A program made the position numbers and the translations under genes. This document shows, piece by piece, positions 1-64,000 of a stretch of DNA of 64,000 nucleotides. The notes beneath the pieces were generated by a model. The model did no database searches, was not told the origin of the DNA, and saw nothing but the letters and a program-made list of their open reading frames with translations. Position 1 is the stretch's first letter, and each line of letters begins with the position of its first letter. Source of the DNA: Chlamydiota bacterium (GTDB taxonomy: Bacteria; Chlamydiota; Chlamydiia; Chlamydiales; JAAKFR01); the NCBI GenBank assembly GCA_021772455.1, contig JAJFLY010000015.1:1168-65167 (forward strand), in the 5' to 3' direction.

Positions 1-2
1 TC

Positions 3-1841
3 AATATTGCAGAAAATGTCTGTTTCAAAAATGGAATGCCGGTTGGGATCTTCTCGCTTGAAATGACAGCTGAACAGCTGATGCAACGGATGGTTTGCTC
101 ACAAGCTGAAGTAGAATCGGAAAAAATCCGGACAGGTTCGCTTAGCGGCGGGGAATTCCAGCGGATTGTGGCAGCTGTTGGAGATATGCAAAAGCATACG
201 ATGGTCATCGACGACCAACCTGGACTCAAGATTACCGACCTACGAGCACGAGCAAGACGGATGAAAGAGAGCTACGGCATCCGTTTTCTTGCTATCGACT
301 ACCTTCAGTTGATCGCAGGCTCAGGTTCGAATCGCACGATGGAAAGTCGGCAGAATGAGATCTCCGAGATCTCCCGAATGCTTAAAACTCTCGCTCGTGA
401 GCTGAATATCCCGATTTTGTGCATGTCCCAGCTCTCGCGTAAAGTTGAAGATAGAGCAGGCCATCGCCCGATGATGAGCGATCTGCGCGAGAGCGGCTGT
501 TTAACGGGCGATACGCGTATCCAGGATGCTCAGACCGGGCGCTTTTATTCCATCCGCGAGTTAGCGGAACGCACAAAACAAACCCCTATTTATGTTCATG
601 CTGTTGATAGAAAATTAAAGATCGGCAAACACAAGATGATCAAGGCCTTTTACTCAGGAAGAAAAAAAGTTTTTGAACTCAAGATGCGGTCGGGACGGTC
701 GATTAAGGCAAGCGCCAATCACCCTTTTCTTATGTTGAATGGATGGACCCGTCTTGATCAATTGAAGGTAGGCGATCATCTAGCCCTTCCGAGATCGATA
801 GAAATTGAGAATGGTAATACCCAAGAAAATCTCGATGAATTTGGGTTACTTGCTCATCTTATCGGTGATGGATGCATTCTCCCTAACCAACCTTACCACT
901 ACACAAGTGAAGATGAAGAAAACCTCTCCTATGTAAGCGCCTGTTCTCATTCGCTTTTTGACATTCAACCAAAACGGGTTGCACAAGGAAACTGGACCCA
1001 CATATATCTCCCCTCTCCTGTTCGTTTGACAAAAGGACGCTTCCATCCGATTACAGAATGGTACAATAAATTGGGTATTGAGCGAGTACGTTCTTATGAA
1101 AAACAGCTCCCTCAAGTTATTTTTGAAAGCTCAACAAGTACAATCGCCCATTTTCTCCAACATTTGTGGGCAACCGATGGAAACATCTCTTCTAGAGAGT
1201 TAAAAAAACGCAAGCCCTCTGCAGCTATCTATTATGCTTCTTCAAGCAAGACGTTGGCTATGCAGGTGCAACATTTGCTATTGCGACTCGAAATCCAAAG
1301 TACACTCAAAACAGTCATATCAAAAAAAGGGCACCGAAATATGTACAACGTGGTAGTGCAGGGTGCCCAAAGTCAAATCAGCTTCTTAAATCAAGTCAAC
1401 AGTGCTGGGAAGAGAGGAAAACTCAAACAGAAACTTATTAATAATCTAAGTGCGATAAAAACAAATCCGAATAATGATATTATTCCGAAACTCCAGGAAT
1501 TGGCAGAGTCGGATGTATTATGGGATACAATTGTGTCCATCACAGAGCTTGGAGAAGAAGATGTCTATGATGCAACTGTCGAAGGGGTCCATAATTTTGT
1601 CGCTAATGATATTCTAGTCCACAACAGTATCGAGCAAGATTCCGATATCGTCATGCTTATGCTCCGTCGCGATTATTATGATCCAAACGATAAGCCGGGG
1701 ATGGCAGAGCTCATTGTGGCGAAAAACCGTCATGGAGGGGTTGGAAATATCAATCTTTCTTTTATCAAAGAATTGGGTCAATTCCGCAATTATACCTCGA
1801 TTCAGATGCAGGCCGCAGAAGACTCCTTTGCAAATATCTAG
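3..1841 (+). CDS. dnaB: Replicative DNA helicase DnaB, 5' end outside window, interrupted by an intein
   Basis: The frame is open from the window edge. DnaB C-terminal motifs are present: FSLEM, IDYLQL, SQLSR, DLRESG|SIEQD, AELIVAKNRHG. Confidence 0.97.
   Translation, partial: NIAENVCFKNGMPVGIFSLEMTAEQLMQRMVCSQAEVESEKIRTGSLSGGEFQRIVAAVGDMQKHTMVIDDQPGLKITDLRARARRMKESYGIRFLAIDYLQLIAGSGSNRTMESRQNEISEISRMLKTLARELNIPILCMSQLSRKVEDRAGHRPMMSDLRESGCLTGDTRIQDAQTGRFYSIRELAERTKQTPIYVHAVDRKLKIGKHKMIKAFYSGRKKVFELKMRSGRSIKASANHPFLMLNGWTRLDQLKVGDHLALPRSIEIENGNTQENLDEFGLLAHLIGDGCILPNQPYHYTSEDEENLSYVSACSHSLFDIQPKRVAQGNWTHIYLPSPVRLTKGRFHPITEWYNKLGIERVRSYEKQLPQVIFESSTSTIAHFLQHLWATDGNISSRELKKRKPSAAIYYASSSKTLAMQVQHLLLRLEIQSTLKTVISKKGHRNMYNVVVQGAQSQISFLNQVNSAGKRGKLKQKLINNLSAIKTNPNNDIIPKLQELAESDVLWDTIVSITELGEEDVYDATVEGVHNFVANDILVHNSIEQDSDIVMLMLRRDYYDPNDKPGMAELIVAKNRHGGVGNINLSFIKELGQFRNYTSIQMQAAEDSFANI
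498..1625 (+). mobile_element. Intein (376 aa) with LAGLIDADG homing endonuclease domain in DnaB
   Basis: Begins CLTGDT directly after ESG and ends ILVHN before SIEQD. Block B (ASANHPF), LAGLIDADG-like blocks (LLAHLIGDG, FLQHLWATDG) and block F/G (VYDATVEGVHNFVAN) are visible. Confidence 0.95.
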
Positions 1842-1889
1842 TAATCAGGTAAAATTGTCCGTGAATTATTACCACTTAATGGGTTCACG

Positions 1890-1979
1890 ATGTCTTCAGT
1901 AAAGAAAAAGAGAAAATGCAAAATCGCCAAGCACAAACGTAAGAAACGTCGTCGTCGCGATCGTCATAAAAACAAATAA
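1890..1979 (+). CDS. Small basic protein, AURKAIP1/COX24 (bS22/mS38-like) family
   Basis: Not in the ORF track. Translates as [29 protein letters not shown] (29 aa) and fills the dnaB-mnmG gap. Matches the family pattern MxSVxKKRxxKxxKHKxKK. Confidence 0.85.
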
Positions 1980-1987
1980 AATTTTTC

Positions 1988-3811
1988 ATGGATTTTCCAC
2001 AAGAGTTTGACGTCATTGTTGTTGGCGGCGGGCACGCCGGCTGTGAGGCCGCTTTTGCCGCTGCTAGACGGGGTGCATCCACTCTCTTGTTAACCATGAA
2101 TCTCGACACCATTGCCAAAATGAGCTGTAATCCCGCTATCGGGGGAATCGGCAAAGGGCACATGGTGCGTGAGATCGACGCTCTTGGCGGCGAAATGGGA
2201 AAGGTTATCGACCGCACGGGCATCCAATTTCGGATGCTCAATGCGACCAAGGGACCAGCTGTCTGGGCCCCGCGCGCGCAGGCCGATAAGGTCGCCTACC
2301 AAACGGAGATGAAACACCGTCTGGAAAAAGAGCCCAATCTCCATATTCTACAAGGAACGATCGAAGCCTTCGAGGTGAAAAATGGCCAGTTTGAGGCTGT
2401 TTTGACCCAAGAGGGAATTCGCTACCGTGGAAAAACGGTGATCCTTTCATCGGGCACTTTTATGCGCGGCCTCCTCCATATCGGCGAGACCAATTTCCCC
2501 GGTGGAAGGGCTGGCGACAAACCTTCTACAGGCCTCTCTCCATGCCTTGAGCGTCATGGAATAAAATTGGGGCGCCTCAAAACTGGAACACCTCCACGCG
2601 TTAATAAAAGAACGATAGACTTCCGCCAAGCTGAAGAGCAGCCGCCCGAAGAGGGTGTTCACTTTTCCTATGATCGCGAAGAGTTCACCCGATTACCACA
2701 AATCTCGTGTTGGATCACCTACACCTCAGCAGAAACGAAAGCACTTATTCAAGCCAATCTCCACAAATCTGCGATCTACTCAGGAAAAGTTCAAAGCATA
2801 GGTCCGCGCTACTGCCCCTCAATCGAAGATAAGATCGTCCGCTTCGCCGACAAGGAGCGTCATCAAATTTTCCTCGAGCCTGAAGGACTAAATACTGAAG
2901 AAGTGTATGTTAACGGCATCTCCTCCTCGCTCCCCTTCGATGTACAGATCGAGATGATCCACTCAATTCCCGCATTGCAAAATGCGCAAATCATGCGCCC
3001 CGCCTACGCCATCGAATACGACTATGTTTTGAGCGGACAAATTGGGCCAACGCTTCAAGCCAAAAACATCGAAGGGCTCTATTTAGCAGGTCAAATCAAC
3101 GGGACAACAGGGTATGAGGAAGCAGCTGCTCAAGGATTAATTGCAGGGATTAACGCAGCAGGCAAGGTCTTGGAAAAACCGCCATTTGTTCTGGGACGCC
3201 ATGAAGCGTACATCGGTGTGATGATCGACGATCTAATCACAAAACCACTCGATGAGCCCTACAGAATGTTCACCTCGCGCGCTGAACATCGCCTGCTTTT
3301 ACGCCAAGACAATGCCGATCTACGCCTACGCGGCTATGGCTATGAACTGGGCCTGATTGATGAAGCACGCCACCTAAAAACAGAGGCCAAACGCACTTTG
3401 ATTGAAAGCGAAACAGAGCGGTTTAGACATGTGTTTAAGCAGATCCGTGGGAAAGGAGCTTCACTTGCACAACTCCTATGCCGTCCCGAAAACACCTACG
3501 CCTCCATGATGGCAGAATTTTCTGAAATCGAAGACCACGGCACAGATATCAATTTCCAAATCGAACTTGGGCTAAAATACGCAGGCTATATCGACAGACA
3601 AAATCAAGATATCGCGAAATTCTCACAAGTCGAGTTGTTGAGAATCCCTGTTGGTTTTGATTTTCAAAAAATTGTCGGTTTGCGCAACGAAGCGAAAGAA
3701 AAACTCTCCCACTTTACCCCTCAAACAGTCGGGCAAGCCTCTCGTATTTCAGGCGTTTCACCCGCCGACATCCAAGTGTTAATGATTGGATTGAAACATG
3801 CACATTCTTAA
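1988..3811 (+). CDS. mnmG: tRNA uridine-5-carboxymethylaminomethyl modification enzyme MnmG/GidA
   Basis: [30 protein letters not shown] and [13 protein letters not shown] motifs. Confidence 0.98.
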
Positions 3812-4493
3812 CCTAAAAAATGTCCCTATTCTCGAGCAGCTCTGCATCGAAGAGGCTCTACTCCGTGCCGACACGCACAATTGGTGCTTAATTAATACAG
3901 GCGCGCCCCCAGCCATTGTAATGGGAATCTCAGGAAAACCTCACTCCCTGCTCAATGTTGAGAAGGTGCGCTCCGATGGAATCCCCGTGATTAAGCGATT
4001 TAGCGGCGGTGGAACGGTCTACATCGATCCCAACACTGTTTTTGTGACATTGATTTGTAATGCAAGCGACGTTTCGGTCCTAACTCAACCAAAGCCAATC
4101 CTCGAATGGTCAGAAAAGCTCTATAGCCCCCTTTTCAAAGGGTTTGAAGCGCGTGAAAATGACTATGTTTTTGGTGAAAAAAAGTTTGGTGGCAACGCCC
4201 AATATATTCAAAAAGGACGCTTTCTCCACCACACTTCGTTCTTGTGGGATTATGAAGCTGCAAACATGGACTACTTGCTTCTTCCAGAAAGACGTCCTCA
4301 ATACCGTGAGGATCGCGCCCACACCGATTTTCTCTGCACGCTCAAGGCCAACTTTCCCCAAAAAGAAGAGCTCGTCAATGCCCTCTGCACCCATCTGATG
4401 GCCACCTTTGACGCAAAAATAGCCGCTACAGATTTAGTGAAAGAGATTCAAGCGCGCCCACACAGAAAAGTGAGCACGCTTGTAGATCTGTAA
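3798..4493 (+). CDS. lplA: Lipoate-protein ligase family protein
   Basis: KRFSGGGTV and KKFGGNAQ motifs; follows mnmG as in other chlamydiae. Confidence 0.88.
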
Positions 4494-4817
4494 ATCTAGG
4501 CTCGCTCGTACTCATTTTCCCACACCTCTCCATCCATCGGGCAAAAACACGTTAAACATGATTTCAGGACATCTAAAGCAAGTTTTCCTGTTCTTGCACA
4601 GATATATCGAAGAGGCCTTTTTTTCCTCCTACGGTTCTGCAAAGCAGATGCTCTTCTTCAAGCCAACAGGGCTACAAAAGTAGGGAAACTCTCTTTATGC
4701 GTCCTTGATATCTTTTGCACACTGCAATTTTTCTTTTAAAATGTTCATAATGAATACTATACAGTCGCTAAAACGATTATTATGTCATCTATATGAGGTG
4801 TGTTCTTGTCCATACTA

Positions 4818-4908
4818 TGCATCATAAGAATGGTGTTTGTCATTTATATGATGCAAAAAAACCTAAAAACTGTCTATCATAAAAACAACATATGTTATTT
4901 TTGTGATA
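4818..4908. promoter_or_regulatory. Two imperfect inverted repeats upstream of the ATPase gene (candidate operators)
   Basis: tgcatcataagaatg...catttatatgatgca (4818-4855) and tatcataaaaacaacat|atgttatttttgtgata (4875-4908, 15 of 17 positions paired). Confidence 0.45.
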
Positions 4909-4927
4909 TTATAAGAGAGCGAAATCC

Positions 4928-6361
4928 ATGAAGTTCATTGGTAGAGAAGAAGAACTTGAGCAATTAAATCAATTATTTAAAAAAAAATCAGCTTCTCTTG
5001 TTGTGATAAGAGGAAGACGTAGGATAGGGAAAAGCCGCTTAATTAAAGAGTTTCTGAAGGGAAAAAATAGTTGGTTATTTTCTGGTTTGCCTCCCACAAA
5101 AGACTCAACAAAGCAAAGTCAAACCGAGGAGTTTGCCAAACAGATGGCTCGAAACCTTGGAATGCCAAAATTGAGAACAGATGACTGGGGTGAGTTATTT
5201 TGGTATTTAGGGAAACAAGCGGAAAAAGGAAAAATCGTCATTGTTCTTGATGAAATTTCGTGGATGGGTTCCGAAGACATTGATTTTTTAGGACATCTAA
5301 AAAATGCTTGGGATCTATATTTTTCCAATAACCAAGATTTAGTATTGATATTGTGTGGCTCAGTATCGAGTTGGATTGAGGAGAATATTCTCAGTAGTAC
5401 CGGATTTTTAGGTCGAGTATCAGTCGATAAAATCTTAGAAGAACTGCCGTTGGCAAAATGTCAAGATTTTTGGAAATCACAGAAGACGAGAGTAAGCGCT
5501 TATGAGAAATTCAAAGTATTAGCTGTCACAGGCGGGGTGCCTAAATATTTAGAAGAAATTATCTCAGAAGAATCGGCAGAACAGAATATTCAGAGATTAT
5601 GTTTCATGCCTGAAGGATTGCTGTTTCGAGAATATAAGCAAATTTTTTCGGATTTATTTTCCAAAAAAGCCCCAACATACACCCGTATTATAGAAGTTCT
5701 TAGCGAGGGGGCTTTAGAATTTGGGGAAATATGCAATGCATTGAAATTAGAACCCAGTGGAGTTATGTCTGGTTACCTGCACGATTTGGTTTTAGCGGGA
5801 TTTGTAAGCACCGATTGTACCTGGAATATAAAAAGTAAAACGATGTCTCGGTTAAGAAAATTTCGTCTAAAAGATAACTACATGAGATTTTATCTTAAGT
5901 ATATAGAGCCTAATAGAGACAAAATTTCAAAAAAGCTATTCCAACCTAGCTTGATATCTGTGTTGCCTAGTTGGGAAACCATAATGGGTTTTCAGTTTGA
6001 AAATCTTGTTCTAAGCAATCTAAATGGATTGTTAAAGAAGATGTGCATCAACTCCAATGATGTGGTCATGATGGGACCTTTTTTTCAAAGGCAAACAAAA
6101 AGGCAAAAGGGCTGTCAGATCGATTTATTAATTCAAACGCGCTTCCATACACTCTATCTTTGCGAAATCAAATTCTTTGCAAGCGAAGTAAAAAAAAGGA
6201 TCCTTGAGGAGGTTGAACAAAAAATCGAGCGGCTATTTTTTCCAAGAGGTTATTCAATAAGACCTGTATTAGTACATGTTAATGGTGTGAGTCAGAGTGT
6301 TCTAGAGAGCGATTTTTTTACTCAAATTATAGATTTTTCCGAGCTATTTGCCCAAGAATGA
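4928..6361 (+). CDS. Archaeal-type P-loop ATPase (ATPase_2) with wHTH and C-terminal DUF234/PD-(D/E)XK-like domain
   Basis: FIGREEEL N-terminus, Walker A GRRRIGKS, Walker B IVLDE, GGVPKYL, and C-terminal QIDLL...LCEIK. More AT-rich than its neighbours. Confidence 0.85.
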   Translation: MKFIGREEELEQLNQLFKKKSASLVVIRGRRRIGKSRLIKEFLKGKNSWLFSGLPPTKDSTKQSQTEEFAKQMARNLGMPKLRTDDWGELFWYLGKQAEKGKIVIVLDEISWMGSEDIDFLGHLKNAWDLYFSNNQDLVLILCGSVSSWIEENILSSTGFLGRVSVDKILEELPLAKCQDFWKSQKTRVSAYEKFKVLAVTGGVPKYLEEIISEESAEQNIQRLCFMPEGLLFREYKQIFSDLFSKKAPTYTRIIEVLSEGALEFGEICNALKLEPSGVMSGYLHDLVLAGFVSTDCTWNIKSKTMSRLRKFRLKDNYMRFYLKYIEPNRDKISKKLFQPSLISVLPSWETIMGFQFENLVLSNLNGLLKKMCINSNDVVMMGPFFQRQTKRQKGCQIDLLIQTRFHTLYLCEIKFFASEVKKRILEEVEQKIERLFFPRGYSIRPVLVHVNGVSQSVLESDFFTQIIDFSELFAQE

Positions 6362-6370
6362 AATGTTTAT

Positions 6371-6591
6371 TGACCTTGCCCCTAGATTAGCTCCACTAAA
6401 AACTGGAGGTTACGCGATTAATTTACACTTGTTTTGATCATTTATGCTATTCAAAAATTGCTGGGGACTTAGCCTCTTCAGGCTTGTATGTGGCCTTTTA
6501 TGATTGTTTTAGCCTCCTGTAAGTTCTTAAACCAGTTTTCATTCAAACATTCATCTCGGAGTTTTCCGTTAAAGCTTTCAATATAACCATA
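6371..6591 (-). mobile_element. IS3-family (IS407-group-like) remnant: 3' end of transposase and right terminal inverted repeat
   Basis: Minus strand encodes GYIESFNGKLRDECLNENWFKNLQEAKTII and, after a small deletion, RPHTSLKRLSPQQF. The element ends ...ggggcaaggtca at 6371, a typical IS3-family CA terminus. Confidence 0.8.
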
Positions 6592-6592
6592 A

Positions 6593-6664
6593 GGTATTTC
6601 CACCGGTAATATGCAGGAAACTTTAACTGCGATTCTCGGTAAAAATGCCTTGGGACCCTCATCG
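6593..6664 (+). pseudogene. IS256-family transposase fragment
   Basis: Plus frame reads GISTGNMQETLTAILGKNALGPSS, resembling the IS256 motif (Y)LKGISTGDFxEALxALLGxDAxGLS. Confidence 0.55.
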
Positions 6665-6758
6665 AAAGAGGGCATGCCAGCATGTCCAGGGGATTTTGTG
6701 AAGACGACGGTTGAGTCGACCAGGGTCTGAGGGGGAGAGTAAGGGAACACCTTCCATA

Positions 6759-8192
6759 TTAATACACTTGTGGATCTGTAGGAGCCTCCCCAAGATACCC
6801 CTCACACTTGAAAATCAGCGCATATTTTACAGGCGCTCCCATCCAAGAATACAGAGGATAAGCTCCGACGTAAGAAACATTGTCAAAGTAGGGTTTGAGC
6901 CGCTCAAGATAGTGTTGCTCATACCATGGAATCGATTCTACATTCGTTTTTTCCAACATAACAAAGAATCCTGTTTTCCCAACCTCCTGTTCTTGCATTT
7001 GCGGCCAGTAGGAAAACTGATTTTTGCGCGTCTCGCTGATATTGAAAAAATAGGCACGCTTCTGCTCTGGACCATAAAAACTTAAAATACTAGCTGCTTG
7101 ATACTTATTTCCTAATAAGAAATCCGTTTTAGGATTATAGCCAGCCTCTTCCAAAGCAGGCTTCACCTGATCCCAACCCACTGAGTGGCGAAACGTGTAC
7201 CACGGTAGAAACAACGCAATACAAACCATTGCGATCGAAAACCACGTTCCAATATGGAGCCAAACGCGAAAACGGGGATAGGCGACCCATGCAACCAATA
7301 CCATACCCGGCGGATAGAGATAGGCAGCCCAATTGGGTTGTATCTTATTAACGATAGAGGTTCCAAAATAGAAGAGAACAGCGAGTGGAAAAGCGCTGCA
7401 AAATAAAAGGGCGCGGTTACTTTGCTTCCACAGTTGGATGAAGGCTGCAACTAACAGAGCAAAGAACACGGGGGAAAGAAGTCCGATCTGAGCTGCCAAA
7501 AAGTCAAAGAAATTCCCTTTTTTAGCCCCTCCAATTGCGCCGCTTACATGTTTAAAAGTCGCCCATTCATGCGCCATGTTCCAGTAGACAGGTGGAAGAA
7601 GGGCGAAAAGCGAGATGATAATCCCCCAAATAACGCTCCATTTGCGCATCTTAGGGAAGAAGAGAAAGAAAAATAGGACAAAAGGCCACAAGGCAAACGC
7701 CGTCCACTTGTAGAGAGCTCCTAAAAGAATCCACACACCTGCCAGAGGGTAGTTAGGTCCCTCTTCATCGTTTATCCCTTTTGCAATGACCGCGATTCCT
7801 ATCACCAAAAAGAGGATAGCTCCCCCATCGGTGGTCGCGGCTAGAGAGAGATAGATACCGAGGGGCGAAAAGGCCATGACGATGGCCGCCCAAAAAGAGG
7901 TTTTTTCCGACTGCCCAGATGACCGGGCAAGATAATAGACAGCCATAGCAAGTAAAAAGCCGATCGCAAGAGCACCTACGCGCACACCAAATGCCGTATG
8001 TCCAAAGAGTGCTGTTGATCCCCAGATTTGCCACGCAATAGCTGGCGGTTTGGAATAATAACCCCAGTCTAAGGCACGGCTCCACGTCCAGTATTGCGCC
8101 TCATCAGGAGAGAGCCCCACATGGTAGAAAGCGATCAAAAGCCCCAGTACAACGGCTTTTAGCAAAAGTAAAACAACTAGAGTTTTTTTCAT
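6759..8192 (-). CDS. Glycosyltransferase family 39 / ArnT-like membrane protein
   Basis: N-terminal PDEAQYWTWSRALDWGYYSKPP motif and many transmembrane helices. Confidence 0.85.
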   Translation of the reverse strand: MKKTLVVLLLLKAVVLGLLIAFYHVGLSPDEAQYWTWSRALDWGYYSKPPAIAWQIWGSTALFGHTAFGVRVGALAIGFLLAMAVYYLARSSGQSEKTSFWAAIVMAFSPLGIYLSLAATTDGGAILFLVIGIAVIAKGINDEEGPNYPLAGVWILLGALYKWTAFALWPFVLFFFLFFPKMRKWSVIWGIIISLFALLPPVYWNMAHEWATFKHVSGAIGGAKKGNFFDFLAAQIGLLSPVFFALLVAAFIQLWKQSNRALLFCSAFPLAVLFYFGTSIVNKIQPNWAAYLYPPGMVLVAWVAYPRFRVWLHIGTWFSIAMVCIALFLPWYTFRHSVGWDQVKPALEEAGYNPKTDFLLGNKYQAASILSFYGPEQKRAYFFNISETRKNQFSYWPQMQEQEVGKTGFFVMLEKTNVESIPWYEQHYLERLKPYFDNVSYVGAYPLYSWMGAPVKYALIFKCEGYLGEAPTDPQVY

Positions 8193-8953
8193 TCACGATC
8201 CTGGAAGCTTAAAAGATCACGGAAGCCCTGAAGGGTAACATCTCGACCGATATCGGCGATACTATCTGTTAAGGGAATGTTCTTTGGGCACACCTCAACA
8301 CAATTTTGGGCATTGCCACAGTCGCTAATTCCCCCTTCCTCCATCAATGGGCGCAAGCGCAAGCGGCGTTGCAACTTACCTGTAGGATGGGCATTAAAAA
8401 GACGCACTTGTGAAATCGGAGCTGGCCCCACAAATTTCGAGCGTTCATTGATTTGTGGACACGCCTCGGAGCAACAGCCGCACGTCATGCACGTCGAAAG
8501 AGAGTACATCACCTCTTGCTTGGACTGAGAAATCAGCGGTCCATAGCCAGATTCACGCGATCCTTCGGTATCGATCCACCCATGCACGTGTTTAAGATTC
8601 TCAAACATACGAGTTCGATCCACTATAAGATCGCGTACAAGAGGAAATTTTGTGAAAGGGGCGAGGGTGATGACATTCTTTCCCGTATCGCGGATATAAT
8701 TTTCAATGAGAGCGGTGCACGCTTGGCGAGGGAAGCCATTGACAAGCATAGAGCACGAGCCACACACCTCCTCCAAACACCCTTGCTCCCACACGATGGG
8801 CTTGACCTTTTCTCCTGCGCGATTCACTGGGTTTTTCTGAATTTCCATCAAAGCACTGATCACATTCTCTGAAGAGCGCAAAGGGAGCTCAAACTCTTCC
8901 CAGTATTGCTTGCCGGGTGCACCACGAAAGATTTTTAAAATAAATGTGTTCAT
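8189..8953 (-). CDS. sdhB: Succinate dehydrogenase iron-sulfur subunit
   Basis: CLEEVCGSC, CMTCGCCSEACP and CGNAQNCVEVCP Fe-S motifs. Confidence 0.97.
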   Translation of the reverse strand: MNTFILKIFRGAPGKQYWEEFELPLRSSENVISALMEIQKNPVNRAGEKVKPIVWEQGCLEEVCGSCSMLVNGFPRQACTALIENYIRDTGKNVITLAPFTKFPLVRDLIVDRTRMFENLKHVHGWIDTEGSRESGYGPLISQSKQEVMYSLSTCMTCGCCSEACPQINERSKFVGPAPISQVRLFNAHPTGKLQRRLRLRPLMEEGGISDCGNAQNCVEVCPKNIPLTDSIADIGRDVTLQGFRDLLSFQDRE

Positions 8954-10824
8954 ATCGGTAATGTGATGTGCTTCGGAATATTTTTCAACTCGTGATGTGC
9001 TTTTTTAGCGACCGTATAATCCCGTGTTACCGGCTCAACATGACACGTGTTGACCTCCTCATAGGAAATTTCAGGCTCGTCTGGGGCGTAGGTCGCGATT
9101 GTCGTTTTTAACCAATTTTTATCATCACGCTCGGGAAACTCAGGCTTAAAATGTGACCCACGAAACTCATCGCGTAAAAGCGCGCCTTTGGTCATCACAA
9201 GCGCAAGCTCTAGCATCGATCCAAATTGTTGGGCAAATTGGAAGGTCTGATTGGCAAACATGCCTCGATCATCAAGAGAAACACGTCCATACCTCTCTCT
9301 AAGCTCTTTAATTTTATCGAGCGTTTTTTTCAAATCGATATTGTTACGCTTAACCGTAACATTTTGGATCATCACCTCTGCCAATTCGTCGTGCAGAAGA
9401 TGGACATTTTCCGGCCCATCGCGCTTAATCAACTCTTGCTTGAAAGCCTCCTCAACTGCAACCGCATCCTTGTAAGAAGCTTCGGAACACTCGCCCATGA
9501 CGGTATCGAGATAGCGAGGCACCTCATCACCGGTTAAAAGCCCACTATACATGCATGAAAGAAGCGAATTGGCTCCGAGGCGGTTGGCCCCATGATACTG
9601 GTAATCCGACTCTCCACAGTTAAAACAGCCTGGTAAATTGGTCATTTGGCGAAAACGATGTTCCCGATCAGGATCGTCAGCTGCTGGCCAATCGACCCAC
9701 GCTCCTCCCATCGAATAATGGACCGCAGGAAAAATCTTCATCGGCTTATGTCGTGGATCATCTCCAGTAAATTTCTGGTAGATGTCCAACACTGCTTCAA
9801 GCTTATGTTTTGTCTCCTCGGGAAGATGACGCACATCGAGATAGACTTGATTTTCGCCATCAACTCCAAGACCTAACTCGCAAACACGCAATACCTCGCG
9901 CGCGCCCACATCGCGACTCACCAAATTCCCATATCCTGGATACATCTCCTCGAGGAAATACCAAGGCTCACCCGTCTGTCCACATTGAATCGTCTCACCA
10001 CTGGGCGCTAGTATGGTTTTCGATGCATCCCCCGGCACCCAAACGCGTCCCCCCTCGCCCCTTACAGATTCGGAGATCAAGCGCAGTTTATCGCGCCCAG
10101 GAATCGCTGTAGGGTGGATTTGGATAAACTCGCCGTTCGCATAGCGCATCCCTTGCATATAGAGTCGAGCATTGGCAGCTCCCGTACAAAAAGTTGAGTT
10201 GGTCGATTGCTTGAAAATAAGCCCAGGACCACCTGTCGCAATGACAACGGCATCTCCTTTTAACACCTCAAGCTTTTGATTAAAGAGGTTCATGAGGACA
10301 ATGCCTCGTGCCCGCCCCTCCCCATCGAAGACAAGGCGCAAAAACTCATGGTTCTCAAATTTTTCGACAAACCCCTTAACCTCCCAACGGCGTACCTGCT
10401 CATCGAGGGTGTACATCAACTGCTGGCCAGTTGAAGCGCCACAAAAAACGGTGCGATTATAGAGCGTTCCCCCAAATCGGCGCGCATCGAGATGACCCGA
10501 TGGCGTTCTGTTAAATGGGCAGCCAAAACGGTCCATCATCTGAATGATATGGGGCGCTGCCATGCACATCTCAAGAATCGGCGGTTGATTGGCAAGAAAA
10601 TCGCCCCCCTTGATCGTATCGTAGGCGTGAATCTCAGGAGAATCATCTTCTCCTTTCAAGTTGAGAGCGGCGTTAATGCCCCCTTGCGCGCACACAGAGT
10701 GGGAGCGCTTAACCTTTGTCACCGAGATGAGCTTGACGCGGCACCCATTTTCAGCAAGGCGCATCGCCGCCGATAAACCTGCGAGCCCCCCTCCAACAAC
10801 GATAACATCACGAGTTTGTTTCAT
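8950..10824 (-). CDS. sdhA: Succinate dehydrogenase flavoprotein subunit
   Basis: GGGLAG, RSHSVCAQGG and HGANRLGANSL motifs. Start moved to ATG 10824 (MKQTRD), which overlaps the sdhC stop (ATGA). Confidence 0.97.
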   Translation of the reverse strand: MKQTRDVIVVGGGLAGLSAAMRLAENGCRVKLISVTKVKRSHSVCAQGGINAALNLKGEDDSPEIHAYDTIKGGDFLANQPPILEMCMAAPHIIQMMDRFGCPFNRTPSGHLDARRFGGTLYNRTVFCGASTGQQLMYTLDEQVRRWEVKGFVEKFENHEFLRLVFDGEGRARGIVLMNLFNQKLEVLKGDAVVIATGGPGLIFKQSTNSTFCTGAANARLYMQGMRYANGEFIQIHPTAIPGRDKLRLISESVRGEGGRVWVPGDASKTILAPSGETIQCGQTGEPWYFLEEMYPGYGNLVSRDVGAREVLRVCELGLGVDGENQVYLDVRHLPEETKHKLEAVLDIYQKFTGDDPRHKPMKIFPAVHYSMGGAWVDWPAADDPDREHRFRQMTNLPGCFNCGESDYQYHGANRLGANSLLSCMYSGLLTGDEVPRYLDTVMGECSEASYKDAVAVEEAFKQELIKRDGPENVHLLHDELAEVMIQNVTVKRNNIDLKKTLDKIKELRERYGRVSLDDRGMFANQTFQFAQQFGSMLELALVMTKGALLRDEFRGSHFKPEFPERDDKNWLKTTIATYAPDEPEISYEEVNTCHVEPVTRDYTVAKKAHHELKNIPKHITLPI

Positions 10825-11663
10825 TTTAAAATCACATTTGTCCAGTAGGTGCCCCAAGCCGACATAAGCCCCAAAAACATCACAACCGCCATCAGCGTTG
10901 TGGTGATTTTGCGCATCGTCTTCTGCGAGCGGCGTGTTAACGTAATCCCCCAGGTAATCATGAGTGTCCACAACCCGTTAAAGGCGTGATAAGTTGCCAC
11001 GACAACAAAAATAGAATACAAAACAACCATCATGGGACTTGTAAACACCTGACGTACAATTAAAAAGAAAGCCGCACCCATACTTGGCGCCTTCGCAATC
11101 ACTTGGCCATCTTCAGTTGAGAGTTGAACATTCAGATTTTTAGCTACGCGTGCAAGACCAGGATCGGATTGCAATTGGATAAAATAGAAACTTTTATCCC
11201 CATCTTGAATCTTAGTCGGATACTCTACGAAGCGCATCTGCACCACATGGGCAAGAATACCTACAAGAAGGATCCACGAAGTGATCCGCTGCCACGTGTA
11301 GGCTTTGTTGCGTTTGTATTGTGGAAGGGCAGGTTTCGTCCCATCGGTTTTGCGTGAATTTGATTTCCCCGACAGGGCGTACCACACACCCCATGCACCA
11401 TGAATCAAGAATGGTAAGCCCAAAAACACGATCTCGATCACCTTCAAATAAGGAAGGGCGTGGATCGAGTTAACCATCCGAATAAACCCTGACCCTTCAT
11501 CCTGAAAATAGAGGGCCATCTGTGAATTGACGAGTAGATGTTCAAACAAATAGATCACAAGCCAAAGACCAAGAATGGAGTGAAGGCGCCGCAAAATAAA
11601 GGGGCGCGGTAGCTTTACTTGCTCATCTGAAGGAAATTCTTTTTCATGAATTGGTGTAGTCAT
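10821..11663 (-). CDS. sdhC: Succinate dehydrogenase cytochrome b558 subunit
   Basis: RRLHSILG motif, His-containing transmembrane helices, first gene of sdhCAB. Confidence 0.93.
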   Translation of the reverse strand: MTTPIHEKEFPSDEQVKLPRPFILRRLHSILGLWLVIYLFEHLLVNSQMALYFQDEGSGFIRMVNSIHALPYLKVIEIVFLGLPFLIHGAWGVWYALSGKSNSRKTDGTKPALPQYKRNKAYTWQRITSWILLVGILAHVVQMRFVEYPTKIQDGDKSFYFIQLQSDPGLARVAKNLNVQLSTEDGQVIAKAPSMGAAFFLIVRQVFTSPMMVVLYSIFVVVATYHAFNGLWTLMITWGITLTRRSQKTMRKITTTLMAVVMFLGLMSAWGTYWTNVILK

Positions 11664-11752
11664 TTCAAGAAAAACTTAGCACCCTGATCTACCTTTGACA
11701 ACTACAAATTATTATGTTCTGAAACATTATGTTTTCATGCATAATAATGAAT

Positions 11753-11985
11753 ATGGAATTTCTTAATCGCACTGAAGAAATGAGACGACTCGATCGCCTC
11801 GCACACTCCAAACAGGGGGGCTTGGCAGTCATTTGGGGGCGTCGGCGAGTGGGCAACAAGGCGTGAGGGAGTCTATTATGTAGCCGATGAATCAACCCCG
11901 TCAGTTCAACGTAAGTATCTTGCACTCGCTCTAACAGAGATTTTACCCCGTTTTGCAGAGGTGGAGTATCCCGATTGGCGCTCAT
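11753..11985 (+). pseudogene. Truncated archaeal-type ATPase (N-terminal fragment)
   Basis: MEFLNRTEEMRRLDRLAHSKQGGLAVIWGRRRVG is followed by a frameshift at Walker A. It continues in another frame as GVYYVADESTPSVQRKYLALALTEILPRFAEVEYPDW and is cut off at the tatD 3' end. Confidence 0.75.
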
Positions 11986-12741
11986 TTAGATGCCAAAGAA
12001 GTTCTGAGCATTAGCAGCAGTGGCAGCCGCAAACTCTTCAAATGAGATGCCGCGCGCCTCTGCGAGGCATTTGGCCGTCTCCACAAGATAAGCTGGCTCA
12101 TTGCGCTTACCACGATAGGGCAAAGGAGCCAAATAAGGAGCATCGGTTTCTATCAATAACCGATCGAGAGGGACAAGTCGAGCCACCTCGCGTAGCTCTT
12201 CGCTCTTCTTAAACGTAGCGATTCCGCTAAGCGAAAGGTACCAATCCCGCGCAATCACCTCTTTTGCCTCTTCTAGAGTACCTGTAAAACAGTGGAGCAC
12301 GCCGCGAACCACTTTTTCGGAGTCGAGAACTCGGAAAAAATCGTCAAAAGCATCGCGACAATGAATCACAACGGGCAGCTCACATTCGGCAGCAAGCTTG
12401 AGGTAGCGACGTAAAAAATCTTGCTGAATCTCCGCAGAATCGCGCCAGTAGTAGTAGTCGAGCCCCGTCTCCCCAACTGCAACGAGATCGCCAGCGCGTG
12501 CATGGGTCGCAAAGGCTTCAAAAGAGGCCTCCCCTTCCTTCTCGACATCGTGAGGCGTCGTCGAGCCGACAGTATAAATCCAAGGATGTTGTTTAGAAAG
12601 GAGGAGCCCGCGTGCGAGCTCCTCAGGATTTGTGGTGATATTCACAATTTTTTCGACACCATGACTAAATGCCCGCGCGAGAATCTCTTCTAGATCCTCG
12701 GCGAGGGCCGCACTACACAGATGTGCGTGCGAATCAATCAA
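11986..12741 (-). CDS. tatD: TatD family hydrolase
   Basis: DSHAH, GETGLDY, HCF and ETDAPYL motifs. Confidence 0.95.
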   Translation of the reverse strand: MIDSHAHLCSAALAEDLEEILARAFSHGVEKIVNITTNPEELARGLLLSKQHPWIYTVGSTTPHDVEKEGEASFEAFATHARAGDLVAVGETGLDYYYWRDSAEIQQDFLRRYLKLAAECELPVVIHCRDAFDDFFRVLDSEKVVRGVLHCFTGTLEEAKEVIARDWYLSLSGIATFKKSEELREVARLVPLDRLLIETDAPYLAPLPYRGKRNEPAYLVETAKCLAEARGISFEEFAAATAANAQNFFGI

Positions 12742-14911
12742 CTTGCACCACAGTCTTAGGCGTTTCTAGCTTATCGAGATACTCGTGAACAACTTTACCA
12801 CTAAGCGTCTGCGGTAAAATGACAGGCTTATCCTGCATATTGCTCGGATAGAGCACATAAACAGGGACCCCACTGCGCCCTAGCTTTTCGAGCTCAGCTG
12901 TGATCACCGGATTTTTTTTCGTCCAGTCGGCTGTCATCGTCACAACTCCCTTCTCTTCGAATGCCTTCGTGGTATCCGAAGAGCGCAACACAGCTTTATT
13001 TGCCTGGCAAATCAAGCACCACTTTGCGGTAAAATCGACAAAAACAGGCGTCCCGCTTGCACGCAGCTGCTCGACACGCTCAGGACTATATTTTTCCCAA
13101 CCGCCATCGGAAACAGCATGCACCCCATCAACTTCCGTTGCAGCAAAGTCGCGGTGTTGCTTGGCTGTCGAAATCACAGCGCCGCCGCCCACAAAAAGCA
13201 TTAAAGCTGCAACCCCTGTTGCTACATAACGTGTCAGTTTACGCTTTGTTGGCACTCCCCATCTTCCAAAGATCCATCCACCTACTGCTAGAACTAAAAG
13301 TGCAGCAAGAAGGACGAAAGTAGCCATGTTATCTGTTTGAGCACCAAATACCCAAACAAGCCATACAACTGTTGCCATCATCAAAAAGCCCATGAGCTGT
13401 TTGAAGGTGATCATCCAGTTACCAGGCTTCGGAAGGAAGCGCACGAGCTTTGGAAAGGCAGAGAAGAGCAGATATGGAAAGGCCATTCCAAGCCCCATCA
13501 TTGTAAAGATCAAAAGTGCTTGAACAGGAGGCAACGTCATTGCAAATCCGAGTGCTGGACCTAAAAGTGGGCCCGTACAAGGAGTAGCTACAAGCGTTGC
13601 GAGAACCCCGCTCATAAATGAGCTTTTAAGAGGTGAGGTTGCTGAGGAAGCCCCCTTATTTCCAAGGGAAATCATCGACGTACCTAGTTCAAAGACTCCA
13701 AAGAGACTTAAGCCTAAGAGAAAAAGGATTCCTGCCAAGATCGCGACAAAAATCGGCTCCTGTAACTGAAAGCCCCAGCCAATCCCTTCACCATAGGCAC
13801 GCAATACTAAAAGCGCCCCTGAGAGGACCCAAAACGAGACCACAACACCTAGCGAAAAGACACCACCGTGTTTCAAAATAACACTGCGTTTCTCTTGGGC
13901 CATTTTCACAAAGCCAAATATTTTTAACGCAATAACCGGCAAAACGCATGGCATCACATTCAAGATCAAACCACCTAAGAATGCGAAAAGCAGAGCGATT
14001 CCAACGCTTGAGACACCATCGAGAGAAACAGGAGAGCTAGCAGCTCCACCAGATGTATCTACATGGATGGCGCGCTTGACAGTACTTCCCTTTTCAGAGA
14101 CGAGCAAAACACCTTTGAGCGCTTCGGGTTCGTTTCCAGCGGTCTTCACATTGAGCGTAATCCCTTCCTTCCCAATAAGGAAAGACTGAGGGGCTGCATA
14201 ATCGATCACCTCACCTTCATGAGGAATAAATTGCATCTTTTCAATTTCTCCAAAGCTATCCAGCTTGGGCATGAAGTTCATGACAATCTCATCGGCCTGC
14301 ATCTGAACAGATAAATCGCCATCTTCCAAGCCTAGCTGCCTTGGAAGCGCATCACGCGCCTCAGCAAACAAAGCTGACATTTGCGCGTCTACCTTTGGAG
14401 CCACGTCAGTGACAGGTAAAGATAATTCTAAATGGGCATTGCCCGGAACACACGAATCTTTACACGCAAGCCAATTCACATCAGCTGCGAGCATAACAGG
14501 TTGATCTGCCTTAAGATTCTCCGGAGGAGTAATCTTCGACATTAGAAGCACCGTATCTGTATACCCAAAGGCAACAAGAGACTCGTTTGTAAATGTTTCT
14601 GGATAGGGCCATTCAATCGGACCGGCCGTAAAGCCTTCCGGCAGTTGCCAGTTCACTTGGGTCGGAAAGCCCGAATCGCCCGGATTTTGCCAATAGGTAT
14701 CCCACCCATCGGCCATTTTCAACTCAACACCTACCCAAAATGGGCGGCCTGGTTGAATCGACTGCTCTTCCGCGACAAGTTCTGCTTTGACAGGTTCGCT
14801 GATCGACTCACTGACTGTCGGCGTCTCAGCTGTAGCCATAGCAGTTAAGGGCGTAAAGAGAAGGAAACAACAGAGCGGGAGTACCCGCTTGAATAAAGAA
14901 AACCTTTTCAT
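12734..14911 (-). CDS. dsbD: Protein-disulfide reductase DsbD family
   Basis: Signal peptide, WLACKDSCVP, NVMPCVLP, ATPCTGP and C-terminal thioredoxin WCLICQ. Confidence 0.92.
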   Translation of the reverse strand: MKRFSLFKRVLPLCCFLLFTPLTAMATAETPTVSESISEPVKAELVAEEQSIQPGRPFWVGVELKMADGWDTYWQNPGDSGFPTQVNWQLPEGFTAGPIEWPYPETFTNESLVAFGYTDTVLLMSKITPPENLKADQPVMLAADVNWLACKDSCVPGNAHLELSLPVTDVAPKVDAQMSALFAEARDALPRQLGLEDGDLSVQMQADEIVMNFMPKLDSFGEIEKMQFIPHEGEVIDYAAPQSFLIGKEGITLNVKTAGNEPEALKGVLLVSEKGSTVKRAIHVDTSGGAASSPVSLDGVSSVGIALLFAFLGGLILNVMPCVLPVIALKIFGFVKMAQEKRSVILKHGGVFSLGVVVSFWVLSGALLVLRAYGEGIGWGFQLQEPIFVAILAGILFLLGLSLFGVFELGTSMISLGNKGASSATSPLKSSFMSGVLATLVATPCTGPLLGPALGFAMTLPPVQALLIFTMMGLGMAFPYLLFSAFPKLVRFLPKPGNWMITFKQLMGFLMMATVVWLVWVFGAQTDNMATFVLLAALLVLAVGGWIFGRWGVPTKRKLTRYVATGVAALMLFVGGGAVISTAKQHRDFAATEVDGVHAVSDGGWEKYSPERVEQLRASGTPVFVDFTAKWCLICQANKAVLRSSDTTKAFEEKGVVTMTADWTKKNPVITAELEKLGRSGVPVYVLYPSNMQDKPVILPQTLSGKVVHEYLDKLETPKTVVQVD

Positions 14912-14998
14912 AATCCCCCGTAATGAAATTGGTTGTGTAAAAAATTATACATCATCATGATACCTAGAGTAAAGGTTTAAAAAAGTAAGTAACTAACT

Positions 14999-15706
14999 AT
15001 GATGCAAATACTAATTACAAATCCGATCATCGATGCCTACAGCGTCTCAGACCTATTTGGTAAAATAATTTTTTTATCACTCGTGCTGCTTTCCATGATC
15101 ACATGGATTATATTTGTACAAAAATTTTTATTACAAAGAAACGCAAAACGACAAGGATACGCGTTTGAGTCTTTTTTTCAAAAAAAACGCATGAATCCAC
15201 TTTCCCTTGAGGCAAATGGAATCCACCCCTATGCCAGACTCTATCAAACCCTCAAACAACATACATTAGAGCTTCTGGGCAAAAATAAGACCGTCGTGGA
15301 GAAACAAAACGTCACCCTTTCAGCCTCCGATATCGATTTAATCGAAGCCCACTTAATGAGCACCATCTCCTCTCAAACCAAGAAGATGGAGCGCAATCTC
15401 TTTATCCTATCTACTGTCGTAAGCCTCGCCCCCTTCCTCGGTCTCCTCGGCACAGTGTGGGGAATTCTATTAACATTTAACGAGCTCCAAGCTGGTGCCT
15501 CTGTCAACACAAATGCAACTATTATGGGTGGGCTTGCCATGGCGCTCGGAACGACCATAGCGGGCCTTATCGTCGCAATTCCGGCACTCATCGGCTATAA
15601 CTACCTCCGCGCATCCATATCGCAGTTTTCAGGCGAAATGGAAGATTTTTCCCACCACCTCGTAGCTTCAGTGGAGCTTCAGTACCGCCAGGTGGAAGTT
15701 ACATGA
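14999..15706 (+). CDS. tolQ: MotA/TolQ/ExbB proton channel protein
   Basis: APFLGLLGTVWGI and ALGTTIAGLIVAIPA motifs. Confidence 0.92.
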   Translation: MMQILITNPIIDAYSVSDLFGKIIFLSLVLLSMITWIIFVQKFLLQRNAKRQGYAFESFFQKKRMNPLSLEANGIHPYARLYQTLKQHTLELLGKNKTVVEKQNVTLSASDIDLIEAHLMSTISSQTKKMERNLFILSTVVSLAPFLGLLGTVWGILLTFNELQAGASVNTNATIMGGLAMALGTTIAGLIVAIPALIGYNYLRASISQFSGEMEDFSHHLVASVELQYRQVEVT

Positions 15707-16104
15707 GAAAAAGACCCCGCGAAACAATGGAAGAGGCTCCCATCAACCTCACCCCCCTAATTGACGTGGTCTTTGTGATCTTGATTATGTTTATCGTGGT
15801 GGCCCCCTTGCTTGAAATGGACCGCATAGAGCTTGCGAGCGGACCTTCTCAGAAGCAGCCGCCTCAGGCCGAGCAAAACCTCGTTATCCACGTCTTTCCC
15901 GACGATACCATCAGCTTTAATAAGCAGCCCGTCTCGCTTGCGCAGCTTGAGAAGCTACTTGTCCAGGCGCATGTCCAGTACCCAACTAAGCACCCCCAAC
16001 TCTTCCACGATCGAACCGCCAGATTTGGGACGTATCAATCGGTTAAGAACGCTGTCGAGTCTGCTGGTTTTACCGAGCTCGACGTCCTTCTAAAGCCACA
16101 ATAG
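15703..16104 (+). CDS. tolR: ExbD/TolR family protein
   Basis: INLTPLIDVVFVILIMF motif; ATGA overlap with tolQ. Confidence 0.92.
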   Translation: MRKRPRETMEEAPINLTPLIDVVFVILIMFIVVAPLLEMDRIELASGPSQKQPPQAEQNLVIHVFPDDTISFNKQPVSLAQLEKLLVQAHVQYPTKHPQLFHDRTARFGTYQSVKNAVESAGFTELDVLLKPQ

Positions 16105-16135
16105 AATCACCAAAAAATGATTGCAATCCATAGGC

Positions 16136-16170
16136 AAAAAAAACGCAGCCCCCAAAAATTAAGGGCTGCG
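16136..16170 (-). terminator. Intrinsic terminator of the autotransporter-domain gene
   Basis: Stem cgcagccc/gggctgcg (16144-16170), followed on the minus strand by 8 T. Confidence 0.8.
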
Positions 16171-16195
16171 AAAACTAACTAAGCAGAGCTAACGA

Positions 16196-17158
16196 TTAGT
16201 ATCCATAACCTAAGTGAAGCTCTCCAAGAACACGCCAGCTATCATCTGTGTCATAACTTCCTTCAACATTCCCTTGAAGGTCGAAGCACCCACACTGCTT
16301 ATTGAACCGCACTCCAATAAAACCATAAACAATTGTATTGTCGAGCCCATCAGAAAAAGACTGATGATCTGTCAAAAGAGTTCCACTGAGATGATTACCA
16401 TCAAATTGAAAACGTCCAGCGATACCAACGTATGGTTCGAAGCAGGTGCTCCTGCAAGGTGAAGCAAATTCACCACGCAGAGTGATCATTTGAATCGTGC
16501 GGTCTTGGACATCGAGTGTCCCAAGGATATCACGGTATTCGTAATCTCTAGCGAAGAAACCTGCATAGCGCAGTGTTGATGTGAAAACAGGATTCATGCA
16601 AAAGCAGTTAACTTCACGCGCATAGGTCAGCTCAGGACTCAAGAAAACACCTCGTGGTTGCTCATGAACTGTAATGCCCGGATTCGGTTTGAAGTGACGA
16701 TCTTCTTTCAGGTATCCACCAGTAAAAGCAAATCCTACAAAGCTATCTTCACAGAAATGTTCCCATGTCATCCCGAAGAGAAGGCTATAAGTGTCATAGT
16801 AGCTCTCATTCTTCACATCAAGTTGTCCGTATGATCCTCCAACGAAGAAGTTAAAGTAGGAATCGCAAGAAAGTGCATAGTTATATCCAGCGAGGATTCC
16901 ACCAAACCCATTTTCGTACTGGCTGCGGTTAGAATCAGACTGCCTTTCTCGATAGCTTCCAAAACCATCTACCCAAAAATTTCTCTCACAAGGATAGCGC
17001 ACACCATTGAGGCGGTGATGGTAAATTCCGTTTAAAACAGAATCTGATAGATCGGCAACCAAATCACTTTGAGAGGCAAAAGGAGCCTTCGGTATCGCAA
17101 AAAGGGTCGATGCTGAAAATAAACACACAAATAGGGACAAAATATACTTCATAATCAC
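16196..17158 (-). CDS. Exported autotransporter beta-barrel-like outer membrane protein with essentially no passenger domain
   Basis: Signal peptide, then NFWVDGFGSY, FGGILAGY, alternating beta-strands and a C-terminal aromatic motif (LHLGYGY). Cys-rich. Confidence 0.7.
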   Translation of the reverse strand: MIMKYILSLFVCLFSASTLFAIPKAPFASQSDLVADLSDSVLNGIYHHRLNGVRYPCERNFWVDGFGSYRERQSDSNRSQYENGFGGILAGYNYALSCDSYFNFFVGGSYGQLDVKNESYYDTYSLLFGMTWEHFCEDSFVGFAFTGGYLKEDRHFKPNPGITVHEQPRGVFLSPELTYAREVNCFCMNPVFTSTLRYAGFFARDYEYRDILGTLDVQDRTIQMITLRGEFASPCRSTCFEPYVGIAGRFQFDGNHLSGTLLTDHQSFSDGLDNTIVYGFIGVRFNKQCGCFDLQGNVEGSYDTDDSWRVLGELHLGYGY

Positions 17159-17261
17159 ACTCCGTTTAATTGAAGTTAGAGATAACTAAAATTTCAAAAT
17201 AATGCAACCCCCACGTGTCGAAAAAATTGACTCACACAAAGTTCTCCTCTATAAAAGCAGT

Positions 17262-17891
17262 ATGAGAATCCCAGGAATCGTTATTTTTGTGCATGTGCTG
17301 ATCATCGCATGCCTCCTTTATTTGCGCACACCCCAGCCAAAATCCAAACCGCGCACACCCGTCAAAGTACAAACCTACGTTGTACAAGAACAAACCCCCA
17401 AACCCCAACCTGTCGTACAGCCAAAATCCCAACCCCAACCTACGCCCAAACCTGCCGCCGTACCCAAACCCGTTGTAAAAAAGAGTGCGCCCAAACCAAC
17501 CTCCGAACCAAATCGGGACAAGCTCGTCCAGATGATGCAGCAAAGCCTCGCCTCATTGGATACAAAGCCTGCAGATTCAAAGCCCACCACCCCCTCAAAA
17601 AAGATTGGCGCCTTGGCAAGCGAAGCTCTTACATTTGAAACCGCTTATCAAGATCGGCTCATCACCTTTTTAGAAAATGCTCTCACACTCCCAGAAAAAG
17701 GAGATGTTAAAATTACATTGACCCTCAATCGCACCGGCGGCGTTAAATCAGTCTCCGTCAAACAAACTGCCAGTCAGCGCAACCGTACATATGTCGAATC
17801 GGCCCTCCCCTCCCTTCTTCTTCCTCCTTTTAAGGACAATTTCAAAGGAGAAAGTGCACATACTTTTTCCATAACATTGACAAGTTCATAG
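17262..17891 (+). CDS. tolA: TolA/TonB-like protein
   Basis: N-terminal transmembrane helix with His (IFVHVLII), Pro/Lys-rich linker, TonB_C-like C-terminus, directly upstream of tolB. Start moved to ATG 17262. Confidence 0.75.
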   Translation: MRIPGIVIFVHVLIIACLLYLRTPQPKSKPRTPVKVQTYVVQEQTPKPQPVVQPKSQPQPTPKPAAVPKPVVKKSAPKPTSEPNRDKLVQMMQQSLASLDTKPADSKPTTPSKKIGALASEALTFETAYQDRLITFLENALTLPEKGDVKITLTLNRTGGVKSVSVKQTASQRNRTYVESALPSLLLPPFKDNFKGESAHTFSITLTSS

Positions 17892-17915
17892 AAAGTTTGG
17901 TATCTCATTACTACT

Positions 17916-19280
17916 ATGTCTAAGTTGCTAGCCCTTATTTTACTTTTCGTTCCCCTTTTTGCTGACGATGAAATCGTTGTGCACCTCTCCAGTGAAGAGA
18001 AATGCGCTCCCCTCTATCTCACTCCAATTGAAGACATTCGCTCCGGATTTGATACCCAATATCTACAGGCGCTCGAAAAAGTGCTTAGCTTTGATCTCGA
18101 TCACAATGGACGGACAGGGGTGATTCCCCATACAAAAAAATATAAAGAGCAGGCAAAACAAGAATCTGGGCTTCACGTTTTTGAGCGAGAAAAATGGCGC
18201 GCCCTTGGGTGTGATTTTGTTGTAAAAACAGCCATCTCCAATAAGAAATTCACAACCACCCTCTTTTCAGTACAAACCGGGACAATCAAAGGGATCGACG
18301 GTGTTCAACTCAGCGGAAATATCCAACAGGATAGACGTATTATCCACTCGATCGCCGATTCCATGCACGAAGCACTCTTTGGAAAACGGGGCGTGTGTGA
18401 CACGCGCATTCTCTATACAGTGCGCACACGAGCCGGAGCGAGCTCCTCCGACTGGGTAACCGAAGTGTGGGAATCCGACTACGATGGTGGAGGCGCCCGC
18501 CAAATCACCCGCCACGGCGGACTGTGCGTCACCCCAACATACATCCCCGCACCTGTCGGCGAGCGGTGCCACAACCTCCTCTACGTCTGCTACCAAGTTG
18601 GGCAACCCAAAATTTACACAACGACTGCCGGTAAAAGTGAATCGACACGCCTCACCTTCATGCGCGGCAACCAATTGATGCCAGCACTCTCACCCCTTCA
18701 CAACCAAATCGCTTTTATCAGCGACATCACCGGCAACCCAGATCTTTTCGTCCAAGATTTTTCGCTAAATGACGGACTACTTGGAAAACCCAGACAAGTT
18801 TTTTGCGCCCCCCAAGCCGCCCAAGGAACCCCCACATACAGTCCCGACGGCCAAAAACTCGCCTTTGTTTCAAATAAAGACGGCACCCCCCGCATCTACC
18901 AACTCAAAATCCCTAAAGCTGGCGCCTCGCTAAAAGAGATCAAGCCACAGCTCATCTCCAAGAAAAATCGTAACAACACATGCCCCGCCTGGTCGCCTGA
19001 TGGAACCAAAATCGCCTATAGCGCCACAACCGCCGGCGTCCGGCAAGTATGGGTTTACGACGTGGCAACAGCAACCGAATCGCAACTAACCGATGGCTAT
19101 GGCCATAAAGAAAATCCAACCTGGGCTCCCGACAGTCTCCATTTGATGTTCAACTCATCAACTGAGACCACATCCGAACTTTTTCTGATCAACCTAAATC
19201 AGAAAAAAGGGGTAAAAATCACAAACGGCCCAGGAGAAAAACGCTTCCCAGCTTGGGAACCAACTACGAGGAAAATATGA
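17916..19280 (+). CDS. tolB: Tol-Pal system protein TolB
   Basis: Signal peptide and PD40 repeats (PTYSPDG, PAWSPDG, PTWAPD). Confidence 0.93.
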   Translation: MSKLLALILLFVPLFADDEIVVHLSSEEKCAPLYLTPIEDIRSGFDTQYLQALEKVLSFDLDHNGRTGVIPHTKKYKEQAKQESGLHVFEREKWRALGCDFVVKTAISNKKFTTTLFSVQTGTIKGIDGVQLSGNIQQDRRIIHSIADSMHEALFGKRGVCDTRILYTVRTRAGASSSDWVTEVWESDYDGGGARQITRHGGLCVTPTYIPAPVGERCHNLLYVCYQVGQPKIYTTTAGKSESTRLTFMRGNQLMPALSPLHNQIAFISDITGNPDLFVQDFSLNDGLLGKPRQVFCAPQAAQGTPTYSPDGQKLAFVSNKDGTPRIYQLKIPKAGASLKEIKPQLISKKNRNNTCPAWSPDGTKIAYSATTAGVRQVWVYDVATATESQLTDGYGHKENPTWAPDSLHLMFNSSTETTSELFLINLNQKKGVKITNGPGEKRFPAWEPTTRKI

Positions 19281-19954
19281 AAAGACGCTCACTTTCACTC
19301 ATGGCGTGCATCGCCTGCTTAGGGCTTTTAAGCTCATGTAACCGCTCCTCGCACGAAATGTGGGAAGATACCAAAACCTGTAGCCGCTACATGGGCAAAG
19401 GAGTCCGCTCCCTTTTCGGTAAACACGTCGACTCGCGCGAATACGCCTCATACTACGAAGCGTGGAACGAAGAACAAGAATTCGTACCGCTCGCCGATAC
19501 TGAGCAATACCACATGAAAGACTACACCCCGATCTCCAAAGAATCCCCCGGCGATCCCGGTTCCCCTATTCCCGGAATTGACAACTTCTCCTCTCCAATG
19601 GGAAAACTCGCTTCCCTATTTAGCAACATTCACTTTGAGACCGACAAATATGTCGTTCAAGGGACCGAGAATATGCAAACCTTAAAAATGATTGCCGACT
19701 ATCTCGCGAAAAACCCCCAAACCTACGTCTTTGTCGAAGGACACGCCGATGAACGGGGTGCTGCCGCCTACAACCTCGCCCTTGGCTCGCGCAGAGCAAA
19801 CTCCGTGCGCACCTTCCTCATCCAAAACGGCGTCAACCCAGACCAGCTCTTCACCATTTCCTACGGCAAAGAGCATCCCATTGCGATGAGCCATGATACG
19901 AGTGGCTGGCAAAAAAATAGACGGGCCCAATTTAAAACCTATAGCCGCAGATGA
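19277..19954 (+). CDS. pal: Peptidoglycan-associated lipoprotein Pal (OmpA family)
   Basis: Lipobox LLSSC and EGHADERG...YNLALGSRRA motif. Start at ATG 19277 with gagg upstream. Confidence 0.93.
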   Translation: MKRRSLSLMACIACLGLLSSCNRSSHEMWEDTKTCSRYMGKGVRSLFGKHVDSREYASYYEAWNEEQEFVPLADTEQYHMKDYTPISKESPGDPGSPIPGIDNFSSPMGKLASLFSNIHFETDKYVVQGTENMQTLKMIADYLAKNPQTYVFVEGHADERGAAAYNLALGSRRANSVRTFLIQNGVNPDQLFTISYGKEHPIAMSHDTSGWQKNRRAQFKTYSRR

Positions 19955-20535
19955 TGAAATACGCCTGTTTTTTACTTCTTACCATTAGCGGGGCCCTTTT
20001 TGGGGCTCCGCAACGTGAAAGCCTTGCCGTTCAAGAGATGCGTTCAGCCCTCGACCAAGTCGGCTTCCAAATCCATGGACACCAAGTTGAGATCGACCTT
20101 TTTCAAGAACGGCTCGACAAGCTCGAGAACTCCGTCGATAAACTCGGTGGACAAGTGCGCCAAGGAAAGCAGGACCGCACCCTTGAAGGGCGCCTCTCTA
20201 ACCTAGAAAAAGCGCATGACACCCTCATCACCGACCTAAAAAGCTTGAAAGGGCACCTCAATGAGACGAGCACCGCCCTCACCTCCTGCCAAACTAAACT
20301 CACCCAAATCGATAAGCAACTCTCCTCTGACGTCAAAGGACTCAAACGCTCACTTGAGTCTATGCTCGCCCTTCTTCAAAAAGGTGAGCCGAGTGGTGCC
20401 TACGTCGTCAAACCCGGCGACTCCCTTGGGCAAATAGCTCTTGACCACAAGACCGACACCAAAACGCTTAAGCAGCTCAATAACCTCTCCTCCGATAAGA
20501 TTGTCGTCGGCCAAAAGCTCACTCTTCCCCAGTAA
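19951..20535 (+). CDS. Coiled-coil plus LysM domain protein
   Basis: Signal peptide, long heptad region and C-terminal LysM (YVVKPGDSLGQIA...IVVGQKLTLP). Sits in the CpoB/YbgF position after pal. Confidence 0.88.
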   Translation: MMKYACFLLLTISGALFGAPQRESLAVQEMRSALDQVGFQIHGHQVEIDLFQERLDKLENSVDKLGGQVRQGKQDRTLEGRLSNLEKAHDTLITDLKSLKGHLNETSTALTSCQTKLTQIDKQLSSDVKGLKRSLESMLALLQKGEPSGAYVVKPGDSLGQIALDHKTDTKTLKQLNNLSSDKIVVGQKLTLPQ

Positions 20536-20672
20536 CTACGCCTTCAGAGACTTAAACAACAATCTTAATGTTTTATTAATAATTGTGTGCTATAATAATT
20601 ACATGTTTATTAACAGGCAATCAACCTAATATAAATCTTAAGCAAAAACAACAAAGGATAATGTTATGCCAT
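20274..20672 (+). repeat. Copy 1 of a duplicated segment (LysM gene 3' end, promoter, start codon)
   Basis: Matches 21299-21520, e.g. caaactaaactcacccaaat, ctctcctccgataagatt.tcgtcggccaaaagctcac and gctataataattacat. Confidence 0.85.
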
Positions 20673-21256
20673 CAGCAATAAAGCATGGAGCATCAGCGGC
20701 AGAGAGACAAAAAAGCAGAACGAATTTTTGGGCATCGGTAATGAGACAACAACAAGCAATACAAACCAAAGATGCAAAGACTGCTGCTGCAGCTCAGGCA
20801 CCAGGATCTCCCCTTGAAAAAAGAGATCCCTACGATGCCACAACTTTTATACCACCAGAACAAAAGCCCGCAAAGCCCGTAAAGCCCGGCATGTTTCAAA
20901 AAATTAAAAACCACCCATATAGAACAGGTGCAGCGGTCGTTGCTCTTGTCGCAATCGCGATCCTGATTGGTGGACTCGCCTACGTTCATTATGGGCCTGG
21001 ATTCTCTACCGTGGGCCATAAGATCGCTGAAAGCGCACTTGCCAAAAAGGCTATCGTATTAGCACACCATGGTGCAACTACAGCTCAAAAAGGGTGGGCA
21101 CAGTTCGCCGCTTTTATGAATAAAAAGCCTAATTTAAGCGTAGGTCACCTTAGTATGATTGGAACGGTTGGAATCGTGCTCTCTGCTGGCTGGATATTTC
21201 GCGGGTCGATCAAAAGTAGAATTGCAGAGATCTTTGCAAGACATTGGGAACAGTAG
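20666..21256 (+). CDS. Hypothetical membrane protein, candidate inclusion membrane (Inc-like) protein
   Basis: Hydrophilic low-complexity N-terminus without a Sec signal, two hydrophobic segments, own TATAAT promoter element. Confidence 0.6.
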   Translation: MPSAIKHGASAAERQKSRTNFWASVMRQQQAIQTKDAKTAAAAQAPGSPLEKRDPYDATTFIPPEQKPAKPVKPGMFQKIKNHPYRTGAAVVALVAIAILIGGLAYVHYGPGFSTVGHKIAESALAKKAIVLAHHGATTAQKGWAQFAAFMNKKPNLSVGHLSMIGTVGIVLSAGWIFRGSIKSRIAEIFARHWEQ

Positions 21257-21285
21257 ATAAGCGCTTGTTTATTAAGCAAAAAATA

Positions 21286-21305
21286 GGGGGCGAGAAATCG
21301 CCCCC
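21286..21305. terminator. GC-rich hairpin after the first Inc-like gene
   Basis: gggggcga-gaaa-tcgccccc, 8-bp stem with a GNRA loop. The T-tract is on the minus strand only. Confidence 0.55.
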
Positions 21306-21520
21306 ACCTCCAACCAAACTAAACTCACCCAAATAGACAAATAACTCTCCTCCGATAAGATTATCGTCGGCCAAAAGCTCACCCTTTCCTAGTAACTGCG
21401 CTTTTGATATCTTAATCATTTCTTAATCAAAAGTCGCTATAATAATTACATATTGATTAACAGACAATCAATCCAACCTAAATCATAAGTAAAAATAACG
21501 AGGGATAATATTATGACATC
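21299..21520 (+). repeat. Copy 2 of the duplicated segment, decayed and internally deleted
   Basis: Joins homologues of about 20274-20328 and 20485-20672 at the shared ctctcctc microhomology. Confidence 0.85.
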
Positions 21521-21917
21521 GGGAACATCACCAGTAAAAAATGGAAAAAATCTACTCGAAGATGCTACTGCAAGCTTTAAAGAAAAAAGGCTGCAAGAGA
21601 AAAAAAACAATTTGAAGATTGAGATGGTTGTTTTGTTTAGTAGTCTGGTAATTTTAGGATTGGTGTTAGCAACTCATGCCACTATTGGAATCAATAGCGC
21701 AGGGTTGCATAAGGTCTGGTCCGTGCTCACAGCCCCGCAACCGTTCACCATAGGTCAACTGACTTTGGGTGGCGTGGCATTTATTGGAGTGCTCGGAGTT
21801 GTGGAAATCATTCGATGCAAGCGGAACTCCCAATCCCAAAATGATAGCTTACTGTCACCAAACCAACTAGAGGGACCAATGGCATCCGTTGTTAATTACG
21901 ATCGGAAAGCTGGGTAA
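21513..21917 (+). CDS. Hypothetical membrane protein, candidate Inc-like protein
   Basis: Charged N-terminus and bilobed hydrophobic region (VVLFSSLVILGLVLA...LTLGGVAFIGVLGVV). Confidence 0.6.
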   Translation: MTSGTSPVKNGKNLLEDATASFKEKRLQEKKNNLKIEMVVLFSSLVILGLVLATHATIGINSAGLHKVWSVLTAPQPFTIGQLTLGGVAFIGVLGVVEIIRCKRNSQSQNDSLLSPNQLEGPMASVVNYDRKAG

Positions 21918-21947
21918 AAATGAATTTGGTTTTCCCACAACTCCCAC

Positions 21948-22301
21948 TTGTTAGCAAAAACCTTTTCATTCATGCTCGTAGGCATGAGCGAAAAGGTTTC
22001 TTCATTTGATGGATTTTTATACAAAAACGAGCAGGGAGTGTGGCTCCTTTGTAATGCCCCAAATTTGAAAAGCTGCTGCCTAGAGTCACATGCCGTTGTC
22101 ACTCTCGAAGGGGATTTTTCCCGCTATAAAGTCGATAGCGTTGTAACAGTAGAGGGTGTCTACAAAGGGGGAACATTGAGCGCTGTTTGCGTACATGAAA
22201 AAAGCAGCCCCTTTCCCTATTGGTCTTTGGGTGCTGCTTTGTTGATCATTTGCGTATGGATTACCCTGAAACGGCTGAAAGGGCGTCCTCTTCCTCTTTG
22301 A
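21948..22301 (+). CDS. Hypothetical protein with OB-fold-like pattern and C-terminal membrane anchor
   Basis: GFLY...PNLKSCC...VTVEG pattern and a C-terminal transmembrane helix. Start uncertain. Confidence 0.55.
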   Translation: MLAKTFSFMLVGMSEKVSSFDGFLYKNEQGVWLLCNAPNLKSCCLESHAVVTLEGDFSRYKVDSVVTVEGVYKGGTLSAVCVHEKSSPFPYWSLGAALLIICVWITLKRLKGRPLPL

Positions 22302-22977
22302 AACGATAACCCACTCCACGAACCGTCTCAATCCAATGGAAGTTGGGGCCAAGCTTTTTACGCAAAGCAGCGATGTGGACGTCAATATTTCGGTCCATAA
22401 TGAAGGCATCATCATTCTGCACATCATCGAGGAGTTGATTCCGGGTAAGAACTTTTCCGCGGTTGGCCAAAAAACGACGCAAAATACCGAACTCAGAGAG
22501 AGTAATCGGAATGTATTTGTCCCCTTTACGTAGCAAGTAGCGGTCGACCTCGAGGGTAAAATCCCCGAAAGTAAGCGTTTTGGAAAGTTTTGCCGGCTCG
22601 CGACCGCGGCGTAAAACTGCCTTGATACGCGAGAACAAAATTTTTGGAGAAAAGGGCTTGGCAACGTAATCGTCAGCACCAAGCTCAAGTCCAAGTACAA
22701 CATCGAGCTCTTCATTCTTAGCGGAAATGATGATCACGGGAATGTTTTTTAACTCGGGGTTGTGTTTCATCTTACGACAAATATCAAGCCCGTTTTGCCC
22801 GGGAAGCATAATATCTAAAATAACAAGGTCGGGTTTTTCCCTCTCCACAGCACGGTATCCATTGATTCCGTCTGTCTCAACATGCAATTTATGCCCGGAT
22901 ATATCTGCTTGCAGCTTAATGAGTGCTGCAATGTCCTCTTCATCTTCAATTAGTAAGATGCTCTTCTTTTGAGTCAT
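22261..22977 (-). CDS. OmpR/PhoB-family response regulator (possible ChxR counterpart)
   Basis: Receiver domain (LLIEDE, LVILDIMLP, GADDYVAKPF) plus winged helix (IETVRGVGY). Start moved to ATG 22977, with aggag upstream. Confidence 0.93.
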   Translation of the reverse strand: MTQKKSILLIEDEEDIAALIKLQADISGHKLHVETDGINGYRAVEREKPDLVILDIMLPGQNGLDICRKMKHNPELKNIPVIIISAKNEELDVVLGLELGADDYVAKPFSPKILFSRIKAVLRRGREPAKLSKTLTFGDFTLEVDRYLLRKGDKYIPITLSEFGILRRFLANRGKVLTRNQLLDDVQNDDAFIMDRNIDVHIAALRKKLGPNFHWIETVRGVGYRFKEEEDALSAVSG

Positions 22978-23234
22978 TTTAAAGCTCCTGTAAAACTCCC
23001 ATATCGCACAAAATAATAAACAGTGCAAGACGGAAATATTCACTTGTGTTATGCCTATTTTTAACACGATATTTTTATTATTGGTATTCCTTTTTTGTTT
23101 CCAAAAAAAAGAGGATCCTTAACACAATCTTTTTGTAAGAAATTAATTTGCATGAAACATGATCTAACTATACTATGTCGTTTCAGAACCCTTTGTTGTC
23201 TAAATGACAAAATGAATACAAAGAGGAGGGAACA

Positions 23235-25082
23235 GTGACTAAACGCGTGATCTTAATACTATCGTTGTTTGTAGGATGTACGGCCGGCTCGTATATGCTA
23301 TTTAAACCAAAACCTAATTCACAAACAGGGCTCGCTCTTTCCCATTTAAAAGAGAACAACTTTACGGCCGCAGATAAAGCCCTGCGCGTACTTTCGACCC
23401 AGTCGACTGACTATCCCTTAGCCCTCTATAAGGGGTATATCGAACAAGCTCGGGGCCGCTATTTGGAGAGTAAACTCTACTTTCACGCACTTTTGAAAGA
23501 CCCTCCTAAGAAATTAAGCGAAGAGGCAACTGTTGAAATTTTACTCGCCCAAGCGGCAAATGCCTTTTTCGAACAGCGCGATCCTGAACTCTTCCCTCTG
23601 ATCGAAACAGCGCGTAACCTAGCACCTCACAATCCTTTTGTCTTTTTCTTCACTGGCCTACGCAATTACTTTAGTGCCGATTACAAAGAGGCTCTAAAAT
23701 CGTGGAGCGCGTTTGACCCAGCAGAATCTACAGATGGATCAGGTTGGATGGCATCGATGATCGACATGCTTTTCCCCACCTCATGGCGCCAGTTACATAT
23801 TGCCCACTGCTTAACAGAAGAGGGTGATCTATTATCGGGGCGTGAAATTTTGGAAAGGGAAAGCCACCAGTTGGATAACCAGGAGCTATCAAATCTGGCA
23901 ACACTCTTTTTAGGGCTTACCTACCTTAAAGAGGCTCATCACATCCCCCTCGATCAAAGGGGCTCCTATTATAAGCTGGCACGTTTCTATTTTGAACGCT
24001 CGGGGACGATGGAGGCTTACGACAGAGAGCGGAAGTTGATTACGCACAACGTCGAAAAAGAGGCAAGAAACCTAATTCTCACAGATCTCGACAGTGAAAA
24101 GCTAAAGTGGGGTTTTGACTTTGTTCACACCCTTCTCGACTGGAAAGCAGACCATGCGATTGAATCGATTGCTGTCGAGCTTGCCGATAAGATGTTGCAA
24201 CAAAGAGGGGCTGAGGAGGTCACTCTTTGCCAACAGATTAGACAAGAATTTCTCGGCAGTCCTTTTCATGCCCGCGTAACCCAAAAACTACTCGACACAA
24301 TGACACTCAGCCTAAGGCAAGGAGCCACAGAAGAGCTCTATGACGTATGGGCTATGATCGAAACTCTGTCACCCTCACCAAAATTGCTTACAAAGGAGAT
24401 CGCCTCACTTACATCTGAGGAAATCTTCCGCACAATCAATCGCGACGGGAAAACTCTTGCTCATACCCGCCGCTACATCACGTTTTGGGAAAAATTGGGA
24501 CGCAGCGGCCAGGAACGTGAACAGCTTGCACGCGATCTTATGACCCATGCTAAACTCTTCTGGCAGCAGGAAAATCAAGAAAAAAAGGGTGAGCGGCTAA
24601 TGGAGCTCGCTCTCAAGCTCTGCGTAAATAAAACACAGATGGAAGGGCAAATCGCTTCCTATTTGACCTCTCTCTACACGATGGCTGAAGAGAGCAATTT
24701 AATGGGACGTCTGATGCAAATCTTTGATGCGATGGACCGCTTCCAAATTAATAAGCAAGAGCTCGCAAATCCAAGTAAGCTGGCTAACCACCTCGCCGAT
24801 GCCGAGTATTTGTACGATGCACATAACTACTCTCTTTGCAAAGCGCACGCTCTATGGGTATTGAAGCTTGACCCAGAAAGCGAACGTGCTCAACGACTTA
24901 TAGGATTATCCTCCTTTAATCTCGGAGAGTATAACCGCGCCCTATGTGCACTAAAACAACTAGAAAACCCTGACGAAGATGCACGCAAAGCATTAATGCT
25001 AAGCCAAGTATTCGCTCCTCAAGAGCAAGAAAAACATCTTTGTCAAATCGATAACATCGACAATTTTGAAGAGACCGAATAA
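23235..25082 (+). CDS. Large alpha-helical / TPR-like protein with N-terminal membrane anchor
   Basis: N-terminal hydrophobic helix and TPR-like segments (e.g. AQRLIGLSSFNLGEYNRAL). Confidence 0.7.
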   Translation: MTKRVILILSLFVGCTAGSYMLFKPKPNSQTGLALSHLKENNFTAADKALRVLSTQSTDYPLALYKGYIEQARGRYLESKLYFHALLKDPPKKLSEEATVEILLAQAANAFFEQRDPELFPLIETARNLAPHNPFVFFFTGLRNYFSADYKEALKSWSAFDPAESTDGSGWMASMIDMLFPTSWRQLHIAHCLTEEGDLLSGREILERESHQLDNQELSNLATLFLGLTYLKEAHHIPLDQRGSYYKLARFYFERSGTMEAYDRERKLITHNVEKEARNLILTDLDSEKLKWGFDFVHTLLDWKADHAIESIAVELADKMLQQRGAEEVTLCQQIRQEFLGSPFHARVTQKLLDTMTLSLRQGATEELYDVWAMIETLSPSPKLLTKEIASLTSEEIFRTINRDGKTLAHTRRYITFWEKLGRSGQEREQLARDLMTHAKLFWQQENQEKKGERLMELALKLCVNKTQMEGQIASYLTSLYTMAEESNLMGRLMQIFDAMDRFQINKQELANPSKLANHLADAEYLYDAHNYSLCKAHALWVLKLDPESERAQRLIGLSSFNLGEYNRALCALKQLENPDEDARKALMLSQVFAPQEQEKHLCQIDNIDNFEETE

Positions 25083-25106
25083 GGTTTAAAAACTTAGCCT
25101 TTACTG

Positions 25107-25136
25107 TTGATTATAGTTATAATTATACACTATAAT
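25107..25136 (+). promoter_or_regulatory. Candidate sigma66 promoter overlapped by an AT-rich palindrome
   Basis: TTGATT (25107), 18-nt spacer, TATAAT (25131). attatagt-tataattata-c-actataat is a near-perfect palindrome. Confidence 0.45.
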
Positions 25137-25153
25137 GATAGTAGAGGTTTTTT

Positions 25154-25648
25154 ATGTCCCAAAAAGTTAAGATTACCGATTTATTAAATCCGCACAATTA
25201 CGACAAATACAAAGACGATTTAGTTAGGTATTTTGGAAATGGTGGCACCTGGCAAAGTCTTCTTGGCTACAGTGAAGATGTGATGATGGCGCAGTACAAA
25301 AAAGCGTATGATTTATTCCAAAATGCCGAATACAAAGATGCTGCGGCTTGTTTCACCTATCTAACGACGATGAATCCATACCAATACACCTATTGGATGG
25401 GTTTAGGCATCTCCAAGCAGAGTGAAAACCATTATGAAGAGGCGCTTGTTAGCTACACAGCAGCCGAGGCGATTGAACCTGAAAATCCCATTCCCCTTTT
25501 GCATTTATCCCAATGTTACTACGCCCTTCAGCTAAATGATCTGGCGATAGAATCTTTAGAACGTGCGATCAAAACAGCCGGTGATAAGCCTGAACACGCT
25601 CAGGCACGTCAAAAAGCGCAGGTGATCCTCGATCACCTGAAAAGGTAG
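25154..25648 (+). CDS. SycD/LcrH family type III secretion chaperone
   Basis: 164 aa with three TPRs (YKKAYDLFQNAEYKDA, YWMGLG, PLLHLSQCY) and the N-terminal GGTWQSLLG pattern. Confidence 0.85.
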   Translation: MSQKVKITDLLNPHNYDKYKDDLVRYFGNGGTWQSLLGYSEDVMMAQYKKAYDLFQNAEYKDAAACFTYLTTMNPYQYTYWMGLGISKQSENHYEEALVSYTAAEAIEPENPIPLLHLSQCYYALQLNDLAIESLERAIKTAGDKPEHAQARQKAQVILDHLKR

Positions 25649-25654
25649 GGAGTT

Positions 25655-27022
25655 ATGGTTACAGGGGGAGTTGGTGGAGTCGGTGGTCACGGGGAGATCC
25701 CTTCTAGGGGCTTCCTAAATCCAGCTATTTGTCAAGCATACTTGAAGCAGCCGCTCTTTGATCTACCTGAACCAAGCGAGACTTCCAGTGACACTACAAC
25801 AGATGATTCCACACCGCAATTAAGTCCCTCTCGGAGCTTTGATCTCACTTCACCAGTTCCTACAGAAAAACAGCTCGCAGTAATCGAGAGAATGGGCAAC
25901 AAGTTTAACGAAATGACCGAGTTTATGGGAAGCCACCCATGGCTCTCTGCTGGAATGGTGATCGCGGTTTTGCTATTTCTTGCAACGTCGTACCTGACAG
26001 TCAGTGCCCTCATGGGTCACACGACGTTAACCCTTTTCAATGCTCATCCTCAAATTGGTGCAGGCGTCGCTGGCATGACTTTAGTCTCCAGCATTTCTCT
26101 AATCAATATGTGCAGGCACGCAGCTATAAATGATAAGTCAACAAAGCTGATCGAGCAATCAAATTTTGAAGAAACAGAGGATGTTGAAAAAAGAGCGCTT
26201 AGAAGCCAAGCGAAGCTTAACAAACGCCATACTGAGTTCCAAAAGAATCAAGCTAAAACCCTAGAAGAACTCAAAGCCATTCGTGAGGCTTTAGGAAAGT
26301 ATAAAGACTCTTACGAACAAAAATTTAAAGCTGACCTTGAAACCATCACTTCCTCCATCGAGATATTGGAAGCCCAAGCCCCCCTTGCAGAACCAAAATT
26401 TGAAGTAGACCTCGCCCCGATCCAAACTGAATCGATGAAGGAAAATAAAGAAATAGCTCAGTCGATAGTAAAGAGTACTGAAAGTCTTTTCTCTAAAATC
26501 GCAACATATACTTTGGAAAATCCCGCTGCAGCTACACTCTTTGTTATAGCTGCAGGCATGTTAGCACTCACAGGTGTAGGGACTATCCTTTTTTTGCATG
26601 GGATGACTCACGCATACTTTCTTGGTACCCTAACCTCAACAACACTCGTTCCTATGTTAATATACGCTTTAACCATGGTATATGAGGGACACAATAGCTA
26701 CGTCATTAACCAACGTACACAAGAGCTTGCTCTATCCGAATCTCAAACCGAAGAACGAAGACGCTTGCATCTAGCACAGCAGGAACGCGTAGAATGGGTT
26801 AAAAACAAAGCACTTGAGACCATAGAAAAGCAAGAGGTTGATCAAAATAAAAGACTTTGGAATATGAAAACTGACATTATAAGAGGCCTTGCCTTAATCA
26901 ACGAATTCAAAAAGGTCTGTCCCAATCTTAAGTTTGACGAATCTAAAGCTCTTCAGAGCCTTGGAGAGGTCGAAAGAGGAGCGCTTATATTAAATCCATG
27001 GATTGCAGTTCCAAATCAATAA
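25655..27022 (+). CDS. Candidate T3SS substrate (translocator- or Inc-like) with two hydrophobic hairpins and coiled coils
   Basis: Starts 6 nt after the chaperone. Gly/Ser/Thr-rich N-terminus, no Sec signal, two paired hydrophobic regions each followed by heptad-rich stretches. Confidence 0.6.
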   Translation: MVTGGVGGVGGHGEIPSRGFLNPAICQAYLKQPLFDLPEPSETSSDTTTDDSTPQLSPSRSFDLTSPVPTEKQLAVIERMGNKFNEMTEFMGSHPWLSAGMVIAVLLFLATSYLTVSALMGHTTLTLFNAHPQIGAGVAGMTLVSSISLINMCRHAAINDKSTKLIEQSNFEETEDVEKRALRSQAKLNKRHTEFQKNQAKTLEELKAIREALGKYKDSYEQKFKADLETITSSIEILEAQAPLAEPKFEVDLAPIQTESMKENKEIAQSIVKSTESLFSKIATYTLENPAAATLFVIAAGMLALTGVGTILFLHGMTHAYFLGTLTSTTLVPMLIYALTMVYEGHNSYVINQRTQELALSESQTEERRRLHLAQQERVEWVKNKALETIEKQEVDQNKRLWNMKTDIIRGLALINEFKKVCPNLKFDESKALQSLGEVERGALILNPWIAVPNQ

Positions 27023-27064
27023 TCTGTTGAAACCTATTCCAGAAAGGTGTATCAAACAGGCAAT

Positions 27065-28087
27065 ATGACCATTGCCGAAGCCGGATTTGATAAACAACAC
27101 TATCAAACGCAAGTCTCTCGCTTGTGGACGCCAACCCTGCGCAGCTTTAGCCGCTTAATTCGCGCTTCGCTCTTCTTCAACCTCATATTTTTACTTCTTG
27201 CAACGGTAGAAATTGCTCTTTTTTTATCTTTTTTTGCCCTTCTTTCCCAGTCGACCGTCCTCGCCTTCACCCTCGCTATTTTTTTCCTGACGATTTTCTC
27301 CTACTTCGTCGTGCGCCTTTATGTGCAGGCAAAACGTCCCGAGCAACTGCTCGATTTATGCGAGGAATATCTGGAGAGGTGTAAAGAGATCATCCGCTAC
27401 CAAGAGGGGATTCCTGAGCACCACATTGCCCTTGCAAATGTCGCACACAAATTCGCAGCCACCCTCCACGAGAGAGAGTATCTCTTTTTCACCCCACCCT
27501 TTTTTTTAAAGCCTCTCGCCCCGACGCTCGAAAAATTTAGCTGCTTTTGCTACTGGAAGGACATTCACCGCCTCAAAGAACTTTTGCTCACAACCTCTGT
27601 TGAAGAACATTTGAAAGTGGTCCAGTGCGAGCCGACAAATCTCGAAGTGCATGCTGCACTTGCGAACGCCTATGTGATGCTATCGAGTTTATATGCCGAT
27701 CCACGCAAATACCACGATTACGACGAGGAGAGATGGGTCCCTCCTGAGCGCTATGCTGATGAGATGCAAGCCAAATTCCGTGCGATCGCTAAGCGGGCAA
27801 TCGAGGAATTTAAGATTTTAAACGACTATGCCCCCGACGATCCATGGGTCCATGTCCAACTCGCCTATTCCTACCACGACCTCCAGATGCCCGAAGAGGA
27901 GATCCGGGAGTATGAGACAGTTCTCAAGCTCCGTCCTCAAGATAAAGACACTCTTTTCAAACTGGGAATGCTCTATTTCCACCAAGGAATGAACGCTAAA
28001 GGGTTGAGTATTTACGAGATGCTTAAGCACACCAACTACAAGAAGGCCGAGAGTCTTATCAAATTCTACGGCTCCTACGAAGACTGA
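27065..28087 (+). CDS. Membrane-anchored TPR protein
   Basis: Two N-terminal transmembrane helices and C-terminal TPRs (PWVHVQLAYSY, TLFKLGMLY). Confidence 0.75.
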   Translation: MTIAEAGFDKQHYQTQVSRLWTPTLRSFSRLIRASLFFNLIFLLLATVEIALFLSFFALLSQSTVLAFTLAIFFLTIFSYFVVRLYVQAKRPEQLLDLCEEYLERCKEIIRYQEGIPEHHIALANVAHKFAATLHEREYLFFTPPFFLKPLAPTLEKFSCFCYWKDIHRLKELLLTTSVEEHLKVVQCEPTNLEVHAALANAYVMLSSLYADPRKYHDYDEERWVPPERYADEMQAKFRAIAKRAIEEFKILNDYAPDDPWVHVQLAYSYHDLQMPEEEIREYETVLKLRPQDKDTLFKLGMLYFHQGMNAKGLSIYEMLKHTNYKKAESLIKFYGSYED

Positions 28088-28159
28088 CCATTTACTAGGT
28101 CCATGTGAGATTTGTCGTGACTATTTCCACATGGGTATAGCAAATGGTTGGGGTTTTCC

Positions 28160-29074
28160 TTAAAGCGCTTGCCAGGCGACGGTTCCGACAACAAGGCCGG
28201 CAACACAAAGAAGGTTTGCCCACCAGTTAACCGCTTCCTTATAGACAAGTTGCGCCCACCCATTACAGAGCAAGATAATCCCGACAGAAAAGATGGGAAA
28301 AATCATCGCATTCTCCCATGCCGAGGCGACCTGTGGGGCTAAAATGAGGAAGAAGGTACACGCTCCGTTGGTTACCCCTCCTATTATACCGTAATAGACC
28401 TCAGCCCCTTTGGGTAGGTGGTGCCTTTTAACAAGGTAGATAATCCATTGGAATGCCGCTCCGACAAACACAATTGTTGGCATGAACCACTGAATATTGA
28501 CAGCTTCCAAGTGAAAAGGGATCAAAATCGAATGGGGAAGGCCAGGCCTTAAAATCATTGCCCACCACTGCAGGAAGACAAGGAAGAGGGTATGGGCGAC
28601 AAAAATAAAGGTGGCAAAGCACATCCAGACGGTTTTATTGGGGTTATGCTCGGATGTCCAGCCAGCCCAAAAGAGCCCGGCAACGACAAGAGCGGAGCCG
28701 ATTGCGTTGCTTAAAGTATAGCCGTGCCCAAGAGCTGCTCCAAAGAGAAGAACAAGCGCGATCGCGGGCGCGACAGAAGAGGTATTGAGAATGGCAAAGG
28801 AGAGCCCTGGAGGCCCTTTTTCAAGAGTTTTTCCAAGTCCCCACATAAACACACCGAAAATCAACCCTCCGACCAATCCTAAACCTACGGCACCGCTGCT
28901 CCATCCATAATCGCCCGTCCGAACAGGATTGAGAAGAACCATGACGAGAAAAGAGAAAGAGAGCTGGACGACGAGGTAGGCTCTGCTTGACCCCCCGGCG
29001 TCGATACTGCGGCGCATACAAAAATTGCTTGTCGAAGCCAAAACGGCTGCTAGTAGTGCAAAAAAAATTCCCAC
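28160..29074 (-). CDS. EamA/DMT family transporter
   Basis: About 10 transmembrane helices in two halves. Probable GTG start at 29074 with aagggg upstream. Confidence 0.7.
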   Translation of the reverse strand: MGIFFALLAAVLASTSNFCMRRSIDAGGSSRAYLVVQLSFSFLVMVLLNPVRTGDYGWSSGAVGLGLVGGLIFGVFMWGLGKTLEKGPPGLSFAILNTSSVAPAIALVLLFGAALGHGYTLSNAIGSALVVAGLFWAGWTSEHNPNKTVWMCFATFIFVAHTLFLVFLQWWAMILRPGLPHSILIPFHLEAVNIQWFMPTIVFVGAAFQWIIYLVKRHHLPKGAEVYYGIIGGVTNGACTFFLILAPQVASAWENAMIFPIFSVGIILLCNGWAQLVYKEAVNWWANLLCVAGLVVGTVAWQAL

Positions 29075-29140
29075 GATGACCCCTTGTCTGAAAAAGAGAA
29101 TAGGAGTGTAATGAAATGCCAAAAAGGTGGAAAGCACTTC

Positions 29141-31585
29141 GTGAAAAAAACACTCTTTCTTCTCATTCTACTGGTTCAAACGGCTTTTGCCTATCCTCCT
29201 CTGCCTGAAGCGCGCACCGAATCGGAGGCTCTCTTTGTTAGGCGGATCCTCGATTTTTTGCGCGAAAAGGAGTACCCGTTTGCCAAGAGCCAGATTCGCG
29301 CCTACATGAGCAGCTATCCAGAAGGGCCTTTCACCGACCATTTTTTCGCAATGCTCGGCGATATAGCTCTCCATGAAAAGGATTACTCGGAAGCTCTCGA
29401 TTTTTATGCACGTCTATCAGATTCAGCGTGCCAGACGCACGTCCGAACAAAAAAATGGCAGGCGCTCTACCAATTACAACGCTACTCAGAGCTTCATCAA
29501 GAAATGGCATCTATTGGACCTCAAGAAATTAATGAGGAGGGTACCTTTTATTTTGCCGAAGCCGCTTTTCGCAAAGGGCTCTTTGAAGAGGCGCTTCCCC
29601 TATACTCTTCACTGATGGACAACCAGGTTTATGGTGGTCATGCTAAACTTGCGCTAGCTGAGATCTATCGTTTCCTCAAAAGACCTGAAATGGCCGCCGA
29701 TCTTTATTTAGAAATCGCTGAAGATCACGACAAAAAACTTTTTTATGCTGCCGCGATGTTTCTCCACTTTGACCAAGAAAAGGCGGCGGAACTTTTTGAG
29801 CAAATCGCACATAGGGATTCAGAAAATGCTCAAGAATCTGCTTATCAATGGCTCCAAATTTTGGCGCAGCAGGGCGAGTGGAAAAAAATTGAAAAAGAGC
29901 GCTCTCTTTGGCTTACGAAAATCGCTCAAGAACACAATGCACTCGCCTATTTTTACCTTGGAATGATCGCCTTTGAGCAGGCTGGCCACTTTCAAGCCAT
30001 TGCCGATTTACAAAAAGCTTTGGAAAAAGGAATCACCTCTCCCCATGATCGCTCTGCCCTTGAAGCGCTTCTTACAAGCGCCAAAGAGGTTGGCAATCTC
30101 GATTTGTGTGAATCGAGCTACACCCTCTTAACCGAGCGCTACCCGCAGCTGCAAGCTGAGGCGGGGTATATGCGCGCGCTTGCTTACCAAAAAACGGGCG
30201 ATACAGCAAGAGCGCTCGTCTATTTCAATGAACTCATCCACCATTTTCCAATGGCGGGCGTGGAAAAAATCAAGCTCTTGATGGACGAGAAAAGACTGGA
30301 AGAAGCACATGAGAGCATATGTCAGTTTCTGGAGCTCTATCCCCTATCAGCTCGAAAAGAGGAAATGCTACGCTTGGCCATCGATATTTCACAGATTCAA
30401 ATGGAGTTCGAAAAGCTAGCTGAAGATCTCGCGCACGCTTTCACGGCGCAAATTTTCGAAGGTGATGAACGTGTAGAGATGGAGACTCTTCTTGTAAAAA
30501 CGTATATCAAGCTCGGCCATATTCATGGCGCTCTTGGCCTTTTGCATGAAATGCACGATCCAGACCCCCTACTTTTTACGCAATGCTACATCAAGGCTGG
30601 CAATGCCCCCGACAAGGTCGTCTATTTTGGTGAAAGGGCACTTGAGAATACCACTGAACACGAACGCCTTCACCTCCACCTGTTTAATGCCTACCTACAA
30701 CTGGCAAAAAGCGATTCTGATGAGACTTTGACGTTAGCAGCGGCCACCCATCTCAATTCAGTCATCGATTTCTACCCCGTTTCCCTTGAAAACCGCCTTT
30801 GGCTGGCACATTACTTCGTGAAATCTCAAAACCCTCGTGCCATCGATTTATTGGAGTCTTTATTGCTAACCGAAGCCAATTGGAAACGGTTTGATGAAGA
30901 GGGATTGATATTAGCCCGCCTCTATCAAAAGCAAGGGGCACTGAAAAAAGCGAAGCCACTCGCCGAAAGAGTCATCTCTTTGAGGCAAGACTCGCAGCCC
31001 GAAGCAGAACTGATTCTGGCAGAGATTTTGCAGGAATTGGGAGAGAGAGAAAAAGCCGAAGAGCTCTTTGCGCACTTAGCAAAATCCCCCCATCTTCCGA
31101 TTACGTATGCCGCCACCCTCCACCTCGCGCGGATCCGTTTTGAGAGTGACCCTGAGCAAAGTTTAAAGGGGCTTTATAGCTTAAAAATGCGCAAAACGTT
31201 AGACACTGAGCCCATCCACCTCGAAGCCGCTCTCGACCATGCTGAATTCCAAGCTTCCCTCTACCCCGAAAATGAGCAGACAAAATTTTTATTAGCAGCC
31301 CTTTTAGAGGTAAGAGAAGAGTTTATGAGCGAGGAAGATATTTGCTCGAAAGATTACCACGAAAGCCGCCTCTTAATGCCGGAAAAAGAGCAGATCTATC
31401 AAGCGTATATGTATTATCTAGACGCATGTATCTACAACTTGCAGGCAAAAATCACGAGCAACACAAAGGAGAAAAAAGCCAAGCAGCATGCAGCGCGCGC
31501 CCTATTTACGACTTTGTGTGAGGAAAAATATGCGGTGAGCAACTATTTAATCGAGCGTGTAACGGCAGGAATGTATGAACAATAA
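29141..31585 (+). CDS. Large exported TPR protein
   Basis: Signal peptide from GTG 29141 (KKTLFLLILLVQTAFA) and many TPR-like repeats. Confidence 0.75.
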   Translation: MKKTLFLLILLVQTAFAYPPLPEARTESEALFVRRILDFLREKEYPFAKSQIRAYMSSYPEGPFTDHFFAMLGDIALHEKDYSEALDFYARLSDSACQTHVRTKKWQALYQLQRYSELHQEMASIGPQEINEEGTFYFAEAAFRKGLFEEALPLYSSLMDNQVYGGHAKLALAEIYRFLKRPEMAADLYLEIAEDHDKKLFYAAAMFLHFDQEKAAELFEQIAHRDSENAQESAYQWLQILAQQGEWKKIEKERSLWLTKIAQEHNALAYFYLGMIAFEQAGHFQAIADLQKALEKGITSPHDRSALEALLTSAKEVGNLDLCESSYTLLTERYPQLQAEAGYMRALAYQKTGDTARALVYFNELIHHFPMAGVEKIKLLMDEKRLEEAHESICQFLELYPLSARKEEMLRLAIDISQIQMEFEKLAEDLAHAFTAQIFEGDERVEMETLLVKTYIKLGHIHGALGLLHEMHDPDPLLFTQCYIKAGNAPDKVVYFGERALENTTEHERLHLHLFNAYLQLAKSDSDETLTLAAATHLNSVIDFYPVSLENRLWLAHYFVKSQNPRAIDLLESLLLTEANWKRFDEEGLILARLYQKQGALKKAKPLAERVISLRQDSQPEAELILAEILQELGEREKAEELFAHLAKSPHLPITYAATLHLARIRFESDPEQSLKGLYSLKMRKTLDTEPIHLEAALDHAEFQASLYPENEQTKFLLAALLEVREEFMSEEDICSKDYHESRLLMPEKEQIYQAYMYYLDACIYNLQAKITSNTKEKKAKQHAARALFTTLCEEKYAVSNYLIERVTAGMYEQ

Positions 31586-33041
31586 ACCTCTTCTACTCAG
31601 CTTATGTTTTGGATTGGGATTATGTTTCCACGCGGCTGTTCTTTTGGGAATACACAATCTCCCCATAAAAAAACACACGCGCTCCTTAAATTATACACAC
31701 TCAAACACACAGAATGTCTTCGACCAACAAAATCGAGCTGAATTGATTGCCGAGGTTTTCAACCACATACAGAAGTCCAAGCCTGAAGTTAAGCACCAAT
31801 TCCACGATTTGCACCCCGAATACGCCCCCTCCATCGAGATCGGTTTAAACCCTAACTCCGCCCGCAACTTAGAGCTCGACCCTTTTGCCTTTGAGCCAGA
31901 CCTATCCCCTCTTCCGGATGATAGAGAGCACCCTCTGGGCAACCTCATTTCAAATGCCCCTGTCGCAACTTCGATTGATATGCCCACCTTCTCATTGGAG
32001 GAAGACTCCTTAAGCAACCACTTCGACATAGAAGTGGAATATGCTCCTAAACGTAATCGGCCAGGCTACGTCTTCAAAGCGACCTTTCATCCCCATTCAG
32101 ACGTCGCTTTTGAGAGCATTCAGCAGAATGTCTTTTTTGTCATCGACCGTTCAAATTCCATTCCTCGTGCTCGATACACCTTGAACAAAAAAGCTGTTGC
32201 AGATGCTCTGACCCACCTCGAAGGGGTCGATACATTTAACATCTTAATTTTCGATGACCATGTTGTCCAACTTGCCCCACACCCCCTCTCCTTCAGTGAG
32301 GAAAATATCGATAAAGCGAGAGTTTTTCTTGAAAAACAGGGGCATAGAGGCCATTTTGCAGCAACCGAGCTCTACGCCTCTTTGGGAAAAATCATCCCTC
32401 ATGATGTTAACAACCACGAGGTGAACACAGCGATTCTTCTCACCGATGGTGACTCCTACCTCTCGCGGGAAAAGCAAAGGCAGTTGATCGCTGACTGGAC
32501 AGCGCGCAACAAAGGTAAAGTCTCGCTTTACACTATCGCCTCAGGAGCCGGAAACAACCTTCCCCTCTTAGATTTAGTGAGCGCTTTTAACCAGGGACGT
32601 TTGATCTATTCCCAGGACCACAATGAATTAAATGCAATGATCCGTAATCTGCTCGCTACTGCGCACTCTCCTATTGGAAAAGAGATGGTTGCAACGCCGA
32701 TTACTGCCGATAAACAGACAGCTGTATTGCTCCAACCAAAAGCGATTCCTCTCCCCGATTTGTACAAAGACCGCCCTTTTGTTGTGTACGGATCGATTAA
32801 CTACCTCAGTGATATCGTCCTCTTTTTACAAGGGAAACACTACGACAAGCGTTTTGATATCAAAAAAACCATCTCATTTGAGCACGCCAAAATCGGCTCT
32901 TTTTCGCTCGAGCGGAAGTGGACACAGCTACTTGCACAAGAGCACTATGCTAATTACCTTGGAGATGGGAACAAAGAGCACTTAGAATCTGTGAAACGAC
33001 TACTCCGTCCCATGAATATTCCCACTCCCTGGATCGACTGA
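31575..33041 (+). CDS. VWA domain protein with N-terminal membrane anchor
   Basis: MIDAS motif VIDRSNSI, TFNILIF and ILLTDG; resembles the VWA of VIT/inter-alpha-trypsin-inhibitor-type proteins. Confidence 0.8.
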   Translation: MNNKPLLLSLCFGLGLCFHAAVLLGIHNLPIKKHTRSLNYTHSNTQNVFDQQNRAELIAEVFNHIQKSKPEVKHQFHDLHPEYAPSIEIGLNPNSARNLELDPFAFEPDLSPLPDDREHPLGNLISNAPVATSIDMPTFSLEEDSLSNHFDIEVEYAPKRNRPGYVFKATFHPHSDVAFESIQQNVFFVIDRSNSIPRARYTLNKKAVADALTHLEGVDTFNILIFDDHVVQLAPHPLSFSEENIDKARVFLEKQGHRGHFAATELYASLGKIIPHDVNNHEVNTAILLTDGDSYLSREKQRQLIADWTARNKGKVSLYTIASGAGNNLPLLDLVSAFNQGRLIYSQDHNELNAMIRNLLATAHSPIGKEMVATPITADKQTAVLLQPKAIPLPDLYKDRPFVVYGSINYLSDIVLFLQGKHYDKRFDIKKTISFEHAKIGSFSLERKWTQLLAQEHYANYLGDGNKEHLESVKRLLRPMNIPTPWID

Positions 33042-33580
33042 TGCTGCAAATTATTGGTGGCAAGCATAAGAGAAGAAAGCTAAACGCCCCTAAAACAGAT
33101 CTCGTGCGCCCAACCGCCTCTCGCCTACGCGAAGCTCTTTTTAGTATCTGCCAACACCACATTGAAGGGGCACGTTTTCTCGACCTCTTTGCCGGCTCAG
33201 GGGCGATCGGATTAGAGGCACTTAGTCGAGGCGCTTCACATGCAACTTTTGTAGAGCAGGCACGCCCCTCCCTTTCCACAATCAAGCAGAATATCGAGCT
33301 GCTTGGTGAAAAAGAAAACACAACACTCATTGCAGCAGATGTGCTTGCTGCCATCCCAAAACTAAAAGATCGATTTGACTTGATCTACGTAGACCCTCCT
33401 TACGGAAAAGGTTTAGGGGCCGAGGTCTTGAGCCTGCTCGATAAACACCCCCTCCTAACGGATGGGGGGATCATTTTTATCGAGGATTCCGCTCTAGAGG
33501 AGCCTCCCCTGACAACGCTTAAGCTGAAGCAAAAGCGCCAAGTTGGCCGTGCTCAGCTCTTTGAGTATTTTTCCTTGTAA
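33041..33580 (+). CDS. rsmD: 16S rRNA (guanine966-N2)-methyltransferase
   Basis: IIGGKHK, RPT..RLREALF, LDLFAGSG and DPPY motifs. Confidence 0.95.
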   Translation: MLQIIGGKHKRRKLNAPKTDLVRPTASRLREALFSICQHHIEGARFLDLFAGSGAIGLEALSRGASHATFVEQARPSLSTIKQNIELLGEKENTTLIAADVLAAIPKLKDRFDLIYVDPPYGKGLGAEVLSLLDKHPLLTDGGIIFIEDSALEEPPLTTLKLKQKRQVGRAQLFEYFSL

Positions 33581-33711
33581 TTTTGCATTCCAAATGCAAG
33601 ATTCCACGCTTTTATGCGGTGGTGTTGCGTTTCTTCTTGGGACTCTCTGCGCACCCTATTTATATGGCAAAGCAGAATTGTCTCACGTGAGCGAAGGCAG
33701 TCCCTTCTATA

Positions 33712-35211
33712 CTAATCCGTAGCAGGTTCAAGTGCAGCAGGCGCTTTGACCGAAACTTTGTGGCGCGAAAGGGCAGCGCCTGCCACAATTACGAGCGCAA
33801 GCCAACCCCAGCGAACAGCCTCACCCACTCCAAATCCACTTCTGAACTCGTGATAGAGCGCTCCAAGTAGACTCAGGGTTAAGATCGGTAACACCAGATA
33901 CTTCAACGAGTAGTATGCGTAGGTGCGCCGCTTACCAGCAAACCAAAGAGCCTCGTTCCCAATCACCTTGGAGACCATCAAAAAGAGGATGATTTCGGAA
34001 ATTCCACCGAGCAACATAGCATTTCCTAGGACCATGGGGGCCAACGCCCCAATGATGTGCTGCCCATTTCCAAAGCAGAAGGGAACTGCCAAAACAGTCA
34101 CAAGCCCCATCGCAATGGCGACAGAAGCCTTGCGGCTTTTGTTAAATTCGATCTCAAAGTTGCCTGCGATGCTCTCTATGATAGAAAAGACACCGGTAAT
34201 GCCTGCAATAAAGACGCAGAAAAAGAAAATCGGACCGACAATGCGGGCGGTGACATCACCGAATTGTTGTAAAATCATCGGGAAAACGACAAAGCCGATC
34301 TCAAATGCTGAATCGGAGGGGACGAGCTCCGAAAAGGCGAGCCCACTTTTGCCGCTCATAAATCCGATACACCCAAAAATAGCGATCCCGGAGATAAACG
34401 AAATCAGGAAATCCCCTAAGGCAACTTTTGCCATCGCACGTGGAATGCTAAAACTCTCTGGATTGTGACGTGAATACCCAGTCACAATCCCTAAGCCAAG
34501 AGATAAGCTGAAAAAGACCTGTCCAAAGACATCGCGCCACAAGGTCCAATTAGATAGTCTGGAAAAATCTGGGATCAAAAAGTTTTTAATCCCTTCGATA
34601 GAACCTGGTAAAAAGAAAGCCGAACAGCTGAAAAGGACAACCAAAACTGCCAATATCGGCAAGAAAATCGAGCATAGCTTTTCGACACCTGAGTGGATGT
34701 TACGAGCTAAAACAGCCCAAGCGAACGCGGCAATAACCAGTGTCGATAATAAAACTGCGACAGCAAGTCCCCCCACCTGAGTCAGACTTCCTGAATCGTG
34801 CAAAAAGGTCTGCTTAAAAAAGAATGTCGTGTCAGCAGCTACAGAGCCACTTGCTGTGAAATAGGTGTAGGCGACTGTAAAGCCGGTCAATACCATGTAA
34901 AAACCGCCTATCGTGGCGCACGTTAGGACCGCTAGCCACCCAATCATCTTTCCCTTTGTTCCAGCAACATTCCCCATAGCAGAGACAATAGGAAGTTTGG
35001 TGCGCTGGCCGATGATCCCCTCTAAAAACAGGAGAGGCAACCCAATGATCAAGTGGGCAATGATGTAGGGAATAAGGAAGGCACCGCCCCCATTTTTGTA
35101 ACAGAGCGCGCTGAAACTCAAAACATTTGCAAAGCCGACGGCTGACCCGATCATTGACCAGATATACCCCGTTTCCTTACTCCAAGCATCTTGTTTTCTA
35201 GCTTCTACCAT
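33712..35211 (-). CDS. Sodium-dependent transporter, neurotransmitter:sodium symporter family
   Basis: IGSAVGFAN, NGGGAFLIPY and QVFFSLSLG motifs. Confidence 0.92.
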   Translation of the reverse strand: MVEARKQDAWSKETGYIWSMIGSAVGFANVLSFSALCYKNGGGAFLIPYIIAHLIIGLPLLFLEGIIGQRTKLPIVSAMGNVAGTKGKMIGWLAVLTCATIGGFYMVLTGFTVAYTYFTASGSVAADTTFFFKQTFLHDSGSLTQVGGLAVAVLLSTLVIAAFAWAVLARNIHSGVEKLCSIFLPILAVLVVLFSCSAFFLPGSIEGIKNFLIPDFSRLSNWTLWRDVFGQVFFSLSLGLGIVTGYSRHNPESFSIPRAMAKVALGDFLISFISGIAIFGCIGFMSGKSGLAFSELVPSDSAFEIGFVVFPMILQQFGDVTARIVGPIFFFCVFIAGITGVFSIIESIAGNFEIEFNKSRKASVAIAMGLVTVLAVPFCFGNGQHIIGALAPMVLGNAMLLGGISEIILFLMVSKVIGNEALWFAGKRRTYAYYSLKYLVLPILTLSLLGALYHEFRSGFGVGEAVRWGWLALVIVAGAALSRHKVSVKAPAALEPATD

Positions 35212-35255
35212 TTTTAAACCTTAAATTATAAAGATTAGAAGCATTATAACAAAAC

Positions 35256-37676
35256 TTAAGATTTGGGAGTAGATTCAAAAGTTTTTTTAGTACCTACCAT
35301 CTGGTCATTTGAGTACTCACAGAGGATTTTTGGAGCTCCATCCTCATAGTACTTATTAAATTTTCCATTTTTTTGGTCGTCCAAGTACTCGGCTTCAAAA
35401 ACTAGAATGCCCTCTTCATTCCACTCCTGCCCAAGACCATTGACCTTATCGCCTTTGAAATAATAGAGGCTCGCTCGATTGCCATTTTCGTGAAGTGTGA
35501 GAGTTGGACCATTACGCACATCATCTTCAAAACTAACCTCACGATAAATCCGTCCGCTTGGGAAGTAACTAATCGCCTTCCCTTCACGCTTGTCACCCTT
35601 AAAATTCATCGTCATCATCAAAATGCCTTCAGGAGAATAGAGCGTGGCAATCCCCTCTCGCAAACCGTTTTTGTAAAATGTACTCGCCTGCTTAGCACCC
35701 GTTTCGGCATACTCAGAGACCTCTCCCTCGAGAAAATCCTCTTTAAAGGTGGCATCGAGTTTTTTTACCCTCCCAAATTCTGCGTGCTGGGCGTAGTAAA
35801 TCTGGTGGACACCATGGCGTAGATTATCTTTGTAATGGAAAATCACCTCCTCTCCTCCAGCACTTAACTGATAGTAGCGCCCAGTAAGACACCCATCAAC
35901 ATACTCAGCCTCTTCTATACATTTTCCGTCGGCATCCCATTGCATCTTCGCCCCGTGAAGAACCCCATTCAGATACCCAATCGTAGCCGCTATCTGCCCA
36001 TTGGGATGGTAAGAATTCTGCTTCCCCTCGAGCTTTCCATTTGCATAGTTAAAACTCCTAGCAAGTTGCACCCCACCAGGGTAATACTCTAAATGCTCTC
36101 CAACCGGAACGCCCTGCTCATAATGGACCGAGACGTGCTTCGAACCATCCTCATGCCACCCTTGAAGTTCGCCATGTAAATGATCCTCTTCAAAATAGGC
36201 AATACTCTGCTTGGTTCCATTGTTATGAAATTTCAATTCTTGCCCATGGCGCCGTCCATTCTCAAACGCTGTCGAGGCACTTAATGTCCCATCGGGATAA
36301 AAAATCTTCATAATGCCGTTAAGAGCATCATTTTTATAAGAGGCTTCGAAGACAAGGATTCCTTCATTGACCCACTCTCGCCTTACACCTTCGGCTTTGC
36401 CCATGCAATAGGTCCCCTCAAGCCGTTTGTTGCCGTTGGCAAACCACTCTGTCTGCTTTCCATCTAAGAGACCATGCTCATAATTTTTGTCGCATTTAGG
36501 CTCGCCATTGGCAAACCACTCGCGGTAAGGCCCCTGCCACTTCCCCTTCTCAAAAAATACAAAGCGCTTTAGTTCACCATTTTCATAGTACTCTTTTTGC
36601 TCACCAGCAAGGTCGCCTTCGATATATGCATAATCGCTTTTCAATTGTCCACTTGGATACCACTCTTTGAAAGATCCGTCTAAAACTCCCTCTTTTTCAA
36701 AATATTGAAGGACGATCTGCCCCTCCTCAGTATATGCCACAACCGGCTCAAGGAGCTCTCCTTCGTCGTTGTAACGGGCAAGCTTCGCCAATTGTCCATT
36801 TGAATGGATCAACCTGTGCTCACCGATGGGTACACCCTTACGATTAAGGCCGCCCCCCGCACGTGCGCCACCCTCTTGGAAAAATTGCTCCTCACCCTCT
36901 TTGAGCCCCTCTACGTAGTTCACACGGTATGAAACACCCCCACTTTGAAAGTATTTGAGGTGAAGCCCAGTCTGGTTCCCCATTCTGAAATCTTGCACCT
37001 CTAAAAGGGCAAGCTCAGGGCCATAAATCATCACAGCAGGCGTCTTACCATCGCCGTGAAGAAGGCCGTTGACAAAGTGGCGAGAAGATTTTAAACCCTC
37101 TTCACCCTCTGTCTTGGCGTGCCACTCCAACGCATTCCCATGAGGCAAATTGTTTACATAAGGCGTTTGCGAAGCGCGCGTCCCATCTTCATAAAACGTA
37201 TAGAAAGTACCCGTTTTCTTTCCATTTTCAAAAGAGCCCTCTTCTTTCTTGTTTCCATTTGGATGGTACCCCTGAAAAAAACCGTGTTTCTCACCCTTTG
37301 TATAAACTAACGAGGATTCCAGCTGACCATTTGGATGATACGTTTTAACCTCCCCTTCAAGAAGGCCATTTTCATAGTAACCCGAGCCCGCAATATTGCC
37401 AGAGAGGTGGAAGGCTACAGAGGCGCCATGCAACGTATTCTCATCTGCAAGATCGCTCTCTTCGCGCACCTGACCGTTGGGGTAAAAGACAAGCTGCTTA
37501 ACCGCCCTTTCAGCCTGATCATCTGGCTCATACAGGACAACTTGAGAGGGATTTCCATTTAAAAAATTTTCAACGATATGGGGACGCCAATTGGGCTGCC
37601 GCACCTTAAGAGGGGGGCCATCTTCGGCAAAAGCTGTCGTAAATAAAACAAGTACAGGAAGTAAATACCTAAACAT
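35256..37676 (-). CDS. Exported MORN-variant (YwqK-like) repeat protein
   Basis: Signal peptide, then 806 aa built almost entirely of G..(Y/W)(Y/H/F)xNG...Y..G repeats. Confidence 0.85.
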   Translation of the reverse strand: MFRYLLPVLVLFTTAFAEDGPPLKVRQPNWRPHIVENFLNGNPSQVVLYEPDDQAERAVKQLVFYPNGQVREESDLADENTLHGASVAFHLSGNIAGSGYYENGLLEGEVKTYHPNGQLESSLVYTKGEKHGFFQGYHPNGNKKEEGSFENGKKTGTFYTFYEDGTRASQTPYVNNLPHGNALEWHAKTEGEEGLKSSRHFVNGLLHGDGKTPAVMIYGPELALLEVQDFRMGNQTGLHLKYFQSGGVSYRVNYVEGLKEGEEQFFQEGGARAGGGLNRKGVPIGEHRLIHSNGQLAKLARYNDEGELLEPVVAYTEEGQIVLQYFEKEGVLDGSFKEWYPSGQLKSDYAYIEGDLAGEQKEYYENGELKRFVFFEKGKWQGPYREWFANGEPKCDKNYEHGLLDGKQTEWFANGNKRLEGTYCMGKAEGVRREWVNEGILVFEASYKNDALNGIMKIFYPDGTLSASTAFENGRRHGQELKFHNNGTKQSIAYFEEDHLHGELQGWHEDGSKHVSVHYEQGVPVGEHLEYYPGGVQLARSFNYANGKLEGKQNSYHPNGQIAATIGYLNGVLHGAKMQWDADGKCIEEAEYVDGCLTGRYYQLSAGGEEVIFHYKDNLRHGVHQIYYAQHAEFGRVKKLDATFKEDFLEGEVSEYAETGAKQASTFYKNGLREGIATLYSPEGILMMTMNFKGDKREGKAISYFPSGRIYREVSFEDDVRNGPTLTLHENGNRASLYYFKGDKVNGLGQEWNEEGILVFEAEYLDDQKNGKFNKYYEDGAPKILCEYSNDQMVGTKKTFESTPKS

Positions 37677-37819
37677 ATGCTCTCCTCGGGTTAGTTAGTC
37701 GAGAATACAGGGATGCCCTATTTTCGTCAGGCCTTTATATATGGCTAAATAATTCGAAAAATGGTACATTTTGGGTAGTAAACTTCCAAAAAAGGCCGCA
37801 AAAAGGAATTAAGTGACCC

Positions 37820-38980
37820 ATGCGTTCTCTATATGATAGATTTTTCAAAGGTAGCTCTTCTAGTTATTTTTTATTTGGACCGCGCGGGACTGGCAAATCG
37901 ACTTGGGTTCGGAAGCATTATCCCAACGCGCTTTGGCTAGATCTACTAGATCCCGGCGAGCAAAGGCGTTTAAATGCTTATCCTGAACGTCTTAAAGAAA
38001 AAGTGTTGGCAGAGCCAGGCAAGAAGGTGGTGGTGATAGATGAAGTTCAACGTGTACCCGAAGTCCTAACGGTAGTCCATCAATTGATTGAGGAAAAACA
38101 AGAGATCCAGTTTATTCTGACAGGTTCTAGTGCGCGCAAGCTAAAGCGGACCGGTGTCGATCTACTTGCCGGGCGAGCGTTGATGTTATCCATGCATCCA
38201 CTGATGGCATCGGAAATGAATCCCCACTTTTCTCTCAAAACAGCGCTCCTAAAAGGTTTACTACCAATGGTTGTTGATTCGGATGATCCTGACAGAACGC
38301 TAGATGCCTATGCAACCACCTATCTCCAAGAGGAAGTGCAAGCCGAAGGATTGGTGCGAAACATTGGAAATTTTTCACGATTCCTTGAAGCGATTAGCTT
38401 TTCACATGCATCGATGCTCAATATCAGCAATGTGGCTCGCGAGTCTGAAATCGAGCGGAAGGTCGTTGGAAGTTATGTCACCATATTAGAGGATCTATTA
38501 CTCTCTTTCAGACTCTCCCCATTCACAAAGCGAGCAAAAAGACAATCGGTCACGCATTCCAAGTTCTATTTATTTGATGCAGGAATTTTTCGGTCGCTCC
38601 GTCCTCAAGGGCCACTCGATAGACCCGAAGAAATCGGCGGGCTATGCCTTGAAGGGCTTGTCGCTCAACATTTACGCGCGTGGATTGCCTATTCAAATAA
38701 GAAAGCCGCTCTCTACTATTGGCGAACACGTAAGGGAGTAGAAGTAGATTTTATTGTTTATGGTTCCGATCTTTTTATCGCCCTTGAGGTCAAAAATAGC
38801 TCTAGGGTGGATAACAACGACGTCCGATCTCTTAGGACATTTCAAACTGACTATCCAGAATGCCAAGCTTGCCTTCTTTATAGAGGGAAGGAACGGGTCA
38901 TCGTCAATAACATTTTGTGTATGCCAGTGGAAGAGTTCTTGTTGCAACTCTATCCTGATCAAGACATTTTACCGAAATAG
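37820..38980 (+). CDS. AAA_14 ATPase with DUF4143 domain
   Basis: GPRGTGKST, IDEVQ, LTGSS, KFYLFDAG and EVDF...EVK motifs. Confidence 0.88.
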   Translation: MRSLYDRFFKGSSSSYFLFGPRGTGKSTWVRKHYPNALWLDLLDPGEQRRLNAYPERLKEKVLAEPGKKVVVIDEVQRVPEVLTVVHQLIEEKQEIQFILTGSSARKLKRTGVDLLAGRALMLSMHPLMASEMNPHFSLKTALLKGLLPMVVDSDDPDRTLDAYATTYLQEEVQAEGLVRNIGNFSRFLEAISFSHASMLNISNVARESEIERKVVGSYVTILEDLLLSFRLSPFTKRAKRQSVTHSKFYLFDAGIFRSLRPQGPLDRPEEIGGLCLEGLVAQHLRAWIAYSNKKAALYYWRTRKGVEVDFIVYGSDLFIALEVKNSSRVDNNDVRSLRTFQTDYPECQACLLYRGKERVIVNNILCMPVEEFLLQLYPDQDILPK

Positions 38981-39061
38981 GTAGCAATCAGGGTCTAAGA
39001 ATTGGGTTAGCAAAACCTCGAGAAAGTTGTGCATAAAATATTTTAATGGTATTCGGATGCT

Positions 39062-40057
39062 ATGAATACCAAAAAAATGCTTCCGTTTATTTGCTCACTG
39101 CTGTGCTGCTGTTCTACTCTTCAAGCTGAAGATGCGAAACTCAAAGTCATCGTCGATACAGATTGTGACATGGATGATATGATGGCCATCCTATATTTGC
39201 TTAAACGCAAAGATGTTGAAGTTCTCGCCATCACAACCACCGGAACAGGAGCTGCCCACTGGAAGTACTCGGCTCCAAACATCTTGAAGTTGATTGAATT
39301 AGCAGGCCATCCAGATATTCCCGTTGCATTTGGTGCAAAAATTTCTCTAAGCCCTTACTCGAGTTTTCCAGAAAGTTGGAGAGAGGGATTTGATGAGGTC
39401 TACGGCATTCCACTACCGACAAATCCACACCACGCATCCTCACTTCCATCCTGGGAATTAATGGCTCAAACTGTTGAGCAGTCTGCAGATAAAATCACTA
39501 TTCTTTGCTTGGCTCCAATGACAAATGTTGCGATCGCCTTAGAGAAAAGACCGCAGATGCTTAAAAATATTGAGCGTATTTATATCTCTGGAGGCTCAAT
39601 CGATAAAAAGGGAAATATCGTAGATAGCGATAATACATGTGCCGAATACAACATTCTCTTGGATGCAAGAGCCGCGCAAGATGTGATCGCCTCCGGTGCC
39701 CCTATCGTCCTTGTGCCCCTAAATGCAACTGAAAGCGCTCAGATCACGCCAGAAGTGATCGAACAGTTTCAATCGCAAAAGAATAATCCTTCGGCAAACT
39801 TTGTTTTTGAGGTCATCAAGCCCTATCTCAAGGCTCAACCAGGCGTGAAAGCCTACTTCTGGGATCCAGAAGCAGCTGCAGTGATGACAAATCCGGAGAT
39901 CGGGACATTTAAGGATCTCAAAATTGTCGTCAATCAAGAACCGGGCCCTCAATATGGCTGCACTGAGATCAATGAAGATGGCTCCTTGACCAATGTTTGC
40001 CTGTCAATCGATGCCGAGAAGTTTTATCAGCTCTTTTTCGATACCATTAATCAGTGA
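39062..40057 (+). CDS. Nucleoside hydrolase with signal peptide
   Basis: DTDCDMDD Ca-binding motif, LAPMTN, AEYN and FWDP; N-terminal Sec signal ending STLQA. Confidence 0.9.
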   Translation: MNTKKMLPFICSLLCCCSTLQAEDAKLKVIVDTDCDMDDMMAILYLLKRKDVEVLAITTTGTGAAHWKYSAPNILKLIELAGHPDIPVAFGAKISLSPYSSFPESWREGFDEVYGIPLPTNPHHASSLPSWELMAQTVEQSADKITILCLAPMTNVAIALEKRPQMLKNIERIYISGGSIDKKGNIVDSDNTCAEYNILLDARAAQDVIASGAPIVLVPLNATESAQITPEVIEQFQSQKNNPSANFVFEVIKPYLKAQPGVKAYFWDPEAAAVMTNPEIGTFKDLKIVVNQEPGPQYGCTEINEDGSLTNVCLSIDAEKFYQLFFDTINQ

Positions 40058-40064
40058 ATGATCC

Positions 40065-41051
40065 ATGTATTTACCTCAATCTTACCTTGTAGCCGTTCTC
40101 TTCATGTTTATCACAATGCTCTGTTGGGGCTCTTGGGCAAATGCGGCCAAGCTCGATAATAAGTGGCGCTTTGAGCTCTTTTACTGGGATTATTCACTTG
40201 GGGTATTGCTTACAAGTCTTTTGTTTGCTCTTACTTTGGGGCTTTTTGGGGAGTCGGGGCAGCCATTTGTGGAGAATATCTTCCAAGCCGATTACCTCAT
40301 GATTGGAAAAGCCCTTCTAGGGGGAGTCATCTTTAACATCGCAAATATCTTGCTTGTGGCAGCTATTTCCATTGCAGGAATGTCTGTTGCTTTTCCTATT
40401 GGAATTGGAATCGCTCTTGTCGCGGGAACGCTGCTTAGCTATCTTGTGACTCCAAAGGGAAATCTCTCAATCCTTGTGATTGGAGTTTTATTTATTCTGT
40501 TGGCAGTCATCTTCGATGCGGTTGCATACAAGAAAAAAGCGAAATTTGAAAAAATAGTCACCCATCCTCCAAAAAAGGGGATCATTATCTCAATTATCAG
40601 CGGGATTTTGATGAGCCTTTTCTATCCGCTTGTTGCAGATTCGATGCAAGGGCATCTGTCATTAACACCTTATTCCGCCATCTTCTTTTTCGCAGTAGGC
40701 CTCTTCGTGTCTAACTGGCTTATCAACTACATCTTCATGAAAAATCCAATCTCGGGCCCAAAACTCACGATACGGGATTATTTCCAAGGCTCTACAAGAC
40801 AGCATCTCATTGGGATTTTAGGAGGCTTTATTTGGTGTGTAGGGATGTCTTTTAATGTAATTGCAGCTACAAATGCTGGGCCAGCAATTGCGTATGCTTT
40901 TGGGCAGGGAGCGACATTGATTGCAGCCATTTGGGGTGTATTTGTGTGGCGTGAATTTGCCCATGCAAAAAAGGTCTACCTGCTGCTCTTATTCATGTTT
41001 ATCAGTTATCTAATCGGTCTTCTCTTTATCGGCTTTGCAAGGATGGCGTGA
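40065..41051 (+). CDS. DMT-superfamily permease (ureide permease / GRP sugar transporter-like)
   Basis: MLCWGSWAN...FELFYWDY and WGVFVWREF motifs; about 10 transmembrane helices. Confidence 0.8.
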   Translation: MYLPQSYLVAVLFMFITMLCWGSWANAAKLDNKWRFELFYWDYSLGVLLTSLLFALTLGLFGESGQPFVENIFQADYLMIGKALLGGVIFNIANILLVAAISIAGMSVAFPIGIGIALVAGTLLSYLVTPKGNLSILVIGVLFILLAVIFDAVAYKKKAKFEKIVTHPPKKGIIISIISGILMSLFYPLVADSMQGHLSLTPYSAIFFFAVGLFVSNWLINYIFMKNPISGPKLTIRDYFQGSTRQHLIGILGGFIWCVGMSFNVIAATNAGPAIAYAFGQGATLIAAIWGVFVWREFAHAKKVYLLLLFMFISYLIGLLFIGFARMA

Positions 41052-41905
41052 TGAAAATTCTAAATTTCGGTTCTCTAAACATCGATTATGTCTACAAGGT
41101 TCCCCATTTTGTGCAGCCGGGAGAGACAATCTCGAGCTCAGCGCTTGAAACCTTTGCTGGAGGTAAGGGAGCAAATCAATCGGTTGCGCTTGCAAGAGCG
41201 GGTGCTCAGGTCTTTCACGCCGGTAAAATAGGGAGAGATGGCAGGTGGTTAAAAGAAGAGCTTACAGGTGATGGCGTCGATACAACCTATTTATTTCAAA
41301 GCGATTCAAATAATGGTCATGCGATTATCCAAGTGGACGAATCCGGCCAAAACGCGATTGTTTTATTCGCAGGTGCCAATAAAGAGATTACGAAAGAGGA
41401 AATCGATCAAACATTTTCCTATTTTGACAAAGGGGATTTTCTTCTCTTGCAAAATGAGATCAATCACGTCGATTACTTGATTCAAAAGGGGCATGAAAAG
41501 GGGCTCAAGGTCTGTTTTAACCCTGCCCCGATGACACAAGAGGTGCACAATTATCCGCTTGATCTAGTGGATCTTTTTATTTTAAATGAAACAGAATCTG
41601 CGAATCTTGCTCAAACAGAGCTGGTTAAGCGCTTTCCAAATGCCGAGGTGATCTTAACTCTCGGTAAAGGGGGCGCTTCTTACTATTATAAGGAAAAGCA
41701 TTTACATGTTCCTGCCCGTGAAGTTAAAGTTGTGGACACAACCGCTGCTGGCGATACTTTTATAGGGTATTACTTAGCTGCGATGCTTGAAGGTCAATCT
41801 GCTCAGTATGCTCTTAACTTTGCAACGGAAGCTTCTGCTCTTTGTGTAACGCGTAAGGGGGCCCAGCCGGCCATTCCTCTGAAATCGCAATTATTGGACC
41901 ATTGA
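41048..41905 (+). CDS. rbsK: Ribokinase
   Basis: GSLNID, GGKGANQ, NPAP, NETE and DTTAAGDTF motifs. Confidence 0.93.
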   Translation: MMKILNFGSLNIDYVYKVPHFVQPGETISSSALETFAGGKGANQSVALARAGAQVFHAGKIGRDGRWLKEELTGDGVDTTYLFQSDSNNGHAIIQVDESGQNAIVLFAGANKEITKEEIDQTFSYFDKGDFLLLQNEINHVDYLIQKGHEKGLKVCFNPAPMTQEVHNYPLDLVDLFILNETESANLAQTELVKRFPNAEVILTLGKGGASYYYKEKHLHVPAREVKVVDTTAAGDTFIGYYLAAMLEGQSAQYALNFATEASALCVTRKGAQPAIPLKSQLLDH

Positions 41906-41907
41906 AG

Positions 41908-43995
41908 ATGAAAGGGAAAACCGAGCTTAAGATAGAAGGAATGCACTGCGTTTCGTGTGAACGGACGATCGAGAATGCTCTAAAAAAAGTTAAAGGCGTT
42001 GAAGAGGTACGCGTAAGTTTTGTCTCTAACGAAGCGCATGTCGTTGGGAGCGCTTCAACCGATGCCCTTATCAAAGCCGTCAAATCGACCGGTTACACCG
42101 CCCATCCCTTCGAATCTACGAATGGAGACAAGGACTTCAATGTCCAGTTCGTCACAGTCATCATCTCAGCCCTCCTGACACTCCCCCTGATCGTAGATAT
42201 GGGCTTAAGCTTTGTGCCGCTATGGCTCCAGTTTATTTTAGCCACGATTGTCCAATTTGGAGTCGGATGGCGTTTTTATGTGGGAAGCTATTGGGCGCTT
42301 AAGACCTTTACGGGCAATATGGATCTTTTGATCTGCCTCGGAACCTCAGCCGCCTATTTTTTCAGCGCCGTTGTGTTGATCTTTGCCCTTCCTGAGCACG
42401 TCTATTTCGAAGCGAGTGCTACCATTATCACGCTTGTTTTGTTCGGGCGGTTACTCGAGATGCGTACAAAAAGACGTGCTTCAGGGGCAATCAAAGCGCT
42501 ATTGAAACTCCAGCCTAAGCTGGCGCGGGTGAAACAGAATGGGCAGTGGCATGAAATCCCGGTCGAAGAGATGAAAGTGGGCGACATCTTCCACGTCCGT
42601 CCTGGAGAAAAAGTCCCTATCGATGGAGAGGTGGTGGAAGGAGATTCGCATATCGACGAATCGATGTTGACCGGCGAAAGTAACCCCATCCGCAAAACTC
42701 TGGGGACAAAACTCTTCGGCGGAACCCAAAATCAACAAGGCTCACTTGTTGGAAAAGCGACCGCCATTGGCTCAGACACCGCTCTTGCCGGAGTTATCAA
42801 GCTAGTTCAAGAGGCGCAAGGATCGCGCGCGCCGATTCAGAAGCTTGCCGACCAAATCTCTGCGGTTTTCGTCCCGATTGTCGTCGTAATCGCCCTTCTC
42901 ACCTTTACTCTTTGGTGGGGGATCACCCTCGACTTCACCAACGCCTTGATTAACGCGGTCGCTGTGCTGGTAATTGCATGTCCGTGCGCCCTTGGAATGG
43001 CGACGCCCACAGTGATCATGGTCGCAACGGGGCGTGGAGCACGCTCAGGAATTCTTGTAAAAAATGCCGAGGCGATTCAGCTGGCAGAAAAACTCTCTGT
43101 GATCGCCGTCGATAAAACGGGGACGCTGACAGAAGGAAAACCGGCTCTCACCGATGTCATCCCTGATACTGCAGAGATTAGACGACTCGCAGCCTCTTTA
43201 GAAGACCACTCAGAGCATCCTATCGCCAAAACACTAGCAAAAGCCGCCATGCCATCTCCTGTCGAGCGGTTTGAAGCCGTTCCCGGAAAAGGGGTATTTG
43301 GGGAGATCGATGGAAAACAGTATTTTGCCGGCTCGATTCACTGGATGGAAGAGTGGGGGCTGACACCCGATAAAAGCATCGTAGAGCCACTTGAAAGCCA
43401 GGGAAAAACCGTTGTTTGTCTGAGCGATTCATCCAAAATTCTTGGCTACCTCGCCGTCGCAGACACTTTACGCCCCTCCTCAAAAGAGGGTATTAAGAAG
43501 CTCAAAAAGCTTGGGCTCGATGTGGTGATGTTAACAGGTGACCACAAGCAGACTGCGCAAGCCATCGCAGACGCAGCTGGCATCTCCACCTTCTATGCCG
43601 AAATTTTACCTCAACATAAAGCTGAGAGCGTGGAGCAGCTTCGTAAGAATCATAAGTTCGTAGGAATGGTTGGAGATGGTGTCAATGATGCGCCTGCTCT
43701 TGCCACTGCAGATGTCGGTTTTGCCATGAGAAGCGGAACCGATATCGCCATCGAGGCCTCAGACATTACTTTAATGCGCAGCGATATGCGCCAGGTGGCA
43801 GCCGCAATCGACCTCTCGCGCGCCACCTTTTCTAAAGTGCGTCAAAATTTATTTTTTGCTTTCTTTTACAATGCACTCGGAATCCCGCTCGCAGCAATTG
43901 GTCTGCTAAACCCGATTATTGCCGGAGCCGCAATGGCCTTAAGTTCCCTCTGTGTCGTGAGCAATTCCCTTTTATTAAATCGATGGAAACCATAA
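41908..43995 (+). CDS. copA: Cu(I)-translocating P1B-type ATPase
   Basis: GMHCVSC, TGES, CPC, DKTGT, SEHP, GDGVND, YN and MALSS motifs. Confidence 0.93.
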   Translation: MKGKTELKIEGMHCVSCERTIENALKKVKGVEEVRVSFVSNEAHVVGSASTDALIKAVKSTGYTAHPFESTNGDKDFNVQFVTVIISALLTLPLIVDMGLSFVPLWLQFILATIVQFGVGWRFYVGSYWALKTFTGNMDLLICLGTSAAYFFSAVVLIFALPEHVYFEASATIITLVLFGRLLEMRTKRRASGAIKALLKLQPKLARVKQNGQWHEIPVEEMKVGDIFHVRPGEKVPIDGEVVEGDSHIDESMLTGESNPIRKTLGTKLFGGTQNQQGSLVGKATAIGSDTALAGVIKLVQEAQGSRAPIQKLADQISAVFVPIVVVIALLTFTLWWGITLDFTNALINAVAVLVIACPCALGMATPTVIMVATGRGARSGILVKNAEAIQLAEKLSVIAVDKTGTLTEGKPALTDVIPDTAEIRRLAASLEDHSEHPIAKTLAKAAMPSPVERFEAVPGKGVFGEIDGKQYFAGSIHWMEEWGLTPDKSIVEPLESQGKTVVCLSDSSKILGYLAVADTLRPSSKEGIKKLKKLGLDVVMLTGDHKQTAQAIADAAGISTFYAEILPQHKAESVEQLRKNHKFVGMVGDGVNDAPALATADVGFAMRSGTDIAIEASDITLMRSDMRQVAAAIDLSRATFSKVRQNLFFAFFYNALGIPLAAIGLLNPIIAGAAMALSSLCVVSNSLLLNRWKP

Positions 43996-43999
43996 AATC

Positions 44000-45001
44000 A
44001 TGGATATGTCCTTACAACGTAAAGCTCTCTATAATTTGCTTCAAATTAACCTCCCGAAAATTGAATCGGGCGAGTTAAAAATAGAAGACTTGCAGCCGTG
44101 GCAGACGGAAAATTACCGTCAGCAGTCGACGACTACGCTCCTCGATCAGTTGGGCACCCTCGGGATCAGTTTTGGAAATAGCGACTTTACAGCTTATGCC
44201 GACACTTTCGAAGAGCCCGAAGAGATGCTCGATGCCATAGCCAATGAGCGCGAGCCTCTAGAGCAAGATCAGGTCTTTTTATTGATTTTCGAGCTTTGGC
44301 GCCGCCATTTCCCTGAAAAGCGGACACTCTCCATTTTCTGCGACGAGCTCGACTACCAAATGACCCAATACGATTTAGGAAGCGAATGTGAGATCGCAGA
44401 TACCTTAGAATATTTATTACAGATTTTAGAGGAGAACGTCGATAAGGGGCTCAACGCGATCGATGTTTTCCAGACGATGCAGAGTTACTGCGCCAATGAA
44501 ATCGACAGCTTTCTTTTCGACTACATCTTAACACAAGTTGAAGAGGCCAATCGCGATTATGCCTCAGAGCTGCTCGATGGCTTTTACCCATACCTCAAGG
44601 ATACGATTTGGTTTGATTACCTAAGAGCGCGCATCCAGTACATCGATGACGATGAGGTTGGAGGTATGTTGTTTGATAAGCTGATCGCAAAAGTTGGAGA
44701 GGCAACCAGCATCGATCTTGTCGAAGAGATCCTCTATTTCTTCGCCGACATCGGGAACCACACTCTCTTTTATGATTTAGGGATGAAAATGTTCGACTTG
44801 ATGAAGGTCGAAGAGGATTTCCGCGAGTTTTTAGAAATTTGCTACATCCACTACGACCACCTAGAGCTCAAAGAGCCGGCCCTTGCCCTTTCTGAGATCT
44901 TCCACCGGAGAAAAGAGATCGCCTCAGATACTCCTCTTGATCCATCAGATCCTGACCTAAAAAAACTGCACGGCGTTCTAGACCAGAAGCTTCATCTCTG
45001 A
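44000..45001 (+). CDS. Acidic alpha-helical hypothetical protein
   Basis: 333-aa ORF closely following copA; no motif recognised. Confidence 0.7.
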   Translation: MDMSLQRKALYNLLQINLPKIESGELKIEDLQPWQTENYRQQSTTTLLDQLGTLGISFGNSDFTAYADTFEEPEEMLDAIANEREPLEQDQVFLLIFELWRRHFPEKRTLSIFCDELDYQMTQYDLGSECEIADTLEYLLQILEENVDKGLNAIDVFQTMQSYCANEIDSFLFDYILTQVEEANRDYASELLDGFYPYLKDTIWFDYLRARIQYIDDDEVGGMLFDKLIAKVGEATSIDLVEEILYFFADIGNHTLFYDLGMKMFDLMKVEEDFREFLEICYIHYDHLELKEPALALSEIFHRRKEIASDTPLDPSDPDLKKLHGVLDQKLHL

Positions 45002-45137
45002 GAAGGATCTGCGCGTTCGTCATAGAAACCACATCTTTTAATCTACGAGATTAAGCCGAATATCCATAAAAACGGGACTTTATCTTGCGAAAATAGGTAG
45101 ATAAAGTCTTAATAATGGCTATACAGAGAGAAATCTA

Positions 45138-45395
45138 ATGAATTCCCATGAATTTATCATTGGTCGGAAGGAAGAAAAGCGCATTCTCGAAAGGCTTTAC
45201 AGGTCTAAAAACTTTGCCTTAACTAAGTCCTACTCCGAGGAGTTATCCCGTAAGAAATCTCTATTTCAGAAATCAACCAAGACGAAAAAAGGATTGTTCA
45301 TCACTTTGATCACCCCATTTGGGGCAAAAGAAAATGAACACTTCCATAATATTGTCGATCATCAAATTTCATTAGAAGCTCTTTTCAAGCAGTAA
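45138..45395 (+). pseudogene. Archaeal-type ATPase reduced to fused N- and C-termini
   Basis: IIGRKEEKRILERLYRSK (family N-terminus) is joined in frame to FALTKSYSEEL...LFITLITPFG...ISLEALF (family C-terminus). No Walker motifs remain. Confidence 0.7.
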
Positions 45396-45433
45396 GCTTG
45401 CAAATTTAGAACTCCATAAGTAAATTGGTTGGC

Positions 45434-45530
45434 GTTCACCAGGGGTGCCCAGATTTTGGGCTGAAAGAATGCTGTTTAGCGTTTAACCCTTACTACCTGA
45501 TCTAGATTGTACTAGCGTAGGGAGTGTGAG
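45434..45530 (+). ncRNA. TPP riboswitch aptamer (variant)
   Basis: GGGGTGCCC...GGGCTGAAA...ACCC...ACCTGATCTAG....CTAGCGTAGGGA, with P1 tcac/gtga. TGAAA replaces the consensus TGAGA. Confidence 0.8.
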
Positions 45531-45533
45531 AAT

Positions 45534-45615
45534 TTTTCCTTTTCTGGTGAACACAGAAAGGAAAGCACATCGTTTGTGTTTTCCTCCAAACCAAAACTAA
45601 ATGGAGGAAACTATG
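45534..45615 (+). promoter_or_regulatory. Riboswitch expression platform (Shine-Dalgarno sequestration)
   Basis: ctggtgaac (45544-52) pairs with gttcaccag (45434-42). tttcctcca (45580-88) pairs with tggaggaaa (45602-10). ATG at 45613. Confidence 0.7.
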
Positions 45616-45720
45616 TATATAAAATACAATCCAACCTGTAAACGTGCACCCGCACATGCGTTTCAAGATAATTATATGAAGGCTACCATGCCACCACAGA
45701 CGTACTGTGAAAGAGCCTGA
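45613..45720 (+). pseudogene. 35-codon ORF under the riboswitch, probable tenA remnant
   Basis: HAFQDNYMKATMPPQTY aligns by eye with the TenA N-terminal pattern HPFxxxLxxGTLPxxxF; early stop. Confidence 0.4.
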
Positions 45721-45825
45721 GTTCAGCAAACAGGCGAACCCGTTTCACTAGCTACCGAGCTCTTTATGCGAGACTGTGTGCGATCATGCATTAATTATAA
45801 GAGGTTTATAATCGAGATAGGTACA

Positions 45826-46566
45826 TTAGATATTTAATAAACTAGGCTTGAAGTCTAAGTAGTCACAGGAGGTGAGGTGGTAGCCTACCCCACTCCTGTT
45901 TCCAAACATGGCCACCCCACGCTTAACATTATGCAGGTGGCCAAAGACGCAGACATTGACGTTGTACTTCTCTAAAAGTGCTGCCGCCTTAGAAGGCTCA
46001 AGCTCTGCGCTGATCGGAGGATAGTGGGTCATGACAAGGCGTTTGGCAGCTGACTGGTCCATAGCCTTTAAGCTTAATTCTAAACGCTCGAGCTCGCGCT
46101 TAAAAATCCGCTCCTGGTCGGGCTTCTCCTCCTTGGAGGAAGGGACCGATGTCTCACGAAAATCGATGTAGTCATTGAAGCCATATTCATCGGTGTCCCA
46201 AAGGCGCGCCCCACCAATTGAGTACTCATTCCATTGATAAGCGGTGTTCTGGATGATGTGGATGGAAGGGGGCAAAATCGACTTGACCTTGGAAAGGGAG
46301 CTCCACCAGTAGTCGTGGTTCCCCTTGATCATCACTTTGGTACCGGGCAAAGCATCGATCCAATCGAGGTCGATCTTGGCATCCTCAATACGCATCGCCC
46401 ACGAGATATCACCTGCAATGAGCACAAGATCATCGGGTTGAACGACGGCAAGCCAATTGGTCTTGAGCTTTTCGCCGTAATTCGCCCACTCAGGACCAAA
46501 AACTTCCATGGTTTTTTCGGGAACACCAAATGATAGGTGCAGATCTGCAATAGCCCAAACTGACAT
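45826..46566 (-). CDS. Calcineurin-like metallophosphoesterase
   Basis: ADLH, AGD, GNHD and GHLH motifs. Confidence 0.9.
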   Translation of the reverse strand: MSVWAIADLHLSFGVPEKTMEVFGPEWANYGEKLKTNWLAVVQPDDLVLIAGDISWAMRIEDAKIDLDWIDALPGTKVMIKGNHDYWWSSLSKVKSILPPSIHIIQNTAYQWNEYSIGGARLWDTDEYGFNDYIDFRETSVPSSKEEKPDQERIFKRELERLELSLKAMDQSAAKRLVMTHYPPISAELEPSKAAALLEKYNVNVCVFGHLHNVKRGVAMFGNRSGVGYHLTSCDYLDFKPSLLNI

Positions 46567-46578
46567 GCTTGGAGTGTA

Positions 46579-47937
46579 CTAGAAAACGTAATTATCAGGA
46601 ATCTGTGTTCCACGTGGGATAATGATTATCCCGTCGCGTACGACAACGCTCCCATCGATGGAGTCGTAGGTATCGTGCCCTTTTTTATTGACGAGGGTTA
46701 CGTTATTGCCGATTGTGACGTTCTCATCGAGAATGGCCCGCTCAATATGGCAATTTTCTCCGATGCCAGGGCTGTGAGCCTTCTCTCCTGTAACAAGAGG
46801 TGGGCGCGTGTAGTACTCATTCCCAACGATCACAGAATCGCGCACGATACTCCCCTTCCCAATCATGGATCGCACACCAAGAACGCTATGTGTAACCTCT
46901 TTACCTTCAATAATACTCCCTTCACAGAGCAGGACATCCTTTAGACGGCAGTTAGAAATTTGGACGCCAGGGAGGTTGTAGCGCTTGGTGAGGATGCGGC
47001 TATTCTCGTCGTAACATTGAAGCCCTGTTTTCGGGTCAAATTCTCGCTTTGTTAGAGCTAAATTCGCATTGTAATACGATTCGATCGTCCCAATATCTTC
47101 CCAGTAACCGTCATATAAAAAAGCGTGGGAATCCCCTTTTTTGAGCTGCGATTGGATTAGGTGCTTACCAAAGTCTTCGCGCGGATCTTCGCGAAGAAGA
47201 TCAAACATTACTTGGCGCTTAAACAGATAGATCCCCATCGACCCGATGTAATCTTTTCCATTATCCCCATCATAACCAAGACCGTGAAGAGTTAAGGAAT
47301 CTGTATGGAACTGATTAATAACAGCATCTTCGGTAGGCTTTTCACAAAAATCGACGATTTTGCTGCTGCCGGGCTTGAGTTTTAACAATCCCATCCGCGT
47401 GGCATCTTTTTTATTCACAGGCTGAGCTGCGACTAACATCCCTGCATTAACCTCATAAGCGTAATCGATCATCTTTTGGAAATTGATATTGTAAAGTTGG
47501 TCGCCAGATAGAATAAGGAAGTAGTCGGCTGAAATTTCGGAAAAATACTCAAGGTTTTGACGTACAGCGTCTGCCGTTCCCTTGTACCAGATTTTTCTTC
47601 CTGCCCTTTCTTCTGGTGCGAGAAGCTGAATCTGATTTTGCGAAGTTCCTTGGCTAAAATAGGTCTGAAAAAGATGCTTTTGCAAGCTGTAGGTGAGGTA
47701 TTGCCCAATAACGAAAATATTGGAGAGCCCAGATGTAAGCGAGTGTGAGATCGGAACATCGATTAGGCTATAACGCCCTCCAAAAGAAATCGCGGGCTTG
47801 CATCTTGTTTTGGTTAAGGGTGCTAACCGCTTCCCTTCCCCTCCACCCAAGATAATAACGGCAACGCGATCTAATGAAACGTGGGATGGATGAATAAGTG
47901 GAGTTGGATCAGTTTCATAAGGAGATTTAGCTAACAT
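46579..47937 (-). CDS. glgC: Glucose-1-phosphate adenylyltransferase
   Basis: LGGGEGKRL, KPA, GTADAV, LSGDQLY and YWEDIGT motifs. Confidence 0.96.
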   Translation of the reverse strand: MLAKSPYETDPTPLIHPSHVSLDRVAVIILGGGEGKRLAPLTKTRCKPAISFGGRYSLIDVPISHSLTSGLSNIFVIGQYLTYSLQKHLFQTYFSQGTSQNQIQLLAPEERAGRKIWYKGTADAVRQNLEYFSEISADYFLILSGDQLYNINFQKMIDYAYEVNAGMLVAAQPVNKKDATRMGLLKLKPGSSKIVDFCEKPTEDAVINQFHTDSLTLHGLGYDGDNGKDYIGSMGIYLFKRQVMFDLLREDPREDFGKHLIQSQLKKGDSHAFLYDGYWEDIGTIESYYNANLALTKREFDPKTGLQCYDENSRILTKRYNLPGVQISNCRLKDVLLCEGSIIEGKEVTHSVLGVRSMIGKGSIVRDSVIVGNEYYTRPPLVTGEKAHSPGIGENCHIERAILDENVTIGNNVTLVNKKGHDTYDSIDGSVVVRDGIIIIPRGTQIPDNYVF

Positions 47938-47946
47938 TATTTTTAT

Positions 47947-47981
47947 TACTATTAATACCGTCGTTATAACTATTAATAGTA
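47947..47981. promoter_or_regulatory. 11-bp inverted repeat between pyrF and glgC
   Basis: tactattaata-N13-tattaatagta; AT-rich, function unclear. Confidence 0.35.
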
Positions 47982-47997
47982 GAAATTAACTAATCTG

Positions 47998-48768
47998 TCA
48001 AGTTATTTTTCTAACATAAGCATTCCAACCCGCCTTACGATATTCTTTCGCTTCTAAAACAGGATTTTCCGCTTCATAAATACCACGTCCAACAATGATT
48101 ACATCGCTTTTGTTTTCACAGATGACTTTTTTAGGCGTGAGATAATTTTGCCCAAGCGCATCCCCGCCAGGCGCAAGTTTTACACCAGGTGTCATATGGA
48201 TAAATGCGGGATTTTCTACGAGTTTTTGCACGCAGATAAAGCCGATAACAAAATCGGCATGCTCCTCGGCCCACTCAACTGCTTGTTTTGTGTAGGCACC
48301 CTTCGCAAGGGTTCCTTTTGGGCTCATTTCTGCAAGTAAAAGAAGGCCACGCCCTTTTGGAAGACCGACCTCTTTGAGTCCTTCGATAATCCCCGGTCCG
48401 GGAACGATGTGAGCATTTGTGATGTCGGACCAATCTGAGATGCGATAAATCCCATCGCGGTATTGCCATTTGACGGTGTTGCCTATGTCGGCAAATTTGC
48501 GATCTTCAAAGATAAGAAAATTGTGTTTCTCAGCAAGCGCTTGAAGCTTGTGGGGGAGCTCAGGCGTAAAATTCTCGAGAATATCGATGTGTGTTTTCAA
48601 GACACAGATCTCAGAGCCAAGAGTATCTGCAATATGAAGCAACTCTTCCGCTGTCGTTACATCTGCAGCAATAGAAAGGTTTGTCTGCTTTTGGTCCATC
48701 AACTGAAGGAGACGCTTACCTGTTGGATTTAAGGCATAATCGCTGCGCTGAGAGTAACTTAAATTCAT
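47998..48768 (-). CDS. pyrF: Orotidine-5'-phosphate decarboxylase (eukaryote-type)
   Basis: [23 protein letters not shown] and IVGRGI motifs. Confidence 0.96.
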
Positions 48769-49283
48769 TTTACCTCAAGAAGTTCGCTTAGAGTAAATAG
48801 AGAATGAAGGCGGTAGCCTTTTTCCTCAACACGTTCTCTTCCACCTTGCTGGCGATCGAGTACAACGACAATATCTGTCACCTTTAAGCCTACTTCCTCG
48901 AGCGGATTGATCGTTTCAAAAATACTCATTCCGCTTGTAATAAGATCTTCGATCACAAGGCAATTTTGCCCAGATTCAAACGCCCCTTCGATGATTTTTT
49001 TCGTGCCGTAATTTTTGGCCTCTTTACGGCGCATGACCATAGGGAGATTTTGCTGAACCGAAAGAGCCGTGGCAATCGGCAGCGCCGTATAAGGAACACC
49101 ACAAACACGATCAAATTGACTACCCGCTATTTTTTCCCACATCAGAAAAGCGACCTCTGCAAGAAGCTTAGGATAAGAGATAATAAGGCGAAGATCGATG
49201 TAGATGGGCGATTTAACTCCACTTTTTAGGGTAAAGTCGCCGTGTTGGATCGCGCCAATTTTATGCAGCTCCTGGATTAACAT
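48765..49283 (-). CDS. pyrE: Orotate phosphoribosyltransferase
   Basis: [24 protein letters not shown] and VIEDLITSG motifs. Start at ATG 49283. Confidence 0.95.
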
Positions 49284-50380
49284 TGAAAATACCTCGCAGC
49301 TAAATAGGGATCCCACATCATGCCAACAGCACTCATGGCAACAGTAGCCCCTGCGTTAAAAAATTGATCAAAATGCTCAGGGGCGGTCACACCTCCTGTT
49401 CCCATGATGGTCATGCCAAGCTGTTCTTCTTGGTTCACAGCGTGCGCTTTTTGGATAAAGTCGAGCGCCACTTCACGAATAGGGCCACCGCAAACACCTG
49501 ATTTCAAGCGTTTTTCACCAAGAGCTGGTGTGCCATCTCCTTTGACGACTTTCATACTGACTGTATTAATGCCACAAATCGCTTGAACGCCCCCTTTTGC
49601 AGCGGCGCACATCACCCGCCGTAGCACTTCTTTATCCTCGATCACACCTACTTTGATAATCAACGGCACGGGGCCAATCGCTTTTTTCACCCTAGAAGAG
49701 ATTTCGTAGACAGCCTCAGGGCTGGTAAACAAACTCCCCTCGCACGTTGTCACGTTTGGACAGGAGAGGTCGGCTTCTATGATTTTAGCTCCCCCTTCAA
49801 GGGCTATTTCGGCGGCACGGACAAAATCTTCGTAAAAATCCTCATTTGGGCGAGGCGTGCCGACAATTGAGACGATCATTACCTGCCCAGGAGCTAATGC
49901 TTCGTTGGCACGGGCGATATCTTTGACAAGAAAAGTGCGATCTTTAGAAGGAATGCCAAAAGAGTTTGTTGCAGCGAGGGAGCGCGCATCTTTGGGTGGG
50001 TGCTCAGCCTGCTTAAGGGTCTCTTCGTGGCGGTCGTAGGTAAGGGATCCTAGAGTATCGACGTAGATCATATTCGGAAGAGGATGAGCGGGATGAGGCT
50101 TACTGCGGATCGTTTTATAGGTGACGATATCGAAACCCATTTTGGCAGCAAAGGCAACCCAGCGTGAGTTTAGCAATGGACCTGCTGGAACCCCAAGGGG
50201 ATGTGCAACGAGAAATCCAAGGAAATCAACCCACTCATTTTTAGGAGGGAGGGTGCGCTCTGGGATTTTCCCATCAAAAAATGGGCCCTCTTCAAGATTT
50301 TCTAAATAGCTCCTCTCGATATTGTAAATCGGAGGTTTTTCTGGCCACCATGAAGGAAGTGTTTCAGACATAAAACTCAC
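49277..50380 (-). CDS. pyrD: Dihydroorotate dehydrogenase-like FMN protein (Cys-type, class 1-like)
   Basis: AGP, YKT, NSFG, LSCPN, INT and GTGGV motifs; coupled to pyrE-pyrF. Confidence 0.78.
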
Positions 50381-50398
50381 TTATTATATAGATAAACT

Positions 50399-50653
50399 AT
50401 GCTTACCAAACTTTTTGTCGGCACCCGTTTCACTTCTGAGCTCAAAATGCGCATCGGCAGCGACCTTTCCCCAATGACCGCCATCCCCTATGAAGGGAAG
50501 GAGTACATCGGCTATTACCTCGAGTCAAACCCAACAGTTGCACAGATCCGCACCTGCTGCGATGAATTTCTCATCAAACTGCAGGAGCACTGCCCTGAGC
50601 ACCGTGTTGACAATCTTCCGATTGTTGTTTTTCCTCAAGCGTTCGTCGGGTAA
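50399..50653 (+). CDS. Small hypothetical protein
   Basis: 84-aa ORF with globular composition, divergent from pyrD and convergent with pyrC. Confidence 0.6.
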   Translation: MLTKLFVGTRFTSELKMRIGSDLSPMTAIPYEGKEYIGYYLESNPTVAQIRTCCDEFLIKLQEHCPEHRVDNLPIVVFPQAFVG

Positions 50654-51800
50654 TCGAATAGGCTCTCCCGTCTAGGATCACATATTCGGGCCACCCTCTC
50701 AATGTGCGACCTCGATAAGGGGTCCAGCCACATTTCGATTTGATCATCTCGTCTGTTACCGTTAACTCTCTTTCTAGATCGACCAAAACGATATCGTCAT
50801 TGGGCGGCAAATTAAATATTTTTTGCGGATTGGAATGCGTTAGGTCGATCATCCGATCCAGGGTAAGCTGGCCGTGATAAACAGCGTCGAGCAACAACGG
50901 CAGGAGCGTTTCCACTCCAGGAATTCCAGAGGGCGCTTTTCCAAAGGGTTGGTTTTTCTCTTCTAGTGTGTGGGGAGCGTGATCTGTTCCAATTGTGTCG
51001 ATCGTACCATCGCGGATCCCTTCCCAAAGAGCCTCTTGATCCTCTTTTGAACGGAGCGGCGGATTCATCTGCACAAGTGTTCCAAACTCGGCGTAATCAT
51101 CTTCGCTTAAAAAGAGGTGGTGAGTGGTCGCCTCGGCATAAACTTGTAGCCCCTCTTGCTTAGCAGCGCGTACAAGCGCAACCTCTTCTAGAGTGCTCAT
51201 ATGTAAAATATAGAGCCGAGCGCCATGCTTGCGCGCGAGGGCAATCGCTTTTGTAGTCGCACGAATCGCTGCCTCCTTGGGGCGCATCTGCGAATGGACC
51301 GCAGGATCAGAAGCACCAGCAAATTCTTCACGTTTACGAGCTAAAAGAGCTTCATCTTCGGCATGAACAGCTACGAGCATATTCGCTTCAGCAGCGAGAC
51401 GGAAAGCCTCATCAAGGGCCTCATCATCATCGATCACAAGACCGCCTGTGCTGCATCCCATGAAGATTTTTAGCGCTACGCATGAGCCACTCGCCCCGCT
51501 GATCTGATCAAAATGGTCTTTATCGGCGCCAAAATACAATCCATAACGCAGAGGGATATCAGCGCTTTTCAATTGGGCATCGATCAGCTTTTTTTTCTCT
51601 TCTACCGCTCTAAGAGTTGTGCAGGGAGGAGTATTGTTGGGCATGTCTAACACGGTTGTAATGCCACCATGAATCGCTGCAACCGAAGCTGTCTCCCAGT
51701 CTTCCTTTTGCTCTCCACCAGGGGCACGGAAATGGACGTGGGGATCGATCAGGGCAGGGATTGCGGTAAGGCCGCCAAAATCTAGTTCAGAACGTGTCAT
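50574..51800 (-). CDS. pyrC: Dihydroorotase
   Basis: IDPHVHFR, DMPN, VHAED, MNPPLR and TDHAPH motifs. Start at ATG 51800. Confidence 0.94.
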   Translation of the reverse strand: MTRSELDFGGLTAIPALIDPHVHFRAPGGEQKEDWETASVAAIHGGITTVLDMPNNTPPCTTLRAVEEKKKLIDAQLKSADIPLRYGLYFGADKDHFDQISGASGSCVALKIFMGCSTGGLVIDDDEALDEAFRLAAEANMLVAVHAEDEALLARKREEFAGASDPAVHSQMRPKEAAIRATTKAIALARKHGARLYILHMSTLEEVALVRAAKQEGLQVYAEATTHHLFLSEDDYAEFGTLVQMNPPLRSKEDQEALWEGIRDGTIDTIGTDHAPHTLEEKNQPFGKAPSGIPGVETLLPLLLDAVYHGQLTLDRMIDLTHSNPQKIFNLPPNDDIVLVDLERELTVTDEMIKSKCGWTPYRGRTLRGWPEYVILDGRAYSITRRTLEEKQQSEDCQHGAQGSAPAV

Positions 51801-52233
51801 AGGCAAAACTCTTTTCACAATAGTAACATTTTAACTGGACTACATGGACCCGCTTTTCTAGCTCAAAGTGGGTATGCAGCGCCTCATGATTCGTGACGCA
51901 TCGCTCGTTTGGGCAGCGCAAAACTTTTTTCACCCTTTTAGGAAGCGTGACGGCAAATTTTTTAACACGTTCAAAGCCGCGAATAATGTTAAGTGTTGCT
52001 TTGGGGGCAAAAACGGCGATCTGATTTGCCTCTTCTTCGCTTACCTCGCGCCCTTCAACTTTAATCAAATCCTTGTAACCCATCGTCTTGCTCGGAAGAT
52101 TCAGCCCTAAAGTCACCTGATTATGTTGACCGGCGAGTTTAAGAAGGCGGACAATTCTCATCCCCTGTCCAGCCGGAATATGATCGATTACAGTTCCTTC
52201 ATTGATCGCTGCAACTGAAAGTGTCTTATTCAC
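51787..52233 (-). CDS. pyrI: Aspartate carbamoyltransferase regulatory subunit
   Basis: GTVIDHI motif and Zn site CPNERC...CYYC. Confidence 0.95.
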   Translation of the reverse strand: MNKTLSVAAINEGTVIDHIPAGQGMRIVRLLKLAGQHNQVTLGLNLPSKTMGYKDLIKVEGREVSEEEANQIAVFAPKATLNIIRGFERVKKFAVTLPKRVKKVLRCPNERCVTNHEALHTHFELEKRVHVVQLKCYYCEKSFAYDTF

Positions 52234-53129
52234 GATTCCCCTAATAATTTGCTTAAGAGTGCTTGGCGCACATAGAGGCCATTCTCGGCCTGCGCGAAGT
52301 AGTGGGCATAGTCGGTTTCATCAACCTCACGCGCGATCTCGTTCACCCGAGGTAAGGGATGGAGGACCTTTAAGTTTTTTTTCGCACGTTTTAAGGTCTC
52401 GGTTGTAAGAATGAATTGATCTTTCACGCGCGCATACGCTTCCAAATCAGCAAAGCGCTCTTTTTGGACGCGGGTCATGTAAAGGATGTCGCATTTCCCA
52501 ACCACTTCATCCACGGAATGATGAAATGAAAAAGGGACGCCCGCTTTTTTCAGCTCATCACAAAGAGAGTCGGGTATCGACAATGAAGGTGGGGAGACAA
52601 AATAGAGGCGCACATCGAATTGCTTCAAAGCGTAGACGAGTGAATGGACTGTCCGTCCATGAAGAAGATCCCCTACAAATGCAAGATGGAGGGCGTCGAG
52701 CTTCCCCTGACACTCTTGAATCGTAAAGAGGTCGAGAAGGGTTTGAGTGGGATGTTCATTAGCGCCGTCGCCCGCATTGATCACCGGCTTGTCTGTTGCC
52801 TCGGAAGCGCCGCGTGCAGAGCCTTCAAGGGGGTGGCGAATCACCACAATATCGCAATAGTGGCCTATCACCTTCATTGTATCGTGGAGCGACTCTCCTT
52901 TTTGGGTCGCTATGGCAGTGTCATCAGAAAAACCGATTACCTCACCACCCAAGCGCTTCATCGCCGACTCAAAAGAGAGACGTGTGCGGGTAGAGGGCTC
53001 AAAAAAACAGCTCGCCATTACGCGCCCTTGCAAAATCGGACCTGGAGGCTTTTGTTTCATCTCCAGCGCCTTAGCAAGAATTGTAAGGATCTGCTCTTTA
53101 CTTAACTCTTTGATTGAAATGAGACTCAT
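52230..53129 (-). CDS. pyrB: Aspartate carbamoyltransferase catalytic subunit
   Basis: FEPSTRT, HPTQ and HPLPR motifs. Start at ATG 53129. Confidence 0.97.
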   Translation of the reverse strand: MSLISIKELSKEQILTILAKALEMKQKPPGPILQGRVMASCFFEPSTRTRLSFESAMKRLGGEVIGFSDDTAIATQKGESLHDTMKVIGHYCDIVVIRHPLEGSARGASEATDKPVINAGDGANEHPTQTLLDLFTIQECQGKLDALHLAFVGDLLHGRTVHSLVYALKQFDVRLYFVSPPSLSIPDSLCDELKKAGVPFSFHHSVDEVVGKCDILYMTRVQKERFADLEAYARVKDQFILTTETLKRAKKNLKVLHPLPRVNEIAREVDETDYAHYFAQAENGLYVRQALLSKLLGES

Positions 53130-56100
53130 CGCTTTTCTCCCACAAATTGGTTCCACGCTTTCACCGGCAAATTTTCATCTAATTCAATGAGCGATTGTAA
53201 AAACACTGTTGCAATCTGGAGGTTAGTGATCAGCGGAATATGATGATCGATTGCAAGTCGCCTGATCTTGAAACCGTCGGTTGCCACCTTCGACGAGGCG
53301 ATTCCGCTTGGGATATTAATGATCAGATCGACCTCTTGATCGGTGATCGAGTCAAGGACATTTGGATGTTGCCCAGCGCTCGCCTTAAAGACACACCGCG
53401 ATGCCACACCCTTTTGAGAAAAAAAGTCGTGGGTGCCAGGTGTTGTGTAGATTTTCCAACCGCGCGCTTCCAACTCTTTCAGCTCTTCAAGAAGTTTGCC
53501 TTTTTGCTTCCCACCAATGCTCACAAGGAGACGCTTGCCGCGCACCGTCTGCTCTGTCGCTTCCCACGAGCGGAAAAAAGCATCGAGTAGATTCTCTCCC
53601 AGGCATGCCACCTCACCTGTCGATGCCATCTCAACATGGGCAACTGGATTGGCACCTTTGAGGCGGCTGTATGAGAATTGAGGCGTTTTAATCCCTACAT
53701 AATCGAGATCTAGAGTGTTGTAGTGACGTGGTACATGTTTTCCAAGCATCGTTTCGGTCGCAATTTCGATAAAATTGTGGCCTGTGACTTTGGAAACGAA
53801 TGGAAAAGAGCGCGAGGCGCGCACATTGAGCTCGATCACCTTAATCGCATTCTCTTTGGCGATAAACTGCATGTTGAAAGGGCCTGTAATATTGAGGGCT
53901 TTCACGATTTGGCGCGTAATCAGCTTCGTACGGCGAATTGTTTCGAGATAGAGCTTCTGAGGCGGCAAAACAATCGTCGCATCTCCCGAGTGGACCCCAG
54001 CATTTTCGATGTGCTCCGAAATAGCCTCGATCACCACGTTTCCATTGTGAGCAACGCCGTCGATTTCGAGCTCTTTTGCATTCAAAATAAACTGGGAAAG
54101 GACAACAGGGTGCTCACGCGAAACAATGGTCGCCTCTTCGAGATACTGCTCAAGCTCGCTGCCGTCGTAAATCACATTCATAGCCGCTCCAGAAAGGACA
54201 TACGAGGGGCGTACAAGGACCGGATAGCCAACCTCAGCGGCAAACTGACGGGCTTTATCAAGCGAACTCACCTCGACCCAGGCTGGCTGATCGATCTCAA
54301 GGTCATTCAGAAGCGATGAGAACTTTTGGCGGTTTTCAGCCATATCAATCATCGGAGGAGGCGTTCCCATAATCGGGTAGCCAGCCTCGTGTAAAGGAAG
54401 GGCGAGGTTGTTAGCAATTTGCCCCCCAACAGAGATGATAATCCCACTTGGCGACTCAAAATCAGCGATGTCACGCACACGCTCTTGCGTCAACTCTTCG
54501 AAATAGAGACGGTCAGATTCATCATAGTCAGTTGAGACCGTCTCAGGGTTTGAATTGATCATGATTGCCGGTACATTATGGCGTCTCAAGGTGCGTACCG
54601 TATTCACAGCGCACCAATCAAATTCGACAGACGATCCAATCGCATAAGGCCCCGACCCCATCACAACTGTAGGTGCCTTCTTAGAAGGTTCTAAATCGTT
54701 GTAGGCGCCGTGATAAGTGAGATAAAGGTAGTTCGTTTCAGCATCAAATTCTCCGGCCAATGTGTCAATTTGCTTGATGACAGGCTTGATACCTAGCTCT
54801 AAACGCTTTGTACGTACAGATTCTTCCGTTTCATTGATTAATAGGCCGATCGCTTTATCCGAAAATCCAAACCGTTTTGCCCGTCGCAACACCTCTACAA
54901 GAGGTTTTTCCTTAATCTCTTTCTCAATTCCGACCATTTCAGCAAGATGGTGTAGAAACCATTTGTCGATATGCGAGCTCTCATGAATTTCATCAACAGA
55001 CATCCCCTTTCTAAGCATTTCTGCAATCGCATAGAGGCGACTATCGGTTGCAACTGCAATTTCTTGTTTTGGATTGGGGATCGTATAGGGATAATCGAAG
55101 AGGGAGCAGCAGCCGATATTAAGCATCCGCACTGCTTTTTGGAGCGCTTCGGGAAAAGACCTGCCGATTGCCATCACCTCGCCAACACTTTTCATCTCCG
55201 AACCGATCGTCCGATCGGCAGCGCGGAGCTTGTGGATATCCCAGCGCGGCATTTTAACAACAACATAGTCAAGAGCCGGCTCAAAAAAAGCAGACGTTTG
55301 CTGCGTGACCGAGTTTTTGATCTCGTGAAGCAGATAACCCAAAGCAAGTTTTGCAGCGACAAACGCAAGTGGATAACCCGTTGCTTTAGAAGCGAGTGCG
55401 CTTGAGCGCGAGAGGCGTGCGTTCACCTCGATCACGCGGTAATCGACTTTATTCGGATGGACAGCGTACTGAATGTTGCATTCACCAATTACACCGAGAT
55501 GGCGCACCGTCTTGATCGCTACTTCGCGGAGCATATGATACTCTTCATTACTCAACGTCTGGGAGGGGGCGATGACAATACTTTCACCCGTATGGATCCC
55601 CATTGGATCGAAGTTTTCCATATTACAGACAGTGATCGTGTTCCCATCTCTGTCGCGAACCACTTCGTACTCGATCTCTTTCCAGCCTGTTAGATACTCC
55701 TCGATCAGAATTTGGGGCGCTTTGCTCAAAGCTTCGGTCGCGCGGCTAATCAGCTGAGCTTCGTTCTCAACCCTTCCAGATCCAAGTCCACCGAGAGAGA
55801 ATCCCGAGCGCAACATCAACGGATAGCCAACCTTCGCAGCCGCTTCTCTTGCTTCTTCAAGAGTTGTCGCCGCATAGCTCACAGCCGATTTGACATCAAT
55901 TTGATCAAGAGCCTCTTTAAAAAGCTGACGATCTTCGGTCACCCGAACCGTATCGATCGGCGTCCCTAGCACTTCGATGCCAAATTTGGCCAAAATACCG
56001 CTAGATTCCAGTTGCAGACCCAAATTGAGAGCCGTCTGCCCACCGAAACTAACGGTGATTGCGTCTGGACGCTCTTTTTCAATGATTTTCTCAACGGTTT

Positions 56101-56302
56101 TCTCGTTAAGAGGAAGAAGATAAACCTGATCGGCCATCCCTTTGTCGGTCTGCACAGTCGCAATATTGGGATTCACGAGGATGGTGTAATGCCCCTCCTC
56201 TTTCAGCGCTTTGATCGCCTGCGAGCCCGAGTAATCAAACTCACCCGCTTGGCCAATACGCAGACCCCCAGAACCGAGAATTAAGATTTTTCGTTTAGAC
56301 AT
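53126..56302 (-). CDS. carB: Carbamoyl-phosphate synthase large subunit
   Basis: GQAGEFDYSG, two ATP-grasp domains and a C-terminal MGS domain. Confidence 0.98.
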   Translation of the reverse strand: MSKRKILILGSGGLRIGQAGEFDYSGSQAIKALKEEGHYTILVNPNIATVQTDKGMADQVYLLPLNEKTVEKIIEKERPDAITVSFGGQTALNLGLQLESSGILAKFGIEVLGTPIDTVRVTEDRQLFKEALDQIDVKSAVSYAATTLEEAREAAAKVGYPLMLRSGFSLGGLGSGRVENEAQLISRATEALSKAPQILIEEYLTGWKEIEYEVVRDRDGNTITVCNMENFDPMGIHTGESIVIAPSQTLSNEEYHMLREVAIKTVRHLGVIGECNIQYAVHPNKVDYRVIEVNARLSRSSALASKATGYPLAFVAAKLALGYLLHEIKNSVTQQTSAFFEPALDYVVVKMPRWDIHKLRAADRTIGSEMKSVGEVMAIGRSFPEALQKAVRMLNIGCCSLFDYPYTIPNPKQEIAVATDSRLYAIAEMLRKGMSVDEIHESSHIDKWFLHHLAEMVGIEKEIKEKPLVEVLRRAKRFGFSDKAIGLLINETEESVRTKRLELGIKPVIKQIDTLAGEFDAETNYLYLTYHGAYNDLEPSKKAPTVVMGSGPYAIGSSVEFDWCAVNTVRTLRRHNVPAIMINSNPETVSTDYDESDRLYFEELTQERVRDIADFESPSGIIISVGGQIANNLALPLHEAGYPIMGTPPPMIDMAENRQKFSSLLNDLEIDQPAWVEVSSLDKARQFAAEVGYPVLVRPSYVLSGAAMNVIYDGSELEQYLEEATIVSREHPVVLSQFILNAKELEIDGVAHNGNVVIEAISEHIENAGVHSGDATIVLPPQKLYLETIRRTKLITRQIVKALNITGPFNMQFIAKENAIKVIELNVRASRSFPFVSKVTGHNFIEIATETMLGKHVPRHYNTLDLDYVGIKTPQFSYSRLKGANPVAHVEMASTGEVACLGENLLDAFFRSWEATEQTVRGKRLLVSIGGKQKGKLLEELKELEARGWKIYTTPGTHDFFSQKGVASRCVFKASAGQHPNVLDSITDQEVDLIINIPSGIASSKVATDGFKIRRLAIDHHIPLITNLQIATVFLQSLIELDENLPVKAWNQFVGEKR

Positions 56303-57336
56303 GCATAAAACCTTTCAAAAAACCACTGGGTGTCGGTGGGGCCAGGCGACGCTTCGGGGTGAAACTGCACCGCATAAAACGGAAGCGACTTGTGGGCAAC
56401 CCCTTCGACAGACCCATCATTTAAATTTCGGAAAATCACTTTCCACTCACAGGGAAGACTCTCTTCATCAACCGCATAGCCATGATTTTGGCTCGTAATG
56501 TAACATTTTCTCGTCTCCAAATCCATACACGGCTGATTCTGGCCGCGATGGCCAAATGGAAGCTTATACGTTTTGGCTCCTGCCGCGAGTGCAAGCATTT
56601 GCGAGCCCAAACACACACCAAAAATTGGCTTTTTCTTCTTCATCACCTTTTTTAGAATCTCAATTGTCTCCGCGCACTGAATCGGATCGCCGGGGCCATT
56701 CGAGAGGAAAACCCCATCAAATTCATCTTCAGAGTAGTCGTAATTATGTGGAACGCGGACAACTTCAACTCCTAATTTCTCCAGATGGCGGAGCATGCTC
56801 TCTTTCATCCCACAATCAACTGCGATAACCCGCTTGTTTCCGCTCCCATAAACAGTTTTTTGAGAAATCGAAACTTTAGCCACCAAATGCTCAAGATTGG
56901 GGTCTTTGAATGACGTCACTTCTTGTGTTTCAGAAATCGCTCCCAAAACCGTTCCATCCGCTCGCAGCATCTTCGTAAGCGCGCGTGTATCAACCTCGGT
57001 CAAAAGAGGAATTCCCTCCTTTTCAAGCCATTCCTTTAATGAGACTAAACCGGCGTGGTGACTCCAGTTTTCGCAACACTCATTCACAATCACCCCAGCT
57101 GCATGGATTTTTTTTGATTCCCAAACAGCCTTGTCAGCAACACCATAGTTTCCGATAAGCGGAAAAGTGAAAACGAGGATTTGATCAGCAAAGGAGGGGT
57201 CGGTAAGGCTCTCATAGTAGCCACACATGCCTGTTGTGAAGACCACTTCTCCAAAGAAGGTTCTTCCCGCCTGCCATTCAGGCGCCATCCCGTCGAAGAC
57301 GGGCCCATTTTGTAAAATTAACTTGTTTTTCTTCAT
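56281..57336 (-). CDS. carA: Carbamoyl-phosphate synthase small subunit
   Basis: SNGPGDP, GVCLG, QNHG and QFHPE motifs. Confidence 0.97.
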   Translation of the reverse strand: MKKNKLILQNGPVFDGMAPEWQAGRTFFGEVVFTTGMCGYYESLTDPSFADQILVFTFPLIGNYGVADKAVWESKKIHAAGVIVNECCENWSHHAGLVSLKEWLEKEGIPLLTEVDTRALTKMLRADGTVLGAISETQEVTSFKDPNLEHLVAKVSISQKTVYGSGNKRVIAVDCGMKESMLRHLEKLGVEVVRVPHNYDYSEDEFDGVFLSNGPGDPIQCAETIEILKKVMKKKKPIFGVCLGSQMLALAAGAKTYKLPFGHRGQNQPCMDLETRKCYITSQNHGYAVDEESLPCEWKVIFRNLNDGSVEGVAHKSLPFYAVQFHPEASPGPTDTQWFFERFYACLNEKS

Positions 57337-57345
57337 GACCTTGGC

Positions 57346-57376
57346 AAAAAAAAAGCCATCCGCTAGAGGATGGCTT
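57346..57376 (-). terminator. Intrinsic terminator in the carA leader (candidate attenuator)
   Basis: Minus strand aagccatcc-tctagc-ggatggc followed by 9 T, ending 9 nt before the carA ATG. Confidence 0.85.
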
Positions 57377-57413
57377 GATTAACATTAAATCTTTGAAAAA
57401 GTTTCGGTTTCAT
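57363..57413 (-). CDS. Putative pyr operon leader peptide MKPKLFQRFNVNQAIL
   Basis: 16-codon ORF with its TAG stop in the terminator loop and an internal T-run. Not in the ORF track. Confidence 0.55.
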   Translation of the reverse strand: MKPKLFQRFNVNQAIL

Positions 57414-57421
57414 TAGAAGAA

Positions 57422-57450
57422 ATCATACCGAAAATGGATTTTCCCCTCAA
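57422..57450 (-). promoter_or_regulatory. Candidate sigma66 promoter of the pyr operon
   Basis: TTGAGG (57450-45), 17-nt spacer, TATGAT (57427-22); 8 nt before the leader ATG. Confidence 0.6.
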
Positions 57451-58424
57451 GGAGTATTTCTAACAAGCATAGAGGTAGAAGAAGGAGTGTAGTTCTTGAG
57501 AATCTCTTCAATCGCCTCAATCCACTCGGGGCGGCGGTTGAGAGAGGGAAGGCGAAAGGGGGTGACCCCTTGCTTTCGAATAATCGGAAGATAATCTTGC
57601 TCAATTTCAAACAAAGTTTCGATATGGTCAGAAGTGAAGCTAATCGGGATGAAAAGAACGTTTTTACGCCCTTTTCGGTAGTCTTCGATCTGTTCGCACA
57701 CCTCTTGAGTATAAGGACGGAGCCATTCGCCTGGCCCAAACTTCGATTGGTAAGCAAGCAGCGACTCTGTGTGAGGAAAGCCTTTCATTACATTTTCGTA
57801 GGAAAGCTGGCACTCGTAGGCGTAGAGATCACCCTGATCGACAAAGCTTTGAGGCACACCGTGCGCTGAGAAGAAGAAAAGCGTTTCTTCTTCTTTGAGG
57901 TTTTTCTCCTTTAAGTAGGAGCGGATCGTCTGTTGAGTTACCTCGATAAATGAGGGGTGGGAGGGGTACGATTTGACCCATTTGAGCTTATTAAGTGCTT
58001 TTTCGGAGAGCTTATTTTTAAAAAGGCGCGCAATACTTCCCGTTGTAGCGTAAGTAAACTGGGGAAACATGGGAAAAACACGGATTTCCTCCGCATCGAG
58101 CGCTTCTATCGCTGCGAGCGATTCTGCGTGTGTGGTCGGTAGGTAGCGGTGGAAGGTGAGAACGGGGGCATTTAGCCGGGCACGCAAAGCTTCTGCTACA
58201 AATTCGGTATCTCCGTAGATGGGTGATTTGCCCCCGATCATCTCGTAATCGGCAGCGACTTTGACGGAACGCTTTTTGGCAATGCGCCGAAAGAGATAAT
58301 TGTTAAACACTTTCGGCAATTTTGTACGCACAACATCGCGGTCAGTAAGAAGGGTGGATAAGAATGGCTCGATTTCAGATAGCGAACGGGGTCCGCCAAA
58401 ATTTACGATGAGATAGGCTGTCAT
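57447..58424 (-). CDS. hemH: Ferrochelatase
   Basis: NFGGP, GGKSP, FSAHGVP, YQSKFG...WL.P and DHIETLFE motifs. Confidence 0.96.
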   Translation of the reverse strand: MTAYLIVNFGGPRSLSEIEPFLSTLLTDRDVVRTKLPKVFNNYLFRRIAKKRSVKVAADYEMIGGKSPIYGDTEFVAEALRARLNAPVLTFHRYLPTTHAESLAAIEALDAEEIRVFPMFPQFTYATTGSIARLFKNKLSEKALNKLKWVKSYPSHPSFIEVTQQTIRSYLKEKNLKEEETLFFFSAHGVPQSFVDQGDLYAYECQLSYENVMKGFPHTESLLAYQSKFGPGEWLRPYTQEVCEQIEDYRKGRKNVLFIPISFTSDHIETLFEIEQDYLPIIRKQGVTPFRLPSLNRRPEWIEAIEEILKNYTPSSTSMLVRNTP

Positions 58425-58453
58425 GAAAGAAGTTTTAGTGTATGGTCGAAATT

Positions 58454-59176
58454 ATGAAAAGAATTCTTCTTTTTTTTCTGCTTTTTTTTGTTGGATGTAG
58501 CTCTCCTACCCCAAAACTCGGCTCTTACTCAATCGGTAGAGACCCTACATGGTTTCCTTTGCGGTTAGAATCCATGGTAGTCAATGTTAATGGCTTTACA
58601 AATGCTCTTGTACAGGAGCTTGCAAAAGTGGAGGGCAAAAACTTCCAAATCGTCGATATTAGCTGGACCGGACTCTTTGAAGGACTGGAAAAGCATGAAT
58701 ACGCCGGCATCTTCACATCGCTTGATCCCAACATCATAACAGATGGAACCTATAGCTTTTCAAATCCTTTCCTATTACTTGGACCTGTACTTGTCGTTCC
58801 TGCTGATTCACATGCCACTTCTTTAGACGATTTGAAGGGCTCCACTGTTGGCGTTTATCAGTACGACGATTCGGTATTAATCGCCCAACAACACCCGTCG
58901 ATTTTGATGGAAATGTACGAGCATATTCCAAATGGCCTCGAGGCTGTTGCTGATGGAAAAGTGGCAGGAGCTTTGATTCCAAATCTGGAAGCGCGTGCTC
59001 TTGTTGATACTGAAAAATTAAAAATCGTCACCCCGCCCCTTTCGAATAAGGGTCTACGTCTCATCACATTGAAGGGACGGCACGAGTCGCTGATCAAACA
59101 CTTCAACCGCGGCCTTGAAAAGCTACAACATGAGAGTTCATACAAAAAGACGCGCACACATTTCGGGATCAAATGA
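58454..59176 (+). CDS. Amino-acid ABC transporter substrate-binding lipoprotein (SBP family 3)
   Basis: Lipobox FVGC and ISWTGLFEGL...FSNPF pattern; divergent from hemH. Confidence 0.8.
   Translation: MKRILLFFLLFFVGCSSPTPKLGSYSIGRDPTWFPLRLESMVVNVNGFTNALVQELAKVEGKNFQIVDISWTGLFEGLEKHEYAGIFTSLDPNIITDGTYSFSNPFLLLGPVLVVPADSHATSLDDLKGSTVGVYQYDDSVLIAQQHPSILMEMYEHIPNGLEAVADGKVAGALIPNLEARALVDTEKLKIVTPPLSNKGLRLITLKGRHESLIKHFNRGLEKLQHESSYKKTRTHFGIK

Positions 59177-64000: not shown

Follow-up and report, generated by a model that had tools for sequence, protein, structure and literature searches.

In the Escherichia coli pyrBI operon, with its leader gene pyrL, and in rph-pyrE, a translating ribosome blocks a single terminator, and the outcome is set by the distance between the ribosome and RNA polymerase. 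The carA leader of Pseudomonas is longer than the leaders described below, is not leaderless, and is combined with control by ArgR; the primary paper on the carAB leader peptide and attenuation in Pseudomonas aeruginosa is reportedly Kwon et al. 1994. The available part of another paper (PMC4997734) describes pyrimidine control of P. aeruginosa carAB by attenuation, with a leader peptide from the promoter region. In mycobacteria, according to the accessible portion of Canestrari et al. (bioRxiv 10.1101/834739), leaderless polycysteine short ORFs form the first cistron, and the position of the ribosome on them controls the operon. These ORFs are described in the same portion as responding to cysteine by means of consecutive Cys codons and freeing a sequestered ribosome-binding site, with control at the level of translation (bioRxiv 10.1101/834739). 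In this study, we analysed the sequence in front of the carA-led pyrimidine operon of a Chlamydiota bacterium within a window of 64,000 nucleotides, which is the whole stretch of DNA examined. An earlier note on this DNA had known of no comparable attenuator in Chlamydiota. Our literature search likewise returned no description of a chlamydial carA leader, but a claim to a new kind of element is weakened by P. aeruginosa carAB, for which attenuation with a leader peptide is already described in the part of the source available (PMC4997734).

We inspected the sequence of the window in front of carA and found the leader features listed here, all on the minus strand, together with the neighbouring genes and the profile collection that identified each of them.

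57447..58424, minus strand: hemH, ferrochelatase (Pfam Ferrochelatase, E 6e-78), upstream of carA and co-directional with it
57450-57445, minus strand: -35-like hexamer TTGAGG, overlapping the hemH stop codon TGA at 57449-57447
57427-57422, minus strand: -10-like hexamer TATGAT, separated from the -35 by a 17-nt spacer
57413..57414, minus strand: predicted transcription start, at the first base of the ATG or at the A just before it, from the geometry of the promoter
57363..57413, minus strand: leader ORF of 16 codons (MKPKLFQRFNVNQAIL) plus TAG, with its ATG at 57413-57411
57353..57376, minus strand: terminator hairpin, AAGCCATCC / TCTAGC / GGATGGCTT, 9 bp with 5 G-C
57346..57354, minus strand: U9 tract, its first two U being part of the stem
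56281..57336, minus strand: carA, carbamoyl-phosphate synthase small chain (Pfam CPSase_sm_chain and GATase)
53126-56302, minus strand: carB (Pfam)
52230-53156, minus strand: pyrB (Pfam)
51787-52233, minus strand: pyrI (Pfam)
50574-51818, minus strand: pyrC (NCBIfam)
49277-50380, minus strand: pyrD-like gene, a divergent pyrD (NCBIfam)
48765-49316, minus strand: pyrE (NCBIfam)
47998-48768, minus strand: pyrF (NCBIfam)

The operon carAB-pyrBICDEF comprises eight genes with carA first; carB to pyrF span 47998..56302, and glgC comes after pyrF. The leader ATG is located 8 nt downstream of TATGAT, the TAG of the leader ORF (57365-57363) sits inside the 6-nt loop of the hairpin, and 9 nt (GCCAAGGTC) separate the T9 run from the carA ATG (57336). 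The promoter, ORF, hairpin, T9 run and carA spacing had all been placed by the earlier note, and every detail was correct on re-inspection; the overlap of the -35 hexamer with the hemH TGA is an additional observation on which that note was silent. The TTGAGG/TATGAT site is the sole promoter-like site within 56800-58800. By itself, the promoter match carries no significance (one site seen against a mean of 2.2 in shuffled sequences), and the fold of the leader in the window sequence reached a z-score of only -2.3. We regard the element as going beyond chance because it is conserved in relatives, and not on the basis of this single sequence.

We compared the carA loci of 40 relatives and inspected their upstream regions. 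The general layout was a sigma-70-like promoter, an ATG, a short ORF, a stem of 7-9 bp, a T8-9 run and the carA start 0-26 nt further on. In the window's own family (29 genomes), a carA orthologue was present in 24 genomes, and the element was found before carA in 22 of these, as one copy per genome and directly 5' of the gene; complete genomes such as G024 and G019 are among the carriers. The two genomes with carA and without the element both belong to one genus, g6; in a third g6 genome (G171, 79% complete), no carA was found with the query used. A covariance model built from 20 leaders, R1, was applied to the window's own genome, its family and a sample of the order. R1 gave no match in the five genomes of the family that lack a carA orthologue, and in the window's own genome R1 and the stem pattern each matched only the carA site, so neither points to a regulon. 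Across the order, 7 of 151 genomes were matched, and two of the seven matches (L036 and L037) are ordinary gene-end terminators away from carA; R1 is not specific outside the family. Outside the family, the element itself was found in one genome (G034 of family f11, locus L020), and five genomes from five other families have carA and lack the element. The single Saccharibacteria locus inspected, L047, had no leader of this kind either. Because the element is kept at seven loci without hemH within 1.5 kb upstream, it belongs to carA and not to hemH; at two further loci, 545-645 nt separate hemH from carA.

The comparison set for conservation comprised 23 leaders from 15 genera. The promoter motif TTGNNN-N17/18-TANNNT was present in 22 of the 23 leaders, which supports the earlier proposal that the element has a promoter of its own. 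The distance from the -10 to the ATG was 8 nt in ten leaders, 9 nt in nine, and 10, 13 and 24 nt in one leader each, so that 20 of the 23 have a spacing of 8-10 nt; L012 and L020, with the ATG 13 and 24 nt past the -10, are hence not strictly leaderless. All three bases of the leader ATG are invariant columns of the alignment, and AATG occurs in 22 of the 23 leaders. The ATG is thus fixed at the predicted transcript start, in agreement with the suggestion that the ORF is probably leaderless.

The stem and T-run together showed a mean pairwise identity of 90%, compared with 37% for the leader body (ATG to stem) and 33% for the loop. When 20 sequences were examined for pairing, the stem was paired in 96% of the alignment cells and slid controls in only 24-56%. 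Compensatory changes were present at two stem pairs (G-C to A-U and U-A to C-G), and four of the nine stem pairs never varied. The T-run was T9 in 21 of the 23 leaders and T8 in the other two, and T9 occurs in only 4 of the 56 strict terminator-like sites of the window's own genome. The leaders are 59-78 nt long, with 31-47 nt from the AUG to the 5' arm, and the gap between the T-run and the carA start is 0-26 nt (19 leaders measured). As the terminator adjoins carA with only 0-26 nt left, every carA transcript must pass it, and the claim that carA transcripts have to read through the terminator therefore holds across the leaders. RNAalifold on the 20 leaders predicted the terminator helix as the only helix; no second conserved helix was predicted, indicating that there is no antiterminator. 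The alignment of carA upstream regions, which had been suggested as a check, therefore retained the ATG, the open frame described below and the hairpin, the latter with two covarying pairs.

We then considered regulatory elements of known types. The surroundings of the start site were inspected by eye in the alignment listing for an inverted repeat or operator, and the idea was rejected because no consistent repeat was seen. An Rfam scan up to E 10 returned no family at its gathering score, the best being Phe_leader with 24.2 bits against 55, and the weak matches (Phe_leader, csRNA, RprA and others) all fall on the terminator. The earlier statement that the window holds no pyrR gene was confirmed, and no PyrR was found in the whole genome either (NF003549 search, best 24.3 bits against a cut-off of 138). 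A PyrR-controlled attenuator was rejected on these grounds, with no PyrR in the genome and no match to the PyrR element, which we take to be RF00515, in the Rfam scan to E 10. An amino-acid leader-peptide attenuator of the trpL, pheL or hisL type was likewise rejected, because the leaders have no codon run and a single helix, and Phe_leader stays below its threshold.

The short ORF was examined in the same 23 leaders. In 22 of the 23 leaders, the frame of the ATG continued without a stop codon at least as far as the last 12 nt before the stem, and the other two frames did so in 13 and 11. Shuffled leader bodies gave an expectation of 10.5 open frames (Poisson-binomial P 3e-7), and with one locus per genus the ATG frame was open in 15 of 15 against 7 and 8 for the other frames (product of shuffle probabilities 3e-6); the related genomes behind both statistics are not fully independent, though their leader bodies are near random identity. 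The ORF stops at -10 to -2 of the stem in nine leaders and in the loop in another nine, and four ORFs run through the terminator. Two of the ORFs that traverse the terminator, in L015 and L023, end by overlapping the carA start as ATGA and GTGA. The outlier is L007, from the window's own genus, with a 5-codon ORF whose stop lies 27 nt before the stem. The encoded peptides range from 5 to 39 codons and have only MK in common; no codon run was found in them, and Cys accounts for only 4 of the residues counted over the 23 leaders. With no more than Met-Lys retained, any function of the ORF resides in its translation and not in its product. The possibility that the ORF arose from a duplicated carA 5' end was considered and dropped, as the shared ATGAAR start is too common; ATGAAR is a common gene start.

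The composition of the leader body was also determined. The bodies of the 23 leaders are A-rich (A 42%, T 29%), with 46 A-runs and 32 T-runs of three or more. These A-rich bodies rule out a conserved U-rich pause region before the hairpin, and the T-runs inside the ORF, which the earlier note had read as UTP-sensitive pause sites, proved not to be conserved.

As a control, we searched metagenome contigs for the stem followed by T8, and the matches listed comprised 121 sites in 120 stretches. Among these matches, two of the 121 sites were linked to carA and the other 119 were not at carA; the stem sequence itself is a common terminator sequence and is not specific to carA. Both new carA-linked sites among the matches listed keep an ORF that opens with an ATG and has its stop at the stem or inside the loop. 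The full geometry of promoter, ATG and ORF was found at one of the 118 testable sites among the matches listed, and that site is carA-linked. Because this geometry is so rare at terminators with the same stem, it is not a by-product of the terminator.

Leaderless starts were also looked for elsewhere in the window's own genome. Promoter-like motifs peak where the end of the -10 is 7, 8 and 9 nt upstream of the first ATG in long ORFs, with counts of 11, 15 and 12 among 1133 crude genes, compared with mostly 0-6 at distances of 13-23 nt. Most genes of this genome show a Shine-Dalgarno peak 5-9 nt upstream. In genus g6 (L014 and L018), the carA ATG itself is positioned 8-9 nt past the -10, with no ORF and no hairpin. 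The available part of a dRNA-seq study of Chlamydia pneumoniae reports five leaderless mRNAs (PMC3333780). Leaderless starts in the genome studied here are plausible on this evidence. An A precedes the leader ATG in 22 of the 23 leaders, whereas the other leaderless candidates of the genome, judged by eye, mostly have T or C there.

We consider it fairly probable that the element is a cis-acting, ribosome-dependent transcription attenuator of carAB-pyrBICDEF with one hairpin, resembling those of pyrBI and pyrE but leaderless. From the conserved anatomy we infer the transcription start, the translation of the ORF, the termination at the hairpin and a race between ribosome and polymerase. Transcription from the sigma-70-type promoter would produce an RNA whose first or second base opens the AUG, which would allow leaderless translation without a Shine-Dalgarno sequence. 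A strong intrinsic terminator would follow, with its 5' arm 31-47 nt past the AUG and its U9 tract ending at the carA start. By default, no ribosome would yet be in position when the polymerase arrives at the terminator, and an RNA of 59-78 nt would result. If the polymerase were slowed, the ribosome would reach the stop codon of the ORF, which is located shortly upstream of the stem, within the loop or further on, and would cover the 5' arm; with the 5' arm covered, the hairpin could not form and the polymerase would continue into carA. Besides the hairpin, the only conserved actor in these leaders is the translatable ORF, which would deliver the ribosome to the 5' arm. The likeliest cause of the slowing would be low UTP during the addition of nine U in a row, and the terminator T9 tract is the sole conserved U feature of the leaders. 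By analogy with the pyrimidine attenuators of E. coli, UTP may be the signal, an assignment that we hold tentatively and that could well be wrong.

The published behaviour of terminators close to a start codon bears on this mechanism. The available part of Li et al. 2015 (PMC4824070) reports that a stop codon 5 bp before a terminator lowered termination from ~90% to under 10%, and that the hairpin folds only if 10-15 nt of RNA are left free between it and the A site. It also reports that a terminator 30 bp past the AUG remained largely efficient except when the polymerase paused, as in pyrBI, and that a ribosome is normally unable to catch the polymerase within 100 nt (PMC4824070). Taking these reported effects as they stand in that part of the paper, transcripts of the chlamydial carA leader should by default be terminated, and a slow polymerase should permit readthrough; and since the ribosome does not catch up within 100 nt, the attenuator model needs a polymerase pause.

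The position of hemH adds a second source of transcripts. The end of hemH is 70 nt from the hairpin, and no terminator lies between hemH and the leader, so hemH transcripts would meet the carA leader terminator too. In such read-in transcripts the AUG would be internal and without a Shine-Dalgarno sequence, and they should therefore terminate. Judging from this geometry, a single hairpin would both terminate hemH transcripts and attenuate carA. A more specific proposal, which we regard as rather doubtful, is that the element is a minimal, protein-free nucleotide sensor in which U9 would act as a UTP-dependent timer and the 5'-terminal AUG as a gate. As a timer, the hairpin would close only after the U's have been added, so that low UTP would gain the ribosome time on the 5' arm; as a gate, the 5'-terminal AUG would let only transcripts from the carA promoter be translated and escape, and hemH read-in transcripts would be terminated.

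Environmental chlamydiae can import host nucleotides as well as make pyrimidines. A switch on the operon for de novo pyrimidine synthesis would show how these bacteria sense the nucleotide supply of the host. An element that is short, free of protein factors and kept across 15 genera would also be a tractable model of leaderless translation coupled to termination, and it is small enough for direct testing in vitro.

We compared this arrangement with the described systems. Like pyrBI and rph-pyrE of E. coli and Salmonella, the chlamydial element concerns pyrimidine genes and has a single intrinsic terminator with no antiterminator hairpin. At the level of the sequence, the arrangement of a pyrBI-type leader is present: the terminator precedes the first gene with no internal promoter after it, the ORF extends to or close to the 5' arm, and there is no antiterminator helix. 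In contrast to pyrBI and pyrE, the chlamydial ORF is predicted to be leaderless and has no Shine-Dalgarno sequence, the leader is only 59-78 nt long, a conserved U-rich pause region is lacking, and the stop codon is usually just before the stem or in the loop. The operon in Chlamydiota is an eight-gene, carA-led one, and no Rfam match indicates a sequence relationship between the leaders. With P. aeruginosa carAB, as described in the part of the source available, the element shares the gene carA; this comparison is by description only and spans different phyla. With the mycobacterial cysteine attenuators, as far as the accessible portion of that source describes them, it shares a short ORF, predicted to be leaderless, as first cistron and, in the proposed mechanism, a decisive ribosome position, but the chlamydial leaders have no Cys tract and fold into an intrinsic terminator followed by a U tract.

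Among the alternatives to the attenuator, the one that survives best is a device for ribosome delivery without metabolite sensing. The terminator would then be leaky or would serve hemH, and the translated ORF would unfold the hairpin and hand ribosomes to carA, by termination-reinitiation or by coupling at a carA start without a Shine-Dalgarno sequence, the U tract binding ribosomal protein S1. Several observations fit this explanation: in 12 of the 23 leaders (by eye) the T-run and the carA start are 0-6 nt apart, which leaves no room for a Shine-Dalgarno sequence that most other genes of the genome use; the leaders with longer spacers, L008, L022 and L023, carry a GAGG-type motif of their own; and the ORFs of L015 and L023 overlap the carA start by ATGA and GTGA. 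However, it leaves unexplained why a full intrinsic terminator with T9, and not just any hairpin, is kept across 15 genera, and carA of g6 has the same promoter geometry with neither ORF nor hairpin. We consider ribosome delivery without sensing unlikely. Ribosome delivery is compatible with the attenuator and may form a second layer of it.

The next alternative is a trans-acting factor, either an RNA-binding protein that acts on the leader or the 59-78 nt transcript itself acting as a small RNA, with the ORF incidental or encoding a small protein. The stem is unusually fixed (90% identity, four of nine pairs invariant), default termination is predicted to yield a short RNA, and the available part of PMC4997734 mentions a proposed small RNA derived from the 5' region of carA in Pseudomonas syringae. 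Against it, the genome search found no PyrR and the Rfam scan no family at threshold, the loop is 33% identical, the stem and the ATG are the only conserved parts that a ligand or protein might recognise, the peptides diverge after MK, and the single element per genome leaves no regulon for such a factor. We therefore regard a trans-acting factor as quite improbable.

The reading of the hairpin as the hemH terminator only, with the promoter-like site and ORF arising by chance, would fit the end of hemH 70 nt before the hairpin without a terminator of its own, the promoter match no better than in shuffles, and the use of the same stem at gene ends elsewhere (L036, L037 and 119 of the 121 metagenome matches listed), but it is already contradicted and very hard to credit, as the element follows carA at the seven loci without hemH upstream, the promoter geometry with ATG and the open ORF are each kept in 22 of the 23 leaders, and the geometry was seen at no ordinary terminator among the testable matches listed, the sole match of 118 being carA-linked.

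The 3' arm of the stem contains GGATGG, a candidate Shine-Dalgarno sequence for carA. Its spacing from the carA start differs greatly from leader to leader, with an estimated range of ~9-26 nt, and it is a poor match to GGAGG.

We counted promoter-like motifs (TTGNNN-N16-18-TANNNT) upstream of long ORFs, which were crudely called, across the whole chlamydial genome that holds the window (G000). The results showed that the motif ended 7-9 nt 5' of the first ATG in 38 of 1133 long ORFs, and that this spacing formed a sharp peak compared with the adjacent distances. The peak suggests that G000 may produce dozens of leaderless mRNAs. The candidates include one on the window's own contig:

C7, minus strand, leaderless candidate

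The base directly 5' of the leader ATG, the start of the short ORF in the proposed carA attenuator, was A in 22 of the 23 leaders compared (57413-57414, minus strand, in the window). By eye count, the 38 leaderless candidates of G000 had T in 22, C in 8, A in 6 and G in 2 at this position.

In two loci of genus g6 (L014 and L018), the leader ORF and the hairpin were both absent, and the carA ATG itself was located 8-9 nt past the -10, with the promoter geometry unchanged. This state would reflect either deletion of the attenuator in g6 or its insertion in the other lineages. The leader was also absent from a Saccharibacteria MAG (L047), where a TATACT hexamer stands 9 nt 5' of the carA ATG, an arrangement suggestive of leaderless carA in a phylum other than Chlamydiota. 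In two leader-bearing relatives (L015 and L023), the leader ORF runs through the terminator, and its stop overlaps the carA start codon as ATGA or GTGA, a classic sign of translational coupling.

Within the window, neighboring operon genes overlap at four junctions, as taken from the predicted starts of the ORF list:

56281-56302, minus strand, carA/carB overlap, 22 nt
53126-53156, minus strand, carB/pyrB overlap, 31 nt
52230-52233, minus strand, pyrB/pyrI overlap, 4 nt
51787-51818, minus strand, pyrI/pyrC overlap, 32 nt

A gap of ~190 nt separates pyrC from the gene in the pyrD position (49277-50380, minus strand, 367 aa). Its product matched dihydroorotate dehydrogenase models weakly (best 69 bits, cut-off 269) and looks like a divergent enzyme.

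The stem GCCAYCC/GGRTGGC followed by T8-9 serves as an ordinary gene-end terminator at two non-carA loci of another chlamydial family (L036 and L037), and was found at no fewer than 119 non-carA metagenome sites (L067 onward). In G000, two other terminator-like hairpins lie immediately against the region where the following long ORF begins:

C15, 11751-11779, plus strand, terminator-like hairpin with T7
C36, 34237-34263, minus strand, terminator-like hairpin with T7

After the C36 hairpin come TATCAT and, 8 nt later, an ATG, which appears to be another leaderless start.
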